A stretch of 61,952 nucleotides of DNA, counting the filler, from Fonticula-like sp. SCN 57-25 (Eukaryota): the NCBI GenBank assembly GCA_001724245.1. It is 3 parts of 3 records of this genome, joined end to end, with 100 filler letters (N's around TTAATTAATTAA, not from the genome) between each part and the next. Parts side by side here need not be neighbours in the genome. Positions count along the whole stretch, not along the records: positions 22,850 to 42,447 come from MEDX01000098.1; 2 more parts are not named here. One strand, written 5' to 3'. The position numbers and the translations under genes are program-made. Positions 1 through 61,952 of the stretch are shown in pieces (the stretch's first letter is position 1; each line of letters starts with the position of its first letter). A model generated the notes under the pieces. It searched no databases, had not been told where the DNA came from, and was given only the letters and a program-made list of their open reading frames with translations.

Positions 1-1
1 A

Positions 2-106
2 GTTGTGAATGTGCAGGGAACGCAGTACTGCAAGCTGCAGAGGAACGAGCAGGGGGAAACCGTCAAGCTCGCAAGTGTGATTGCGCAGCTCGACGCAAGG
101 GGGTAG
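2..106 (+). CDS. 3' end of a gene entering the window; C-terminus weakly resembles replication licensing factor Cdt1
   Basis: Open frame VVNVQGTQYCKLQRNEQGETVKLASVIAQLDARG* ends in TAG at 104-106, followed by AT-rich sequence. The Y-x-K-L plus terminal helix pattern recalls the Cdt1 C-terminus (weak). Confidence 0.3.
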   Translation, partial: VVNVQGTQYCKLQRNEQGETVKLASVIAQLDARG

Positions 107-183
107 AGGTACTTTCGGCATTTTTATGGCATTTTATGTGCATTTATTGCTTGTATATTACGCTTTGGCGGCTTTTCTTGTAC

Positions 184-1514
184 ATTCTTGTTACGAATTG
201 ATCATAAAGAGAATAGTTTTGGTTTGATCTTGATGTATGGAACATTCAAAAAGTACTTTTTCAAAAAGTATTTTTGGAACCGATCGGATCCCTACTCGAA
301 ACCCTGTCAAAAATGCGATTTGATTATGATTTCGTATTTTTAGAGGGATTCGGAAATACAAAAACTTTTTGGGCCCTAATCTAATCGTGCTCAAAAATGC
401 GATCTGATTATGATTTCGTATTTCAAGGGAGATTCGGATATACGTTAAGGCGGGGTTGAAAGGCAAAAAGCAGTAAAATGGCCGCCAAAGTGTGTGCCGG
501 AAAAGTTTTTGTAAAAAACCTTTTGCAATAGCTGCGCCGAAATGCGACTCATCTGCTGTGCTATATTTTAAGAGGGGTCGACGGCGAAAAGTACTTTTTT
601 TTTTAAAAAAATGAACTTTCGCCAAAAGTACATTTCGAGGAAGTAAAAAGTACTTTTCGGCAAAAACTTTTACACAACCAACGTCAAAATGCGCTTTGAC
701 TACAGTGCTGTATTTTACAAGGGGCGTTAATGGCGAAAAGTACTTTTTGGCAAAGAGCACTAAAAAGTTCTTTTGCCAAAGACCTCGTTCAGCATGTCGT
801 ATTCTTGTTACGAATTGATCATAAAGAGCATAGTAATTGAACAGATATTGTGCGGCGCTGGCGTTTTGCAGTGTTCTTTGGGATCATTATTAACACATTC
901 AAAATACACTTTGCAACTGAACGGCCGATTACAGTTTTGGTTTGATCTTGATGTATGGAACATTCAAAAAGTACTTTTCCAAAAAGTGTTTTTGGAACCG
1001 AACAGACCCCCTCTCGAAACCCTGTCAAAAATGCAATCTGATTATGATTTCGTATTTTTAGAGGGATTCGGATATACGAAAAACTTTTTGGGCCCTAATC
1101 TAATCATGCTCAAAAATGCGATCTGATTATGATTTCGTATTTCAAGAGGGATTCGGATATACGTTAAGGCGGGGTTGAAAGGCAAAAAGCAGTAAAATGG
1201 CCGCCAAAGTGTGTGCCGGAAAAGTTCTTTTACAAAACCTTTTGCAATAGCTGCGTCTAAATGCGACTCATTTGCTGTGCTGTATTTCAAGAGGGGTCGA
1301 CGGCGAAAAGTACTTTTTTTTTGTAAAAGAATTTCCGCAAAAGTACATTTCGAGAAAGTAAAAAGTACTTTTCGGCAAAACTTTTACACAACCAACGTCA
1401 AAATGCGCTTTGACTACAGTGCTGTATTTTACAAGGGGTGTCAATTGCGAAAAGTACTTTTTGGCAAAGAGCACTAAAAAGTTCATTAGCCAAATATCTC
1501 GTACAGCACGTCGT
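184..1514. repeat. Head-to-tail tandem duplication of an AT-rich ~0.6-0.7 kb unit with internal subrepeats
   Basis: Copy A (~184-800) and copy B (~801-1514) both begin ATTCTTGTTACGAATTGATCATAAAGAG. Copy B has an extra ~100 nt at ~832-932. Several AAAAGTACTTTT palindromes per unit. Confidence 0.9.
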
Positions 1515-1584
1515 TCTCTCATGCCGATCAGACGAAATAAGCCAAAATCAGAAAAATCAGTCATCACTCGGTCGTCCTGGCAAC

Positions 1585-2066
1585 ATGCAGCGCAGCATCG
1601 CCGTCCTTTTGGTGTCGTTGGTGCTCGTCGGAGCCGCGCTTGGCGCGTCAGATGAGCGCTGGGCCACGAGCGAGTACGTTAACAAACTTATCACTCTTTG
1701 CTTGCTGCTGACGATGCCGCCAGACACATGGCGGAGCACGCCGAGGAGCTCGGACTGAACGGCCACTTTAAGGCAGGGGAGGAGCACGCCTTCTTCTTTA
1801 CACTGTTTGACGCCAACCAGGACGGGTGCGCATTCATAGTCTATTTAATTATTGCCTCCTTTCTTTTCTTTGTTGGCCAACACCGCGCGCTTAACAGATA
1901 CCTCGATGGCCATGAGCTCCGCCTGTCCCTGCACGACACCAAGGCGCACGACGAGGGGATGCCAAAGGTGAAGGCGCTCGAGACGCGCGTCGACGAAATG
2001 CTGCGCAAGTACGATGTGGACCGCGACGGGAGGCTGAGTCTTGGCGAGAGCTTGTCGATGCAGTAG
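1585..2066 (+). CDS. MCFD2: Secreted/ER-luminal two-EF-hand protein, MCFD2-like (3 exons)
   Basis: Signal peptide MQRSIAVLLVSLVLVGAALG; spliced EF-hands FDANQDGYLDGHEL and YDVDRDGRLSLGE; introns near 1674-1723 and 1826-1898. Confidence 0.65.
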
Positions 2067-2299
2067 CACGCCCGGATCGAAGGCAGACAGCATTGGTTCA
2101 TTTACCTTAACCGCCCTAGCGGAATATTCATTTTGCATAGCCAATTGAACGCATATCTGTATTTTAATTTGAAAATAAAAGCGATTCGAATTGCCAACGT
2201 TTATCTTTGAACCATTTCCGCGCGCAGAGTTTTTAGTGACGTTTACATGTCTGTCATTGTGTATACTGTTACAAGTTGTTGCTTTCGCATGAGATACAT

Positions 2300-2930
2300 C
2301 TAGTCGCGATGGTCGTTCATCGCTCTCCTCTTGAAGCGCTGCTGGTCGTCGTCCCCGTCGTCGCGGCCCCTCTTTTCCCCGCCATGCCAGCGGTCCCCGC
2401 CGCCTCCCCTCCTGAACGGCATCCGGCCCGTCTTGACACGGCCCCACTCGCGATCACGCTTATACCCAGTGTCCCAGTCGATCTGGAGCGGGCGGTCATC
2501 CAGCTTGAGGCCTTTGAGCACAGTCACAGCGCGCTCGGCATCATCGCGGGCGCGGTACCTGGCGGGATTCGGTGAGCTTCGACCAATACAAACAAGCAGG
2601 CGTACTCGACAAAGCAGAATCCGCAAGGGACCTTTTGCACGCGATCAAGACCCATAATAACGCGACGAACCGGTCCCATTGTCCCAAAAAAGAGGTAAAT
2701 CTGCTCCTCGCGCGTTTCGTTCGACAGGCCGCCGACATACAGGGTCGTCGTTGTGCTGAGGGCGGGCGTATCGATTCCGATCTTGTCCTGCAACACGGGG
2801 CGTCAGGAACAGGTTACAACATAAAAGAAAAAAAAGGGGCACGTACAGCAGCATCAAACTGTGAAACGCGCTCCAAGTAGGTCGACTTGGCCACCACTGC
2901 CGGGAACAATTCCCGGGTGACTGCCTCCAT
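2300..2930 (-). CDS. NCBP2: Nuclear cap-binding protein subunit 2 (CBP20)-like RRM protein, divergent (3 exons)
   Basis: TLYVGGLS..TREEQIY, IMGLDR..K.PCGFCFVEY, LDDR...DWD.G match CBP20; ATG at 2930 (MEAVTRELF). Confidence 0.85.
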
Positions 2931-3173
2931 TGCGGTGATCGTTCAAACGCCGTCTGATTTCTCTGATTTCTTCTGATTTGTTGATGTAACCCTCTGCAGG
3001 TGGNGAGCAAGCACTAAATAGAAACATTTTAACTTATTTATTGTTTACATGTAGCTAAATGCAAACACTACATGCTAAATATCATACTGAAATGCAAACC
3101 TGATGCGAGGCAATTGATAGAACTCTTCACAACTTACAGGGGGGCATTAATATACACTCAAATTCCGAATAGG

Positions 3174-4097
3174 TTAACGACGCGTGGCCACAGGCATCGG
3201 GGCGGTCACCATTGCCGGCATCATTTGATTGCGAGGCTGCTGGTAGGCTTGGAGGTATTGATAGTCGGGGCTCATTTGGCCCATCTGCGTCTGGGCCATT
3301 TGGGGCTGGCTCATCTGGGGGCCCTGCATCCCCACCGACATGACGACCGGGTGCATCTGCATGGGCGCCATGCCGCCCATCGACGTCACCTGACCAAGGT
3401 GATTCACGGTCGCCATCTGAGGAGCCATGTTGTGCATGGTCGTCATCGGCATCTGCATCTGCATCTGGGGCACATTTTGCATACTGCGGCGAGCAGCACA
3501 TGTCAGCAACGAGGAAAGAAACATAATGGTAAAGGCGCACCGAAGCTGCTGCGAAGGCATCATATTGTGGGGCTGCGAGGCGGAAATGTACGTCGTCTGC
3601 GGCGCCTGCGCCGTCGTGGTAGTATTCGGGAAGCCCATTACCGACGACTGCAGGAGGTACGCGCGGTCAACGCGCAGCGTCTGGTTCTCGTTGGTGATGC
3701 GGTCAATGTGCTCAATGGCCTTTTGGAGGACAAACGCCTAAAAATGTGCGTTAGAGACCGAGAAAGGGTCCCTCTTTCGAGCGCGCACCATCTGGAGGCC
3801 CTCGCGGTCGGCGCAGTCAGGCAGCAGCCGCTGCAGCTGCGAAATCTTTTCATTAATGCGCTGGCGGCGACGGCGCTCAATGGCCGAATGCGAAATCTTC
3901 TTGCGAGCGATCGAGTCCTGCACCGCATCGACTAGGGAAGCCATTGGTTAAGATTCAAGTCGGGCAAAAAAAGTTGCCGTCGTACCTTCGCACTTCACTT
4001 CGGGCGAAGGGGTTGCCTCCGAGGGCTCCTCGGTAGCCCGTTTCAAGTCCTCCTCCTTGGCAGTAGCAACAGCCGCCAAGACTTCCATTGATGCCAT
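3174..4097 (-). CDS. bHLH(-ZIP) transcription factor, class B (USF/MITF/Cbf1-like) with Q/M-rich C-terminus
   Basis: KKISHSAIERRRRQRINEKISQLQRLLP...ASVLQKAIEHI after splicing; H-x3-E-x3-R basic region; start codon inferred. Confidence 0.85.
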
Positions 4098-5096
4098 TAA
4101 ACCTTCTGTGCTGTTAACGCGCTTCGGCCCGCCGACAGCGCCACCAAACTCTGTCGAGAGATGAATCTTCAGACGACGGTTGGGAGCTTTCGAAACTCGG
4201 CTTTCCCTCTTACCAGAAGAGAGAAAGGGGAGCTAGCAGAAGCACGCCTTGTGGGAGGTAGTGGCGGTTGCCAAAGTACAGCAGACGCCCTCTAGGAGTC
4301 GCGTCCGCGTGAAAGACAGAGAAGTGAAAAAAGACGGGGGCAACGGAAAGAGAAGCCGCCGCGAACGAAATACAAGGGAAAAGGACCAATCGGATGCCTG
4401 CCCGTGGCCAACGAGCACCTATCAACTCACGTGGAGCCCTCTCTGGCAAACGGTAATTGGTGCATCACCGCACGCAAAAATTTCCTTTTTCGGCAGAGTT
4501 GCACTTGCGGAATCCGTTTTTCTTTCGATTCCCGGAAAGCGACCACCCAAGAAGTGGCGTGACTACGGTTGTCCCACGGGGTTTCTGACGCTGAGAAAAT
4601 TGGTGGGAAAAGGGCGAAAGGGGGAGACCCGTTTGGGGAAGGCAGTCCGGAGGGAAAACAGGGGGAACACGGGGAACACGGAGAGGGGCACAGAGAGCAA
4701 TAAAAAGGGCGGAAAGTTGGTGGTTTATCTGGATTCTGCCGTTTGGGCACTACTCTCGGGCAAATATGAGTGGGCAGTTCTGCGGGCCGCGACCATATTG
4801 AATACACTAGGAACGGTCCTGTACCTTTACACAATAGCTGCACAATAGTTCTTTGTTCCCTAAAAGCCTACAACGTACGTGGCCGGACAGCCTCAGCCTA
4901 GGCCAGGCAGCCTATGGTAGGAAACAATGTGTCAGCATTTCGCTGTTCGATTTCCAGTCGATTTCAGCCACCTGAACTTGTCACGCAAATACATGAACGC
5001 AAAATATGAACGCGCGCGGTCAGAAATAAAGCGGGGATGGCTGCGCCGACACATCATGGTACATGAATATATTTGCTTGTAGAGTTACAATTATTG

Positions 5097-6615
5097 TTAC
5101 AAAATAATGACACGCGCGCGCCTCCTACTAAAGAGCGCCGGCTTCTTTGCTCGCGTCATTTGCCCGACCACGCATCGCTCCTCGGCATTGATGTAGCCGT
5201 TGATGTACTTTCGCTTCAGCATGTTTGCCACAATGCACTCGACCTCCTCGTAGGGCACGTGCGGCCGGCCCAGCTGCACCGCGCGGCACACCTCGTCCAG
5301 CTGGAGGCCGCCGTTGCTTCGAAGCCTCACGCTGCAGCAGCAGTCATAGTCAGCAGCGCACAGAAGAGGGCAAGGATGACGCACATTTTACGCAGCAGAT
5401 TCTCGTGAAGGACGTACTGAATGTCCTCGGCAAACAGAAACGACGTCCCTCGCCTGAAAAAGTGCGCCTCGTTCTCTGCGAACGCGCGGTCAAAGAGCGC
5501 CAGGTCGCCGCGCCTGAGCGCCGTCGCAATCGAGCCAAACATGGCCGACAGGTTGTACTGCTCGAGCAGCTTGGCCGTCGGCATGTACCCGTGGAACATC
5601 ATGAGCGGGATCAGGTACTCGAGAATCAGCCTAGCGCGCGCTGAGCATTCAATGCAGGGTACAGCGAACAGCATACCTTCTATTGTTGACGCTGCTGGCG
5701 GGGCAGAGGCGAAAGGCCTTTAGAAAGACGGTTGCCGCCTTGGCCTGCTGCTTGCTGTCCATCAGGTACAGGCCCTGGTAGTAGTAAAACACAACGGCGT
5801 CGCCCTTGTTGCCCACGGAAGCGACAGTGTCCAGAATGGAAAAGACAGACTTTAGCGTTGTGATGTTGCTTTCCTGCGTCCGCACGGCATCAGTAAATGG
5901 AGTAAAACAAAAGATTAAGCGCACCTCATACGCCGCCTTGAGGAACAGGTTGACGATCGGTAGCAGGTAACTCTGCGACTCGTAATTTTCCTGCTTCCTA
6001 TTCGCGTTGCATAAATAACAAAAGGAGCGAGCGGGATGCGCCGCACTGATGCCGAAGGAGCAACTGGAACGACTGCCGAAGTTCGTTAAAGTAGCGGCTA
6101 AACTCAGACTCCACCTCCTCGCTCCGCCCTTCACGCAGCAGCTGGCGCTTCGCCTACCATCATAAATTGGCACATGCCGCTGCCTCTGTCAAAAAGCTCT
6201 GGTGCGCACCGCTTTCATCAGCCGGCCCCACTCGACCGCAGCCGTGATCAACGTCTTGTGGGCCCAGCTGAACGCCGACTCGGAGCGCAGCGTGTGGACG
6301 ACGTCGTACTGATTCTTGGAGGCCGTCACGGCGTCATCGCTTTGATACCACGCAAAAGCGGCGCGCGCGTGCGACACAATCACGCCTTTCAGCACGTCAT
6401 TCCCGCGGACGACATCGCTGGCGCGCGAAATTACCTATCAACGCCATCCTGTTTGAGCGACATCTGGAAACACATTTAGAGCGACGCACGGCCTCGTCGC
6501 CGCCGTTTCCAAAGAGCTGTGCCGCATGAGCATCGCGCAGGCTCAGCAGCGTCTCCAGCTGCTTGTCGTCGCCGCGCTGCGCGCTCTGCTGCACCCGCTG
6601 CCCCCACTCGGCCAT
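5097..6615 (-). CDS. PCID2: PCI-domain protein PCID2/Thp1/CSN12-like (multi-exon)
   Basis: ILEYLIPLMMFHGYMPTAKLLEQYNL, FYYYQG and EEVECIVANMLKRKYINGYI match the PCID2 family; exon boundaries partly inferred. Confidence 0.8.
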
Positions 6616-6700
6616 CCCCTCTGACGCCGCAGCAGACGTTTGCAGTTTGCAGTTTGCACTTTTGTTTGCAAGTTGTTGGCAGCGCGCGCACGACGGTGCA

Positions 6701-8982
6701 ATGCCGCCGCGTCGAGTAACGCGAAGGAGCGCCGCCGCCGCCGCCGCGCCGGAGGAAATAGTGGCGCCAAAAAGGAGGGCTGCGTCCACAAAGAGGAGGA
6801 GCGCCGCGGCTGCAGAGAAGCCGCTCCCGGATGTTCTCATCATCGACGACGACGACGAGCCGTCAGAGCCCGAGGCCAAGGTTGCGCGTCTGCAAGATCC
6901 CCTTGAGACTGCGCCCGAGGCCGTAACAGGCTCCTCTGACGCAGCGGCCACTGTGCCCGCTATCTCTACTGAAGCGGCTGCTCTACCGGCCCCTGCGGCC
7001 CCAGCTGCCCACGAACCGCTGCCGCCGAGTCAGCATCCCACGACAACCGGGGCGGTTGAATCCGTCTCTTCGAGCCCTGCTTCGAGCGCACCTCAAAGCG
7101 ATTCAAGCTCTCTCCCTGCGGCGCCGCTTTCTGCGCCTGCTGCCGAGTTGCCCACTGCCGATCCGCCGACCGCGGCCGCGGTGCCGTCGTCATCGAATGC
7201 CGCCACGTCTGCATCGGAACCACTGCCCGCCGACATTAGGCCGGCCGACATCAAGCCCGCTGACGTGAAGCCGGCCGACGTCAAGTTTAAGCCGATTGTG
7301 CCAGCGCGCCGCGCACCGGCGGCCCCGCTGGAACTTCCTCCGCCGGTGCCGCGCCCGGCTGCCGCCCCCGCCGCCCCGGCGGTCCCGCGGCCCAAGGTCG
7401 ACGAATTCTTTTCCATGCGCAAGCCCAAAATTGCTCGTACGTCTTGCTATTTCATTGAACATTTTCTTCTTTTCAGCTTGTTTTTCTTACCTTTTCGGCC
7501 ATTCCCAGCCGTCATGGACGACCTGATTGACGACCAGGACCCCCTCTTTGCCGGCTCCAAGGTCCTCCAGGACCGCGACACGCGCCTCGTCCGCGCGATG
7601 GTCGCCAAAAAAGTGCCCGCCGCGTCGCTCACGCTGCGCGACCTCGGCGTCGAGGACGACTCTGACACTGTCTCGCCCGACGCGGCGGACGCGGCGGCTC
7701 GGCAGCGCGCCGAAGCCTCACGGCGGCTCGTGCTGCAGTCGCCCGGGATGGTCGAGGACCTTAAAATGCCGTCGCTGCCGGACGTTGTTCCGCTGTCGCT
7801 GCTGTCGCCGAGCAGCTCGTCAAAGGAGGCGCTCAAGCAGATGGTGCAGAAGGAGCAGGCGCGGCTGGCGACCAAGCAGGAGGCGGTCGAGGTCGACGAC
7901 GAGTACAGGCCAGACAAGGAGCTGTTGCTTGGGGCGTCGCCGGCGCGGTTGGCAGGGCAGGCAGGGAAAACACCGGGGACGCTGCAGTTTGCGGTACGTT
8001 TTTTATCATTGTGTTTATCGGTGAAATGGGACGAATTTGGTCGTTCTTTGGACTATTATAAGGGTTTTTTAAACACTTTTTGGATATTTTTGATTGCTTT
8101 GAAGTTATTTCTATGGTATATCTATTTGTGATTTGCTCTATCTACTGCCATTTTCATTGATTGCTCCCCTATAACCAATTACTGACCTTGCTGGTTCGTA
8201 GGTACTGTCGCTGCGCGACCCTCGCCCCCACGTGCAGCAGCCGTGGCCCGAGCGGCTCAGCATCCGCATGCAGCACGACACTCAGATGAGCGCCCTCTTT
8301 GACCGCTACTGCCAGCTGACGCGGCGCTCCTCGCACGACCTCCTCTTCCGCTTCCGCGGCGTCCGCATCTACAGCACTACAACAGTAAAGTCGCTCGATA
8401 TCCAGGCGGGCGACGAGATTGGTGCGGCTTTTTATGCGCAGCGCCATTTTTCTGACGGTTTATCTTACTTTTTTATCTCTTTTTGTGTCGGTTATGCAGA
8501 GGTTTCGACCCTGGAGATTGACCAGCAGCGGGCCAAGTTGGCCCAATTCGACTTAATGACTATGCTTGAGCAAAAGGGAATGAGTGACCAGAAGGTGGGG
8601 GCGGCCCACGTGGCCGCGCATGCTGCCGCGGCGGCGCCTCTGCAGCAGCGCGAGCCGTCGCCGCCGACTGAATCGCAAAATGAAGGCGCCGCCATGGTCA
8701 CGATCAAGATCAGGCAGGCCGACGGCACTGACTATGACGTCCGCATCCGCGTTGTACGCACATTTTCCTCTCTTTTCCTCTGTTTGTGGCGGCGCGCTGA
8801 CGGAAGCTGTGCAGTCGCACCCGGTAAGCAAGCTGTTCGACTATGTGGCCAACAAGAACGGCATGAGTCCGGGCGCGGTGGAGCTCCGGTTCGACGGCGA
8901 CAAGCTGAGCGGCTCGGCCATCATTGTGGACACGGGAATAGAGGACGAGGACATTGTCGACGTTGTCATTAAGGGAAAATAG
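6701..8982 (+). CDS. Rad60/Esc2/NFATC2IP-like protein with two C-terminal SUMO-like domains
   Basis: Disordered N-terminus with SIM-like VLIIDDDD; SLD1 (IRMQHDTQMSALFDRY..FRFRGVRI..LDIQAGDEI) and SLD2 (LRFDGDKL..GIEDEDIVDV). Confidence 0.75.
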
Positions 8983-9835
8983 TCTTTTGTGGGGTTCTTA
9001 TTTGGTTGTACAATAGCAATGAATGCATTCGATCCGTTCGGATATCCACGATCAGCATCGAAGGCGACACGCAAGAGTATAATGTAAACTCGAGTGGCGA
9101 ACGACGATCGTGTGGGCAAGGAAAGGCAGAGGCGGCAGGGGAAGGGCACTCATGCAGGCCGGTGCGATCCTGGGCCACCCGTCATCTTGAACATCGCGAA
9201 GACGCACGTCGCGAAGACGCTGGTGCTAAAAAGCAGGCTTTACGAAGCGTCAGCAAGCGAGAACAAGAGAGAGAAAAAAAAAGGCACAGTATCAAGATAA
9301 TAACATTGAAAGAGAAAAGGAATGACCGCTCAGCCTACAGTCAGCCCAGGTATATGGAACCAGGGTAACGGGAAGGAGATCGTATACGTGCTATAGCACC
9401 CGCTTGTAGCCACATTGCGACCGAAGAAATACGCAACGCGGCAAAGAAAGGGCGCGACAAGAGAAATCAAGACGACAGCAACACGCACACACATACTGAA
9501 AGGTAAAAAAGTCAACGTACTCGGCATCGAAAGAGATCTCACGTCGCCATTTTACGTCCGTCCAGGCCACGAGGCGGAAAGAGCGGGCGAAAGAGATTTG
9601 AATTTTCCTCTAATTTCTCGATCGCTTATTGGTCCAAAAATAGCCAAAGCGATGAATGTTGTGGGCTGGTTGTGGGCTGTTTGCGGGTGGCCAACGGCTC
9701 GCAAGATCGTTTTACTAAAATATATATTGATACCCATAATCACAGCAAAGCATAGCCTTGAAAGACTCAAAAATAGTACATGAACAAAAGAGGCACAGCA
9801 TAATATAGTTCTAAAAATCGTCGAGAAAATTTCTT

Positions 9836-12641
9836 TTACACGGCAAAGCCGGCAAAACTCTGGAGCATCTCGATCCTCTCGGGCTGCGCGTTGATGAACT
9901 GGAAGCACGCGAGCGCCGCCATGACGAGCACCAGCGGGATCCAAAAGTTGAAGAGCATGCGGTCGCGCTTCCGCCTCCTCTTCTTCTCCACGTGGCGCAC
10001 GACGCCCGTCGCGCCCTCGCCGTTGGTGCCGACCTGCAGCCCGCCGCGCTTGAGCTGCGGGAAAAAGGTCGCCACCTGCGCCATCATCTTGTCCGTCACG
10101 ACGCGCGCAGACGCAAACTTGTCGGCCTGGGGCGGGGCGTTCGTCAGCGGCTCGGGCGCGGGCGCCACGGGGGCCTCCGGCTGCACCGTCGTCTGCGCCA
10201 AGGGGGCGACAGGGATCGCCGACACGCTCGGCTCGCGCGAAATGCTCATGCTGCGCACGAGCTCCGCCTCCTCGTCCTCTGCGGCGGCCGCTACCGCCTC
10301 GCCCGCCTCGATGTCAAAGTCAATATCAACGTCAATGTCGTCGCTCGCGTCCAGCGCGGCGTTGTGGGCGCGCAGCATGAGCGCGCGCAGCGTGGGCCGC
10401 GCCACATCGGCGGCCGACATGCGCCACGCGTTCGCGGCAAACATATCGGCGCCCGCTGCGATGAGACGCCCGACAGCGCGCGCGTCGCCGCGCCAAGCGG
10501 CAATGTGCAGCGCGGTCATGCCGTTCGCGTCCTGCGCGTCAAGCGCCTCGACCGGGAGGCGCTCAAGAAGGACCTCGACGAGGCGCTCGAGGCCGCAGGT
10601 GACAGCCAGGTGGAGCAGCGTATGGCGCGACGACAGAGTCGAGAGCGACAGGAGCATAGCCGCCTCGGCGTCGTCGGCCTCAAACGCAGACGAAATCGCG
10701 GCGACAATCACCGACTCGCACTCGCTCAAGCTCATCCCGCCTTGCTGCTGCATGGACCCCTGCTGCTCAGCGCCGCCCTGCGTCGCGCCCGGGCTCTGCT
10801 GGCTCATATTCACAATCGCAAGCGCAATGTTCTTTGCGTCCGAGATCTTGCCGGTAAACTTCATGCCGACCAGCTGGAGCGCCATTTCCATCAGCGCGCG
10901 GTCCGCAACGTCGCGGTACGTGAACGTCGCGTCGGGCAGAACGCCGGCGACGACCGGCTCGTGAACAATGTTGGCCGGCGGGAGGATCGTTACGGGAACG
11001 ACGCCGGCGGCGGCGGCCGGCGGCAGCACGCACACGAGCGTCGACGGGCTCCAAAAGTGCGTCGGGCGCGCCTCGTTCAAACCAAACATGACCGTCGCGC
11101 CTTCGTAAAAGTCGCTACCGAGCAGCGTCACCTCCACGCCGCCGTGTACGGGGCCATCACCGGGGACAAGGCGCACAATCTGAGGGCGAGGGCGGAACTC
11201 TACAAAGGAAAATTGTGTCAGCAAATAAACGTGAAAACTAGAGTCAGCAGCGTACCGGCCTGGACGTTCGAGGGGGACGCGGAAGCATGCACCAGCTGCT
11301 CATAGTCAAGCGGCTCTTCCTTTGGCATCGTAAGCGGCACGCCCGCGGCCTCCGACGCCGGGTACTTGAAGAAGGACTCTATGGGGTCAAACTCTGCGTC
11401 CATGTCGTCCTCGCCGACAAACTGCTCGGCCGACATGCTGTTGTCGAGGTAGTACTCGCCGGCCGCGAGCGACGCGGCATCGCCGGCGGGACCCGACATG
11501 GAATCGCTGCGCGGGCGCTTGGCCGAGCGCGCCTTGGCCGACTTGTGGTCGTCCGTGATCATGATGGGCGGCGACAGACCCGACGCAATCACCTCGCCGG
11601 CATGGTCGCGCATCACAAACGCGATGCAAAAGCCAGTCTTTTCATTGTGGTGGCGGCAGTAGCAGGTGATACGCGTTGGGATGATGGTGTCGCCGCTGGC
11701 AAAGTCGACCACGCGGTTGCAGTTGAAAACAAGGATCTTGAGCTGCTCGAGCTGAACGTTGTCGGTCGACGACGCGTCGGGCACCTCAGCGTCGGCGCCC
11801 GCGCCCGCGCCAACAGGCGGCGACTGAGGGGACAGCGGGGACACGGGGCCCGCCGGTGCCGAGCTGGCACCGCCGGCCTGGCGGATCGCCTGCTGCTCCT
11901 TGCGGCGCTGAGCACGCTTGCGCTATACCACGCGGTCAGAACACAACAAATCGACCAAAAGAGACGAACCTCGCGCTGGATGCAGCCAAAGCAAGTGGTG
12001 ACATTGCGGCTCGTGTCCGACGAGCACACCACGGCGGCCTCCAGGTACAGCGCCTGCCTCGCCAAAGCGGGATCTGACATGACGGTCAGACAAAGTAAAA
12101 CGTGGCATGCAGCGTACCAATACGCGGCGCCGACTTTACGCGGTCCTTCTGAACAAGATGCTCGGGCAGCACAAGGTGGTCCCACTTGGACACCTTGTCG
12201 CCAGTGGCGGAGAGCAGCTGGACGCACAGCTTGATCTGCGTCTCGACACGCGACTTGGCGCCCGTCGTCGGAATACCAAGAACGCGGATCTGCATGCCGC
12301 GAGAAGTGTTTGCCGGTGCCTCAATCTTTACCTGCGCCTGCCTCCTACGCGACAGACAGCGTGTCAGTAAACATGGGCGGCCTGTAAATTCGGTTAATCA
12401 TGGCGTACAGTGCAGCCGACAGGCCCATCGAATCGTGCGGAAATCCCTCCATGACGGAAGTATACGCAGGCACGCGGGGAATCGTCGGTCGCTCGTCCGC
12501 TTCCGGCACTCTCGCGTGCAAGTCTATTCCAAGCGCATTGCGGTTAGCAAGGCAGATCCCGCCAGCGGCCGCCGCCAACCCCGCGTGTAGCGTACCGCTC
12601 TCGTCAATTGAGTTCCAAGGTGGCGAGTAGTATCCAATCAT
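9836..12641 (-). CDS. Spt23/Mga2-like membrane-bound transcription factor (DNA-binding-like domain, IPT/TIG, ankyrin repeats, C-terminal TM)
   Basis: KSRVETQIKL, RITCYCRHHNEKTGF, PIMITDDHK; IPT domain (LVPGDGPVHGGVEVTLLG); ankyrins (HTLLHLA, GMTALHIAA); TM DRMLFNFWIPL. Start inferred. Confidence 0.88.
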
Positions 12642-12958
12642 GGACAAGGTGCGGACAACAGAGGACGATGGAAGCCTTTCAAAAGACAACGAGGCTGGAG
12701 AAACCTGGCTCACCAAAAGCAATAAAGTTTGCTGCTTTGGCACCTGATCGCCGTGCTACTCGTGTCAATAAGGCCCGACGCACACGCTCGCGTCACCCCA
12801 ATGCCCCAATTCCCCCGGTCAAAGTTCGAGTCCGTCTAAATTATCGCATGCGATTTTGGTCAGCGTTTTGTCAGCATTGTCAGCATTGCTGTCAGCATTT
12901 TGGACGGCCTTTGAAGTGCGGACGGCGGGCGGATCCCGGCCGGGTTCGTGGCGCGGAC

Positions 12959-13501
12959 ATGGTAAACGTGTACCTGCAACACATAGTTAAAGTGTTGAAT
13001 GTTGGCGCGCCCACGTTCAGGGACCTGGTGCCCATCGAGCAGCCGACCGACGAAGGGCGCAGATTTCTTCGTAATATGACGCGCCTTTCTATAGTCGACC
13101 TCATTTTTGCCGACGTTGTCGCGGGAACGGTACAGTGACAGCCGTGGCTCGAAAGCAAACGCTAATCGACTCATTTGCAGGTAAAGTTTTCGTTTGACCG
13201 CACGTTCGAGTGGATACAGGGGCAAGAGGTAGCCGTCCACCGCCTTCACGGCACGGCGTCCTTTCCCCTGAGCTACTCGAATGGGAGCAGGAGCGCCTTG
13301 GTCGTCCAGGACGACAACGCAACTGTAAAATGGGCGCTAAGAGAAACGGCGCTTTTTTGGACCCAGCGCGCCTTTTCGCGGATTCTGGCAACCGCTGAGT
13401 GGTCCTTGGGGGTGACGCGCGAGTTTGCGTTCAACAACATGTGGCTTCAAATTGGGATCAGAAAGGCAGCGCTGGTAGTCGAAGGTGCGTCGTGTGAGTA
13501 G
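12959..13501 (+). CDS. Hypothetical two-exon protein (~163 aa)
   Basis: Exons 12959-13129 and 13181-13501 join in frame across a 51-nt GTACAG...CTAAT...GCAG intron; no recognisable domain. Confidence 0.5.
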
Positions 13502-13706
13502 CTGATTGTGTACTTAATTTGAACTAGAGAAAATCCCGGCGACCAAGACAACGTCGCCAAAACAGGCGGACGAAAACGGCCACGGGAACGCCAAGGGCGG
13601 CGGCCCCGAGCAACGATCGACAAAGCTCACAATATACGAAATGGAGTCTTACATCAACGAAAATATATAGTACAATATTTGTAAATAATAAGAGTTCGTT
13701 GGGTAT

Positions 13707-15603
13707 TCAGTGCTGTGGCACAAATCCCTGCTGTGCGCCGGCGACATTGGCGGTGGCCGCGGGGTTCACGGGCGGCAGCAGGACGATGTACATGGCGTTC
13801 TGGGCGTACACGAGCACGACATCATAGGGCCGCGCCGAAAAGAAAAACACCTTCATCTGGCCGAGCGCCTCGCTCACCGCCTTGAGCTGCTGCTTGTCGG
13901 CCTCGCTCTTGGGCTGTAGCGTCAGCGCAAGCTCCCGGCGGAACCGGCTGGCGACCATCTTCTTTTGCGCCACGTGCGTGAAGACAAGGTCGGCGGGAAG
14001 CAGGCTAAAAGCAGACGACCTGACAGCAGTTAATTAGACAAAAAGAGGAAGAAATATAGGTATGCGTACTGCGGCCGCGGGCCAACGAAAAAGCCGTCCA
14101 CCGATATCGACGCCGTGAGCAGCTTGTGGTGCGTCTTGTGAAGCTCGGCGAGGCAGTCGTGCTGGAACGACAGCGTGCCCTGCCATAGTATGGTCTACGT
14201 AACCACACGTCAGCAATGGACGTGACAAATAAATAACATACCGAGCGTGCGGCCTGTTGCTGCTGCTGCTGCTGCTGTAGTTGCTGAGGAATGGCGGGAG
14301 GGTGCGGCTAAAAAGAGTGTGAGAGCCTTTTCCAATACCCCGCATATACGCACTCTCATCGACGCAGCCTGGTAATTCTGCTGCTGCATCTGCTGCTGTT
14401 GCTGCATCCCCATGCTTGTTGGCACCTCGGACATTGTCGGCGGCCTCACCTGCTGCTTGAGCTGCTGCTGCTGCATTTGCTGCTGCTGCATCTGCTGTTG
14501 CTGCTGTATCTGTAGTTGTTGTTGCTGCTGCTGCCGGAGTAACTGTTGCTGCTGCTGCTGCGTCATGGCTGCTGGCGCGATGCCCGGCCTGGCACTCGCA
14601 ATCGGCCTCATTGTGTTGGCCGCCGCCGCCGCCGCCGCGTACCCTGCGGGCATGGCACGCGCGCTTGGGTCCATCTTTATCTTTTTCCCCGCCGGCTCGG
14701 CGTCCACCGCCTGCCGCTGCGCCGCCGCCGCCGCCGCCGGATTGGCCATTCTCCCCTGCATCGCCGCGGCCTGCTGCTGCGCCTGCGCGTGCTGCTGCTG
14801 GGCCTGCATGGGCTGCTGCGCGGCCGGGATCACGAGCGGCTTTCCGTCCCATCCGATCCAGCTGAAAAGCGCAAGCGAGTTCCACCCGCGCACGGCGCCG
14901 AGGTCGGTCTTTGCAACCCCGCTGTCGCCCGTCGCCTTTTCAAACATAGCGCGCAAAGGCTCCATGACGCGAGGCGAAATGATGCTGAGGTGCGTCTGCG
15001 TGGAGCGGAACTCTTCGAGAATGTCGGAGAGGCGCGGCACTTGCGTCGCATCGCGCCCTTCGGTGCTACGCACGAGCATGCAATAGTCCGGCGTCGGCTC
15101 AGAGTTGCTAACAAGCACGCACAGCCGCGTCTGCTTTTCATTGCGGCCGAGCAGCTGAAGCGCCGCAGCGAGGCCGTCCACCATGTAGTTGGTCGCGCCC
15201 GACGGAGGCTCAAATTCGAGCGACTTTAGCGTGTCCTGCACGCGCGAGACGTCGCTCGTAAAGAGCGTGCTGCGGAGGCGGCCCGAGCTGGGAGAAGAGC
15301 CGCCAAAGATTGTGACGGCGTAGCGCACGCTCGGGTACGCAAACTTGTCATCGACCAGACGCGTGCCAAAGTACCTGCGGGTGGCGCGAATGGTTAGGGA
15401 CTACAGACATCACGCGGGGAAAAGGGTTCATACTGTAACAAAGGGGCAAGCTGGTTTTCGTAGATAGAGGCAAAAGAGGGCGCCATGCGCGACGACCCGT
15501 CCACCAGCAGGACGATTTTAACTACAAGAGGCGAGGAGGTATGCTCGATCGGCAAACCATGCTGCGCGAGCAAAGACGCGTTCCCGCGCATCGCGGTCTG
15601 CAT
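13707..15603 (-). CDS. MED25: Mediator subunit 25-like (vWA domain, poly-Q linker, probable ACID-like C-terminus)
   Basis: IVLLVDGS, DGLAAALQL, CVLVSNSEP and HLSIISPR...LRAMFEKA resemble the MED25 vWA domain; long poly-Q at ~14370-14560. Confidence 0.7.
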
Positions 15604-15880
15604 GTCGGCCACCACTCACAGCAGTCGGTGCCCTCTCTGTGTGTGGGAAAAACACGCTTCACTGGAAGCGTACCCGTAGAGGCAGCGGCGGTGTGGGAAT
15701 GCCAGAAAATATTGGCCGCCGTCGGCTGCGTCGGCTCTGCCCCCTATCTCAAGATGCCCCTCAAGCGCAAACCGCAAACTGAAATAATCGCATGCGGGTT
15801 TTCTTCCCACGCTTCCATTTTGGAGGTGGTTGTCACTCGACTCCCTCCTTTACACGCAGGTGGCAGGCAGGTAAGACAAA

Positions 15881-17261
15881 ATGATGTCGCTGCGTAGCAT
15901 CGTGGGTGGCCGTGCTGCCGCTGGGCGTCTGTTTAACACTGCGTCGCGCTCGCTTGCGTCTGCGCCGCTTTCGGAGAGCCCGCTGCTGCTCAAGACCGCC
16001 GAGCAGGTGTACGCGAACCCCGAGCTCGCTAGCGTCGCCGGCGGCGATGTGAAGGAGATGAACCTTTTCCAGGCCGTCAACAACGCCATGGAGACGGCTC
16101 TTGCCAGCGATGATTCCGCTGTTGTTTTTGGCGAGGACGTTGCCTTTGGCGGTGTTTTCCGCTGCTCTCTTAACCTGATGGAGAAGTTTGGTGCGCAGCA
16201 TCCCTCTTTCTGCCCGCCCATCGGCTGACGATGGCCTCTCTTTCCCTTTGTCCATTTGTAGGCAAGGACCGCGTGTTCAACACCCCTCTTTGCGAGCAGG
16301 GTATTGCCGGTTTTGGTATTGGTATGGCCGCCATGGGCGCCACCGCCATCGCCGAGATCCAGTTTGCCGACTACATCTTCCCTGCCTTTGATCAGCTTGT
16401 GAACGAGGCGGCCAAGTACCGCTACCGCTCCGGCGGCATGTTTGACGTCGGAGGTCTCACTGTGCGTGCTCCCTGCGGCGCGGTCGGCCACGGCGGCCAC
16501 TACCACTCGCAGTCGCCCGAGGCGTACTTTGCGCACACGCCCGGCCTCAAGGTCGTCGTGGCGCGCAGCCCCATCCAGGCCAAGGGCCTGCTGCTCGCGT
16601 CCATCCGCGACCGCAACCCCGTCGTCTTCTTTGAGCCGAAGGCGCTTTACCGCGCCGCCGTCGAGCAGGTGCCTCTCAACGACTTTGAGCTGCCGCTCGG
16701 CAAGGCCGAGATTGTCATCCCCGGTACGCGCCGCCCTCTTTGCCAAGAAACAATGCTCACGGCAGGTTTCAAATTTAGGCAAGGACGTCACGATTGTTGG
16801 CTGGGGTGCTCAGATGTACGTGCTCGAGAATGCAGTCCGCATGGCCAAGGAGCAGCTCGGCGTCCAGTGCGAGCTCATCGATCTCCGCACGATCGCCCCG
16901 TGGGACGTCGACACCATCGTCGAGGTACGCTCGCCTATTATAACGCACCACAGCGAGCTAACGCAGTGAATTGCCGTATTAGTCGGTCAATAAGACCGGC
17001 CGCCTTATTGTGAGCCACGAGGCGCCGCTGACCGGCGGTTTCGCCGGCGAAATTGCCAGCACCATCCTCGAGCGCTGGTGCGTTCCATGTGGTTCTCGTT
17101 AAGCGTTGCTGATGTGTGTCGTTTGTAGCTTCCTCCGGTTAGAGGCTCCGATCCAGCGCGTGTGCGGTTACGACACGCCATTCCCGCTCATCTTTGAGAA
17201 GCAGTACATGCCCGACAAGTTCCGCAACTTTGAGGCTATCAAGAAGGTGTTGAACTATTAG
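15881..17261 (+). CDS. BCKDHB: Branched-chain 2-oxoacid dehydrogenase E1 beta subunit, mitochondrial
   Basis: [64 protein letters not shown]; stop TAG at 17259-17261. Confidence 0.96.
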
Positions 17262-18163
17262 ACGATCAGCAGAGATGCGCTGAAATAAAATAATAAAAAG
17301 TCGAAATATTTTCATTGAAAGGCGGAGGATATGCTATCAAAGCTAATACTACAAACACAAAGGCCAACATACAACTAAAAGGAACTATTTTGGTGTGATC
17401 CATCCGTGGGCACCCAAATAGTCAACACTCACAGGATACATCCTGACAGATCCGTCCGGAGCGGCCTTGGCCAACATCCACTGGCCACCGCCTTGGCTTG
17501 CCGTCCTACCCGTCAGTGCTCTCGCAGGCCACCAGATATCTGCCAGAATTCGCATCACATGTCGCAGAGGTACGACTAACATCTGTGGACCCGGCCCGTC
17601 GTGACGCGCCAAGCGAAGTTTATTGGAGTCACCAACGTCAGCAGCGCGTTTGATTGGACAAGGAGAACTGCAAATTTGCGATGTGATTCTATTGGCGGAT
17701 GCTTTTACCAAAAAAGGGCAAAATACACAAAAAAGGAATTTGTTCCATTTTTTGTGGGCTGTCTTTTTCCAGACGACGTTTTTTCGCTCATAAGACGAAG
17801 AAAGGGAGGGACCGGCACCTGCGGCGTCCGCGTGAGTAGGACGACAGACCGACAGGAGGCGTGAGCAGTTCGTGAGCCTACAGCTTTACGCATTGCTGTT
17901 TTTCCTTGGATCGCCTTTCTTTTGTTATTCTTTTTTGAATTTACAGAAAGACCTGCGTCCCTTTGCATTTCGCTGGCCCTACTACGATTTGCACGGGAAA
18001 GGACGGCATCTACTTTGGTTTAGCAGAGTGGAGAGGACGAGATCGCTTGGGGCTTGTTGAAAGAAGGCAAAACTATATTTCACCCAGATCAGCAAGACGG
18101 TTTCCGTTTGAATCGGGATCCGTTTGTTTGATCTCTCGGTGATACTTTGGTTTGTGCTCTAAA

Positions 18164-20293
18164 ATGGAGGGCTCCGATCAAGGTAGCTACGACGAGGATG
18201 ACTTTCTTTATCACGACGCTTCGGACGACAATGACGCTGAATCCCGGCGGTTATTCATGTCGAGCGAGTTCATGTCGGACTCTGACGATGGCGGCGATGA
18301 CGAGGAGGATGAGGCCTTTTTTATCTCTAACGATCTGATCGGCGACGGAAGCGCCATTGAGCGCTTGTTGGATCTCGAAGATCCCGTCCTGACGGAGCCT
18401 ATGCTTGACCACTTGCTGCAGGGCGATGCGCTTGCAGAGATCCTCAGCTACGTAACGCGTATTAATCCCGACTTGCCGAAGAAGAGTGATAGCTCGCGCG
18501 CCCGCGACTACAGCGATCTCGTTGCGCTCAAGCGCTCCTTCAATGCGATGGAGCTTGTCTCGAGCCAGCGTGTCCAGTGGTCGATGCGCTTGGTCCAGGA
18601 GCGCTATGAGCAGATCCTGACGACGATTTTCGCTGTCCTTGACGGCAACTCTGACGGTAATTTCCACCATTTCCGCCGCATTTTTGAAAACATTCTGCGC
18701 CAAAAGCCGGTGGAGGTCATTCGCATTGTTTCGACGCCGGACGGCGATGACAAGCCCCTGATCTACAAGTTTATCGAGTACCTGGACGAGTCTCCTGTGT
18801 CATCATGCCTTGGCACGCTGCTGTTCCTGCCCGTGCCGCGGGGTGAGCGCCGGCCGTTCTACCTCTCGCTGATCCAATGGGAATACTTGCGGCTCATCAT
18901 TGAGCGGATCTGCGTACCAGACGAGTCTGCGTCGTATGCGATTGCCGATTTCCTTGCTCGCGTGATCGACGAGTGCACGCGCGCCGACACGTGCGAGCTG
19001 ATCACTCTGCAGGCGCTCCCCGACCGCCCGACGATCATGGACTGGCTCTTTGACAACGCGATGCGCACGGACGATTTTATGGGCAACGCACAGCGCGCGT
19101 CCCTCATGCGCGTCGCCCTCTGCCTCATCACCAAGAGCGCGCCGCGCGAGTACGAGGTCGCGCTCCCCACCGACAATGGCGGCGTCGTCACGCAGCGCCA
19201 CGTCAACCACCTGAACCGCGCGTTTGATATCTTTAGGAAAGTGGCGCTGGACCGCGCTGACCAGCTGCGGGAAATGCTCATCAACAACGAGCTCGTCGGC
19301 GTCGTCGCGCCCCCTGTGCGTTTCTCGTCGTACACGATCCCGGCCCGCTTCCCCACGATGCGCCTCGCCGTCCTCGAGCTCATCTACGAGGTGCTCCGCG
19401 GGGCAGAGCTCGACGAGATCGAGGATGTGCTCGGCACCTTTGACGCGGCCGTATGGCAGCAGCTCACCAACTGGTTCTTTGAGTACCGCTTCAACAACGT
19501 GTACCACACGCTGTTTTGCAAGCTGTTCACCGTCATCATCCAGCTCAACCACGTGCCGACGCTCAAGAACCTCCTTACGAAAACAAAGTTCCTCTCGAGG
19601 ATGATTGAGCACTACAATGACGAGGCGCCGTCGGGCTGCCACGGCTACATTCTGCTGTTTTGCAACATTCTGCGCCTGTCGGCCGACTCGCAGCCGCTGT
19701 CCGAGTACCTCCCCAGCATGCTCGAGAGCCACCACTTGTGGCAGCAGTTCATCGAGGTCCTGCGCTCCGACACCCAGGCGCAGATCATGTTCAACCCCGA
19801 GCTCGAGGACGCCACGTTCCAGAGGCCACCGCCGCACGTCGGGCCCATGGGCAGCGGGCCGGACGCTGCCGAGGCCCCGCTCGTCAAGGAGTTTTTCATC
19901 CCCGACGGCGTCGACCTCGGGTCGCAGTATGCGTATTCGCTCGGCTTTGTAGGGACGCCGCGCGACGACGCGTCCAACTTTGACTCTGACACCGAGTCGT
20001 CGCCCGAGAAGAAGAAGAAAAAGAAGAAGAAGAAGAAGAAGGGCACCAGAAAGTCGCACTCGAACGGCGGCGACAGCAGCAGCGACGCGTTCCTGAGCAG
20101 CAGCGAGGACGACGAGGACGCCAACTCGAGCTTTAGCAGCGTCGGCAGCGCGTTCAGCCCCGGCCCGTCGGGCGGCCTCAGCATAGACGACGAGCCCAGC
20201 AGCCCGGTCCCGACGCGCGTCACGGCGGGCGGCTCTGGCGTGTCGACCCCGCTCCCGGTCAAGTACACGTACCCGCCAAACTATAGCGAGTAG
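18164..20293 (+). CDS. SAPS/SIT4-associated (PP6 regulatory subunit)-like protein, single coding exon
   Basis: 709-aa ORF; helical core with RLAVLELI and WFFEYRFNNVYH (cf. SAPS FF.Y.WNNFLH), GCHGYI; acidic ends and a poly-K tract. Confidence 0.6.
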   Translation: MEGSDQGSYDEDDFLYHDASDDNDAESRRLFMSSEFMSDSDDGGDDEEDEAFFISNDLIGDGSAIERLLDLEDPVLTEPMLDHLLQGDALAEILSYVTRINPDLPKKSDSSRARDYSDLVALKRSFNAMELVSSQRVQWSMRLVQERYEQILTTIFAVLDGNSDGNFHHFRRIFENILRQKPVEVIRIVSTPDGDDKPLIYKFIEYLDESPVSSCLGTLLFLPVPRGERRPFYLSLIQWEYLRLIIERICVPDESASYAIADFLARVIDECTRADTCELITLQALPDRPTIMDWLFDNAMRTDDFMGNAQRASLMRVALCLITKSAPREYEVALPTDNGGVVTQRHVNHLNRAFDIFRKVALDRADQLREMLINNELVGVVAPPVRFSSYTIPARFPTMRLAVLELIYEVLRGAELDEIEDVLGTFDAAVWQQLTNWFFEYRFNNVYHTLFCKLFTVIIQLNHVPTLKNLLTKTKFLSRMIEHYNDEAPSGCHGYILLFCNILRLSADSQPLSEYLPSMLESHHLWQQFIEVLRSDTQAQIMFNPELEDATFQRPPPHVGPMGSGPDAAEAPLVKEFFIPDGVDLGSQYAYSLGFVGTPRDDASNFDSDTESSPEKKKKKKKKKKKGTRKSHSNGGDSSSDAFLSSSEDDEDANSSFSSVGSAFSPGPSGGLSIDDEPSSPVPTRVTAGGSGVSTPLPVKYTYPPNYSE

Positions 20294-20908
20294 ATGGGCG
20301 ATTTAGAGATGCTTCGCGTCGAGATTTAGTATTTCTCGGCGGCGGGAAGAAGGCGAAAAGGAGCAAAGACTACAGCGGGCGTGCACGATCTGCATATTCG
20401 ACATACATTTTCTCAAAATGGGGCTCGAGTTGCGCGACCCGATCGAGACATTTTTCTTTACATACTATTCAGGAACGAATATTTTCCCAGGGTTTCTCTT
20501 TTTCCTTTCGTTGGATACTACTTTGCTTTATCTCCCCTCTCTATCTCTCCCCGTCAGAGGAGGCGGCGTATCACTTTGATCTGTTTTTCTTGACGAGCGC
20601 GGGCTGTTGACGGCAAGCTGATCATGGGTTGCTTGTGTACCACTAAAAATCGCCAGAGTAGGGTTTGCGTTATTCTCGGTTTATATTATGGCAGGGTTGC
20701 ATGGCTTGTCAGTTTTTTTCTACTAGTGTTATTTTCCCCCTTTTCTGTTCTCTTTGTACAGACACCTAATGATACCGGAACGATACGGTTTCCTGATCGA
20801 TGTGCCCTGTTCAATCTTACGTCCAGCGATAGTGCGCAAACATTATTCTTATTACACTTTATACAGTCACAAATGTACACACAACTCGGCAGCAGGCGCG
20901 CCTGATAT

Positions 20909-22019
20909 TCACCCAGCCGACGTCTCCTTTCCCCATGTTTCCACCGCGTGCCGCACAATGATCTCTGCGTCGGCGTCCTCTTGCACCTACAACCCCGTTC
21001 CGTCAGTATCCGGCAGTGCATGCACGCCGCAGTACGTACGCGAGAAAGCAGCGCGCGCGCGTCGCTCGCGCTCTTGGCGTTCATCAGCCGGACCTTGAAG
21101 TGGCCGAGCACCGCCACCCCGACGTGCACCAAGATGGACGACGATCCGCCGATTAGAATGTCGAAAACGCGGTCAATTGTGTACACGGGCAGCGTGTCGC
21201 AAAAATATGACGCAAACCACGACACGGCAAAGCTGTCAAGCGGAAGGCCGATGTGCGACAGATGCCGCAAGAGCGCCTCGTCATGCGCCTGCAGGTGCGA
21301 CTGCAGCGCGGCCACGTGGTGGCGTTGGCGGTTCGTGTGCTGGATGGCGGGCGTGAGGGCGCGCAAAGGGAACGGGAAAGGAGCGCACCAGCTCGACGTT
21401 TATAAGAGAGGCAATAAGGTTTTGCGAGCGCGCAAAGGAGCAGAAAAGCCAGAATGCCTCTTGCTCGCTCTCGGTCAAGTGGAGGAATACGCTCGCGATC
21501 ATCACCAGGGGGGCGAGCTGGGCAGACTGCGCCCAATCCTAAAGAAAAACAACGCAACAAGCAGCTTGTTAATATAACATAAAGTGACATAAACAATGCA
21601 CGTACGCGGGGTATCCGCCGCGTCATGTTGCTCTTGACGAGGAACGCCGCAACGATCGGGTACGCCGGCGACCTCGAGAGGTCGGCTGCCGACACAAGAA
21701 GCGGAACCGCCTTTGAAAGGTCCGCATACTGCTCGCTCTCTTGACGCTCAACAAACTCCCACGCAGAGCGAATTGGAGGAAGGACGCCGAGCAAAAGCTT
21801 CCACACGAGCAGGCGGTACGCGCTCGGGATGTGCGACTGCAGACATATTTGCGACAGCCGCTGAAGATCTGCAAAAAAGTCTTTTAGATGTATGTCGCAG
21901 TGTACCACACACGCACCTATTGTATTGTCCTGCAAGAGAGCATCGTATTGACTGCGGACGTCCGTCGTCTGGACGCCAATGTTGTTGATTAGCGCTCGCC
22001 TAAAATCGCGTCCGATCAT
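20909..22019 (-). CDS. TBC1D7: TBC1 domain family member 7 (TSC complex subunit)
   Basis: RDFR...IG, DLQRLSQIC...IPSAYRLLVWKLLLGVLPP, WFASYFCDTLP...RVFDILIGGSSSILVHV; last exon ends at TGA 20909. Confidence 0.8.
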
Positions 22020-22183
22020 GACGGGTTGGGCGGCAGGAGCGAATCATACAAATCAGGCGGGAATCAGGCGGGAATCAGAAGTGCATTTCTATGGTAGGAA
22101 TACAGACTCGGTCGGAAAAGACAACAAAAGTAAAGAAAGTGGTAGTAAAAAGTACAAAAAGATACTCGGCATTCATAGGAAAT

Positions 22184-22749
22184 TTAGCAACACCCGTCGT
22201 TTGCTTGTGTGGTTTCGTTGGTCGGCGTCAACTCGACCTTGGGCTGCTCCTCCTTTGCTTTGCTGCGCTGAATCAGCGAGCGGCAGATGACATTGAACAA
22301 TTCCTGAGTTCCTATTCGCACATAAAACATGAGCAAAATGTGGAAGCAAAGTAGTACTCGCACCCTTTCCCTCCTTTGCAGACACCTCGCAGTATGTCGC
22401 CGCGTGCCTGGTTGCAAATGCCTCGGCTTCCTCTGCCGACACAGTGCGCACGTCGGCCAGATCAGCCTTTGTGGCGACAATATGAAGCGCTGCGTCGCCA
22501 AGTCAATAAATGAATAAAATAGAGGAGAATGAACGCACAATATTCGATATTGACCGTGGCGGAAATTTCTTTTTGGCGTCATCGTGAGTCGAGCGCTGCA
22601 AAGATTAAAGCGCAGCGTACCATTCACCCACCGCTGAAGATCGTCAAAGCTCTGCCTGTTTGTCATATCAAAGGCAAGAACAATTGCATCCGCGTCGCGA
22701 TAGTACATTGGTGCCTGCACTTTTAGCGTCAGTCGCACGTTGACCGTGA
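22184..22749 (-). CDS. Rab GTPase (Rab5/21/22-like), 5' part lost in assembly gap
   Basis: APMYYRDADA, FDMTNRQSF, TKADL, EVSAKEG, C-terminal GCC prenylation motif. Confidence 0.85.
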
Positions 22750-22849
22750 NNNNNNNNNNNNNNNNNNNNNNNNNNNNNNNNNNNNNNNNNNNNTTAATTA
22801 ATTAANNNNNNNNNNNNNNNNNNNNNNNNNNNNNNNNNNNNNNNNNNNN
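22750..22849. other. Artificial assembly spacer (N-run with TTAATTAATTAA)
   Basis: 100 nt of N with a central all-frame stop linker; flanking genes are truncated. Confidence 0.95.
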
Positions 22850-24050
22850 AACGACCGGGCTCTCCTTTACACTGAGTCGCATGAATCGCTCGTATGGAAA
22901 CATTCGCCTTACGTGCATGCAGCTGCTCTCTATATGCTGCACGATATCGTCGTCAATGTCGCTTGGCGACCTGCAGTCGTCGTCGACGTTGCACGACGTG
23001 TGCCCGACGACCGGCCTCACCGGGAGGCACATCGCCTCGTCGACCGGCCGCCGCTCAAAACAGAGCGACGTGGACGAGAGCGCGTCGGCGCTGTCTTTGT
23101 CGCAGCACTGCGGCGCGCCGCGCGGCACAGCCTCAATCATGGCGCGCGGCACGCAAAAACCGCCGCCGCGCGACGCGCTCCGGTCGGCCGCGCTCTCGCC
23201 CAAACACGTCAGCCACGAGGCGGTGTCCGTAACCACGCAGTCGTCGATGGCGGTCACGTGCATGCCCGGGACGAGCGAGCCGTAAAGCGGCGACGCGCTG
23301 TCCACGTGTCCGACGACGATGGCGTCGCTTGGCCGGCTGTAGGCGGGTAGGAGAAGCTGCGGGAGGAGAAGAACGGCGAGGAGGCATACCGCGACGAGCA
23401 CCGTGTTGTGCCACACGCCCGCGCAGTAGATGCGCAGCTGGCGAAACAGCGGCGCGGTAGACATCTCGTCGCCGGAAAGATCAACAAACGCGCCGGGGTA
23501 CAGCACGTACACAAAGACGCCAAAGCCGCGCACCGGCACGCCCTCGCTGTTCGCGATCAGCAAAAGCAAAATCGAAAGGGCGCGCGTACCATACGGCGGC
23601 GATGCCGTGGCCGGCCTCGTGAACGATGGCGCTGACGGCGATGGCGAAAAAGTAGTACCCTAGCTGGCTGAGCGGCAGATTAACGCCGGGGACGACCGGC
23701 ACGAGAAAGGCGGCATCGGCATCGGCTTCGCCAGCTGCGCGCGGCGCGCTGACCCACGGACGTACAGTTTGCCATAGCGTGTATGACAGGACCATGACGG
23801 AAAGGAACATGAGCGCGACGCCCAGCACCGCGCCAGCAGAGAACCAACGCGCAAACGCCTGCGGATGCGCCTTGGCCGGCGGCTCAAAGAGGGAGCGAGC
23901 GCCCGTCCAGTACCACTTTACTTGCGAATTCGTCACGGTAATGCCGCATGCCTCGAGGTACGAGCGAAGCGGAGGTTTCGAGCGAAGGAACGCACGCAAA
24001 AGGGCGATCGAGCCCCACGCGCCGCCCACCACAAGTAACACGTCGGCCAT
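22850..24050 (-). CDS. MBTPS2: Site-2 protease (peptidase M50), 3' end truncated by gap
   Basis: VPGVNLPLSQLGYY, HEAGH zinc motif, PGAFVDL, QLRIYCAGVWHN, PDZ-like region and Cys-rich insert. Confidence 0.92.
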
Positions 24051-24222
24051 CCCCGGTGAATCGAAATGATGATGTCAGCGTTCGCGTTGCCGCCAAATTG
24101 ACTTCTGATTCTCGACTGATTTTGTCTGATTTTTGAACCCCTGTCACGGTTCCGCGTCCGCGTCATCTGCCCGCCTCTGCTGTATGCTTCTACGCCGCTG
24201 CGTGCGCTTCTACTCGTCAACC

Positions 24223-25109
24223 ATGCCCCACGTGCGTGTACTTTGCCTATAACTTGTGTTGCTTATACTCACTTTTTGCTATAGACAAAGAATGCTCTTG
24301 TCATGATCGCCGACGGCTCCGAGGAGATGGAGGCAGTCACCGTCGTTGATGTCCTGCGCCGAGGTGGCGTACGTTCTTTACTTCATTCGCTATGTTTTTT
24401 GTTATGTTTTGCGCATGTGCTTTCCCTTTTTTTTCTTTTTCTTTTGACTCTTCCCCGTATTCACGCGTGCGCAGGTGAACGTGACTGTGGCTGGCCTTAA
24501 TGGTACCGCGCCCGTGCGCTGCAGCCGCGGCGTTGTCGTTGTGCCCGACGCGGCCTTCAGCGCCGTCCAGAACGACGCCTTTGACGTTATTGTACTGCCC
24601 GGTGGCGGCGACGGCGCCAAGGCCTTTGCGGCATCCGACCCGCTCAAGGCGCGCATCAAGGACCAGGCGGACAAGGGAAAGCTCGTGGCGGCCATCTGCG
24701 CAGGTGCGGCACCGGCGCGCTTCTTTCTTTTGCGCTCCGCCGCTTGTATGGTCACTAACAGTGCGGGACAGCCCCCATTGCGCTGCACGCCGCCAAGGTC
24801 GGCTTCGGCCACAAGATGACGTCTTACCCGTCTGTGCGGGACCAAATTGAGAAGGGTGCGCGCACATGGCGCTCGCTCATTGGTCCACTAATCTATTCGA
24901 CTGAATAGATGTCACGTACGTCGAGGACAATGTTGTGGTGGACCGCAACATCATCACGAGGTACGCACTTGAGCGGCCCCAAATGTTGCTCAATTCTGTC
25001 GACGTGTAGCCGTGGACCGGGAACTGCAATCGAGTTTGCGCTCGAGCTTGTCGAGCAGCTCGTTTCAAAGCAGAAGCGCACCGAGGTGGCGAAGCCGATG
25101 CTCGTCTAA
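24223..25109 (+). CDS. PARK7: DJ-1/PfpI family protein (multi-exon)
   Basis: ALVMIADGSEEMEAVTVVDVLRRGG, DVIVLPGG, AAICA, TSRGPGTAIEFAL. Confidence 0.92.
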
Positions 25110-25507
25110 CTGGATGCCGGGGATGCAAGTGCGAATTTAGCGTACGAGAAAGGCCGATGAGCGGCATAATTAATACCGTTACTTGCCATGAGCGTTGTAG
25201 AGCAGTTTCTAATACATAGTGATTTTATGCATTGTGTATATTTATTTCATTTGGTTTATTCCTATTGAATGTTCAGTAGCAAAGTCGGGCGACCGCTTGC
25301 ACACCACAATCAGTCATCAATCATCATCAGCACATCACATTGGAATCTGGGGTGGATATTGGGTGGGAATCTGGGGTATATACGGTGCAGACAGCTGTCT
25401 GCCCAGCGTTGCAAACTTTGCAGACAACTCATCCCTCATCCCCCCTCTGCAAACACTACTTTTAATTACTTTTCGTCTACCCAAGTCTTTGAATTTGCTA
25501 TTAAACC

Positions 25508-27914
25508 ATGTCGCGTGCTCCGACGCAGTATCGAAGGCCCGGCGTAATTACCGATTTTATACAAAAGGATGGCCCCCAAGGGCCCGACGGCCGCGGCCAC
25601 ATCGAGGTCGACGGGCATCGGATCTACTTTCGTTTTAGAAACATCCAAGAAGGAACCGCAAAGGTGGGCGCCCATGTCATCTGCAATTACTCGCAGTCAA
25701 CGCACCCGGACCATCAAGGAGAGTTACAGGCGCACGGGATTCGCGTTCTGAGCGAGGTACGCATGAGCGAGCTCGAAGCATGGGTCTTACCTCGCCACTT
25801 AATTTTAGGCTCCTCGTGCCGCCCAGCAACCTCAGCAGCAGCAACAACAACAGCATCAACCGCCGCCGCTGCATTATGGACAGCCACACGGTCAAGCTCC
25901 GTATGCCCAACCTTACCAGCCCCAGTATGGTCAACCAGCACCGCCGCATGTGCCGGTGTACAACGCGCCATACGGTCAGCCTCCTCACCAGCAATACGGC
26001 CAGCATGTTACGCAGTATTATGGTCAGCCTGCTGCCCAGCCGGTGAACCAGCCATACGCGCAGCCATACGCGCAGCCGTATGCGCAGCCGTATACGCAGC
26101 CAGTGAACCAGCCATATGCGCAGACATATGGACAGCCTGTCTACCAATATGGTCAACCGCATCCTTCTGCTCCAAGCGCCCCCGTGAATATGCGCTGCCT
26201 TGCCGGCATTGTCGTGGATGGATACTACTTTTACCTCAAGACCAACCGCGACCACAATGGCATTGATTGGATGGTCAACGAGATCAAGAGGGAATTATCT
26301 GAGAAGCATCAAACGCATATTGACGTGCACCCCTCTGCGCTGCACTTCTTTTTCCCGAATCCCCTGGAAGCTCGAGACCATAAGATCGAGGACGGCATAA
26401 CAGAGGAACAAGCAGCGAAAGATTACGATCGCACGGTAAGGTACCTCAACGAGGTCAAGCGCCGTGGCTGGCAGGTGACCGAGTCGAGCTTCAAGCGCGT
26501 CAACAACAGATGGCAAGCAACATGTGAGGACGTCGCGCTGAGCCAAAAGGTCTCTGAAATGTGTGTTCGAGACTACTCGCCGATTGGCACGGATAACACG
26601 AAGAAGCTGTTGTACATCTTTATTGTTACCGGCGACAAGGACCACAAGGCGACAATCTCTGGATCGCTGAATAATGTGCTGCGCTGGTGCGTCTCCTTCA
26701 ACCCCTGCGATGCGCTCGCCACCACCGCCAATGCCTACGGCCGCTTCATTGGTTTAAACCCGTATACCCCGATGCCCAGAAAGCCGGCCGAGTCGCCCGC
26801 GTCTCAGCCAATCCCGAGGCAGAAGAACTTGAAGAAGCAGAACGAGTTGCCCGCGGCTCAGCAGCAGACGCAGAACGAGTCGCCCGCGGCTCAGCCAACA
26901 CCGAGGCAGAGGAGGCAGAAAAAGAGTCCTGCGCAGGCACAAGAGGATGGTCTGGATGCTCCGGGCCTGCCCAATGTTGGCGAGGATGGCCAGGCATCTG
27001 CCGCTATCCAACCAATGTCCGACGCGGATCACAACGACTATACCTGCGACGACATCAACTGCGAGGAACCGCACCCGGACGTGAGAATCACGCCCACAAG
27101 CCACAAGAATATGTCTTACACGGTAAAGTCAAACATGCTGTCGCCGACAGCGGGAAAGCAAGTCATCTTGACAAACCCCAAGATTGCCAACAACCGGTGC
27201 CATTATTACAAGCGGAAGAGCGCTACCGAAATCTGTCCGAAAGGAGAAAACTGTATAAACCTTCACCTGAATGGTAGTGCGGTGGGAGACAAGGCCAAAA
27301 AGACCGCCAACCCTGCGCGCAAAAGGACAGCCAATCAGGACAAGGCCGATGATGAACAAGGCAATGCCGATGGTGAGCAGGCAAACGCTGATGATGAGCA
27401 GGGCAATGCCGGCAGCAGCGCAGAGGTCAGCAGCAGTCTTGATACGACCCTCATCTCCGTCAACAACAGCGCGGTCGATGCATCAAACTTTGTTATGAAC
27501 GCCGGCCTGCGCCGCGCGCTCTCAATGCCCACCCCTCGAGGCGCCGTCTGCACCGCAAAGCACGACGCATCCAAGACGGATTCCTGCACTTTCCTTCACT
27601 ATCGCTCCGCAGAAGACGGGCGCGCGGCCCAGCAGCAAGATGAAGGAAACGAGGAGGTGGTAGAAGAGGCGCCGAGTGTGGCCGCATCGCATAGCGACGA
27701 TGAGCAGGCGCAGGAGGACGACGAATGGCATGATGCTGCCGAAGATGTGGCTGAGATGATGATGGCAGAAATGCAGGTAAACGAAGAGCACGACTTTGAG
27801 GAGCTGGCCTCAATGTATGAGGTGAGCGTGGAGGATCTCGATGAGGGGTACAGAGTGTATGGAAATGTGGGCGGCGCCATTGAGTACGCCACGAACCGTA
27901 GAGATGAGCAATAG
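25508..27914 (+). CDS. Paralogue 1: cold-shock-like + Q/P/Y-rich + NYN nuclease + zinc fingers + UBA-like (784 aa, intron 25757-25808)
   Basis: Exon 1 (83 codons) is CSD-like; NYN motifs IVVDGYY, TCEDVAL, IVTGDKD; CCCH C-x11-C-x5-C-x3-H; acidic tract and helical tail. Confidence 0.75.
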
Positions 27915-28430
27915 TATCTCTGCGAGGCATGGTGTCCTCCTTTCCTTTATTAAAAATTGTCGTACGTGCGTTTGGCTTTGTATCATCTGCTCGCCTCCTC
28001 TAACGCGATGAATAAATGGAATGATAATGATACAAATCGTACACAAAGTGTTCCCTTTCCACACAATGTAATTGGGGTTGGCTACCGTCGTATCGTACAG
28101 TATCCATGATTGTCCGTATTCCGTGTACTGCACGGCTATGATTACACTATGATATGACATACAGTATGCGGTATGATATGTTGCAAACTGCTTACACACT
28201 TGCCCATATGGGCAGCGCACAATTTGTATGCTATCGACTTCTTTATTTTATGGCTAACAAACAATGCGTTTCTAATTTTGGCGTTATCATTTTTTTCAAC
28301 CGTGATTGATATTTCCACCAGTCATATATCTTCCTCAATCCGTCAACCAATCGTCTGTCTTCAAAGAGTGATGTCTGCCATTGATTACTTTGCACTTACT
28401 TTGCACGCCCTCATCCCTCTCTGCTGAACC

Positions 28431-29387
28431 ATGTCGCGCGAGCCGCCGCAGCACAATGGACAGCCTCGTGGCCAAGCTGCTTTTGCGCAGCCTTCCGCAT
28501 ACCAACCCCAGGATGGCCAACCCGAGATCGCCGGCCATTTGAGATCTGCCGCGGAGCACAACGACTTGACCTGTTCGGACACCACCTGCAACGAGCCGCA
28601 CTCTGATGTGACAGTCACCCCCCTATGGGACACCAATCCGTCTTACAAGGCCAAGTCTAACCTGTTTTCCTACACTGCCGGAAAGAAGACCATCTTGACG
28701 GATCCCAACGCTCGCGTCCAACGGTGCCACATATACAAGCGCAGGAGCCTGACGGCAGAATGTCCGGCTGGAGAGAACTGCGACAAGCTTCACATGAATG
28801 GTAGTGCAGTGGGGGACAAGATCCCCGCGCACAAAGACAACGTCAAGCAGGGTGCCGCCGAGGTTGGCCATGCGAATGCCAACGTTGGCCAGGGCATTGC
28901 CGGCAGCAGCGCAAAGGTCGGCAACGGTCTTACAAAGATTCCCATCTTCGTCGGTGACAGCAAGGTCTATGCATCAAGCTTTGTTGTGAACGCAGGCCTG
29001 CACCGCGCTATCAAGCTGCCCACCCCTCGAGGCGTCGTCTGCAACGCAAAGCACGATTCATCCAAGACGGCTTCCTGCACTTTCCTTCACTATCGCTCTG
29101 CGCAAGACGAGCGCGCAGACCAGCAGCAAAGCCATGGAAATGAGGAGGTGGCAGAAGAGGCACCGAATGTGGCCGCACCGCATGAGCAGGCGCAGGAGGA
29201 CGAATGGGATGATGCTGCCGAAGACACGGCAGCGCTTATGGCAGAAATGCAGATGAAGGACGAGTTTGACTTTGAAGAGCTGGCAAACGAGTACGAATTG
29301 AGCGTGGAGGATCTCGCTGAGGGGTACAGAGTGTATGGAAATGTGGGCGGCGCCATTGAGTACGCCACGAACCGTAGAGATGAGTAA
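28431..29387 (+). CDS. Paralogue 2: truncated copy with zinc fingers + acidic + UBA-like tail only (318 aa, intronless)
   Basis: Intact ORF homologous to both neighbours; lacks the CSD exon body, the intron and the NYN domain. Confidence 0.75.
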   Translation: MSREPPQHNGQPRGQAAFAQPSAYQPQDGQPEIAGHLRSAAEHNDLTCSDTTCNEPHSDVTVTPLWDTNPSYKAKSNLFSYTAGKKTILTDPNARVQRCHIYKRRSLTAECPAGENCDKLHMNGSAVGDKIPAHKDNVKQGAAEVGHANANVGQGIAGSSAKVGNGLTKIPIFVGDSKVYASSFVVNAGLHRAIKLPTPRGVVCNAKHDSSKTASCTFLHYRSAQDERADQQQSHGNEEVAEEAPNVAAPHEQAQEDEWDDAAEDTAALMAEMQMKDEFDFEELANEYELSVEDLAEGYRVYGNVGGAIEYATNRRDE

Positions 29388-29845
29388 TGGTATCTCTGCG
29401 AGACACGGTATCATCTTTTTACTTTGAATACCCTACTTGTTTGTGTCGACTTTAACTTTACTCCTCTTGAAACGATAATTTTTTATTTAGTTTACAAAGT
29501 GCTCAATGAAATTCCCTTGCCAGTCCCCGCACCCACGCACATACCCATATTTTTTTTTATTGTAACCTACGTTGATTTAATTGAATATCAAAAACACCAA
29601 CCATATTCGTATGCCAAACTACAAGGATATATGCTGCACTCCATGGATACACCATTTTCCAATGTGGGCGGCGCACAATATGATAGCAATCGGCTTTTAT
29701 TTATGCATTAGGGCGCATTGGGCAGACATTGGGGGATACCAACCATGATTGATATTTCCACCAGTCCCCTCTTGACCCCTCCCCAGTCCTGCAGCTAGAC
29801 ACCTTCGAGATTACTTTGCACGCCCTCGTCCGTCGCTTTTGAACC

Positions 29846-32459
29846 ATGTCGCACGCGCCGCCGCAGCACAACCGGCGCGGCGTGATCACCGACTTTCAGC
29901 AAACACAAGGCCCCAAAGGGAACCAGGGCCACGGTTTCCTCAAGGCCGACGGGCAGCGCATCTTTTTTCGATTGGCGAGCGTCGAGGAAGGGAGCCCCGA
30001 GGTGGGCGCCCAGGTCATCTGCGACTACGTGCTGTCGACGCACCCGAGTCATGCAGGAAAGATAGAGGCAGTCAAGATTCGCGTCAAGAGTGTGGTACGC
30101 GGGACCGTTCGCGACGCGCGCGGCGCTGACTTCTGTGTTTCAGGCTGCGCAGCCCGCCAAGAATCCGGGTAAAAAGAAAGATACCCCGCATCAGCAGCAA
30201 CAACCGCAGCAGCAGCAGCAACCGCAGCAGCAGCAGCAGCAGCAACCGCCGCCGCTGCATTATGGCCAGCCGCATGGCCAAGCTCCGTTCGCGCAGCCGT
30301 CCGCTTACCAGCCCCAGTATGGTCAACCAGCACCGCCGCATGCGCCCGTGTACAACGCGCCGTATGGCCAGGCTGCTCCCTACGGACCGCCTGTCACCCA
30401 GCCGTATGGCCCGCCTGCCATGCAGCCGTACGCATACGGCCAGCCTCCTATGCCATATGGTCAGCCTCCTGTCCAGGCGTACGGCCAGCCAGGATATGGA
30501 CAGCCGCCGATGCAGCCATACGGAACGCAATATGGTCCGCCGGTTAACCAGCCGTACGGTCAGATGCCTATGCAGCAGTATGGTCCGCAGTATGGCCATC
30601 CCCATCCGTACGGCCATCCGCAGCCTTCGCGCGGCCTTGCCGGCATCGTCGTGGACGGGTACTACTTTTTCCTCAGGACCAACCGCGATCACAATGGCGT
30701 TGATTGGCTGGTTAACGAGATCAAGAGGGAACTCTCTGAAAAGCACCAAACACAGATTGATATCCACCCCTCTGCGCTGCACGTCTTCTTTCCCAACCCC
30801 ATGGAGGCGCGCGACAAGAAGGGCGAGAAGGGTATCACCAAGGAGCAAGCTTCGGAAGATTACGAGCGCACGGTAAGGTATCTCAACGAGATCAAGCGCC
30901 GCGGCTGGCATGTGACCGAGTCGAGCTTCAAGCGCGTCGGCACCACGTGGCAGGCGACATGCGAAGACGTCGCGCTGAGCCAAAAGGTCTCTGAAATGTG
31001 CGTTGCAGAATACCCGCCGATTGGCACGGACAACACCAAGACGCTTTCGCATCTCTTTATCATTACCGGCGATAAGGATCACAAGTTGACCATCTCTGGA
31101 TCGATGAATAACGTGCGGCGCTGGTGTGTCTCCTTCAACCCCTGCGATGAGCTCGCCACCACAGCCAGGGGCTATGGTCGTCTCATCGACCTAAAGTCGT
31201 ATACCCCGATTCCCAAAAAGTCCGCCGAGTCGCCCGCGGCTCAGCCAAACCCCAAGAAGAAACAGAATCAGAATTCTACCCAGACGGCGCACGAGGTCGC
31301 CCAGTCGTCGACGCAGGCCGCGGCCAACCCCAAGCAGAAGCAGCCGCCGGCCGCCAAGCAGGACGCGGCCCAGCCCGGGCGCAAGAACGCCAAGCAGGGC
31401 GGCGCCAATCAGAATGCGGCGGCGTCGGCTTTGGCCAATCAGGGTGCGTCGGCGTCGGCCTCGGCCAATGCCAAGCCCGCCGCGGCGCACGACCTCCTTG
31501 CCTGCTGCGTCGCTCGCTGCAGAAAGGGCGCGCACCCGGAGGTGACCATCACCCCCTTTAACAAGGCCAGTCCGGCGTACACGGTCAGGTCGAACAGGCT
31601 TGCGCCGACGGCCGGAAAGCAGCGCGTCTTGGCAAACCCCAAGGCAGTCGTCAAGCGGTGCCACCAATATATGCGGAAGAGCGCAACGGCAGAATGCCCG
31701 AAAGGAGAAGCCTGCCCTTTTCTTCACCTGATCGTGAAGGCGGCAGAGGACAAGCCTGCTGCCGAACAAGATGTCGCCGGCAGCAACGAGGCTAAAAGCA
31801 AGGAAAATAATCGCAGCAAGGGGAAGAAGAAGAAGGCGGGCAGCAGCAGCGCGGGCAGCAGCAGCGCAGATGATGGCAGCAGCCTCGCTGGAATCTTTAT
31901 CGTCGTCGGCGACAGCGCTGCTGAGGCGTCAACCTTTGTGTTGAATGCCGGTCTGCGCAACGCGCTCGCGATGCCCGCGCCTCGAGGCGAAGTTTGCATC
32001 ACTGGCCACCCGGCTTCCGAGACGGATTCCTGCGGTTTCCTTCATTTCCGCCAAGATAACATTGCCGAAGACGACGTTGCTGAAGATGACGTCGCTGAAG
32101 ATGATGTCGCCGAAGATGATGAGCACGAGGACGAGGCCGCGGCGTACGACGACGATGATGTGGAAGACGAGGAGCATGAGGATGCTGTGCACGATGAGGA
32201 TGCTGTGCATGACTACGAGCAAGTGGACGCCGCCTCCGCGTTTGTGTACGACCATCATGGTGACGAGGAAGATGATGGCGCACGGGCCGTTGCCGAGTTG
32301 ATGGAGAGGACGCGCGTGCAAGAGCACGACATTGAGGGGCTCGCGGCAGAGTACAGTGTCAGCGCAGAGCTCATCGCCGAGGGGTTCAGACGGTATTCGG
32401 AACCCAATGCTGCCGTCGAATTTGCCTTTTCGGTCCGCGACGGTTCCATAATTATGTAG
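29846..32459 (+). CDS. Paralogue 3: cold-shock-like + Q/P/Y-rich + NYN nuclease + zinc fingers + UBA-like (854 aa, intron 30095-30143)
   Basis: Same 83-codon exon 1 and intron position as paralogue 1; GHGFL/IFFR RNP-like motifs; IVVDGYY, TCEDVAL, IITGDKD. Confidence 0.78.
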
Positions 32460-32642
32460 AAAAAACGTGTTAAAGTGATATTTGTTGTAGCCTTTGGCTT
32501 TTGTATTATCTGTTAAACCCTTCTAGCGCGATAAATACAAGGTGTATCGACGGTTCCCCTTTGTCTCACTCACATTTATCGAGCACATTCATCGTGACGT
32601 AATGGCATTTGCTGACACACCAAATCGTGCTCCATCGTGGGA

Positions 32643-33727
32643 ATGAGCGGGTACCCGGGCGATCTGAGCGAGGCGCAGGCGGACACGCTGAGCTGGATGC
32701 GCGCTCGTATTCGCCGCGAGATAGAAGAGGACCCGTCCATTCTTGAGCTGCTCCCTTCCAACCTAGAGGAAGAGATCAACGATGACAGTACGTATCATGC
32801 TTTTTTTGGCCGCGCTCGCTGACGACATGGCATGGCCGCTGTAGTGATCACGCTCAAGTTTTGCCGGTCTTGCAACTGGGACGCTGAAAAGTCATACGCT
32901 ATGTTTCTTGACGCGCTCAAGTGGCGCCGCTCCTTTGGCGTCGACACGATGACCGAAGCGGTACGAGATCGAAAAGTGTGGGAGGGATCGAGGGTGGCAC
33001 GTTGTGTCGGGCGCGCACGTGCACCTCTGAAAGGCGCTTTCCCTGCTTCCTTGCGTTTGCTGCCCTTCTAATGACATTGTTTGCGCAGGATCTTGATCGC
33101 TCGATCAGCGAGGCCGGCATGTTCTTCTTCCTCCGCGATGGCTATGACAAGGAGAACCGCCCCGTCGCTGTGATTCTGATCCGCAACCACGACAAGTACA
33201 CGATGGACCCCACGCTTCTTCGCCGCTTCTGCGTGTTCCACATGGAGCTGTGCCGCCGCCTGGTGCCGCCCGGCGTCGAGACGGCCACGGTCGTCTTTGA
33301 CCTCGAAGGGTTCGGCATGAAGAACATGGACCTCGAGTTCATCCAGTTCCTCCTGACCGTCCTCGGCTGGTGCGCGCCGCGCTTGAACAACGCGCTTTAT
33401 ACTTGATGTACTGACACGGCGCGCCGCCAGGTACTACCCGGACACGCTCGGCTACCTCCTCATCTACAACGCGCCGTACTTGTTCAGCGGCTTCTGGACG
33501 CTCGTCAGCGCGCTCCTCGACCCAGTGTCCGCCTCAAAGGTGTGTCAGCGTAATTTTATTCATTGGCTAAACCGCCGTAGGTCCGCTTTGTCGACAAGGA
33601 AGGTATGAAGGAGTTTATCGATGAGGATGTGCTGCCGGTGTCGCTCGGGGGCACCGCGCCTGACCCGGAGCACCCTATTGTGCCGTCGCAGTTCTACAAG
33701 CAGCTCCAGAAGGGCGGGGAGCAGTAA
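32643..33727 (+). CDS. CRAL-TRIO/Sec14 lipid-binding protein (multi-exon)
   Basis: GYPGDLS, ALKWRRSFGV, GYDKENRPV, VVFDLEGFGMKNMD, YYPDTLG..IYNAP, LPVSLGG. Confidence 0.9.
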
Positions 33728-34211
33728 GGAGCCAATAGGGGTGGCGCGCTTGGGAGAGAGTGGCATGAAAGTAGATATCTTCCTTCTTTTGTACATGTTT
33801 CATTCGGTCGCTGTAGTATATTCACAATAAAAATATCATTTTTGTACATCATTTTGGACTTGATAACTAGTGGTAACGCACGTGACAAGCAATTCGACAA
33901 GATATCAAAAGAGATGCTTGAAATTTTGGTTTTTCAAGTAAAGTATCCAGTATGTCTTAAGGTTTTGTGTCTTGTTACATTGATTGATGTTGAAAAATAG
34001 CACCATATAAACTGATGTTTAATTAAATAATTGTTCCACCTTTGAACATTCCCTCATTTATATCACAATACAATAATAGCATAAAGATATGCATGCCTGC
34101 AAAATTTGGCGTCTTAATGACCATTCGTTGTGCAGTAAACTGAGCTCAATGGAAATGGGAAAAAAATTATTAATCAACCAATCATCATTCGTTACCTCTT
34201 ACTTGGACCAA

Positions 34212-34664
34212 TCACGCACGCGTCTGTTGCTGTGCGGTCAGCGAGTGGCGAGGGATGGGCATCCCAAACTTTCGCGAGATCTTTCGCAAGTCGCGATCTC
34301 GCGAGCTTGAGATCAAGCTTGGGCGCGAGGCGGCCATCAAATTGGGCATATTCATTGCCGCGAGCATTTCCATGGCGCTTCTGCGTGACGGCGTTGGTCC
34401 CCATTGGAGGTCGCTGGTGACCTTTATGCGCGGATTCACCGGCTGGACCCTCGCCCCGCCCGGATCATAGGCGAGTTGCTTTCCACAGCGTGCGCATAGA
34501 AGGAGGCGGCCAGTTCTTGTATTGCTATTGGTTTGCCGTCTGTGCTCTGGCTGCACGCATCCCTGAAGCATCCAACATGCCGAAGCGGAAGGTGGGAGGA
34601 CGATGTCCTGTGGGCATTTAGAGTCCCATTTTACCCGTATTGTATTTGTATTGTTTGTACTCAT
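34212..34664 (-). CDS. Hypothetical intronless ORF (150 aa), possible orphan gene
   Basis: GC-richer ATG-initiated ORF flanked by AT-rich DNA; one CxxC (CARCG); no family recognised. Confidence 0.3.
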   Translation of the reverse strand: MSTNNTNTIRVKWDSKCPQDIVLPPSASACWMLQGCVQPEHRRQTNSNTRTGRLLLCARCGKQLAYDPGGARVQPVNPRIKVTSDLQWGPTPSRRSAMEMLAAMNMPNLMAASRPSLISSSRDRDLRKISRKFGMPIPRHSLTAQQQTRA

Positions 34665-34773
34665 GTCATGTCATTATATTAGTCGTAATTATTACATATT
34701 AATGTATGTACACCCAAAATACGTCCTTTCCTCGTCTTTTTCGCGTCGTTCGTTTTTCCCGCCAAAATCGCGT

Positions 34774-36277
34774 CTAGATGCTAGACAGGCGCGCCGCCTC
34801 GATGGCGCATCCCATGACGACAATGTCCTCCGGAGCGGCTAGGCCCGCACTTGGCGCCCGCGCGGTCCCCTCGACGCGCTCCACGAGCTTGGGCGCCCGC
34901 GCCATCCCGCCGCAAAAGAGGACCTCGTGGATCGGCCGGTCGCCTGCGAGGCGCATAGCGTGCTTCACGAGCGCCTCCTGCTCGGCCCAAAACGGCTCTG
35001 CGAGGTGCTCAAACGCAGCGCGGTTGATCGGGTGAACCATATGAAGCGGGCCGGCCTATGTAAACAGTTAGAAAAAGTGAAGGAAAGGCGACCACGGCAG
35101 AGGGCCAGAGGATACAGAATGGATGACAAAAAGTGTAGAACCAGCAACTATTACCCTAACTCCCTCAGCCTAGCATCACACGCACCGCAATATAAGGCAA
35201 GTTGATTGTCGTTTGTTTGCTTGTCGACAAGTCTATTCTCGCCTGCTCGACCGCTTCCAGGAATCGCGCCCTTGCAAGCGGGTCTGCCATGACGTCAACG
35301 CCCGTTTCCTTTTGAAAAGCTGCCGCCGCGCTCGCCGCGAGCAGCCTGTCAGGCGCGTGCGCCGCCAGCGGACTCGACACCACGTGAGCGACAATCTCCC
35401 ATTCGTCGGCGCGCGTGCGCTGAACGACTGCCGCGGACGGACGCACTCCTGCGTCGTACACGAGCAGCGTCTCGCCCCCCGACCTATCCGTGCCGGCCCG
35501 CGTGTGGCTGTACGTGCGCGCCGCCGCAATTGGCGTGTCGAGCAGCGCGGCCACGTGCAGTCCCGCGTGCGCGTACGCTGCCGTGATTGCGACGCGCTGC
35601 GCGTCGTCAAAGGATGGCGGGACGGCGGCGACAGTGAGCGCGCCGTCGAGTGCCTTGGCGCCGAGGAGCGCCGCCGCGGCCGCCTTTTGCTCCTTTAGGA
35701 CGACGCGGAAGAGCGATTCGGGAGCAAACGGCTTGCCGCGAAGGCGGACGCGCAGCGGCGGTCCTTGATCAATGTCCACGCCGCTGCGCTGCAGCGCGGA
35801 GAGCTCGTCGGAAGGCAGGCTCGTGCGGCCGACGAGCGACGGCAGGGCAAAGACCGACGACCCGCCGCCGTGGACGAGCGAATGCGTCTTGGCAGCAACG
35901 CCAACGAGCATTGCGCCTTCCTCGTCGACAGCCACGTACGCAGGCGACGCGTGGCGGCCGCTCTTGCTCTCGAGAACGCGCACGCGCTTCACGGTGTCGA
36001 GGCCATACTGGTCGGTCTCGACAATGGGGGTCGCAAAGCGGACCTCGCTGCTACCAAAGTCAACGCCGAGAAGAGCGCGCGGAGTCTCGTGAATGCGGCG
36101 CTGGCGTCGCTCTTCTTCGCGCTCCTCAAAGGACTCGACCTCGATCCGGCGCACGCGGGCGAGCAGATGCCGCGCCAGAAGGCCGCTGCCGATAAGCGCT
36201 AGCGCAAGCGGCACTTGGTAGCCGCGCGATAATGCCGGCGGAACGGAATGAAGGCGGGCAGGCCGCGTGCTCAACAT
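34774..36277 (-). CDS. Atypical Hsp70-family protein: N-terminal hydrophobic segment + degenerate DnaK-type ATPase domain, no substrate-binding domain
   Basis: LGVDFGS, VPPSFDDAQR, FQKETGVDV..DPLA..R..EAVEQARIDLS..QTTINLPYI, LFCGGMARAP, PEDIVVMGCAI; intron 35056-35185; start inferred. Confidence 0.8.
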
Positions 36278-36443
36278 GACACGCGGCTGCTTAAAAAGCT
36301 GACAAAGGGAAAAGAGAGTGGCCGGCTGATCGTCTGCCGCCGCCTCCACAACAAGCAGCACGTCAGCGTTTCCCGAACGTCGAGTCAGCAAAAGAAAGAT
36401 CCGATTGTGGCAGGGCTGTCACAGTTTTTGTCCTCCTTCCGGC

Positions 36444-37024
36444 ATGTCGATCACGCACACGCAGGCCGTGCAGCGGCTGTACCGCCAGGCGCTCAGGACG
36501 TCGCGGTACGCCGAATTGGCATTATATTGGTGACGAGTGTGGCGTGAAATGAGTATATTTGTCGCTTTTTGTTTCTTTAATCTTGCCGGTTTTCGTTTTC
36601 TGACGCATCTTAGCGACTGGGCCATTTACACGGACGTATGGCGCCCGATGGCCCTCAAGATCCGCGTCGAGTTTGACGTGCGCACTCGCGTTGTCGCTTT
36701 TTTTTACTAACCGTTTTCTCTTCTATTTCTTTCTTTTGCCCCATTTTGCCTCGTTTTCCTATGGTTGTGATAACAGGCCAACCGCAATGTCGCCGAGCCG
36801 CGCGAGATTGCCCGCCTCATGGATGATGCCGCTGCCCGCCTCGAGTCGCAGCGCCACCCCGACCCCTACCGCCGTGCGCCTCTTTCTCTTTTGCGCAAAT
36901 TTCTTGTTGCTGACGTGTTTTTTGCCACACAGGCCCCGAGGCGCCCGAGGGCAGCAAGTGGGAGCGCAACATCCCGCCGCGCCCCGACATTCACTTTGGG
37001 GACTTTGCGAGCCCCGCGCACTAA
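36444..37024 (+). CDS. NDUFB9: NADH:ubiquinone oxidoreductase subunit B9/B22 (LYR family, 4 exons)
   Basis: Spliced product MSITHTQAVQRLYRQALRTSRDWA...IRVEFDANRNV...RHPDPY...PEGSKWERN. Confidence 0.9.
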
Positions 37025-37392
37025 GTTCAAATAGCGAAACTATTCTCGTCTGTACTGTTTTAAATAAACCAATGGAATTCCAATGAGCCGCCGCCGCAGC
37101 AGGAGCATCGAGATACCCAATGGGAGCCCCGTTTTGCTTCTTATGGGTATTTTGATAGTCTGATATATATTCAACACGAGAGGGAGCAACGGAAAAGGAA
37201 CGAGAAAAGGAATGAAAAGACTCAAAAGAGTGCATTGAAGCTACAAACACGTTAAAGAACGACACAAAAACGACAAAAGGCGCGGCACCAATTGACCATC
37301 ACTGGCACCCAAACAGCACCAAAAGGCGGTAAAATGGCAGCCAAAGACCCGAAAAAGCACGAAAAGACACACAAAGACACACAAAGCTGCGC

Positions 37393-40092
37393 CTAGACGA
37401 CGCGCTCGAGCGTCCTTGCCTGGTTCGTCTGCCTGAGCTGATCTCTCCTGAGCATGATCTGGATGGCCTTTGCGATCGCCGTATCGGTATAATCCTTCCT
37501 CTTGAGCTCATCGACGAGCACACGATGCTGAATGCGCGATCCGACCGGGAGCCTCCTCCTGATGTCGCGCTCGACCGTCTCGACCTCCTTGAGCATGTCG
37601 CCGCGCACGACGCCCTCCATCATCTGCCCGCTGTTCACCGCATTCATCGTCGACACGGTAAACAGACGAATCGCCTCGTCCACGTGGCGCTCCGTGGCGT
37701 ACGCGCTGAGCGTCATCTTTGCGAGGGCCTCGGTGATGCGCACGATGGCCTCGAGCTGGCGGACCGTCACGGGGATGCTCGAGCGCTGGTCGGCCTCGGC
37801 TTCCTTTTCGCGAACGTCATTGCGAATGCTCACAAAATAGTTGACAAGCTTCTCGGCGGCTTCCTCGGAAAGGCGAGGCGCGCATTTCCTATTGAAACGT
37901 CAATTTCATGCTGTATCGGCCAGTGAAAAAGGGGTAAAGACGTACATGCGGCAGTACGAAACATAGTTTTTCATCTGCTTGATGTCAATGTCGGCCACGG
38001 CGCCGTCGCCCGCAACATTGCGGTGGACAGAAACGACGTGCTTGGCGAGGCGCTAAGGGGGCGTTAGTGGCGGGTAAGGGGGAAAGGGAAGCGTACCATG
38101 TCGGTGTGCGGGTCGTGCTCGTCCTTGACGATAAAGATCATGTCAAAGCGAGACAGAATGGTCGATTGGAAATCAATATTCTAAAGGCAATTCAGTACAC
38201 ATGATGACGGAAACATGAAACAATACATAAAAATCACACGAAATATACACGATAAGTACACGAAAAGTATACCAAAAGTACACGAAATTCACCATAACAC
38301 AAAATATCATCAAAAACAATATATCCTTCAACCAAATTCATTCACGCACCTCTCCCGGCGACTTTAGGTCGTCGTATCTTCCAAACACAGGATTCGCAGC
38401 CGCAAGCACGGCCGTCCTCGAATTGAGAATCGTTGTAATACCCGCCTTTGCAATAGATATCGTCTGCTGCTCCATCGCCTCGTGAATAGCGACGCGGTCC
38501 TCCTCCCTCATCTTGTCAAACTCGTCAATGCAGACAACGCCGCCGTCGGCGAGCACCATTGCGCCTCCTTCAAGGTAAAACTCGCGCGATGCCGGGTCGC
38601 GCACCACGCTGGCGGTGAGACCGGCCGCGCTGCTGCCCTTGCCCGACGTGTACACACCAATGGGCGCCATCTTTTCAACAAACTTTAGCAGCTGCGACTT
38701 GGCCGTGCCGGGGTCGCCCAGCAGCAGCACGTTGATGTCGCCGCGGAGGCGCATGCCGTCGGGGAGAAGCTTGCGAGAGCCGCTGAAAAGGAGGCACGCA
38801 ATCGACTTTTTAATGTCGGCGCTGCCAAAAATGGACGGCGCGATCGAGTTGGCAAAGCGAGCGTAAATGTCGGGCTGGTGCGAGAGAGCGATCAGCTCGG
38901 TTTCTTCGGCGCTCGTGAAAACGCGCTTGAGGGTGCGGCCAGAGCCTTCGCTGTCAATCTCGAGGCCGACAATGCGGAGGTACGAGGAGCGGACGGCGGG
39001 GGCGGGGCCCTGGAATGAAAGCGTCAGTTGTTGGAAGCGGGCAGGAAAAGACGGAAAACATGCAAGAAAAGACGTAAAACATCCACAAAATGTCACAAAA
39101 TGATACCAAAATGACAACAAAATGACAACAAAATGAGCCAGAAAACTAAACTACATTTTACAATACTCGCCCACCCTTCTCTTTCCCCCACGTACCGTCT
39201 GCTTGCTCTGAAAGATCGAGTAGACGGCGACGGCGGTCACGCGGGTACCGGGGACGGCCCTGTTGGCGAGCGACCTGTCGCACGTCGCGAGCATGTGCCT
39301 GGGCAGCTCACCGACGGGGACCATATCCGGCGGCTCCTGCAGCTTGAGCGTCTGCTGGTCGACAAACTGGCTTCCGTCGGGGACGATCAGGTAGGGGTCG
39401 ATGGGGCACTGCTCGCCCGCCTGCTGCGCCTCGACGCGCACGCGGCCGCACGAGCGCGGCAGCGAAGCGCCCGTGATGCCCGCCTTGAGAGGGATGAAGC
39501 GCGTGTCGCGGCAGTTGCGGCACATGATGTGCAGCATGGTCGCCTTGGCCTGCGTCGTCGATGCGCTAATCACAATGGCGGGGATACGAACAAGCTTGCT
39601 AATGTGCTCGGCCGTGAGAGAGCGAATAGGCGTCGCATTCGCATTCGAGCGAAGGACAACTTGCCAGTCGGAAATGTTGTCCGGGTCCTCATTCGGCTTC
39701 TTCACCGCATTGCTCAGCGTCTGAACATACACCTTGGCGGCATCCTCAAACTAGAGAAAAAAGAGTGTTAGAGAAGAGGAAACGAAAGGAAAAAAAATAC
39801 AATCAAACAAAAGGCGCACAATAGGCAAAACGTCGGTCGGGCGGTTCGTAATGTGGTTCGTGAGCGTCTCATCAAAGGCGGTCAAGTGGTCAAGCTCGAT
39901 CTCGACAACATGCTGCCTCACCTGCAGATTCTGCAGCAACTGATCACGGTACACGAAGAATTCGCCCAAACGAAACTCGCGGAGGAACTTTAGAAACTTT
40001 CCGCTCAATTCGGCGTGCTCGGGGAGGTTGCCGACATCATTGGGAGCGAGGATCTCGGCAGTGTACACACCGCCGACATCAAACCCCGACAT
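37393..40092 (-). CDS. MCM5: DNA replication licensing factor MCM5
   Basis: [66 protein letters not shown]. Confidence 0.97.
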
Positions 40093-40733
40093 GTTGCACC
40101 TGGAGGGAGGGCCGAGTACTGGTGGAAATAGCAATAAGAAAGGAATCCTACATCGATTCTGATTGGACAACGCCATGTGTCAACCTTTCAAAGATCCCTT
40201 ATGGCATTCTAGCATGCGATGGCCATCTTTTGCAGATGCGCCAACTGTATTGCTGCCTTTCGCGCTCTTTGGACTGGCGCACATCATTAATGTGCACTTT
40301 ACAATAATACTCGCCAGATCTGCGGTTACGAAACTTCTATTTTCCACTCTTCATGGTTGTACAACACGGGAACGAGGAGGATAGGCCCGGCGAGCGAGTG
40401 AGGGGAGGGCAAAGCGAATGAAGAAGAAATACAGGAAAACAAACGAAACGCGAGCGCGCGGCGACGGCCGACCCGGCCGTGGCGGTTCTCACACCGCGCC
40501 CCCACGACAGCGACTCTTTTATAAGAGTTATCCAAACAGATATAGAATCGACATTCATCCAGCAACAAACACAAATACACGGTGGCGCGCCTTCCACCTC
40601 TCCTCTCCCCTTCTTCCCCGCGCCTCCCCTCTCGCAAAAGCAGCAAAGCACCGCCGCCACAGCCGCCGGCATCAATAAAAAACAACAAAGCAAAACAGCA
40701 CGGCAAAAGTGCGGCGCCCGGCGCCCGTCGGGA

Positions 40734-42447
40734 TCAAGCAGCAAGGTTCACCTGCTCGATCCTGGCCGACAGCGACGCCTCGTCGTCGTCGTCGTCGTCG
40801 TCATCGTCGTCGTCCTCGTCGCCCTCCTCTACCTCGTCGCTCTCGTCTCCCACCTGCGGCTGGCCGGTCAAGTCGTACGGCGTGGCCGCCAGCACGTCCT
40901 CCAAGGAGCGGTGGCGCACAAGCAGGTTGAGCACCTGAGAGTCGACGGGGAGGACAGACTTGCGGCGGATGCGCGGGAAGCCAGCAGACTCCTTGTCGGG
41001 CGACGAAGATGAACCGCCGCGAGGCTCAGTAAGCTCGTCGTCGTCGTCGTACTCTTCGTACTCGTCACGGTCATAGTCGGCGGCAGCGGCAGCGTCGGCA
41101 ACGGGTTCTGCGCCGTCGGACGCATCGGAGAGGGCAGACGAGACGCCGGCGCCGGCGCCGACAGCGCCAGCGCCGCCGGAAGTGTCTCCAGGGTGGTGAC
41201 GGTCAGCGTCAGCGCTCGCATCGGCGCTCTCGTTGCTCGTCGTCGATGTCGCAGTCGCGCTCTCCGAGTCGGGGCGGCCGCCAATGAGGGAATAGTTGGC
41301 GCGAGCGGTCGCCTCAATGCGACGCCACGCCTCTTCACGCTCACGACGCGCGCGACGCTGCCTAAAGTGGGAAAAAGGAGAAAAACATGTCAGAAAACAG
41401 AAAAAACCATGCCACCAAAAAGACGCACTGCTGCTGCTCGAGCTTGATGTTGTTCATGCAGATATCCACGAGCTCCTTGTCCATCTCTGAAAAGATGCGG
41501 AACGCGTTGAATACGTGCGTCGTTAACGACCTGTTCCAGTGCGTGTCCGACACGCGGCACATTGCGGGCAGGATGATTGGCAGGAGCACCTCGACGTTCT
41601 CCGCGACGATCGAGACAAAGTATTCGTTGTTCCAAAAGTAGAGCGCGCGCTCGGCGACCTGAAAGTGCTGGCTGTTGACACACTTTGCGAGCTTGTGGAA
41701 GAGCGGGATCATAATGTGCTTGAAGAGATTGGGGTCGAGATCGTCCAGGATTTCCTCCATCTCGGTGAGGAACATCACTTCCTTGCTGCTGTTCGTCTTG
41801 GGCCAGTACTTTAAGAGACCCATGACGACCGTCTCGCCCAGCATCGGGTTCTTCTTGAGGAACTGAATGATGCAGTACGCCAGCTGAGAGTGGTACAGCG
41901 AAAGCGAGCGCGCCTTGTGCAGCGGGATCAAAACCCGGTTCAAAAAGGCAGTGTGCTCCTCCTTGAGCGGCACGGTGAACCCATTGATGATGCTAGCACA
42001 CACAGCGTCAGTATACATTCCATTGTGGTTCATTGAAACATACCTCCCGAGAATCTCAAGCAGTTCGGCAATACCATTGTGCCGCTCCGACTCGTAGATG
42101 AACGAGTAAAAGATGTCATTTATCGACTTTCTAATAAAGGCGCGCAGCGACAGGAACTTGCCATAGATGCGATGCAGCGTCGTCTTTAAAAAGTCGCGCT
42201 CGCGTGGATCCTCGCCATCAAACAATTGCAACAGTTCTAGGATAAAGTTATTGTCGATGTAGTTGATGGCCACGCGGGCATTGAACTCTGGCGACTCGAT
42301 AAACCGCAAGAAAAACTCATAGACGATTTGCAAGTGCGGCCACGCAGCCTCCAGCACCGGCTCGTCCTCGTCGGGGTCGAACGCGTCGCCCGTCGGGTTC
42401 ACCTGAGGCGGTAAACTGCGGAACAGATTCACCGAAAACTAAGGAAA
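40734..42447 (-). CDS. PPP2R5: PP2A regulatory subunit B56 (B'), 5' part lost in gap
   Basis: [57 protein letters not shown]-terminal RRKSVLP. Confidence 0.95.
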
Positions 42448-42547
42448 NNNNNNNNNNNNNNNNNNNNNNNNNNNNNNNNNNNNNNNNNNNNTTAATTAAT
42501 TAANNNNNNNNNNNNNNNNNNNNNNNNNNNNNNNNNNNNNNNNNNNN
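42448..42547. other. Artificial assembly spacer (N-run with TTAATTAATTAA)
   Basis: Same design as the spacer at 22750-22849. Confidence 0.95.
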
Positions 42548-42709
42548 CTCTGATCTTTATCGTTCTTTCTCTGATCCTTTCTATAGCTCTTATCCTTTGT
42601 AAAGGTCAATGACCTGGGTAAAAATAATAACTATTACCAACCCTAACCCAACCTCTAAAATGATACCTTACTGAGATTTAACTAGCAAACTAAGCTGGCG
42701 TTGATGAGA

Positions 42710-43090
42710 TTTGATCAAAATCGGATCTTTGCCCATCTACGTGTTCACGACTCTACATGCCGCGCGCATCATCGGCACACGCATCTGAACATTTTTTTGC
42801 TCTTGCCTTGTTTTGCAACCTTCTCGAAAGGCGCGGTGCCTTTCGCGGCTGGTTAACTGCGTTTTGGCGGCAGATCGGTTTGCGCCTCGCCGATCTTCTG
42901 ATCCGACGACAGCAATCGTACAATGGGCAAGGCAATTGGTGGCGCACTACGATGGAATAAAAGGTATTTGCCATTTCTGTGTGACATAAGAATACGGTTT
43001 TATGCTCTTTGTTTGCTACACTTCATACTAGCCCAAAATATAATGAGATCTCGAGTCGTCCAAATGATTAATAATGTACACAAAATTTAA
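42710..43090 (+). CDS. Probable 3' exons of an unidentified gene
   Basis: Phase-compatible exons give ...EHFFALALFCNLLERR/DRFAPRRSSDPTTAIVQWARQLVAHYDGIK/AQNIMRSRVVQMINNVHKI*. Confidence 0.3.
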
Positions 43091-44150
43091 ACCAGACTAT
43101 ACATGTATTGCAAAGCGATAATGCGTTGAAATCCTCGCGCGCGTGTGTGCCTGCCTCGCACCACTTGGGCCACAAACGCGCCGAGCTCGCCGCCGCATGA
43201 TGCGCACGTCGCACACCGCTTACGATTCCCCCCTCGTGGGCACGTAGGAGCAGCGCGTTGGTGGCACACACCGCGCACCGTCCACTGAGCGCGTACAAGC
43301 AGCCCAGTACGGTAATGAGCGCGTCGTCCTGCGTCGGTCTGCTTGAGCAACGCGAGCGGGCAGTACGAACGGTCATGACGTACCTGCGGCGCGCCACATT
43401 CCCCGCGGGCTCGAGCAGCCGCCAGGAAAGATCACGACGCAGTTGCGCAGGCATGCGCTGTTAGAATGACTCGAAAAGCTGCTCGTTGCAACGTCAACGC
43501 ATTCGACTCGAAGGCTCTGCGAGATTGCGACCGGCCGCGCCTGACCATGAATCGTTCGCGTCGACGCGCCGCAATGCGCCAAGCACCTGTACACATAAAT
43601 AAAACTCTGCACCGTGTAATGCACGTGTAGATACGCAGTGGCGGAAACAAGAATCGTGCATGGGCGGCATGTCCGCGCGGGCGCAGATACGGTGGCCGAC
43701 CGCGCGATTGATCGAGCAGAACGGCGCATGGCGGCATAGGTTGCAAGAAATAAATGAAACAGAGAAGAGAGGCGCAACAGAATCGGTTGACGCCTTTGTC
43801 AGCAACACACGCAAGAGGGCGCTCGAGACCGACAATGACGACATAGGACTCGATCCCGCATCGCCCGATTTGTAGGAGCCGCCGAAGCGACAATCGGCCG
43901 GGATTCGCTTCGCGCCAAACGACAAAATCTTCGATGGAGTAATTTCGTCTTGTAAACTGAAAAAGTTTGGCAAGCAATCGCCGCGCCGGCGCAGCATCTT
44001 TCTTGTATGCTTGACTACACGTCGAGCAGCGTCAGCGCACACGCAAAAAAGGGCATCGATGCACGCACGCCTTCGTGCCAGGGTCTTAAGACCAGCAGAG
44101 CGGTCTCTGTACGCGGCCCCGAATTTGGCGTTCTCTGTTAGCGCCAATCA
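43068..44150 (-). CDS. Probable multi-exon gene of unknown function (structure unresolved)
   Basis: GTGCGT/GTACGT donors and CTGAC..AG acceptors on the minus strand; protein-like exon QAYKKDAAPARRLLAKLFQFTRRNYSIEDFVVW. Confidence 0.3.
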
Positions 44151-44855
44151 TGTCGCGTTGGCATAGAAGTGCGTCACAATTCCCACTGCGCAAGCTGAAA
44201 GGCGTCATTGCCGCTCGCGCGCGGCGGTGGCAGCGCCGCAGCGGCCCTCTCGCGCGTTTTTAACATAATCTGGGGCAGATTCAGGCGTGGTTGCCAATGT
44301 TTGCTCGCAGCAGCAGATCGGCATCATGTTTGAGCCAGAGAGAGTTGAAGCCGTCGCCCGTGCCATTGGGCGAAACATTGTTTGAGCGAATAGGGACAAG
44401 TTCATGTACAATATTTTGTGTTGCACATTGTCGTCTTATGCGTTTCTTTTTGCTTTTTCTGACTACGTCAAGGCATGCGGCGTGCAGGCCGCCTGCAAGC
44501 GCTAGTAGCCGCGTCGACATGGACAGGTCGCAGCTGCAGAAGCGTCACCGTAGTCTTTGATAAATACATGTATTGTCGCCATTATCTGGGACCATCGTAT
44601 CACCAACGACGAGCATCCTCGCTCCTTGAGGCTTGCGCAAGAATAGTGGTCATCCGGTCATCCCGGAGATCCTTACGGTGACATCTTTTTGTATTTTGCA
44701 TCATTGGATCGCCATTACCTTAAGAAATAGCAAGGAAATTAACCTAGCAGTATTATCCGTACCTTTGCACCTCTAATTTATAAACAGCCCAATGTATTAA
44801 AACGCACAACTTACAAGCAATGCAGCATCCTAGTCCAGTCTTATGTTCAAGGTTG

Positions 44856-47800
44856 CTAAAAGGCGACCTTGTTTTGCATGTCCTCGATCTTCTTGAGAAC
44901 TTCTGGGACGGTGCGGTCCAGCTCTGCGGCGATCGCCTTCTTTCTGTCGGACGAGAGGCGCGTGAACCCTTCGCACATGACGCCGTCGACGACGCCCTTG
45001 ACAGGCGCATAGTATGAGCGGTACGACAGGTGGTCGCGGCCGAGGAGCGGCGGGTCCTCCGCGCGCATATGCATTTCAAGCTGCTGCATAAATGTAACGT
45101 CGTCCTTTGAAGTAAACGGAACAAAAGCGCCGATAGCGCCCATGAGCGTCGTATACACCACGGACTCGGAGCCGCCGGGGACGAGCACGGCGCGATGTAC
45201 AGACGTGATGGTGTCGCCGACATAGTACTCGACCTCGCTGCGCACCTTGTGCGGGGCGCCGTTCAAGAAGCCGCGCTCCAGCATCACACGGCTCAGGGCA
45301 GGGTCGTCGTCCACTTCGTCAGACGTCTCCGGCGCCAGCCGCGTCACGAAAAAGTTGCCAAATTTGTCACCGCCCGCAACAGTGTCATAGTCCAGCATCA
45401 CGCTGCACGTCATCCAGCGCGGGAGCACATCGTCCGCAAAGATGAGAAGCTGGTTGTCGGCCGCCTTGTACTTGGCAAACGTCACCGACTCTTGCACGTC
45501 CGTCACCACAATGCGGTCGCCTTGCGTGTGAATGCCGACAATCATATTGTAAAAGTTCTACATGAGCGGCATCAGTACCCTGGAAAGCGCTCCCAGAAAG
45601 CAAGCGCACCTTGTTCTCACACTTGCGGAGCATCTTCTTCTTGCCGAGGTCGTAAATGCGCAGCGTCTTGCCGACTCCCACGAGGATTCGCCCCTGGAAT
45701 TGCATCAGCGCGGTGGGCGCATCGTCGATTTGCGTCTAAAAGGGCTAAATCAATACCAGGTAACGAGAACTACCATATGTGCGCACCTTGTGCAGCAGCT
45801 GCAGGCCTTCGTACGTGACGCGGTACACCGACAAAAAGCCAGCTTCGCACATACGAGGCGCCAGGTGGAGGTTGAGCGCGCTGCCGACGACAAGGTGAAC
45901 CTCGCCCTGTTGGTCGTGGAATGTACAGTACGCGATGCACGTCGCGCTCTCTCCGGGGTCCATCTCTAGGCAGCTGACGGTCGCGCCGCGGTGCGGGTCC
46001 ACCAGGCGCACGCACGAGGCCCACATCCCCTGCGGCGCGGCGGGGATCGTCAAATTCAGCTCCGTATTTGGCTTGGCAGGCGCGTCCTCGTCGTCCGTCT
46101 CCATGTCGTCATCGTCCTTGGGCTTGTTGGCCTCCTCAACGGCAAGCGCCGCAAGCCGCTGCGGCATGGGGTACGTGCGGTTGTCCGACTCGATGATGGC
46201 GAACGTGCGCGACGGCGCATGCAGCACCATTTTCCCTAAGGCCTGGGTTAGCAACAGCCAAAAATACAAAGAGCCAAACGTACGAGGAGTGTAGCGCAGC
46301 GGTACGGAAGTCTGGTGGAACGTGCTGCCGAGCTTCTCTACCGTGATAATACGCAGCGTGTCGTGGGACACGGCGACAATGCCCTCGGGGCACTCTCCGG
46401 ACGAAAACTTGCTCGCGTACTCGAGCATATTGTACGACAGCGGCGTCAGCATCGTGCGGTTGTGGTACGAATATGCCAGCCATGGGCGCGCCGAGAGCGC
46501 CAGGACAGCGTTACCGCCATTCACGACGACCTTGAACAGCTTTACCGGGCGAGGGCCGAGGAATCTGCGACAAGGAAAAGATTTAGTTTTTTCATGGGCG
46601 CAATGTGAAAAAGCACGTACCGCGTGCGCGTGTCGGAGAGCTGGCCGTTGACGCCGTCCAGAACGGTACGCAGGAGAACGCCGTTGACAAGACCAATGAA
46701 AAGATAGAGCGCGCCAGAGCCTTCCTGGTCGGGCAGCTCGGTGATGCACAGCGATTCGGCGTGCGTCGGGAGCGCCTGGACACCGAGGCTCTGGAGGCAG
46801 TCTTCGGGGTCGAGCGAGAGAATGCGCACAGAGTTGTCCATGCAGCCGACAGACACAAAGCGGCTGCGGACGCGCCCCTCGGGCACCGGCCCAAGCGCGA
46901 GCGAGGCAACCTCCGAGTGCAGCTCCTTGCGGTCCTGGAACTCGTTCAGCTGGCCCGTCACATCGAGCTCAAAGTAGATCAGCTCGCCGCCAGCGAGGGC
47001 GATAATGACCTGGCGCTCGTTGGCGGCGGCGCGGACAATAGTGCGACCCGCCGGCGCCTTCCACTCGTTCACGCGCTTGTCCGCCCGGATGTGGCGGATG
47101 CCCTCGGCGTACACCTGGAGCATCGAGTCCTCGCCGAGCTGCGACACGCTGAGCGTCGGCTTGTTGCTCACAAATCCAGAGTTGGTGACCTCCTCCACCG
47201 TTTCGCCAATCGACAGCACCAGCGTAGCGTTGATAAAGGAGACGAGCAGGTACGTGTCGCGCTCGTCGCTGAGCCGCTGCTTGACTGTCCACACCGCGAT
47301 GGGGTTGGCTGGGAGGTCCGTCGACATTACCTGCGTCACCTCGAGGCCGTAGCGCATCGTGCGCAGCGACGAGCGAGAGCCGCGGCCGCAGAGCGTGTAG
47401 ATTTGCGGCGTGTCCTCGCCAAGCATATCAATCACCTTGGCGTCCATAATCGGGCACAGCGAGTCCACATCGTCGAGGAGCGTCAGGTTGAGCGGCGCCA
47501 GACGCGTTTCAAACACGGCGCCGGTAGCGTCGCCCGGCGCAAACTGCGAGCTCGAAAACTCGGGCTGCGTCTCGTCGTCGCCAAGGCCAGTGATCTGGTA
47601 AAGGTGATGATTCGAAAACTCGGACGCCACAAAAAGAAAGCCAGCCTTTAAAAAGGCAACATAGTTTGACAGCGGGACCGTGTCAAAATACTTGATCTTG
47701 AGCTCGCGCACAGTGTCCTTTTGGTAGTCGACCGTCAGCTTGAACAGGTCGCCGTCCTCAGACTGGACCAGGAAAAAGAAACGGTTCTGCGTGGCGAGCG

Positions 47801-48796
47801 TCAGATACAAGACTCAAAAAAAAAAGCGTACCCTCGTCTTGACAAGCGTAGACTGCGTAATGATCGGGCTTCGCGACTGGTCCGTGAGCAGGTGCTTGCG
47901 GCGCGGGATCGGGACGGAGACGGACGGGTAGTTTTGATTGCACCAAGTGATCGACCCTTCGGCGCACACGAGCACGCCCGAGGGCCCGTCGTTGCCACCG
48001 GGCACCATAATGAGCTTGTTGGAGCGCGGGTGAACAGGGTTGCTCCACTTGCGGACAACGTTGTTCAGGCCGAGATCGAGCTCATAAAAGGTGAGGAGCT
48101 TCTCGGCCGTGTCGATGGCGGCGCCGGTTGGGTCGCGATCGGCCTCCTCATAGTCCTGCTCGATGCACGCGAAAATGGGGTTGTCATAGCCAACGTCCAT
48201 GCCCACAATATCAAAGCAAATGTTGAATGACTTGTGCGCCTCGAGAGGAGACGAAATCGTCAGCGACGCAGCGCTGTCGCGGTTCAGAACGTAGACAAGC
48301 TTCTGCTTCTCGACCGCGCCAACCATCGCCGCACGGCCCTGCGGGTCGCACGCCAAGTACTGGCCGGGGACGATGCGGCGAGATCCCGTCTTGCCGTACG
48401 TCTCGGCATGAACGCGATGAAAGTAATTCTTGTCAGCCTTGTACTCGAGGATGATGATCTTGCCAGAGTCAGAGCCGACAATGATATAGTCTAAAAACAA
48501 GCCGTGCAGCTGTCAGTACAGCCCCAGGCGCAGAAAAAAGAAAGAGAAAAGCGCGGAGAAATAAGCGTACCGCGCGACTCGCCCGTCAAGCGGAACGCGG
48601 CGACGGACCGGATGGTCGAAAAGACGTCGTGCGTTAGGATGGACACGAGCTTGCCCGTGTTCGGGTCGGGCCGCAAAAGCTCAAGCACCGTCATGCGCGA
48701 AACGACAATCTCTTGCTGCTTGGTTCCGCTGAAATTGCCGACGACGGCGGTATTGATGCCCGTCGGGCGCTGCAGCCCCATGTGGTAGAGGAACAT
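44856..48796 (-). CDS. SF3B3: Splicing factor 3B subunit 3 (Rse1)
   Basis: MFLY..LQRPTGI..GNFSGTKQQEIVV, ETYGKTGSRRIVPGQYLA, YDLGKKKMLRKCENK, GRDHLSYRSYYAPVK. Confidence 0.97.
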
Positions 48797-48903
48797 GGCG
48801 GCGGCGGCGCGGGCGTTTCGAGGCAGGCAACGCGATCTGGAAAATTTGCAAATTTGCCACATCCAATCATAACCATCGTTGTGACTAGACGGGAGCTGCG
48901 GGG

Positions 48904-50612
48904 ATGGCGGACGTCGATGACGCGTCGCGGACAGACCGCTCGCCCCTACTAGCAGACACGCCCAACATTCAATCGCCGGAAGCCGGCCGCCCCACAAAGT
49001 TCGTCATTGTTCTCACTTTGTTTGTGGCGATCGGTGGCTTTCTCTTTGGCTATGACACTGGCGTAATGTCGGGCGCCCTGCTCCTTGTTACGGACGAATT
49101 TCACCTGAGCAGCCTTCAGCAAGAGTGGGTCATCGCGTCAACCACAGCAGGCGCCATGGTCGGCGCGCTGGTGGCTGGCAAGTGTGCTGATTGGCTTGGG
49201 CGGCGCCCCTGCGTCATGATTGCTGCCGTCATCTTTGTTGTAGGCGCACTCGTAATGGGACTGGCCGGTACGCTGCCGCGATTTCTGCGTGCCCCTGTGT
49301 AGCTAATGGTGTCCATAGACGGCTTTGTTGCCCTACTTATTGGCCGAATTATTGTTGGTCTTGGCATTGGTCTCGCGTCGATGACTGTACCGCTCTATAT
49401 TGCCGAGGTGTCGCCTGCGGCTCATCGCGGCGCCATGGTCACGATGAACGTGCTCTTCATCACCGGTGGCCAGTTTGTAGCCTACCTCGTCGCGGCTGGC
49501 TTTGCCGAAGTCCCTAACGGGTGGAGGTACATGCTGGGTCTTTCTGGCGCGCCCGCCGTCGTCCAGTTTATCGGCATGTGCTTTTTGCCAGAGAGCCCGC
49601 GGTACCTGCTCAGCAAGGGCAAGTCTCAGGAGGCGTACAAGGTCCTCGAGCGCATGAACATTCCCAATATTGATGAGGAGATGGAGGACCTGACCCTCTC
49701 GGTCTCCTCGGCCGCCGTCGCCAGAGCGTCGTGGCGCGACCTCTTTGACCCGAGCATCCGCCGCGCGCTCATCATCGGAGTCTCGCTCCAGGCGTTCCAG
49801 CAGCTATGCGGGTGCGTCGCACTTTTTGCGCCGTTTTGCTTGTTGTTTTTGTTTACCTTTCCTCCTTTAGCATCAACACTGCAATGTACTACTCGTCGAC
49901 CATTCTAAAGATGGCCGGCTTCCCCGACAACCAGACGGCCATCTTTTTCTCCGTCTTTGTTGCGTTCACAAACATGCTCTTCACGGTTCTCGGGATGCTC
50001 TTGGTTGACCGCGCGGGCCGTCGGCCTCTGCTTCTGTACTCGCTTCCCGGCTGCTTTGCTGGCCTGGCGCTGCTGGGCGGTGCCTTTTACATGCTCCTTG
50101 GCGTGTCGACCCACCAGGACACCTGCGAGCTGTACGACGGCTGCGCCCCGTGCCAGCTCGATACCGCGTGTGGCTTCTGCTCCGACTCGACCATGTGCGT
50201 CGCCGGCGACGCGCTTGGCCCCGCGGACGGCACCTGCGACGCGTGGATCCACAACGGCGTGTGCCCGGGCTCCAACACTGGCGGCTGGCTCGCGCTCGCG
50301 TCCCTCGTGCTCTACGTCGCCTGCTTCGCCGTCGGGATGGGGCCGATGCCGTGGGCCATCCAGTCAGAGATCTTTCCCATGCACGTGCGCGGCGTGGCCA
50401 ACGGCATCGCCACAGCGAGCAACTGGACCGCCAACCTCATCGTCTCGGCCACGCTGCTGACGCTCTTCAAGGCCATCTCGCAGGCGGGCACCTTTTGGCT
50501 CTACTCGTCCTTTGCGGCGATGGCGTGGGTCTTTATCTTTTTCATGGTGCCAGAGACCAAGGGGCGGACGCTGGAGGAGATTTCGCGCGACCTCAACGGG
50601 TCCCACAAGTAA
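48904..50612 (+). CDS. Proton myo-inositol cotransporter (HMIT/SLC2A13/INT-type MFS sugar porter)
   Basis: GGFLFGYDTG, DWLGRR, PLYIAEVSP, PESPR, QQLCGINTAMYY, PETKG; Cys-rich loop between TM9 and TM10; N-terminal DRSPLL dileucine. Confidence 0.9.
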
Positions 50613-50735
50613 CCGCGGCCAAGCATGATCGAAAGTTGTGTTATTATGTCTCGTTGAAATCACTAATTTATACATGAATAAGCACATATGTACGCTATAT
50701 GACGTGGAATATAAAATGTAAATGCAAATGCATGG

Positions 50736-52101
50736 TTATGCCTCGAGATCGTCGCTGCTGCTGCTACTTCCGTCCGTAGAGAGGATGTCGGCGCGCTTGC
50801 TCTCCCCGGCCTTTTTCTTCCTCAGTAGCTTGTCTTTCAGCAGCTGAGCCTGCAGCTTGTAGCGCTCCATCTTGTACCGGTACTTGTCGGCCATCGACCG
50901 GTGAAGGTGCGCCAGCGCGCTCCTCTCCGGGCCGGCATCGTACCCGCCGTCGTAGCCGCCGTCAAGGTCGGCGTACACCGTCGAGGACTCGCTACCCTTC
51001 CCGCCAAACCACCCGCCGAGCCACGAGCTGCTGCTGCTGCTCGCGCTCCCAATTGGCAGGCGCATGGACCGCTCGGCGCCCTGCCGCCCGCCATTCATGA
51101 TGACAATGACCTCCTTGCCCTGCGCGACCTGCGCTACCGACTTGCCGCCCGTCCGGCTCTGCGACAGGAAGCCACAGAGCGACAGAACGAGCCACATGCC
51201 GACCAGCACATAACCCATTGTGTCCATCCGAATCGGCTCAAAGGGCTCGCCGTAGATGGCGCGCAGCGCGTGGTCCGTCACCTCGGTCACAATCACATGA
51301 AAGTGCACGTCGAGGAACGAGTCGACCGCTGCAAATACGAAAGTCAGCACAGAGCAAAATTCATTGGGACCGCGCACCGAGGAAAAAGACAAGAGCGCCA
51401 CCGGTGCTTGTCGTGAGCATAATTAACGTGCTCTGCGCGTAGAGGGCGATGAAGCCGCCAAGCAATGCGATGCCAATGTAAAAGACCCCGAACGCCACCG
51501 GGTTGTGCATAAACTCGCTCGATCCTGACGCGCCGGTTAGAACAAACTGTGCTCTTGTCGGGAGCGCGTACCGAGCGGAGTCATCATGAGCAGCATGCTC
51601 GCAATGAACCCCATGCAGCAGCCAGTTAAGAAGATGCCAAGGCGGAGGATCGCAAGCGCAAGGATGCCGCCAAGTACGCCGACGGCGGCGCTTAACCCGA
51701 GACGCTCTGCCAACCGCGTCAGCCATTACAGAATATAAGCATGAGGCCAGTGCGCACCGAGCTCGCTGCCAGGCAGGCAGCAAAATTTGAATTTCAAAAA
51801 GAGCGGGCTAAACGTGTAGAAGGCGAGCGCAAACCCGATAAACCCAGCCAGAAACAGCCCTGCCAACGAGCCCACCGTTAATCATCGCGGCGCAATTGTC
51901 AATTAAATTCGCACAGATCTTTAAGATACGATGGCCCGCAAAGCAGGTTATTAGAGAAGCGGCCATGGTGAACGCCATGATGGTGCCGTGGTTCCCGGGC
52001 TGCTGCAGCTCGCTCCACGTGTGCCATGGGTCGATCTTGCTGATCGCCGCGTCGACCAGCTCGGTGACATTGCCCGCTCCTATCGACACTCCGGTCGACA
52101 T
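50736..52101 (-). CDS. Multi-pass membrane protein, TMEM198/TM7SF3 (DUF4203)-like
   Basis: CFAGHRILKI..FLAGF, TTSTGGA..FVFAAVDSF, W.VLSLCG..SQ pattern; charged C-terminal tail. Confidence 0.6.
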
Positions 52102-52685
52102 GCTTCCGCTCGCTGGCTTCGGCCTTCTCCTCACAGGCGCCGCGGAAAGACTAGGCGAGCTGGCAACCGCGTGCACCACCACCTGACCACCACAGCAGGG
52201 GTCCGTCAAAACTTCAACGACTATCTGATTCTTCTTATTCTTCTGATTATCTATGATTGTGCCGCTTGAACGCGAGTCGGCTCAATTCACGAACAAAATG
52301 TCGGCAAAACGCTGAAACGAAAACAAATACTATGGTAAAAGCATATCAAATCTATTACGCAAAAAAACAATAGTTTCTGGTGACAAGACGCGGCAGAATA
52401 ACCCACCGGGTACGATAAAAGAATGCGAAACAATAAAAGACAAAACGGAAACTGAGAGAAAAGCCAAAAAAAAATCAATACTGCATGAAGGAAAAAGTAG
52501 TCAAAAAAGACTGAGGCCACTGCGTGTCGCCGCGCTCATTCATGACCTCAACCGCTCCTTTCACATTATTACAACCACTCGCGCGCTCGCCGCCCTCATG
52601 TGCGCCCACCAAAACAACCGAAACTCTCACTCGCCGTCTACTTTTGCGCCATTATGAACATGACAATGCACAAAAAAGAAGCCAC

Positions 52686-53255
52686 TTATTGCGTTGGCCT
52701 GAACCACGAGGTCGTCCGCGTCTGGTGGTTGACGTAAAAGAACTGCCCCTCGGGCGACAGCTTGATCTCAATGTGGCTCGGGAGCGTCGGGTCCTTCAGC
52801 CGCGGGTCCAGCCACGTCGTCGAGTGTGTAGCGTGGTGACGGAAATACGGGCGGCCCTCGGGGGTGCGCTGCATGTCCCACCCGGCGGGCAGCGGCTTGG
52901 TGTCGACCGTCTCAATGATGGGCGCGGCGCCTTGCGGGACGTGCGCCGCAGCGCTGCTCGCAACGGTTGTTGGAATGGTCGCGCGGCCCACGCCGGGAGC
53001 AATCATCGCTTGCTGCGCGCTCGCGAGACCAGCAAGGCGCATCACCATGTGCACTTCGGCACGATCCTTGATCCCAAAGCTCGCGAGCGTCGCGCCGTCA
53101 TCCTCCATGGCCACATTCTGGTAAAGAAGGCGAATCTTTTCAGGCACAATATTCGCCGACGCGCTCACGGCCTGCCGCGCCTGCCCCACGGTCGCGTCCT
53201 CGGCGACAGAGACTTCAAAAGAAGACCCAGACACGGACCGTATCGTGAGCTGCAT
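52686..53255 (-). CDS. Ubiquitin-like domain + tandem WW domain protein (intronless, ~189 aa)
   Basis: [32 protein letters not shown] (UBL); PLPAGWD..GRPYF.HH..TTWLDPR and [24 protein letters not shown] (WW). Confidence 0.85.
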
Positions 53256-53573
53256 CGTGACCAAACGAGTTGCAATCAGAAGGAAATCAGACGACGACTG
53301 ATCTGTGAAAACCCCAGGCCACGTGGAAAGGTTTCATCCGCGTGTCTGCCTGCGCAATAAATTGCTTCAATATCAATTCACCCACGCCAATACAGTGAAT
53401 TATTATCCGAACACGTAAAAAAGAATATTCTGATTGTTGGATGCACAGGCAATAAGCAAAAAAGATTGTCAGCCATAGTGACCGCATGTAAGTATTGAAG
53501 CAGTCCAGTGGAAAACGATTCTGACTGTGCAAGTGTATTATATTATTCGATCTAAAAAACATACACGCGAACT

Positions 53574-56500
53574 CTACTTCTTTGCCGTCTTCTTAGCCGG
53601 CACGCTCGCGAAAATGTCAATGTCGCCGGCGGGCGCCGCAGCCTTCTTCTTTGGCGCAGCCGCCTTTGGCTTGGCCGCTCCTGCGTCCGCGAAAATGTCC
53701 ACAGAGGGAGAGGCCGCGGGCTTGGCGACCGCGGGCGACGCCGGTGCCTTTGCGGGCGCCGCCGGCACATCAGCAAACAGGTCCACAGGCGCGGCCGCCT
53801 TGGGTGCAGCGGGCTTGGACACCGGCGGGAGATCGACAAAGAGGTCGACCGGCGCGGGGGCAGCGGCGGGCTTTGTGGGGGCAGCATTGACCGGCGGCAA
53901 GCTGGCAAAGATGTCGTCGGACACAGCAGGCTTGGCGACGGCGGCGGCGGCCGGCGGCGCGCTATCGCTAAACACGCCGTCGAGCGCGGGCCGCGTCTGG
54001 GGCGCGGCGGCGCGGCGCGTCGGCGGGCGGCGGCCGCTGGCCATCTTCGGGCGGTCCTTGGTGACGCTCACGAGCGTGTTGACCGACTCGGACGAGAGCG
54101 GCTCGTCAAACGAGATGGCCGCCGTCTCGACCACCGGCTTGGGCGCCGGCGGCGTCGCGCCGGGCCTCATCATGGCGGGGTTAACGTTGAGCGCCACGCC
54201 ACCCGGCGGCGGCTTGCGCGGGCCGGCGGCAAGCGCCGTATTCAACGCGGACGCGACGCTCGCCTTGGCGGTGGCGGGCGCCGGGGCGGAGGCAGAGTCG
54301 ATCAGCTTGGAGACTGCCGACGGCGCCGCAGCGGGCGTCACGCCAAACATGTCGTCGTCGTCATCGTCAAAGATGCCCTTGACCTTGGGCGCGGCGGCCG
54401 CGGGGGCAGGCGTCGGCTCCGGCAGCTTGACGGGTTCGGGCGCCTTGGCGGGTTCGGGCGCCTTGGCGGGCTCGGGCAGCTTGACGGGCTCGGGCAACTT
54501 GAAAGGCTCGGGCGCCTTGGCGGGCGTCGCCTTGGCGGGCGCGGCAAACATGTCGTCGTCATCGTCGTCGTCAAAGAGACCCTTGCTCTTCTTGGGCGCA
54601 GCGGGCGTCGGCTCGGGTGCCTTGACGGGCTCGGGTGCCTTGACAGGCTCGGGAGCGGGTGCCGCAACAGTCGGCAGCACGGCGGGCAGCACAGGCTCGG
54701 CAACGACCTTGGCCGGCGCAGGGGCGGCAGCGGGGGCGGCGGCAGCGGGCTTGGCGGCAAACATATCGTCGTCGTCGTCGTCAAAGAGCCCGGTGCTCTT
54801 CTTCTTGGCGGCCGCAGCGGGCGCCGCGCTCGGCGCAGGCGACGCGGCCGGCGCAGCGGACTTGGCTGCGGCGGGCTTGGCGGTCAAAAAGTCCTCCTCG
54901 TCGTCATCGTCGTCCCAGAGGCTCTTGGCCTTTTTCGGGACCACCGACACCGCCGGCGCGGGTGAAGGAGCAGCAACCGGCTCCGGGGCGGCAACGGGTG
55001 CGGCAACAGGGGCCGCAACTGGGGCAGCAGCAGGCGCCGCAACCGGCGCAGCAGCGGGCTTCGGAAGGATCGGCTCGTCATCCTCGTCGTCGTCAAACAG
55101 GCCGGCGGAGGCCTTGGGCGCGGCCACGACAGGGGGCGGAACGACGGCAGCAGGCGCAGGCGCAGGAGCCGCCGCAGCTGTCGAGGACGACGGGACAAGC
55201 GCGGACGAAGCAGCAGGCTTGGCAATGATCGGGATGTCGTCATCGTCGTCGTCAAAGAGGCCGGCCGGCTTCTTCGGGACGGCCTTGACGGCGGCGGGCG
55301 CGGCGGCAGCCTTGGCAGCCCTAATGTCACCGGTGTGAGAGACAACAAAAGAGATTGTAGTACGTACGGCTTGATTGCGAGAATGTCTTCGTCATCATCA
55401 CTGTCACCAAAGAGATTGCCGCCAAAGAGGTCCTTCTTCTTGGGCGCGACCGGGGCGCTGAACGGATCATCCTAGAAAAGGTTGTGAGCAAACAACAAAA
55501 GCACAAAACGAGTCGCATACATCCTCGATCGGTGCAGCGGCAGCCGGCGCAGCGGTAGCCTGCGAGGAAGAAGCCTGGACGTCGGCCTCGGGCTGCGCGT
55601 CGTCGGGCTGCGCATCGTCGGCCGCCGCCTGATCGACGCTCGCCGCGGCAGCGTCCGACTCGGGCGCCTCGGCATCCTTGCCCTTCTTTCCCTTCTTTCC
55701 TTTCTTGCCCTTCTTCTCCTTCTTTTCCTTCTTTTCCTTCTTTGACTTTTTCGTCGTGGTCGGCGGCGGCGGGAGGCCGCTCGACTCCTCTTCGGTCGTC
55801 GACGACGGCGGCGGCGGCACTACGCGCATATTAAGTAAACATGTTCACACAAAGGGCAACCAATAACGTACGGCCACCGCCGAGAGACAGCGCCAGACGC
55901 TGCTTAAAGTCCATCTGGGGCGCCTCCTCCTCGTCCTCGTCACCCGGACGGCCAAACGGATTGGTCGACTCGCCCCACCCGTCGTCATCATCCTCGTCAT
56001 CGCCCGTCTTCTTCGGCTCGGCCTCTCCCCAGCCATCGTCGTCATCGTCAGCGGCGGCGACGGGGGCGGGAGCAGGAATCGGCGCGGTGACGCCCTCCTC
56101 CTCGCTCTCCTCCTCGCCGCTCTCCTCGTCCGAGTCGTCATCCGAGTCATCGTCAGAGTCGTCGTCAGAGTCGTCGTCAGAGTCGTCTTCGTCGTCGCCG
56201 TCCTCGCTGCGCTTGTCCTCATCACGCGGGACACCCTCGCCGGTCCGCGCGGCAGCTTCCGCCTCGTCGTCCGTAAAGTCCGAGTCGTCGCCGGCGGCAG
56301 CACCGCCGTCACCGGCAAGCGGCTCCTCAACAAACTCGGGCTCGGGCTCCACGAGACCGATAAAGTCGTCCTCGAAAAAGTCGGGCGTGCCAATCACGTA
56401 GGGGAGCGGGCGGTGCGCGTACATGTCCTTGGCCTCCATGTCGGCAGGCGCTTCGGCCTCAACGGGCTCCGCGGCATCCTCTTCGCCTGCGTACATGTTG

Positions 56501-57378
56501 TCAGCTCAAAAAAAACAGGCAGCAGGCTCGTTTCCGTACCGTCCTCAGCGTCGGGCGGCGAGGGCTTCTCCTCGGGCTTGACCAAAAAGGCGCGCTGCAA
56601 AACGTCCACGGCCGAGCGGATGGCAGTCGTGTAGCGCGGAAGCAGCACGTTCTCAAGCTGCTCGTGCGTCTTGGCGGTATCCGTGGGTGCCTCGGCCTCA
56701 GCTTCGACCGGCTTAGCCTCGAGCTCCTCGCTCTGGCTGTAGATGCGCTGGAAACGGGGTAAATGAGCCGAGAAAGACCCAGCAAAATGAAAATAGCGTA
56801 CGTTCTCAATGAACTGGTCATTGGCAAGCATAAGGAACTCGTTGAACGTGTTGTTGACGCGCGTGTTGGTCATCTGGAATCGTCGCATGAGCAACAATAC
56901 TTGCATAACGCGGGCATGCGTACCTTGACGGCAAAGACAAGATCGTCCACGCGCTGGTTCACCTCGCTCGTGCGGTTCAGCATACGCTCCTGGAATTGCT
57001 GCAGGTAGAGCTGCAGACCAGCGTCGGCGGCGAGGTTCCAGTTCTTCACGGCAGAGTGCATCTGCGGAACGGTCCACGGGCGCTCCCATACCTTGCGGTC
57101 TGGCAACACGCGGTCAACAAGGATCCAAAGAGAGAAATTATCAGCAACGCACTGTCTTCCACCGGCGGCGCGGCGGCAGGCTCCGGAGCGGCGGCGGCAG
57201 CGACGACAGGAGACGCAGGCACCGGCAGCGCAGCCATCAACGGGGTGGCGGGCGGCGGCGCGGCATTCACCGACGGCAAAAACACGTCGGAATCCGACGC
57301 GGGGGGGATACGAATAGAGACGCCCGGCGGCGGTGGCGGCGGCGGCGGAGGCGGCGGAGGCGGCGGTGGCGCTGACAT
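53574..57378 (-). CDS. WASHC2: WASH complex subunit FAM21 (multi-exon)
   Basis: VWERPW..WNLAADAGL..LQQF, NTFNEFLMLANDQFIENR, RPLPYVIGT, repeated L/I-F-DDDDD (LFa) motifs, CPI-like LVSVTKDRPK...RRPPTR. Confidence 0.92.
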
Positions 57379-57567
57379 CCTTGCGGCCGGTCACAACACC
57401 CAGCGAGACACACCGAAAACAAGCGAAAGGAAAACGCCGTCCGGGTGTTGGTTTAGTCGGTTAGGGTTGGTTTCGGTCGGTTTTGGTGTGGTTTGGTCGG
57501 CTTGAGGTTGGTTAAGGTTGGTTTCGGGTTGTTTCCGTTCAGGTGATTTTCGGTCCACCAGTGAGAG

Positions 57568-58821
57568 ATGGATCCGACGCGCGCGGGAGAATACGACTCG
57601 GCGCATGTTGTACCGCTCCTAAGTACCTCGTCAATGTCGGCCAGCGAGTCAAACTTTTCTCCTATGGAAGATTATGGCGATAATTCGCCCCAGCGCGAGT
57701 CGCAAGGGCCTGCGGTAAACGCCCGTGCGGTATGCCCACCGCCCCTCCCCGCAATGTTGACCGCGCAGACCGAGCTCACACCTCGCTCTCTCTGCTTTTC
57801 GTTTGTGCTCCTTTTTGTTGTTTCTGTGTTTTAGAATGCGTCTCGGATGCGTACCAGCATTCTCACGAGGCTCTGGCGCGAACTCCAGTCGTCGCGCATC
57901 GCCGTCGCCTACTATATTGTCAGCATGCTTGTGCAGGTACGCGACCCCTTGTTACGTCATCTGGCGATGAGCAAGTAATAACAGCCGATGATGTGTATAG
58001 GTGACCGCGTGCGCGACTGTTTTGCTGATGGAAAAGACGCTCCCGTGCGACACGCCTCTTCGTATTTTTCTTCTCGTGACCGCCATCGAAGTGTCGCTGC
58101 GCACGCCTCTTCACGTGTACCAGCGCATTTCGCGCCGCCCACAGCCGACCGACGCGTCGCAAGTGCCCGACGCCAACATGGCCGACCGCCTCATTTCCCT
58201 TTTGGAGTTTTTTGGCGTTATTTGGTTTGTGGCGGGAAACTGGTGGCTGTTCACATCGCAGACGTGCTCGGCATCGTCGCCGCTCGTGTACTTTATGTCG
58301 CTCGCCTTTGTCGTGCTCGGCTACTGCATCATGCTCCTTCCGCTGCTGCTCTGCATCGGAATGATCTGCTGCTTCCCGTGCCTGCTCATCGCCATGCGCT
58401 TTGTGCAGATCGAGTCGCCCCACGGCTCGCCCGCGACACTCATTCAATGTACGCACACTTTTCAGCATTTTGCCTTGGTCGCATTTTCTCTTCTTTTTTT
58501 GCACGTGTTCTTACTATTGGCTCCTTTTTGCTGTAGCCATCCCCGTTGAGACGTTCAAGCTTGGCGCGATTGCGCCCGAGGACGCCATGTGCGCCATCTG
58601 CCTTGCCGACTATGTGGACGGCGAGGAGCTCAAGCGCCTCCACTGCAACCACCATTTCCATAGCAAGTGCCTGGACGACTGGCTTCCGCTCAGCAAAAAG
58701 TGCGCCTCTTTTTCGCTCTGCTGCTTTGCTCATTCATGCCTCGCGTAGCTGCCCGCTGTGTATGCAAAAGATCGACGAACCGCTCCAGGGACAGCGTCCG
58801 AGCAACGCAGACAATGCGTGA
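57568..58821 (+). CDS. Multi-pass transmembrane RING-H2 E3 ubiquitin ligase
   Basis: CDTPLR, WFVAGNWW, CCFPC TM region; CAICLADY..LKRLHCNHHFHSKCLDDWL...CPLC. Confidence 0.88.
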
Positions 58822-58988
58822 GTGGCTCGCCCCTGCGCCTTTTCTTTCCCTCTTATAATTCGTGTACATAATGCGTGTTGCTCTTCCGCTCCTTTTACAT
58901 GCCGCCATTTCGAATCGGATTTCGCGTTTTTATTGGTTCCATATGGGTCTGTCCACACCCAAGAGGGTGCAAGAAGCATACAGGCCAC

Positions 58989-59595
58989 TTAGAAGACACC
59001 CGCAAAGGAGAGGGAGCCGACGACGGAGCCGATCCAGAGGCCGACGAGGGCGATGTCGAGGACGATGGCGCCAACGCCGCGGCCCTCAGCGCCCTTGGCG
59101 CGGTAGCCCGACGAGTAGAGGCGGCGGCCGAGCACGTACACGGCGCCGAGCGCGGCCGAGAAGAGCGGGTAGAAAGCGCCCGAGATGAGGAGCACGGCGA
59201 GCGCGCTGCCGACTGAGGTCCCACGTGCGTTAGACACGCAACCAAAAGAGACGGTTGTATGACGTACTGCCCTCGACGTAGTTGTAGTGAGCGCGCATGG
59301 CGTTGTTGAAGCGCTCCCAGTCCTTGTCGTTCAGCTTGGCGGCAGAGCGGCCGTTACCCATATCGGGGTAGCTGCGGACACACGATGGTTACTCACACTG
59401 GCCCGTCTTACCGACCCTGCCTAATGCGAGCAATACGTACTCGACCTTGAGCTCCTTGCGCAGCTTCATGATGGGCATGCCCTCGGCAACCACCTGGATG
59501 GCCATGGTCGCGGCCACAAGCGTGACCCAGCCAAACTGAGGGCCAATCGTCAGCGGAGCCGACACCGACACAGCCGCAACAATCTTGGACCACAT
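58989..59595 (-). CDS. MAPEG family (microsomal glutathione S-transferase-like) protein
   Basis: LRKELKVEYPDMGNGR, FNNAMRAHYNYVEG, GRRLYSSGY. Confidence 0.9.
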
Positions 59596-59700
59596 TCTCT
59601 CTCTGCTGCGATCGCAACTGCAATGACGCACACGACGAACCACTTGGTTGGACGCTTTTGATTGGTGGAGCCCAAATCTTGATGCTCATCAACAAATTGT

Positions 59701-59735
59701 CCACGTGGATTGATCGAACTGCCGTATCACGTGAC
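59701..59735. promoter_or_regulatory. Two CACGTG E-boxes (one TCACGTGAC) in the MAPEG/M28 bidirectional promoter
   Basis: CCACGTGG at 59701-59708 and TCACGTGAC at 59727-59735; ATTGG at ~59661. Confidence 0.35.
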
Positions 59736-59799
59736 GCGTGTATTTTGATTCGTCCATCGTCACGCGTCCCCGCCGCCGGTCCCGACAATCTAGCCGGCC

Positions 59800-61327
59800 A
59801 TGGCGCGTGTTTTGGTTGGCACGCTGCTGCTCGCGGCGCTCTTTGCCGCAGCTTCTGCTTCCAAGAGCGCGTTCCCCTTCAAGACCGCTCATGATATCCA
59901 AATTTGCGATGGCCTTATTGGCCAGGTGAAGCTTCACGAGGTTCGCAAGAGCATCCTCCTCGACTCTGACCGCCGCGCGTCGTGCATGCACCTGTCTCTG
60001 CTCGATGACCAGATCCCCTTCCTTGTCCGCACCCGCAGCGGTGACTTTGCGCACATGGTCTCGATGGTCGACACCGTTGCCTTTGTCGATCTCGAGCATC
60101 GCTACGCCGTCGCCGTCGTCCACCAGTCTCGCCTCACTCTCGGTACGTCCCTGTTGCCCTTCGGCCGATTTCTGACCCGGTGATCCCCTCTCAGCCACTG
60201 CCGCCATGGAGAACCTTGACGCGCGCGTCCTGCGCTCCAAGGCGCCCATTGTGAGCGCCAACGCTGCCCCGGCGATCACGGCTCCCAAGAAGACGGCTGC
60301 TCAGCTTGCCGAGAAGGACGACATCATCGCGAGCGTGAGCGATAGCGAGTACCAGTACATCCTGAATTCCATCTCTGGCAGCGATCCCCTTGACGTCGAG
60401 GGCATCACGTACAACATTGAGACGCGCTACACCGGCACGCGCCACAACGAGGTCGTCGGCGAGTACCTCTTCAACTACCTCAAGGACCTCGGCTTTGAGG
60501 CGTCCTACCAGGCGTTCCTGTACAACGGCAGCCCCGCCCGCAACATCATCGGCGTGAAGCGCGGCGCCAGCGACGACATTGTCGTCGTCGGCGCGCACAT
60601 GGACAGCACCTCGAACCAGCCCACGACGGACGCGCCGGGCGCCATCGACAACGGCAGCGGCACCGTCGGCGTCCTCCTCGCCGCGCAGGCCTTTGCCAAC
60701 GTGTCGGCGCACAACACCGTCCACTTTGTGCTCTTTGGCGTCGAGGAGCAGGGTCTCATCGGGTCAGAGTACTATGTCAGCCAGCTCGAGAGCAACGGCC
60801 ACAACGTCGTCAACGCGCTCGTCATGGACATGATCGGCTACTCGAGCAGCTATGTCGGCGTCATGATCGAGGGCGTCAGCGACGTACGATAATTGTTGAC
60901 TTTGTGTTTTTTTTTTGTTATTTTGGCCGTGTTGCCACTCTTTATGTTATCCTTTCGTCTCTATCCTCCCAACCGTGTGCTCATATTTTCTCAGCCCGCC
61001 ACGCGCTCCCTCATGAACGTCATGTCGAGCAACGTCGAGTCGCATGCCCCCGAGCTCTCCTGGACGTCGCGCTTCTACTCGTTCGGCTCGGACCACGTGC
61101 CGTTCCAGGAGGCCGGCATCCCGTGCTTCCTCGTACGCCCACTCTTGCTCACCCTCAAATAAAAACCACGTGGCTATACTGACTTAATCCTCTAGGCCAT
61201 CGAGCAGGACGAGACCGACTACCCCGGCTACCACAAGACGTCCGACACGACCGCGTACCTCCACAAGGAGCAGGCCGTCGGCATCACGCGCGCCATCCTC
61301 GGCACGCTCTACGACGTCGCAGTGTAA
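59800..61327 (+). CDS. Secreted/vacuolar M28 family aminopeptidase
   Basis: Signal peptide; VGAHMDS, PGAIDNGSG, VEEQGLIGS, MDMIGY, SDHVPF, YHKTSD. Confidence 0.92.
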
Positions 61328-61505
61328 GCCCGCGTGGTTGACCAGTGTTTAGAACATAATGAAATTGGTTAATAGGTAAGAAAGATATTAGTGCGGGTAT
61401 TGGGATTGGAAGCAGAAAAAGGGAAAAAAATGACTCGTGTATTGTCGAGTTGTGCGGTACATACAACGTCAAAAAGTAAAAGGGAATAGTGTTACAATAG
61501 CATCA

Positions 61506-61952
61506 TCACTTTTTCATCCACATGGACGCGCTGATTGACTGCGACCTCTGGACAGTCATTGGCTTGAGCTTGCCGTCGCTGCCCTCGTCGCTGCCGTCCT
61601 CCCCGTCCGTATCAATCCCAACGGGCACATTCAGCGCAAAGTCGGTCGCCTTGTACGGCCGGCCAATAGACGACAGCAACTCCACGCGCAGGTTGTACAG
61701 CATCCTATGCAAAGAAAGTAAGAACAAAAAAAAGCATAAAAAAGTGCGCACGAGTCGAGTGTATGCTCAATACGGCAGTGCATCTTTAATATCGGCAGCT
61801 CTAAAAGGCAAGTCAGCATCCAAATCAAATTCAACAAATGCAAACCACATTCACAGTTTTCACGTACGTGCCCATGTAGCCCTCTCCATTTTCTTTGCCT
61901 TTTGCCTGACCGACACAACGCTCGGGTTATCCATAATTGACGCATAGTCGGT
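61506..61952 (-). CDS. 3' end of an unidentified multi-exon gene extending beyond the window
   Basis: Exons splice in frame to ...MERATWA/QLPILKMHCRIEHTLDS/MLYNLRVELL...SMWMKK*. Confidence 0.55.

Follow-up and report, generated by a model that had tools for sequence, protein, structure and literature searches.

Three paralogous genes in an uncultured single-celled eukaryote (Fonticula-like sp. SCN 57-25), whose genes bear introns, belong to a nuclease class already known but, within it, to an apparently undescribed subfamily, whose design runs parallel to that of RNA-surveillance proteins in animals. Two of them, g1 and g3, carry a NYN domain of the LabA/MARF1 type that looks intact, is under purifying selection and is always joined to RNA-binding modules, while the middle gene, g2, is a g3/g1 hybrid that arose by unequal crossing-over. 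All three have the same orientation and together occupy positions 25508-32459 of the window, the whole stretch of 61,952 nucleotides (filler included) that was analysed. An earlier note had described the genes as a candidate RNA-decay or antiviral nuclease system; its three-gene observation is confirmed and its interpretation is partly supported.

Table 1. Coordinates of the three genes, their domains and the spacers between them, counted along the window.
Feature	Position	Strand	Details
g1	25508..27914	+	full-length, 784 aa; exons 25508-25756 and 25809-27914; open frames, GT-AG intron at g3's codon
g1 putative cold-shock-like (OB-fold) domain	25535..25756	+	exon 1; profile match to PDB cold-shock domains
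g1 Q/P/Y/G low-complexity tract	25809..26180	+	composition
g1 NYN (LabA/DUF88, MARF1-type)	26199..26774	+	invariant acidic codons 26217, 26526, 26529, 26634, 26640
g1 finger 1	27030..27074	+	H-x4-C-x4-C-x3-H; alignment A4
g1 extended finger unit 1	27075..27269	+	hairpin, short helix, strand, helix (predicted), C-x11-C-x5-C-x3-H; pLDDT 61-89 per 10-residue block
g1 extended finger unit 2	27450..27602	+	fold of unit 1 in the model, C-x3-H-x7-C-x3-H; homologue-only HMM 24 bits, shuffle maximum 5.1
g1 acidic tract	27603..27782	+	sequence; pLDDT <50 over most of the tract
g1 three-helix tail, UBA-like (weak)	27783..27899	+	
Spacer 1	27915..28430	.	copy of spacer 2 in colinear order; local alignment scores 92 against a shuffle maximum of 38 (200 shuffles)
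g2	28431..29387	+	318 aa, one exon; nuclease-less hybrid, g3-type start, g1-type end
g2 retained parts	units 28572-28796 and 28941-29093; tail 29259-29375	+	also finger 1 and acidic tract
Spacer 2	29388..29845	.	local alignment with spacer 1
g3	29846..32459	+	full-length, 854 aa; exons 29846-30094 and 30144-32459
g3 putative cold-shock-like domain	29873..30094	+	homologue-only HMM 12.6 bits, E 0.0098 among 1401 six-frame window segments
g3 NYN	30636..31211	+	80% identical to g1 NYN; all five acidic residues present
g3 finger 1, unit 1 and unit 2	31503..32048	+	unit 1 at 31503-31730 with finger 1, unit 2 at 31896-32048; HMM 17.7 and 19.3 bits
g3 helical tail	32319..32435	+	44% identical to g1 tail

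The cluster lies amid housekeeping genes, as had been described, with flanking genes for DJ-1/PfpI (Pfam 3e-21) and CRAL/TRIO (Pfam 8e-16) proteins. The first exon of g1 and g3 has 83 codons and is separated from the single long exon by a short intron with GT-AG ends (52 nt in g1, 49 nt in g3); the introns are predicted from the sequence and from their common position after codon 83. The spacers, of 516 and 458 nt, had been singled out as AT-rich; this does not set them apart, as their GC content of 0.41-0.43 is no lower than that of two of the three other nearby intergenic stretches measured (0.44, 0.41, and 0.34). A six-frame HMM scan of the window found no NYN or finger-unit copy beyond the trio, and the copy number of three is a count within the window. 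Sequencing runs from two other studies (X4 and X6) contain fragments of each of the three genes and of the two spacers, with slight divergence, and none of the contigs compared from matching runs spans the whole array. Run X3 is identical to the window and equal in size to a run of the study that may be its source, and is left out as not independent. No RNA dataset is among the runs listed with the locus sequence. In run X5, of unstated kind, the eight pieces among the matches listed all fall within coding exons and none crosses an intron; they are not counted as evidence of expression.

The domain reported as about 185 conserved residues with a NYN/LabA motif pattern does have that pattern, and covers 192 codons with 80% identity between g1 and g3. 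As the earlier note had anticipated, its model is a PIN-like alpha/beta fold, and the nearest structures are 2QIP and the MARF1 NYN domain. The conservation of acidic residues also stands, with a count of five rather than four: D18, E121, D122, D157, and D159 are invariant in 13 of 13 rows of the NYN alignment. In the secondary structure the acidic positions follow strand 1, lie at the central helix and follow strand 4, and their equivalence with those of MARF1 is one of motif and position, not of superposed atoms. The Asn after the first Asp is missing, the GYN motif of NYN_YacP (PF05991) is absent at that site, and the domain does not class with the RNase_Zc3h12a type (PF11977). None of the 13 members reaches the gathering cut-off of Pfam NYN (PF01936), one of them scoring E 0.024; PDB sequence searches with the domain returned noise only, and PADLOC gave no match for either NYN domain of the window. 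The insertions are long relative to MARF1 (192 vs about 150 residues).

Exon 1 may encode a cold-shock-like domain, a weak and indirect assignment made by sequence comparison. The g1 and g3 exons alone have no match in Pfam, NCBIfam or the PDB. In a profile built from both and the homologue P0027, all 18 of 18 PDB matches are cold-shock domains (E 0.18-1.5), and the P0027 domain aligned with these exons matches Pfam CSD at 4.9e-6. The low-complexity tract that follows is made up of Q, P, Y, and G to 70% in g1 and 72% in g3, just as had been claimed for these two paralogues. Of the three Cys/His knuckles described downstream, all three are found as finger sites, two of them inside a larger folded unit that is repeated. 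The CCCH ligand spacing given in the portion of PMC2873481 consulted, C-x(4-15)-C-x(4-6)-C-x3-H, occurs in unit 1 of g1, g2, and g3; finger 1 and unit 2 have one Cys changed to His, and three homologues have C-x5-C-x4-C-x3-H at the finger 1 position (alignment A4). When a profile of A4 was compared with the PDB, 26 of 27 matches were zinc-finger proteins, the best being tristetraprolin (E 0.003), and the g3 finger region scores E 0.0087 against Pfam zf-CCCH, under the Pfam cut-off. The extended zinc-finger unit, of ~52 residues, is apparently undescribed. No solved match for its fold was found in the PDB, where the lists were filled by the tail and hence give no evidence of a new fold; the ESM Atlas gave leads under 0.9 only. 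The tail, predicted as three helices, has a weak fold match to UBA. The short helical tail quoted earlier is that of g1, and g2 retains it at 85% identity, whereas that of g3 is only 44% identical.

The architecture of cold-shock domain, NYN, fingers, and tail that was attributed to the whole cluster applies to g1 and g3 but not to g2, which has neither a cold-shock exon nor a nuclease domain. The two spacers align end to end, and no significant alignment was found between them and the DNA before g1 (30, shuffle maximum 33). The start of g2 resembles g3 (58/72 vs 44/67) and its end resembles g1 (684/869 vs 563/862); crossing-over in a mispaired g1-g3 pair leads to exactly the order g1, g3/g1 hybrid, g3. 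Between g2 and g1, dS is 0.72 in the first fingers and 0.14-0.35 further on (p 0.001), and the ends of the two genes share 67 identical bases, which together are a sign of later conversion. Over the NYN end of g1, a single X4 contig (depth 4.5) with a g1-like left part has g3-type bases at 13 of 15 sites among those listed. Without constraint, the g2 frame would be stop-free with a probability that ran from 0.002 to 0.09 over the range of branch lengths, and therefore g2 has probably been kept as a protein, provided that the nuclease was lost early. For g1 vs g3, dN/dS is 0.24 in the NYN domain (p 2e-10), 0.67 in the cold-shock exon, 0.61 and 0.51 in the finger parts and 1.0 in the linker, and the pooled RNA-binding modules evolve faster than the nuclease (Fisher p 0.003). 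No module has a dN/dS significantly >1, the highest value being 1.37 on 5 synonymous changes (p 0.62). Among the paralogues dS is 0.5-0.8.

Searching 1.84 billion cluster representatives gave 17 sequence matches, of which 15 remain as genuine relatives: P0010 is the window's own protein, P0025 was dropped as a WDR19-like repeat, and P0027 and P0030 represent their cluster mates P0011 and P0017. The module order differs in each of the 15. The finger unit is found at at least 8 bits in seven (four of which seeded the HMM), two or three cold-shock-like repeats in three (the seeds of the CSD HMM) and weak or partial ones in three more; one relative has canonical CCCH fingers and another has three RRMs. 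P0012 contains a RING (Pfam 1.4e-8), which aligns with P0018 and P0019. After the RING this alignment has a second Cys-rich domain, possibly akin to the catalytic end of RBR ligases, which it recalls. In these three proteins the NYN is followed by two units, the RING and a helical end, an order that parallels g1 and g3, which have an acidic tract in place of the RING part, and so the architecture was not built solely in the g1/g3 lineage. P0012 is the only labelled relative (EukProt Hanusia phi), the others being environmental proteins, and no named model-organism orthologue or named bacterial protein is among the 17 matches. A kinetoplastid-like origin of the homologues had been considered from their long uninterrupted frames and a finger motif, and was not confirmed: the unit was not found in the literature checked and the only label is Hanusia phi. 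No statement bearing on contamination was found. The NYN tree, of 14 rows without any known NYN, is star-like with long branches and resolves the g1-g3 pair only; an origin from bacterial LabA is something we infer and no more. Word-based searches returned the query itself, nothing among proteins of 1867-5000 aa, and four homologues already known. Locus scans of metagenome and viral contigs gave no relative, alignment A1 being too diverged for such scans, and tblastn against phages and plasmids gave no match. The earlier note knew of no described protein with this architecture, and the open-access literature covered yielded no account of the family.

Because MARF1 and the CRISPR-associated NYN are metal-dependent, loosely specific endoribonucleases, it is quite probable that g1 and g3 work in the same way, aimed by the cold-shock domain and fingers. 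They would be cytoplasmic enzymes of the LabA/DUF88-MARF1 NYN type in which the nuclease itself is probably loosely specific, by analogy with MARF1 and the B. fragilis protein, and the cold-shock domain and three zinc fingers would choose and hold single-stranded RNA. From its composition, the Q/P/Y/G tract may put the protein into RNA granules, and the weak fold match of the tail suggests a possible link to ubiquitin-dependent turnover or recruitment. The most likely role would be selective decay of own transcripts, including those of mobile elements, in the manner of MARF1. As g2 would bind RNA without cutting, it may be a competitor or tuner of g1 and g3. We put this forward tentatively as the best explanation overall; own transcripts as targets are a similarly open call, a little short of even, and invaders as targets are rather doubtful.

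The same biochemistry would also suit a dedicated defence effector, an unlikely reading though one to be taken seriously, in which the modules sense viral, endoparasite or transposon RNA, the NYN domain destroys it and g2 is a decoy or regulator. In the RING-bearing relatives a single chain would then act as sensor, RNase, and ubiquitin ligase, a convergence on ZAP-KHNYN-TRIM25. Rarity of relatives, shuffling of their modules and the faster change of the RNA-binding modules lean towards conflict, as does the star-like tree, and the 67-nt identity and g3-type bases in X4 point to continuing exchange. However, faster change equally fits relaxed constraint, the NYN domains of the window have no PADLOC match, and with housekeeping neighbours, three known copies only (in the window) and no significant positive selection, conflict is not required. 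Less likely again is the full version, an innate-immunity family of microbial eukaryotes with a bacterial-type LabA NYN-cold-shock RNase, a finger unit reading foreign RNA, RING ubiquitination, and g2-like decoys, as an independent one-chain counterpart of the animal system.

The missing Asn, the long insertions and the survival of g2 without a nuclease domain would fit a pseudo-nuclease, or an enzyme that instead processes structured RNA or acts on DNA flaps, in proteins that serve as RNA-granule scaffolds; we regard this as improbable. Very improbable is that a single-copy gene of an ordinary kind was duplicated neutrally, with g2 as a young pseudogene or the array as partly an assembly product. 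This would agree with the lack of a listed RNA dataset or a compared contig covering the whole array, and with one X4 contig in which the ends of g2 and g1 are joined through the 67-nt repeat, but the dS among paralogues is too high for mis-assembled alleles, the genes and spacers recur in diverged form in X4 and X6, and the matches include no named model-organism orthologue.

With this family, the NYN nucleases gain a subfamily that sequence profiles from Pfam, NCBIfam, and the PDB overlook and that is seen only in eukaryotes that are uncultured or little known; it comes with a repeated folded zinc-finger unit that so far has no solved match, having hardly been searched by itself. Designs that unite an RNase with RNA-binding and ubiquitin modules exist in animals, and a separate protist version would mean that the design arose again. 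To our knowledge, protist restriction of viral and transposon RNA beyond RNAi is largely open. If g1 and g3 act in decay of the cell's own mRNAs, the gain in known RNA-decay diversity would be modest but real. The family is experimentally tractable: its nuclease domain is small and soluble, its catalytic residues are clear, and g2 provides a natural paralogue without the nuclease.

Among known systems, bacterial LabA/DUF88 proteins (NYN.COG1432; VPA0982, PDB 2QIP) include NYN and cold-shock fusions, a pairing established in bacteria: of the 36 'CSD' places in the supplement of PMC5499597, the first 32 include 18 such rows. Differences are that g1 and g3 are eukaryotic and intron-bearing, and that they have finger units, a low-complexity tract, and a UBA-like tail. 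In the portion of PMC2848206 consulted, LK nucleases are listed as fused with cold-shock and Zn-knuckle domains. In the PMC5499597 supplement, the 32 zf-CCCH places covered, of 33, are all NOB1-type, and its remaining rows could hold a similar architecture. Tetrahymena Smg6L, as presented in part of PMC5499736, is a protist PIN-like nuclease serving mRNA decay, but it fuses a Zc3h12a-type nuclease to Est1 domains and has none of the g1/g3 modules. The type III CRISPR-associated NYN of Bacteroides fragilis is prokaryotic, stand-alone, and in operon context. With MARF1/Limkain-b1 (NYN.1 cluster; PDB 5YAA, 6FDL) and plant DNE1 identity is 12%; compared with them, g1 and g3 have cold-shock and finger modules, an extra invariant Asp and His, and multiple copies, and they are without the RRM or LOTUS/OST-HTH domains of MARF1 (no such Pfam match at E up to 5). 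Regnase-1/ZC3H12, N4BP1, and KHNYN (Pfam RNase_Zc3h12a, PRORP group) are alike in design logic, their layout being a PIN-like RNase with CCCH or KH modules and a ubiquitin-binding helix bundle.

The zinc-finger module repeated in the three co-oriented paralogues of the predicted NYN-RNase cluster (g1, g3 and the nuclease-less g2) is an extended unit that occurs in up to four copies in two environmental homologues, P0012 (labelled EukProt Hanusia phi) and P0019. No Pfam model scored above cut-off for this unit, and a whole-model search found no solved match; a unit of this type, ∼52 residues in length, merits its own family definition. In P0012, P0019 and a further homologue, P0018, the NYN domain and finger units are followed by a RING domain and then by another Cys-rich domain, and these proteins probably combine an RNase and a ubiquitin ligase in a single chain. 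For the idea of a role in defence, they are a better lead than g1–g3 of the window.

The colinear spacers between the paralogues share a 27-nt stretch, located 80–110 nt upstream of the start codons and conserved far above the remainder of the spacer, which is a candidate promoter or UTR element. In one contig of run X4, from another study, 13 of the 15 sites listed for a short segment of g1 have the g3-type base; a related strain may have undergone gene conversion here.

Location of features in the window
Feature	Positions	Strand	Detail
Extended finger unit (g1)	27075-27269; 27450-27602		repeated
Shared spacer stretch	28297-28323; 29740-29766		96% identical
g3-type bases in g1	26713-26766		run X4
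Long open frames	18143-20293; 6530-8131; 53482-55391		500-716 codons
IPT/TIG domain, ankyrin repeats	9839-11299	-	open frame
Site-2 protease-like M50 gene	22805-24074
Med25 VWA domain gene	14213-15400	-	poly-Q tract

Elsewhere in the window, the three long open frames gave zero Pfam matches at 1e-4, and the last of them sits within a stretch of GC 0.72 where frames are open on both strands. A Med25 gene is also present, and the M50 gene is at least three genes from the IPT/TIG–ankyrin frame, which is laid out like Spt23/Mga2- or CAMTA-type regulators.
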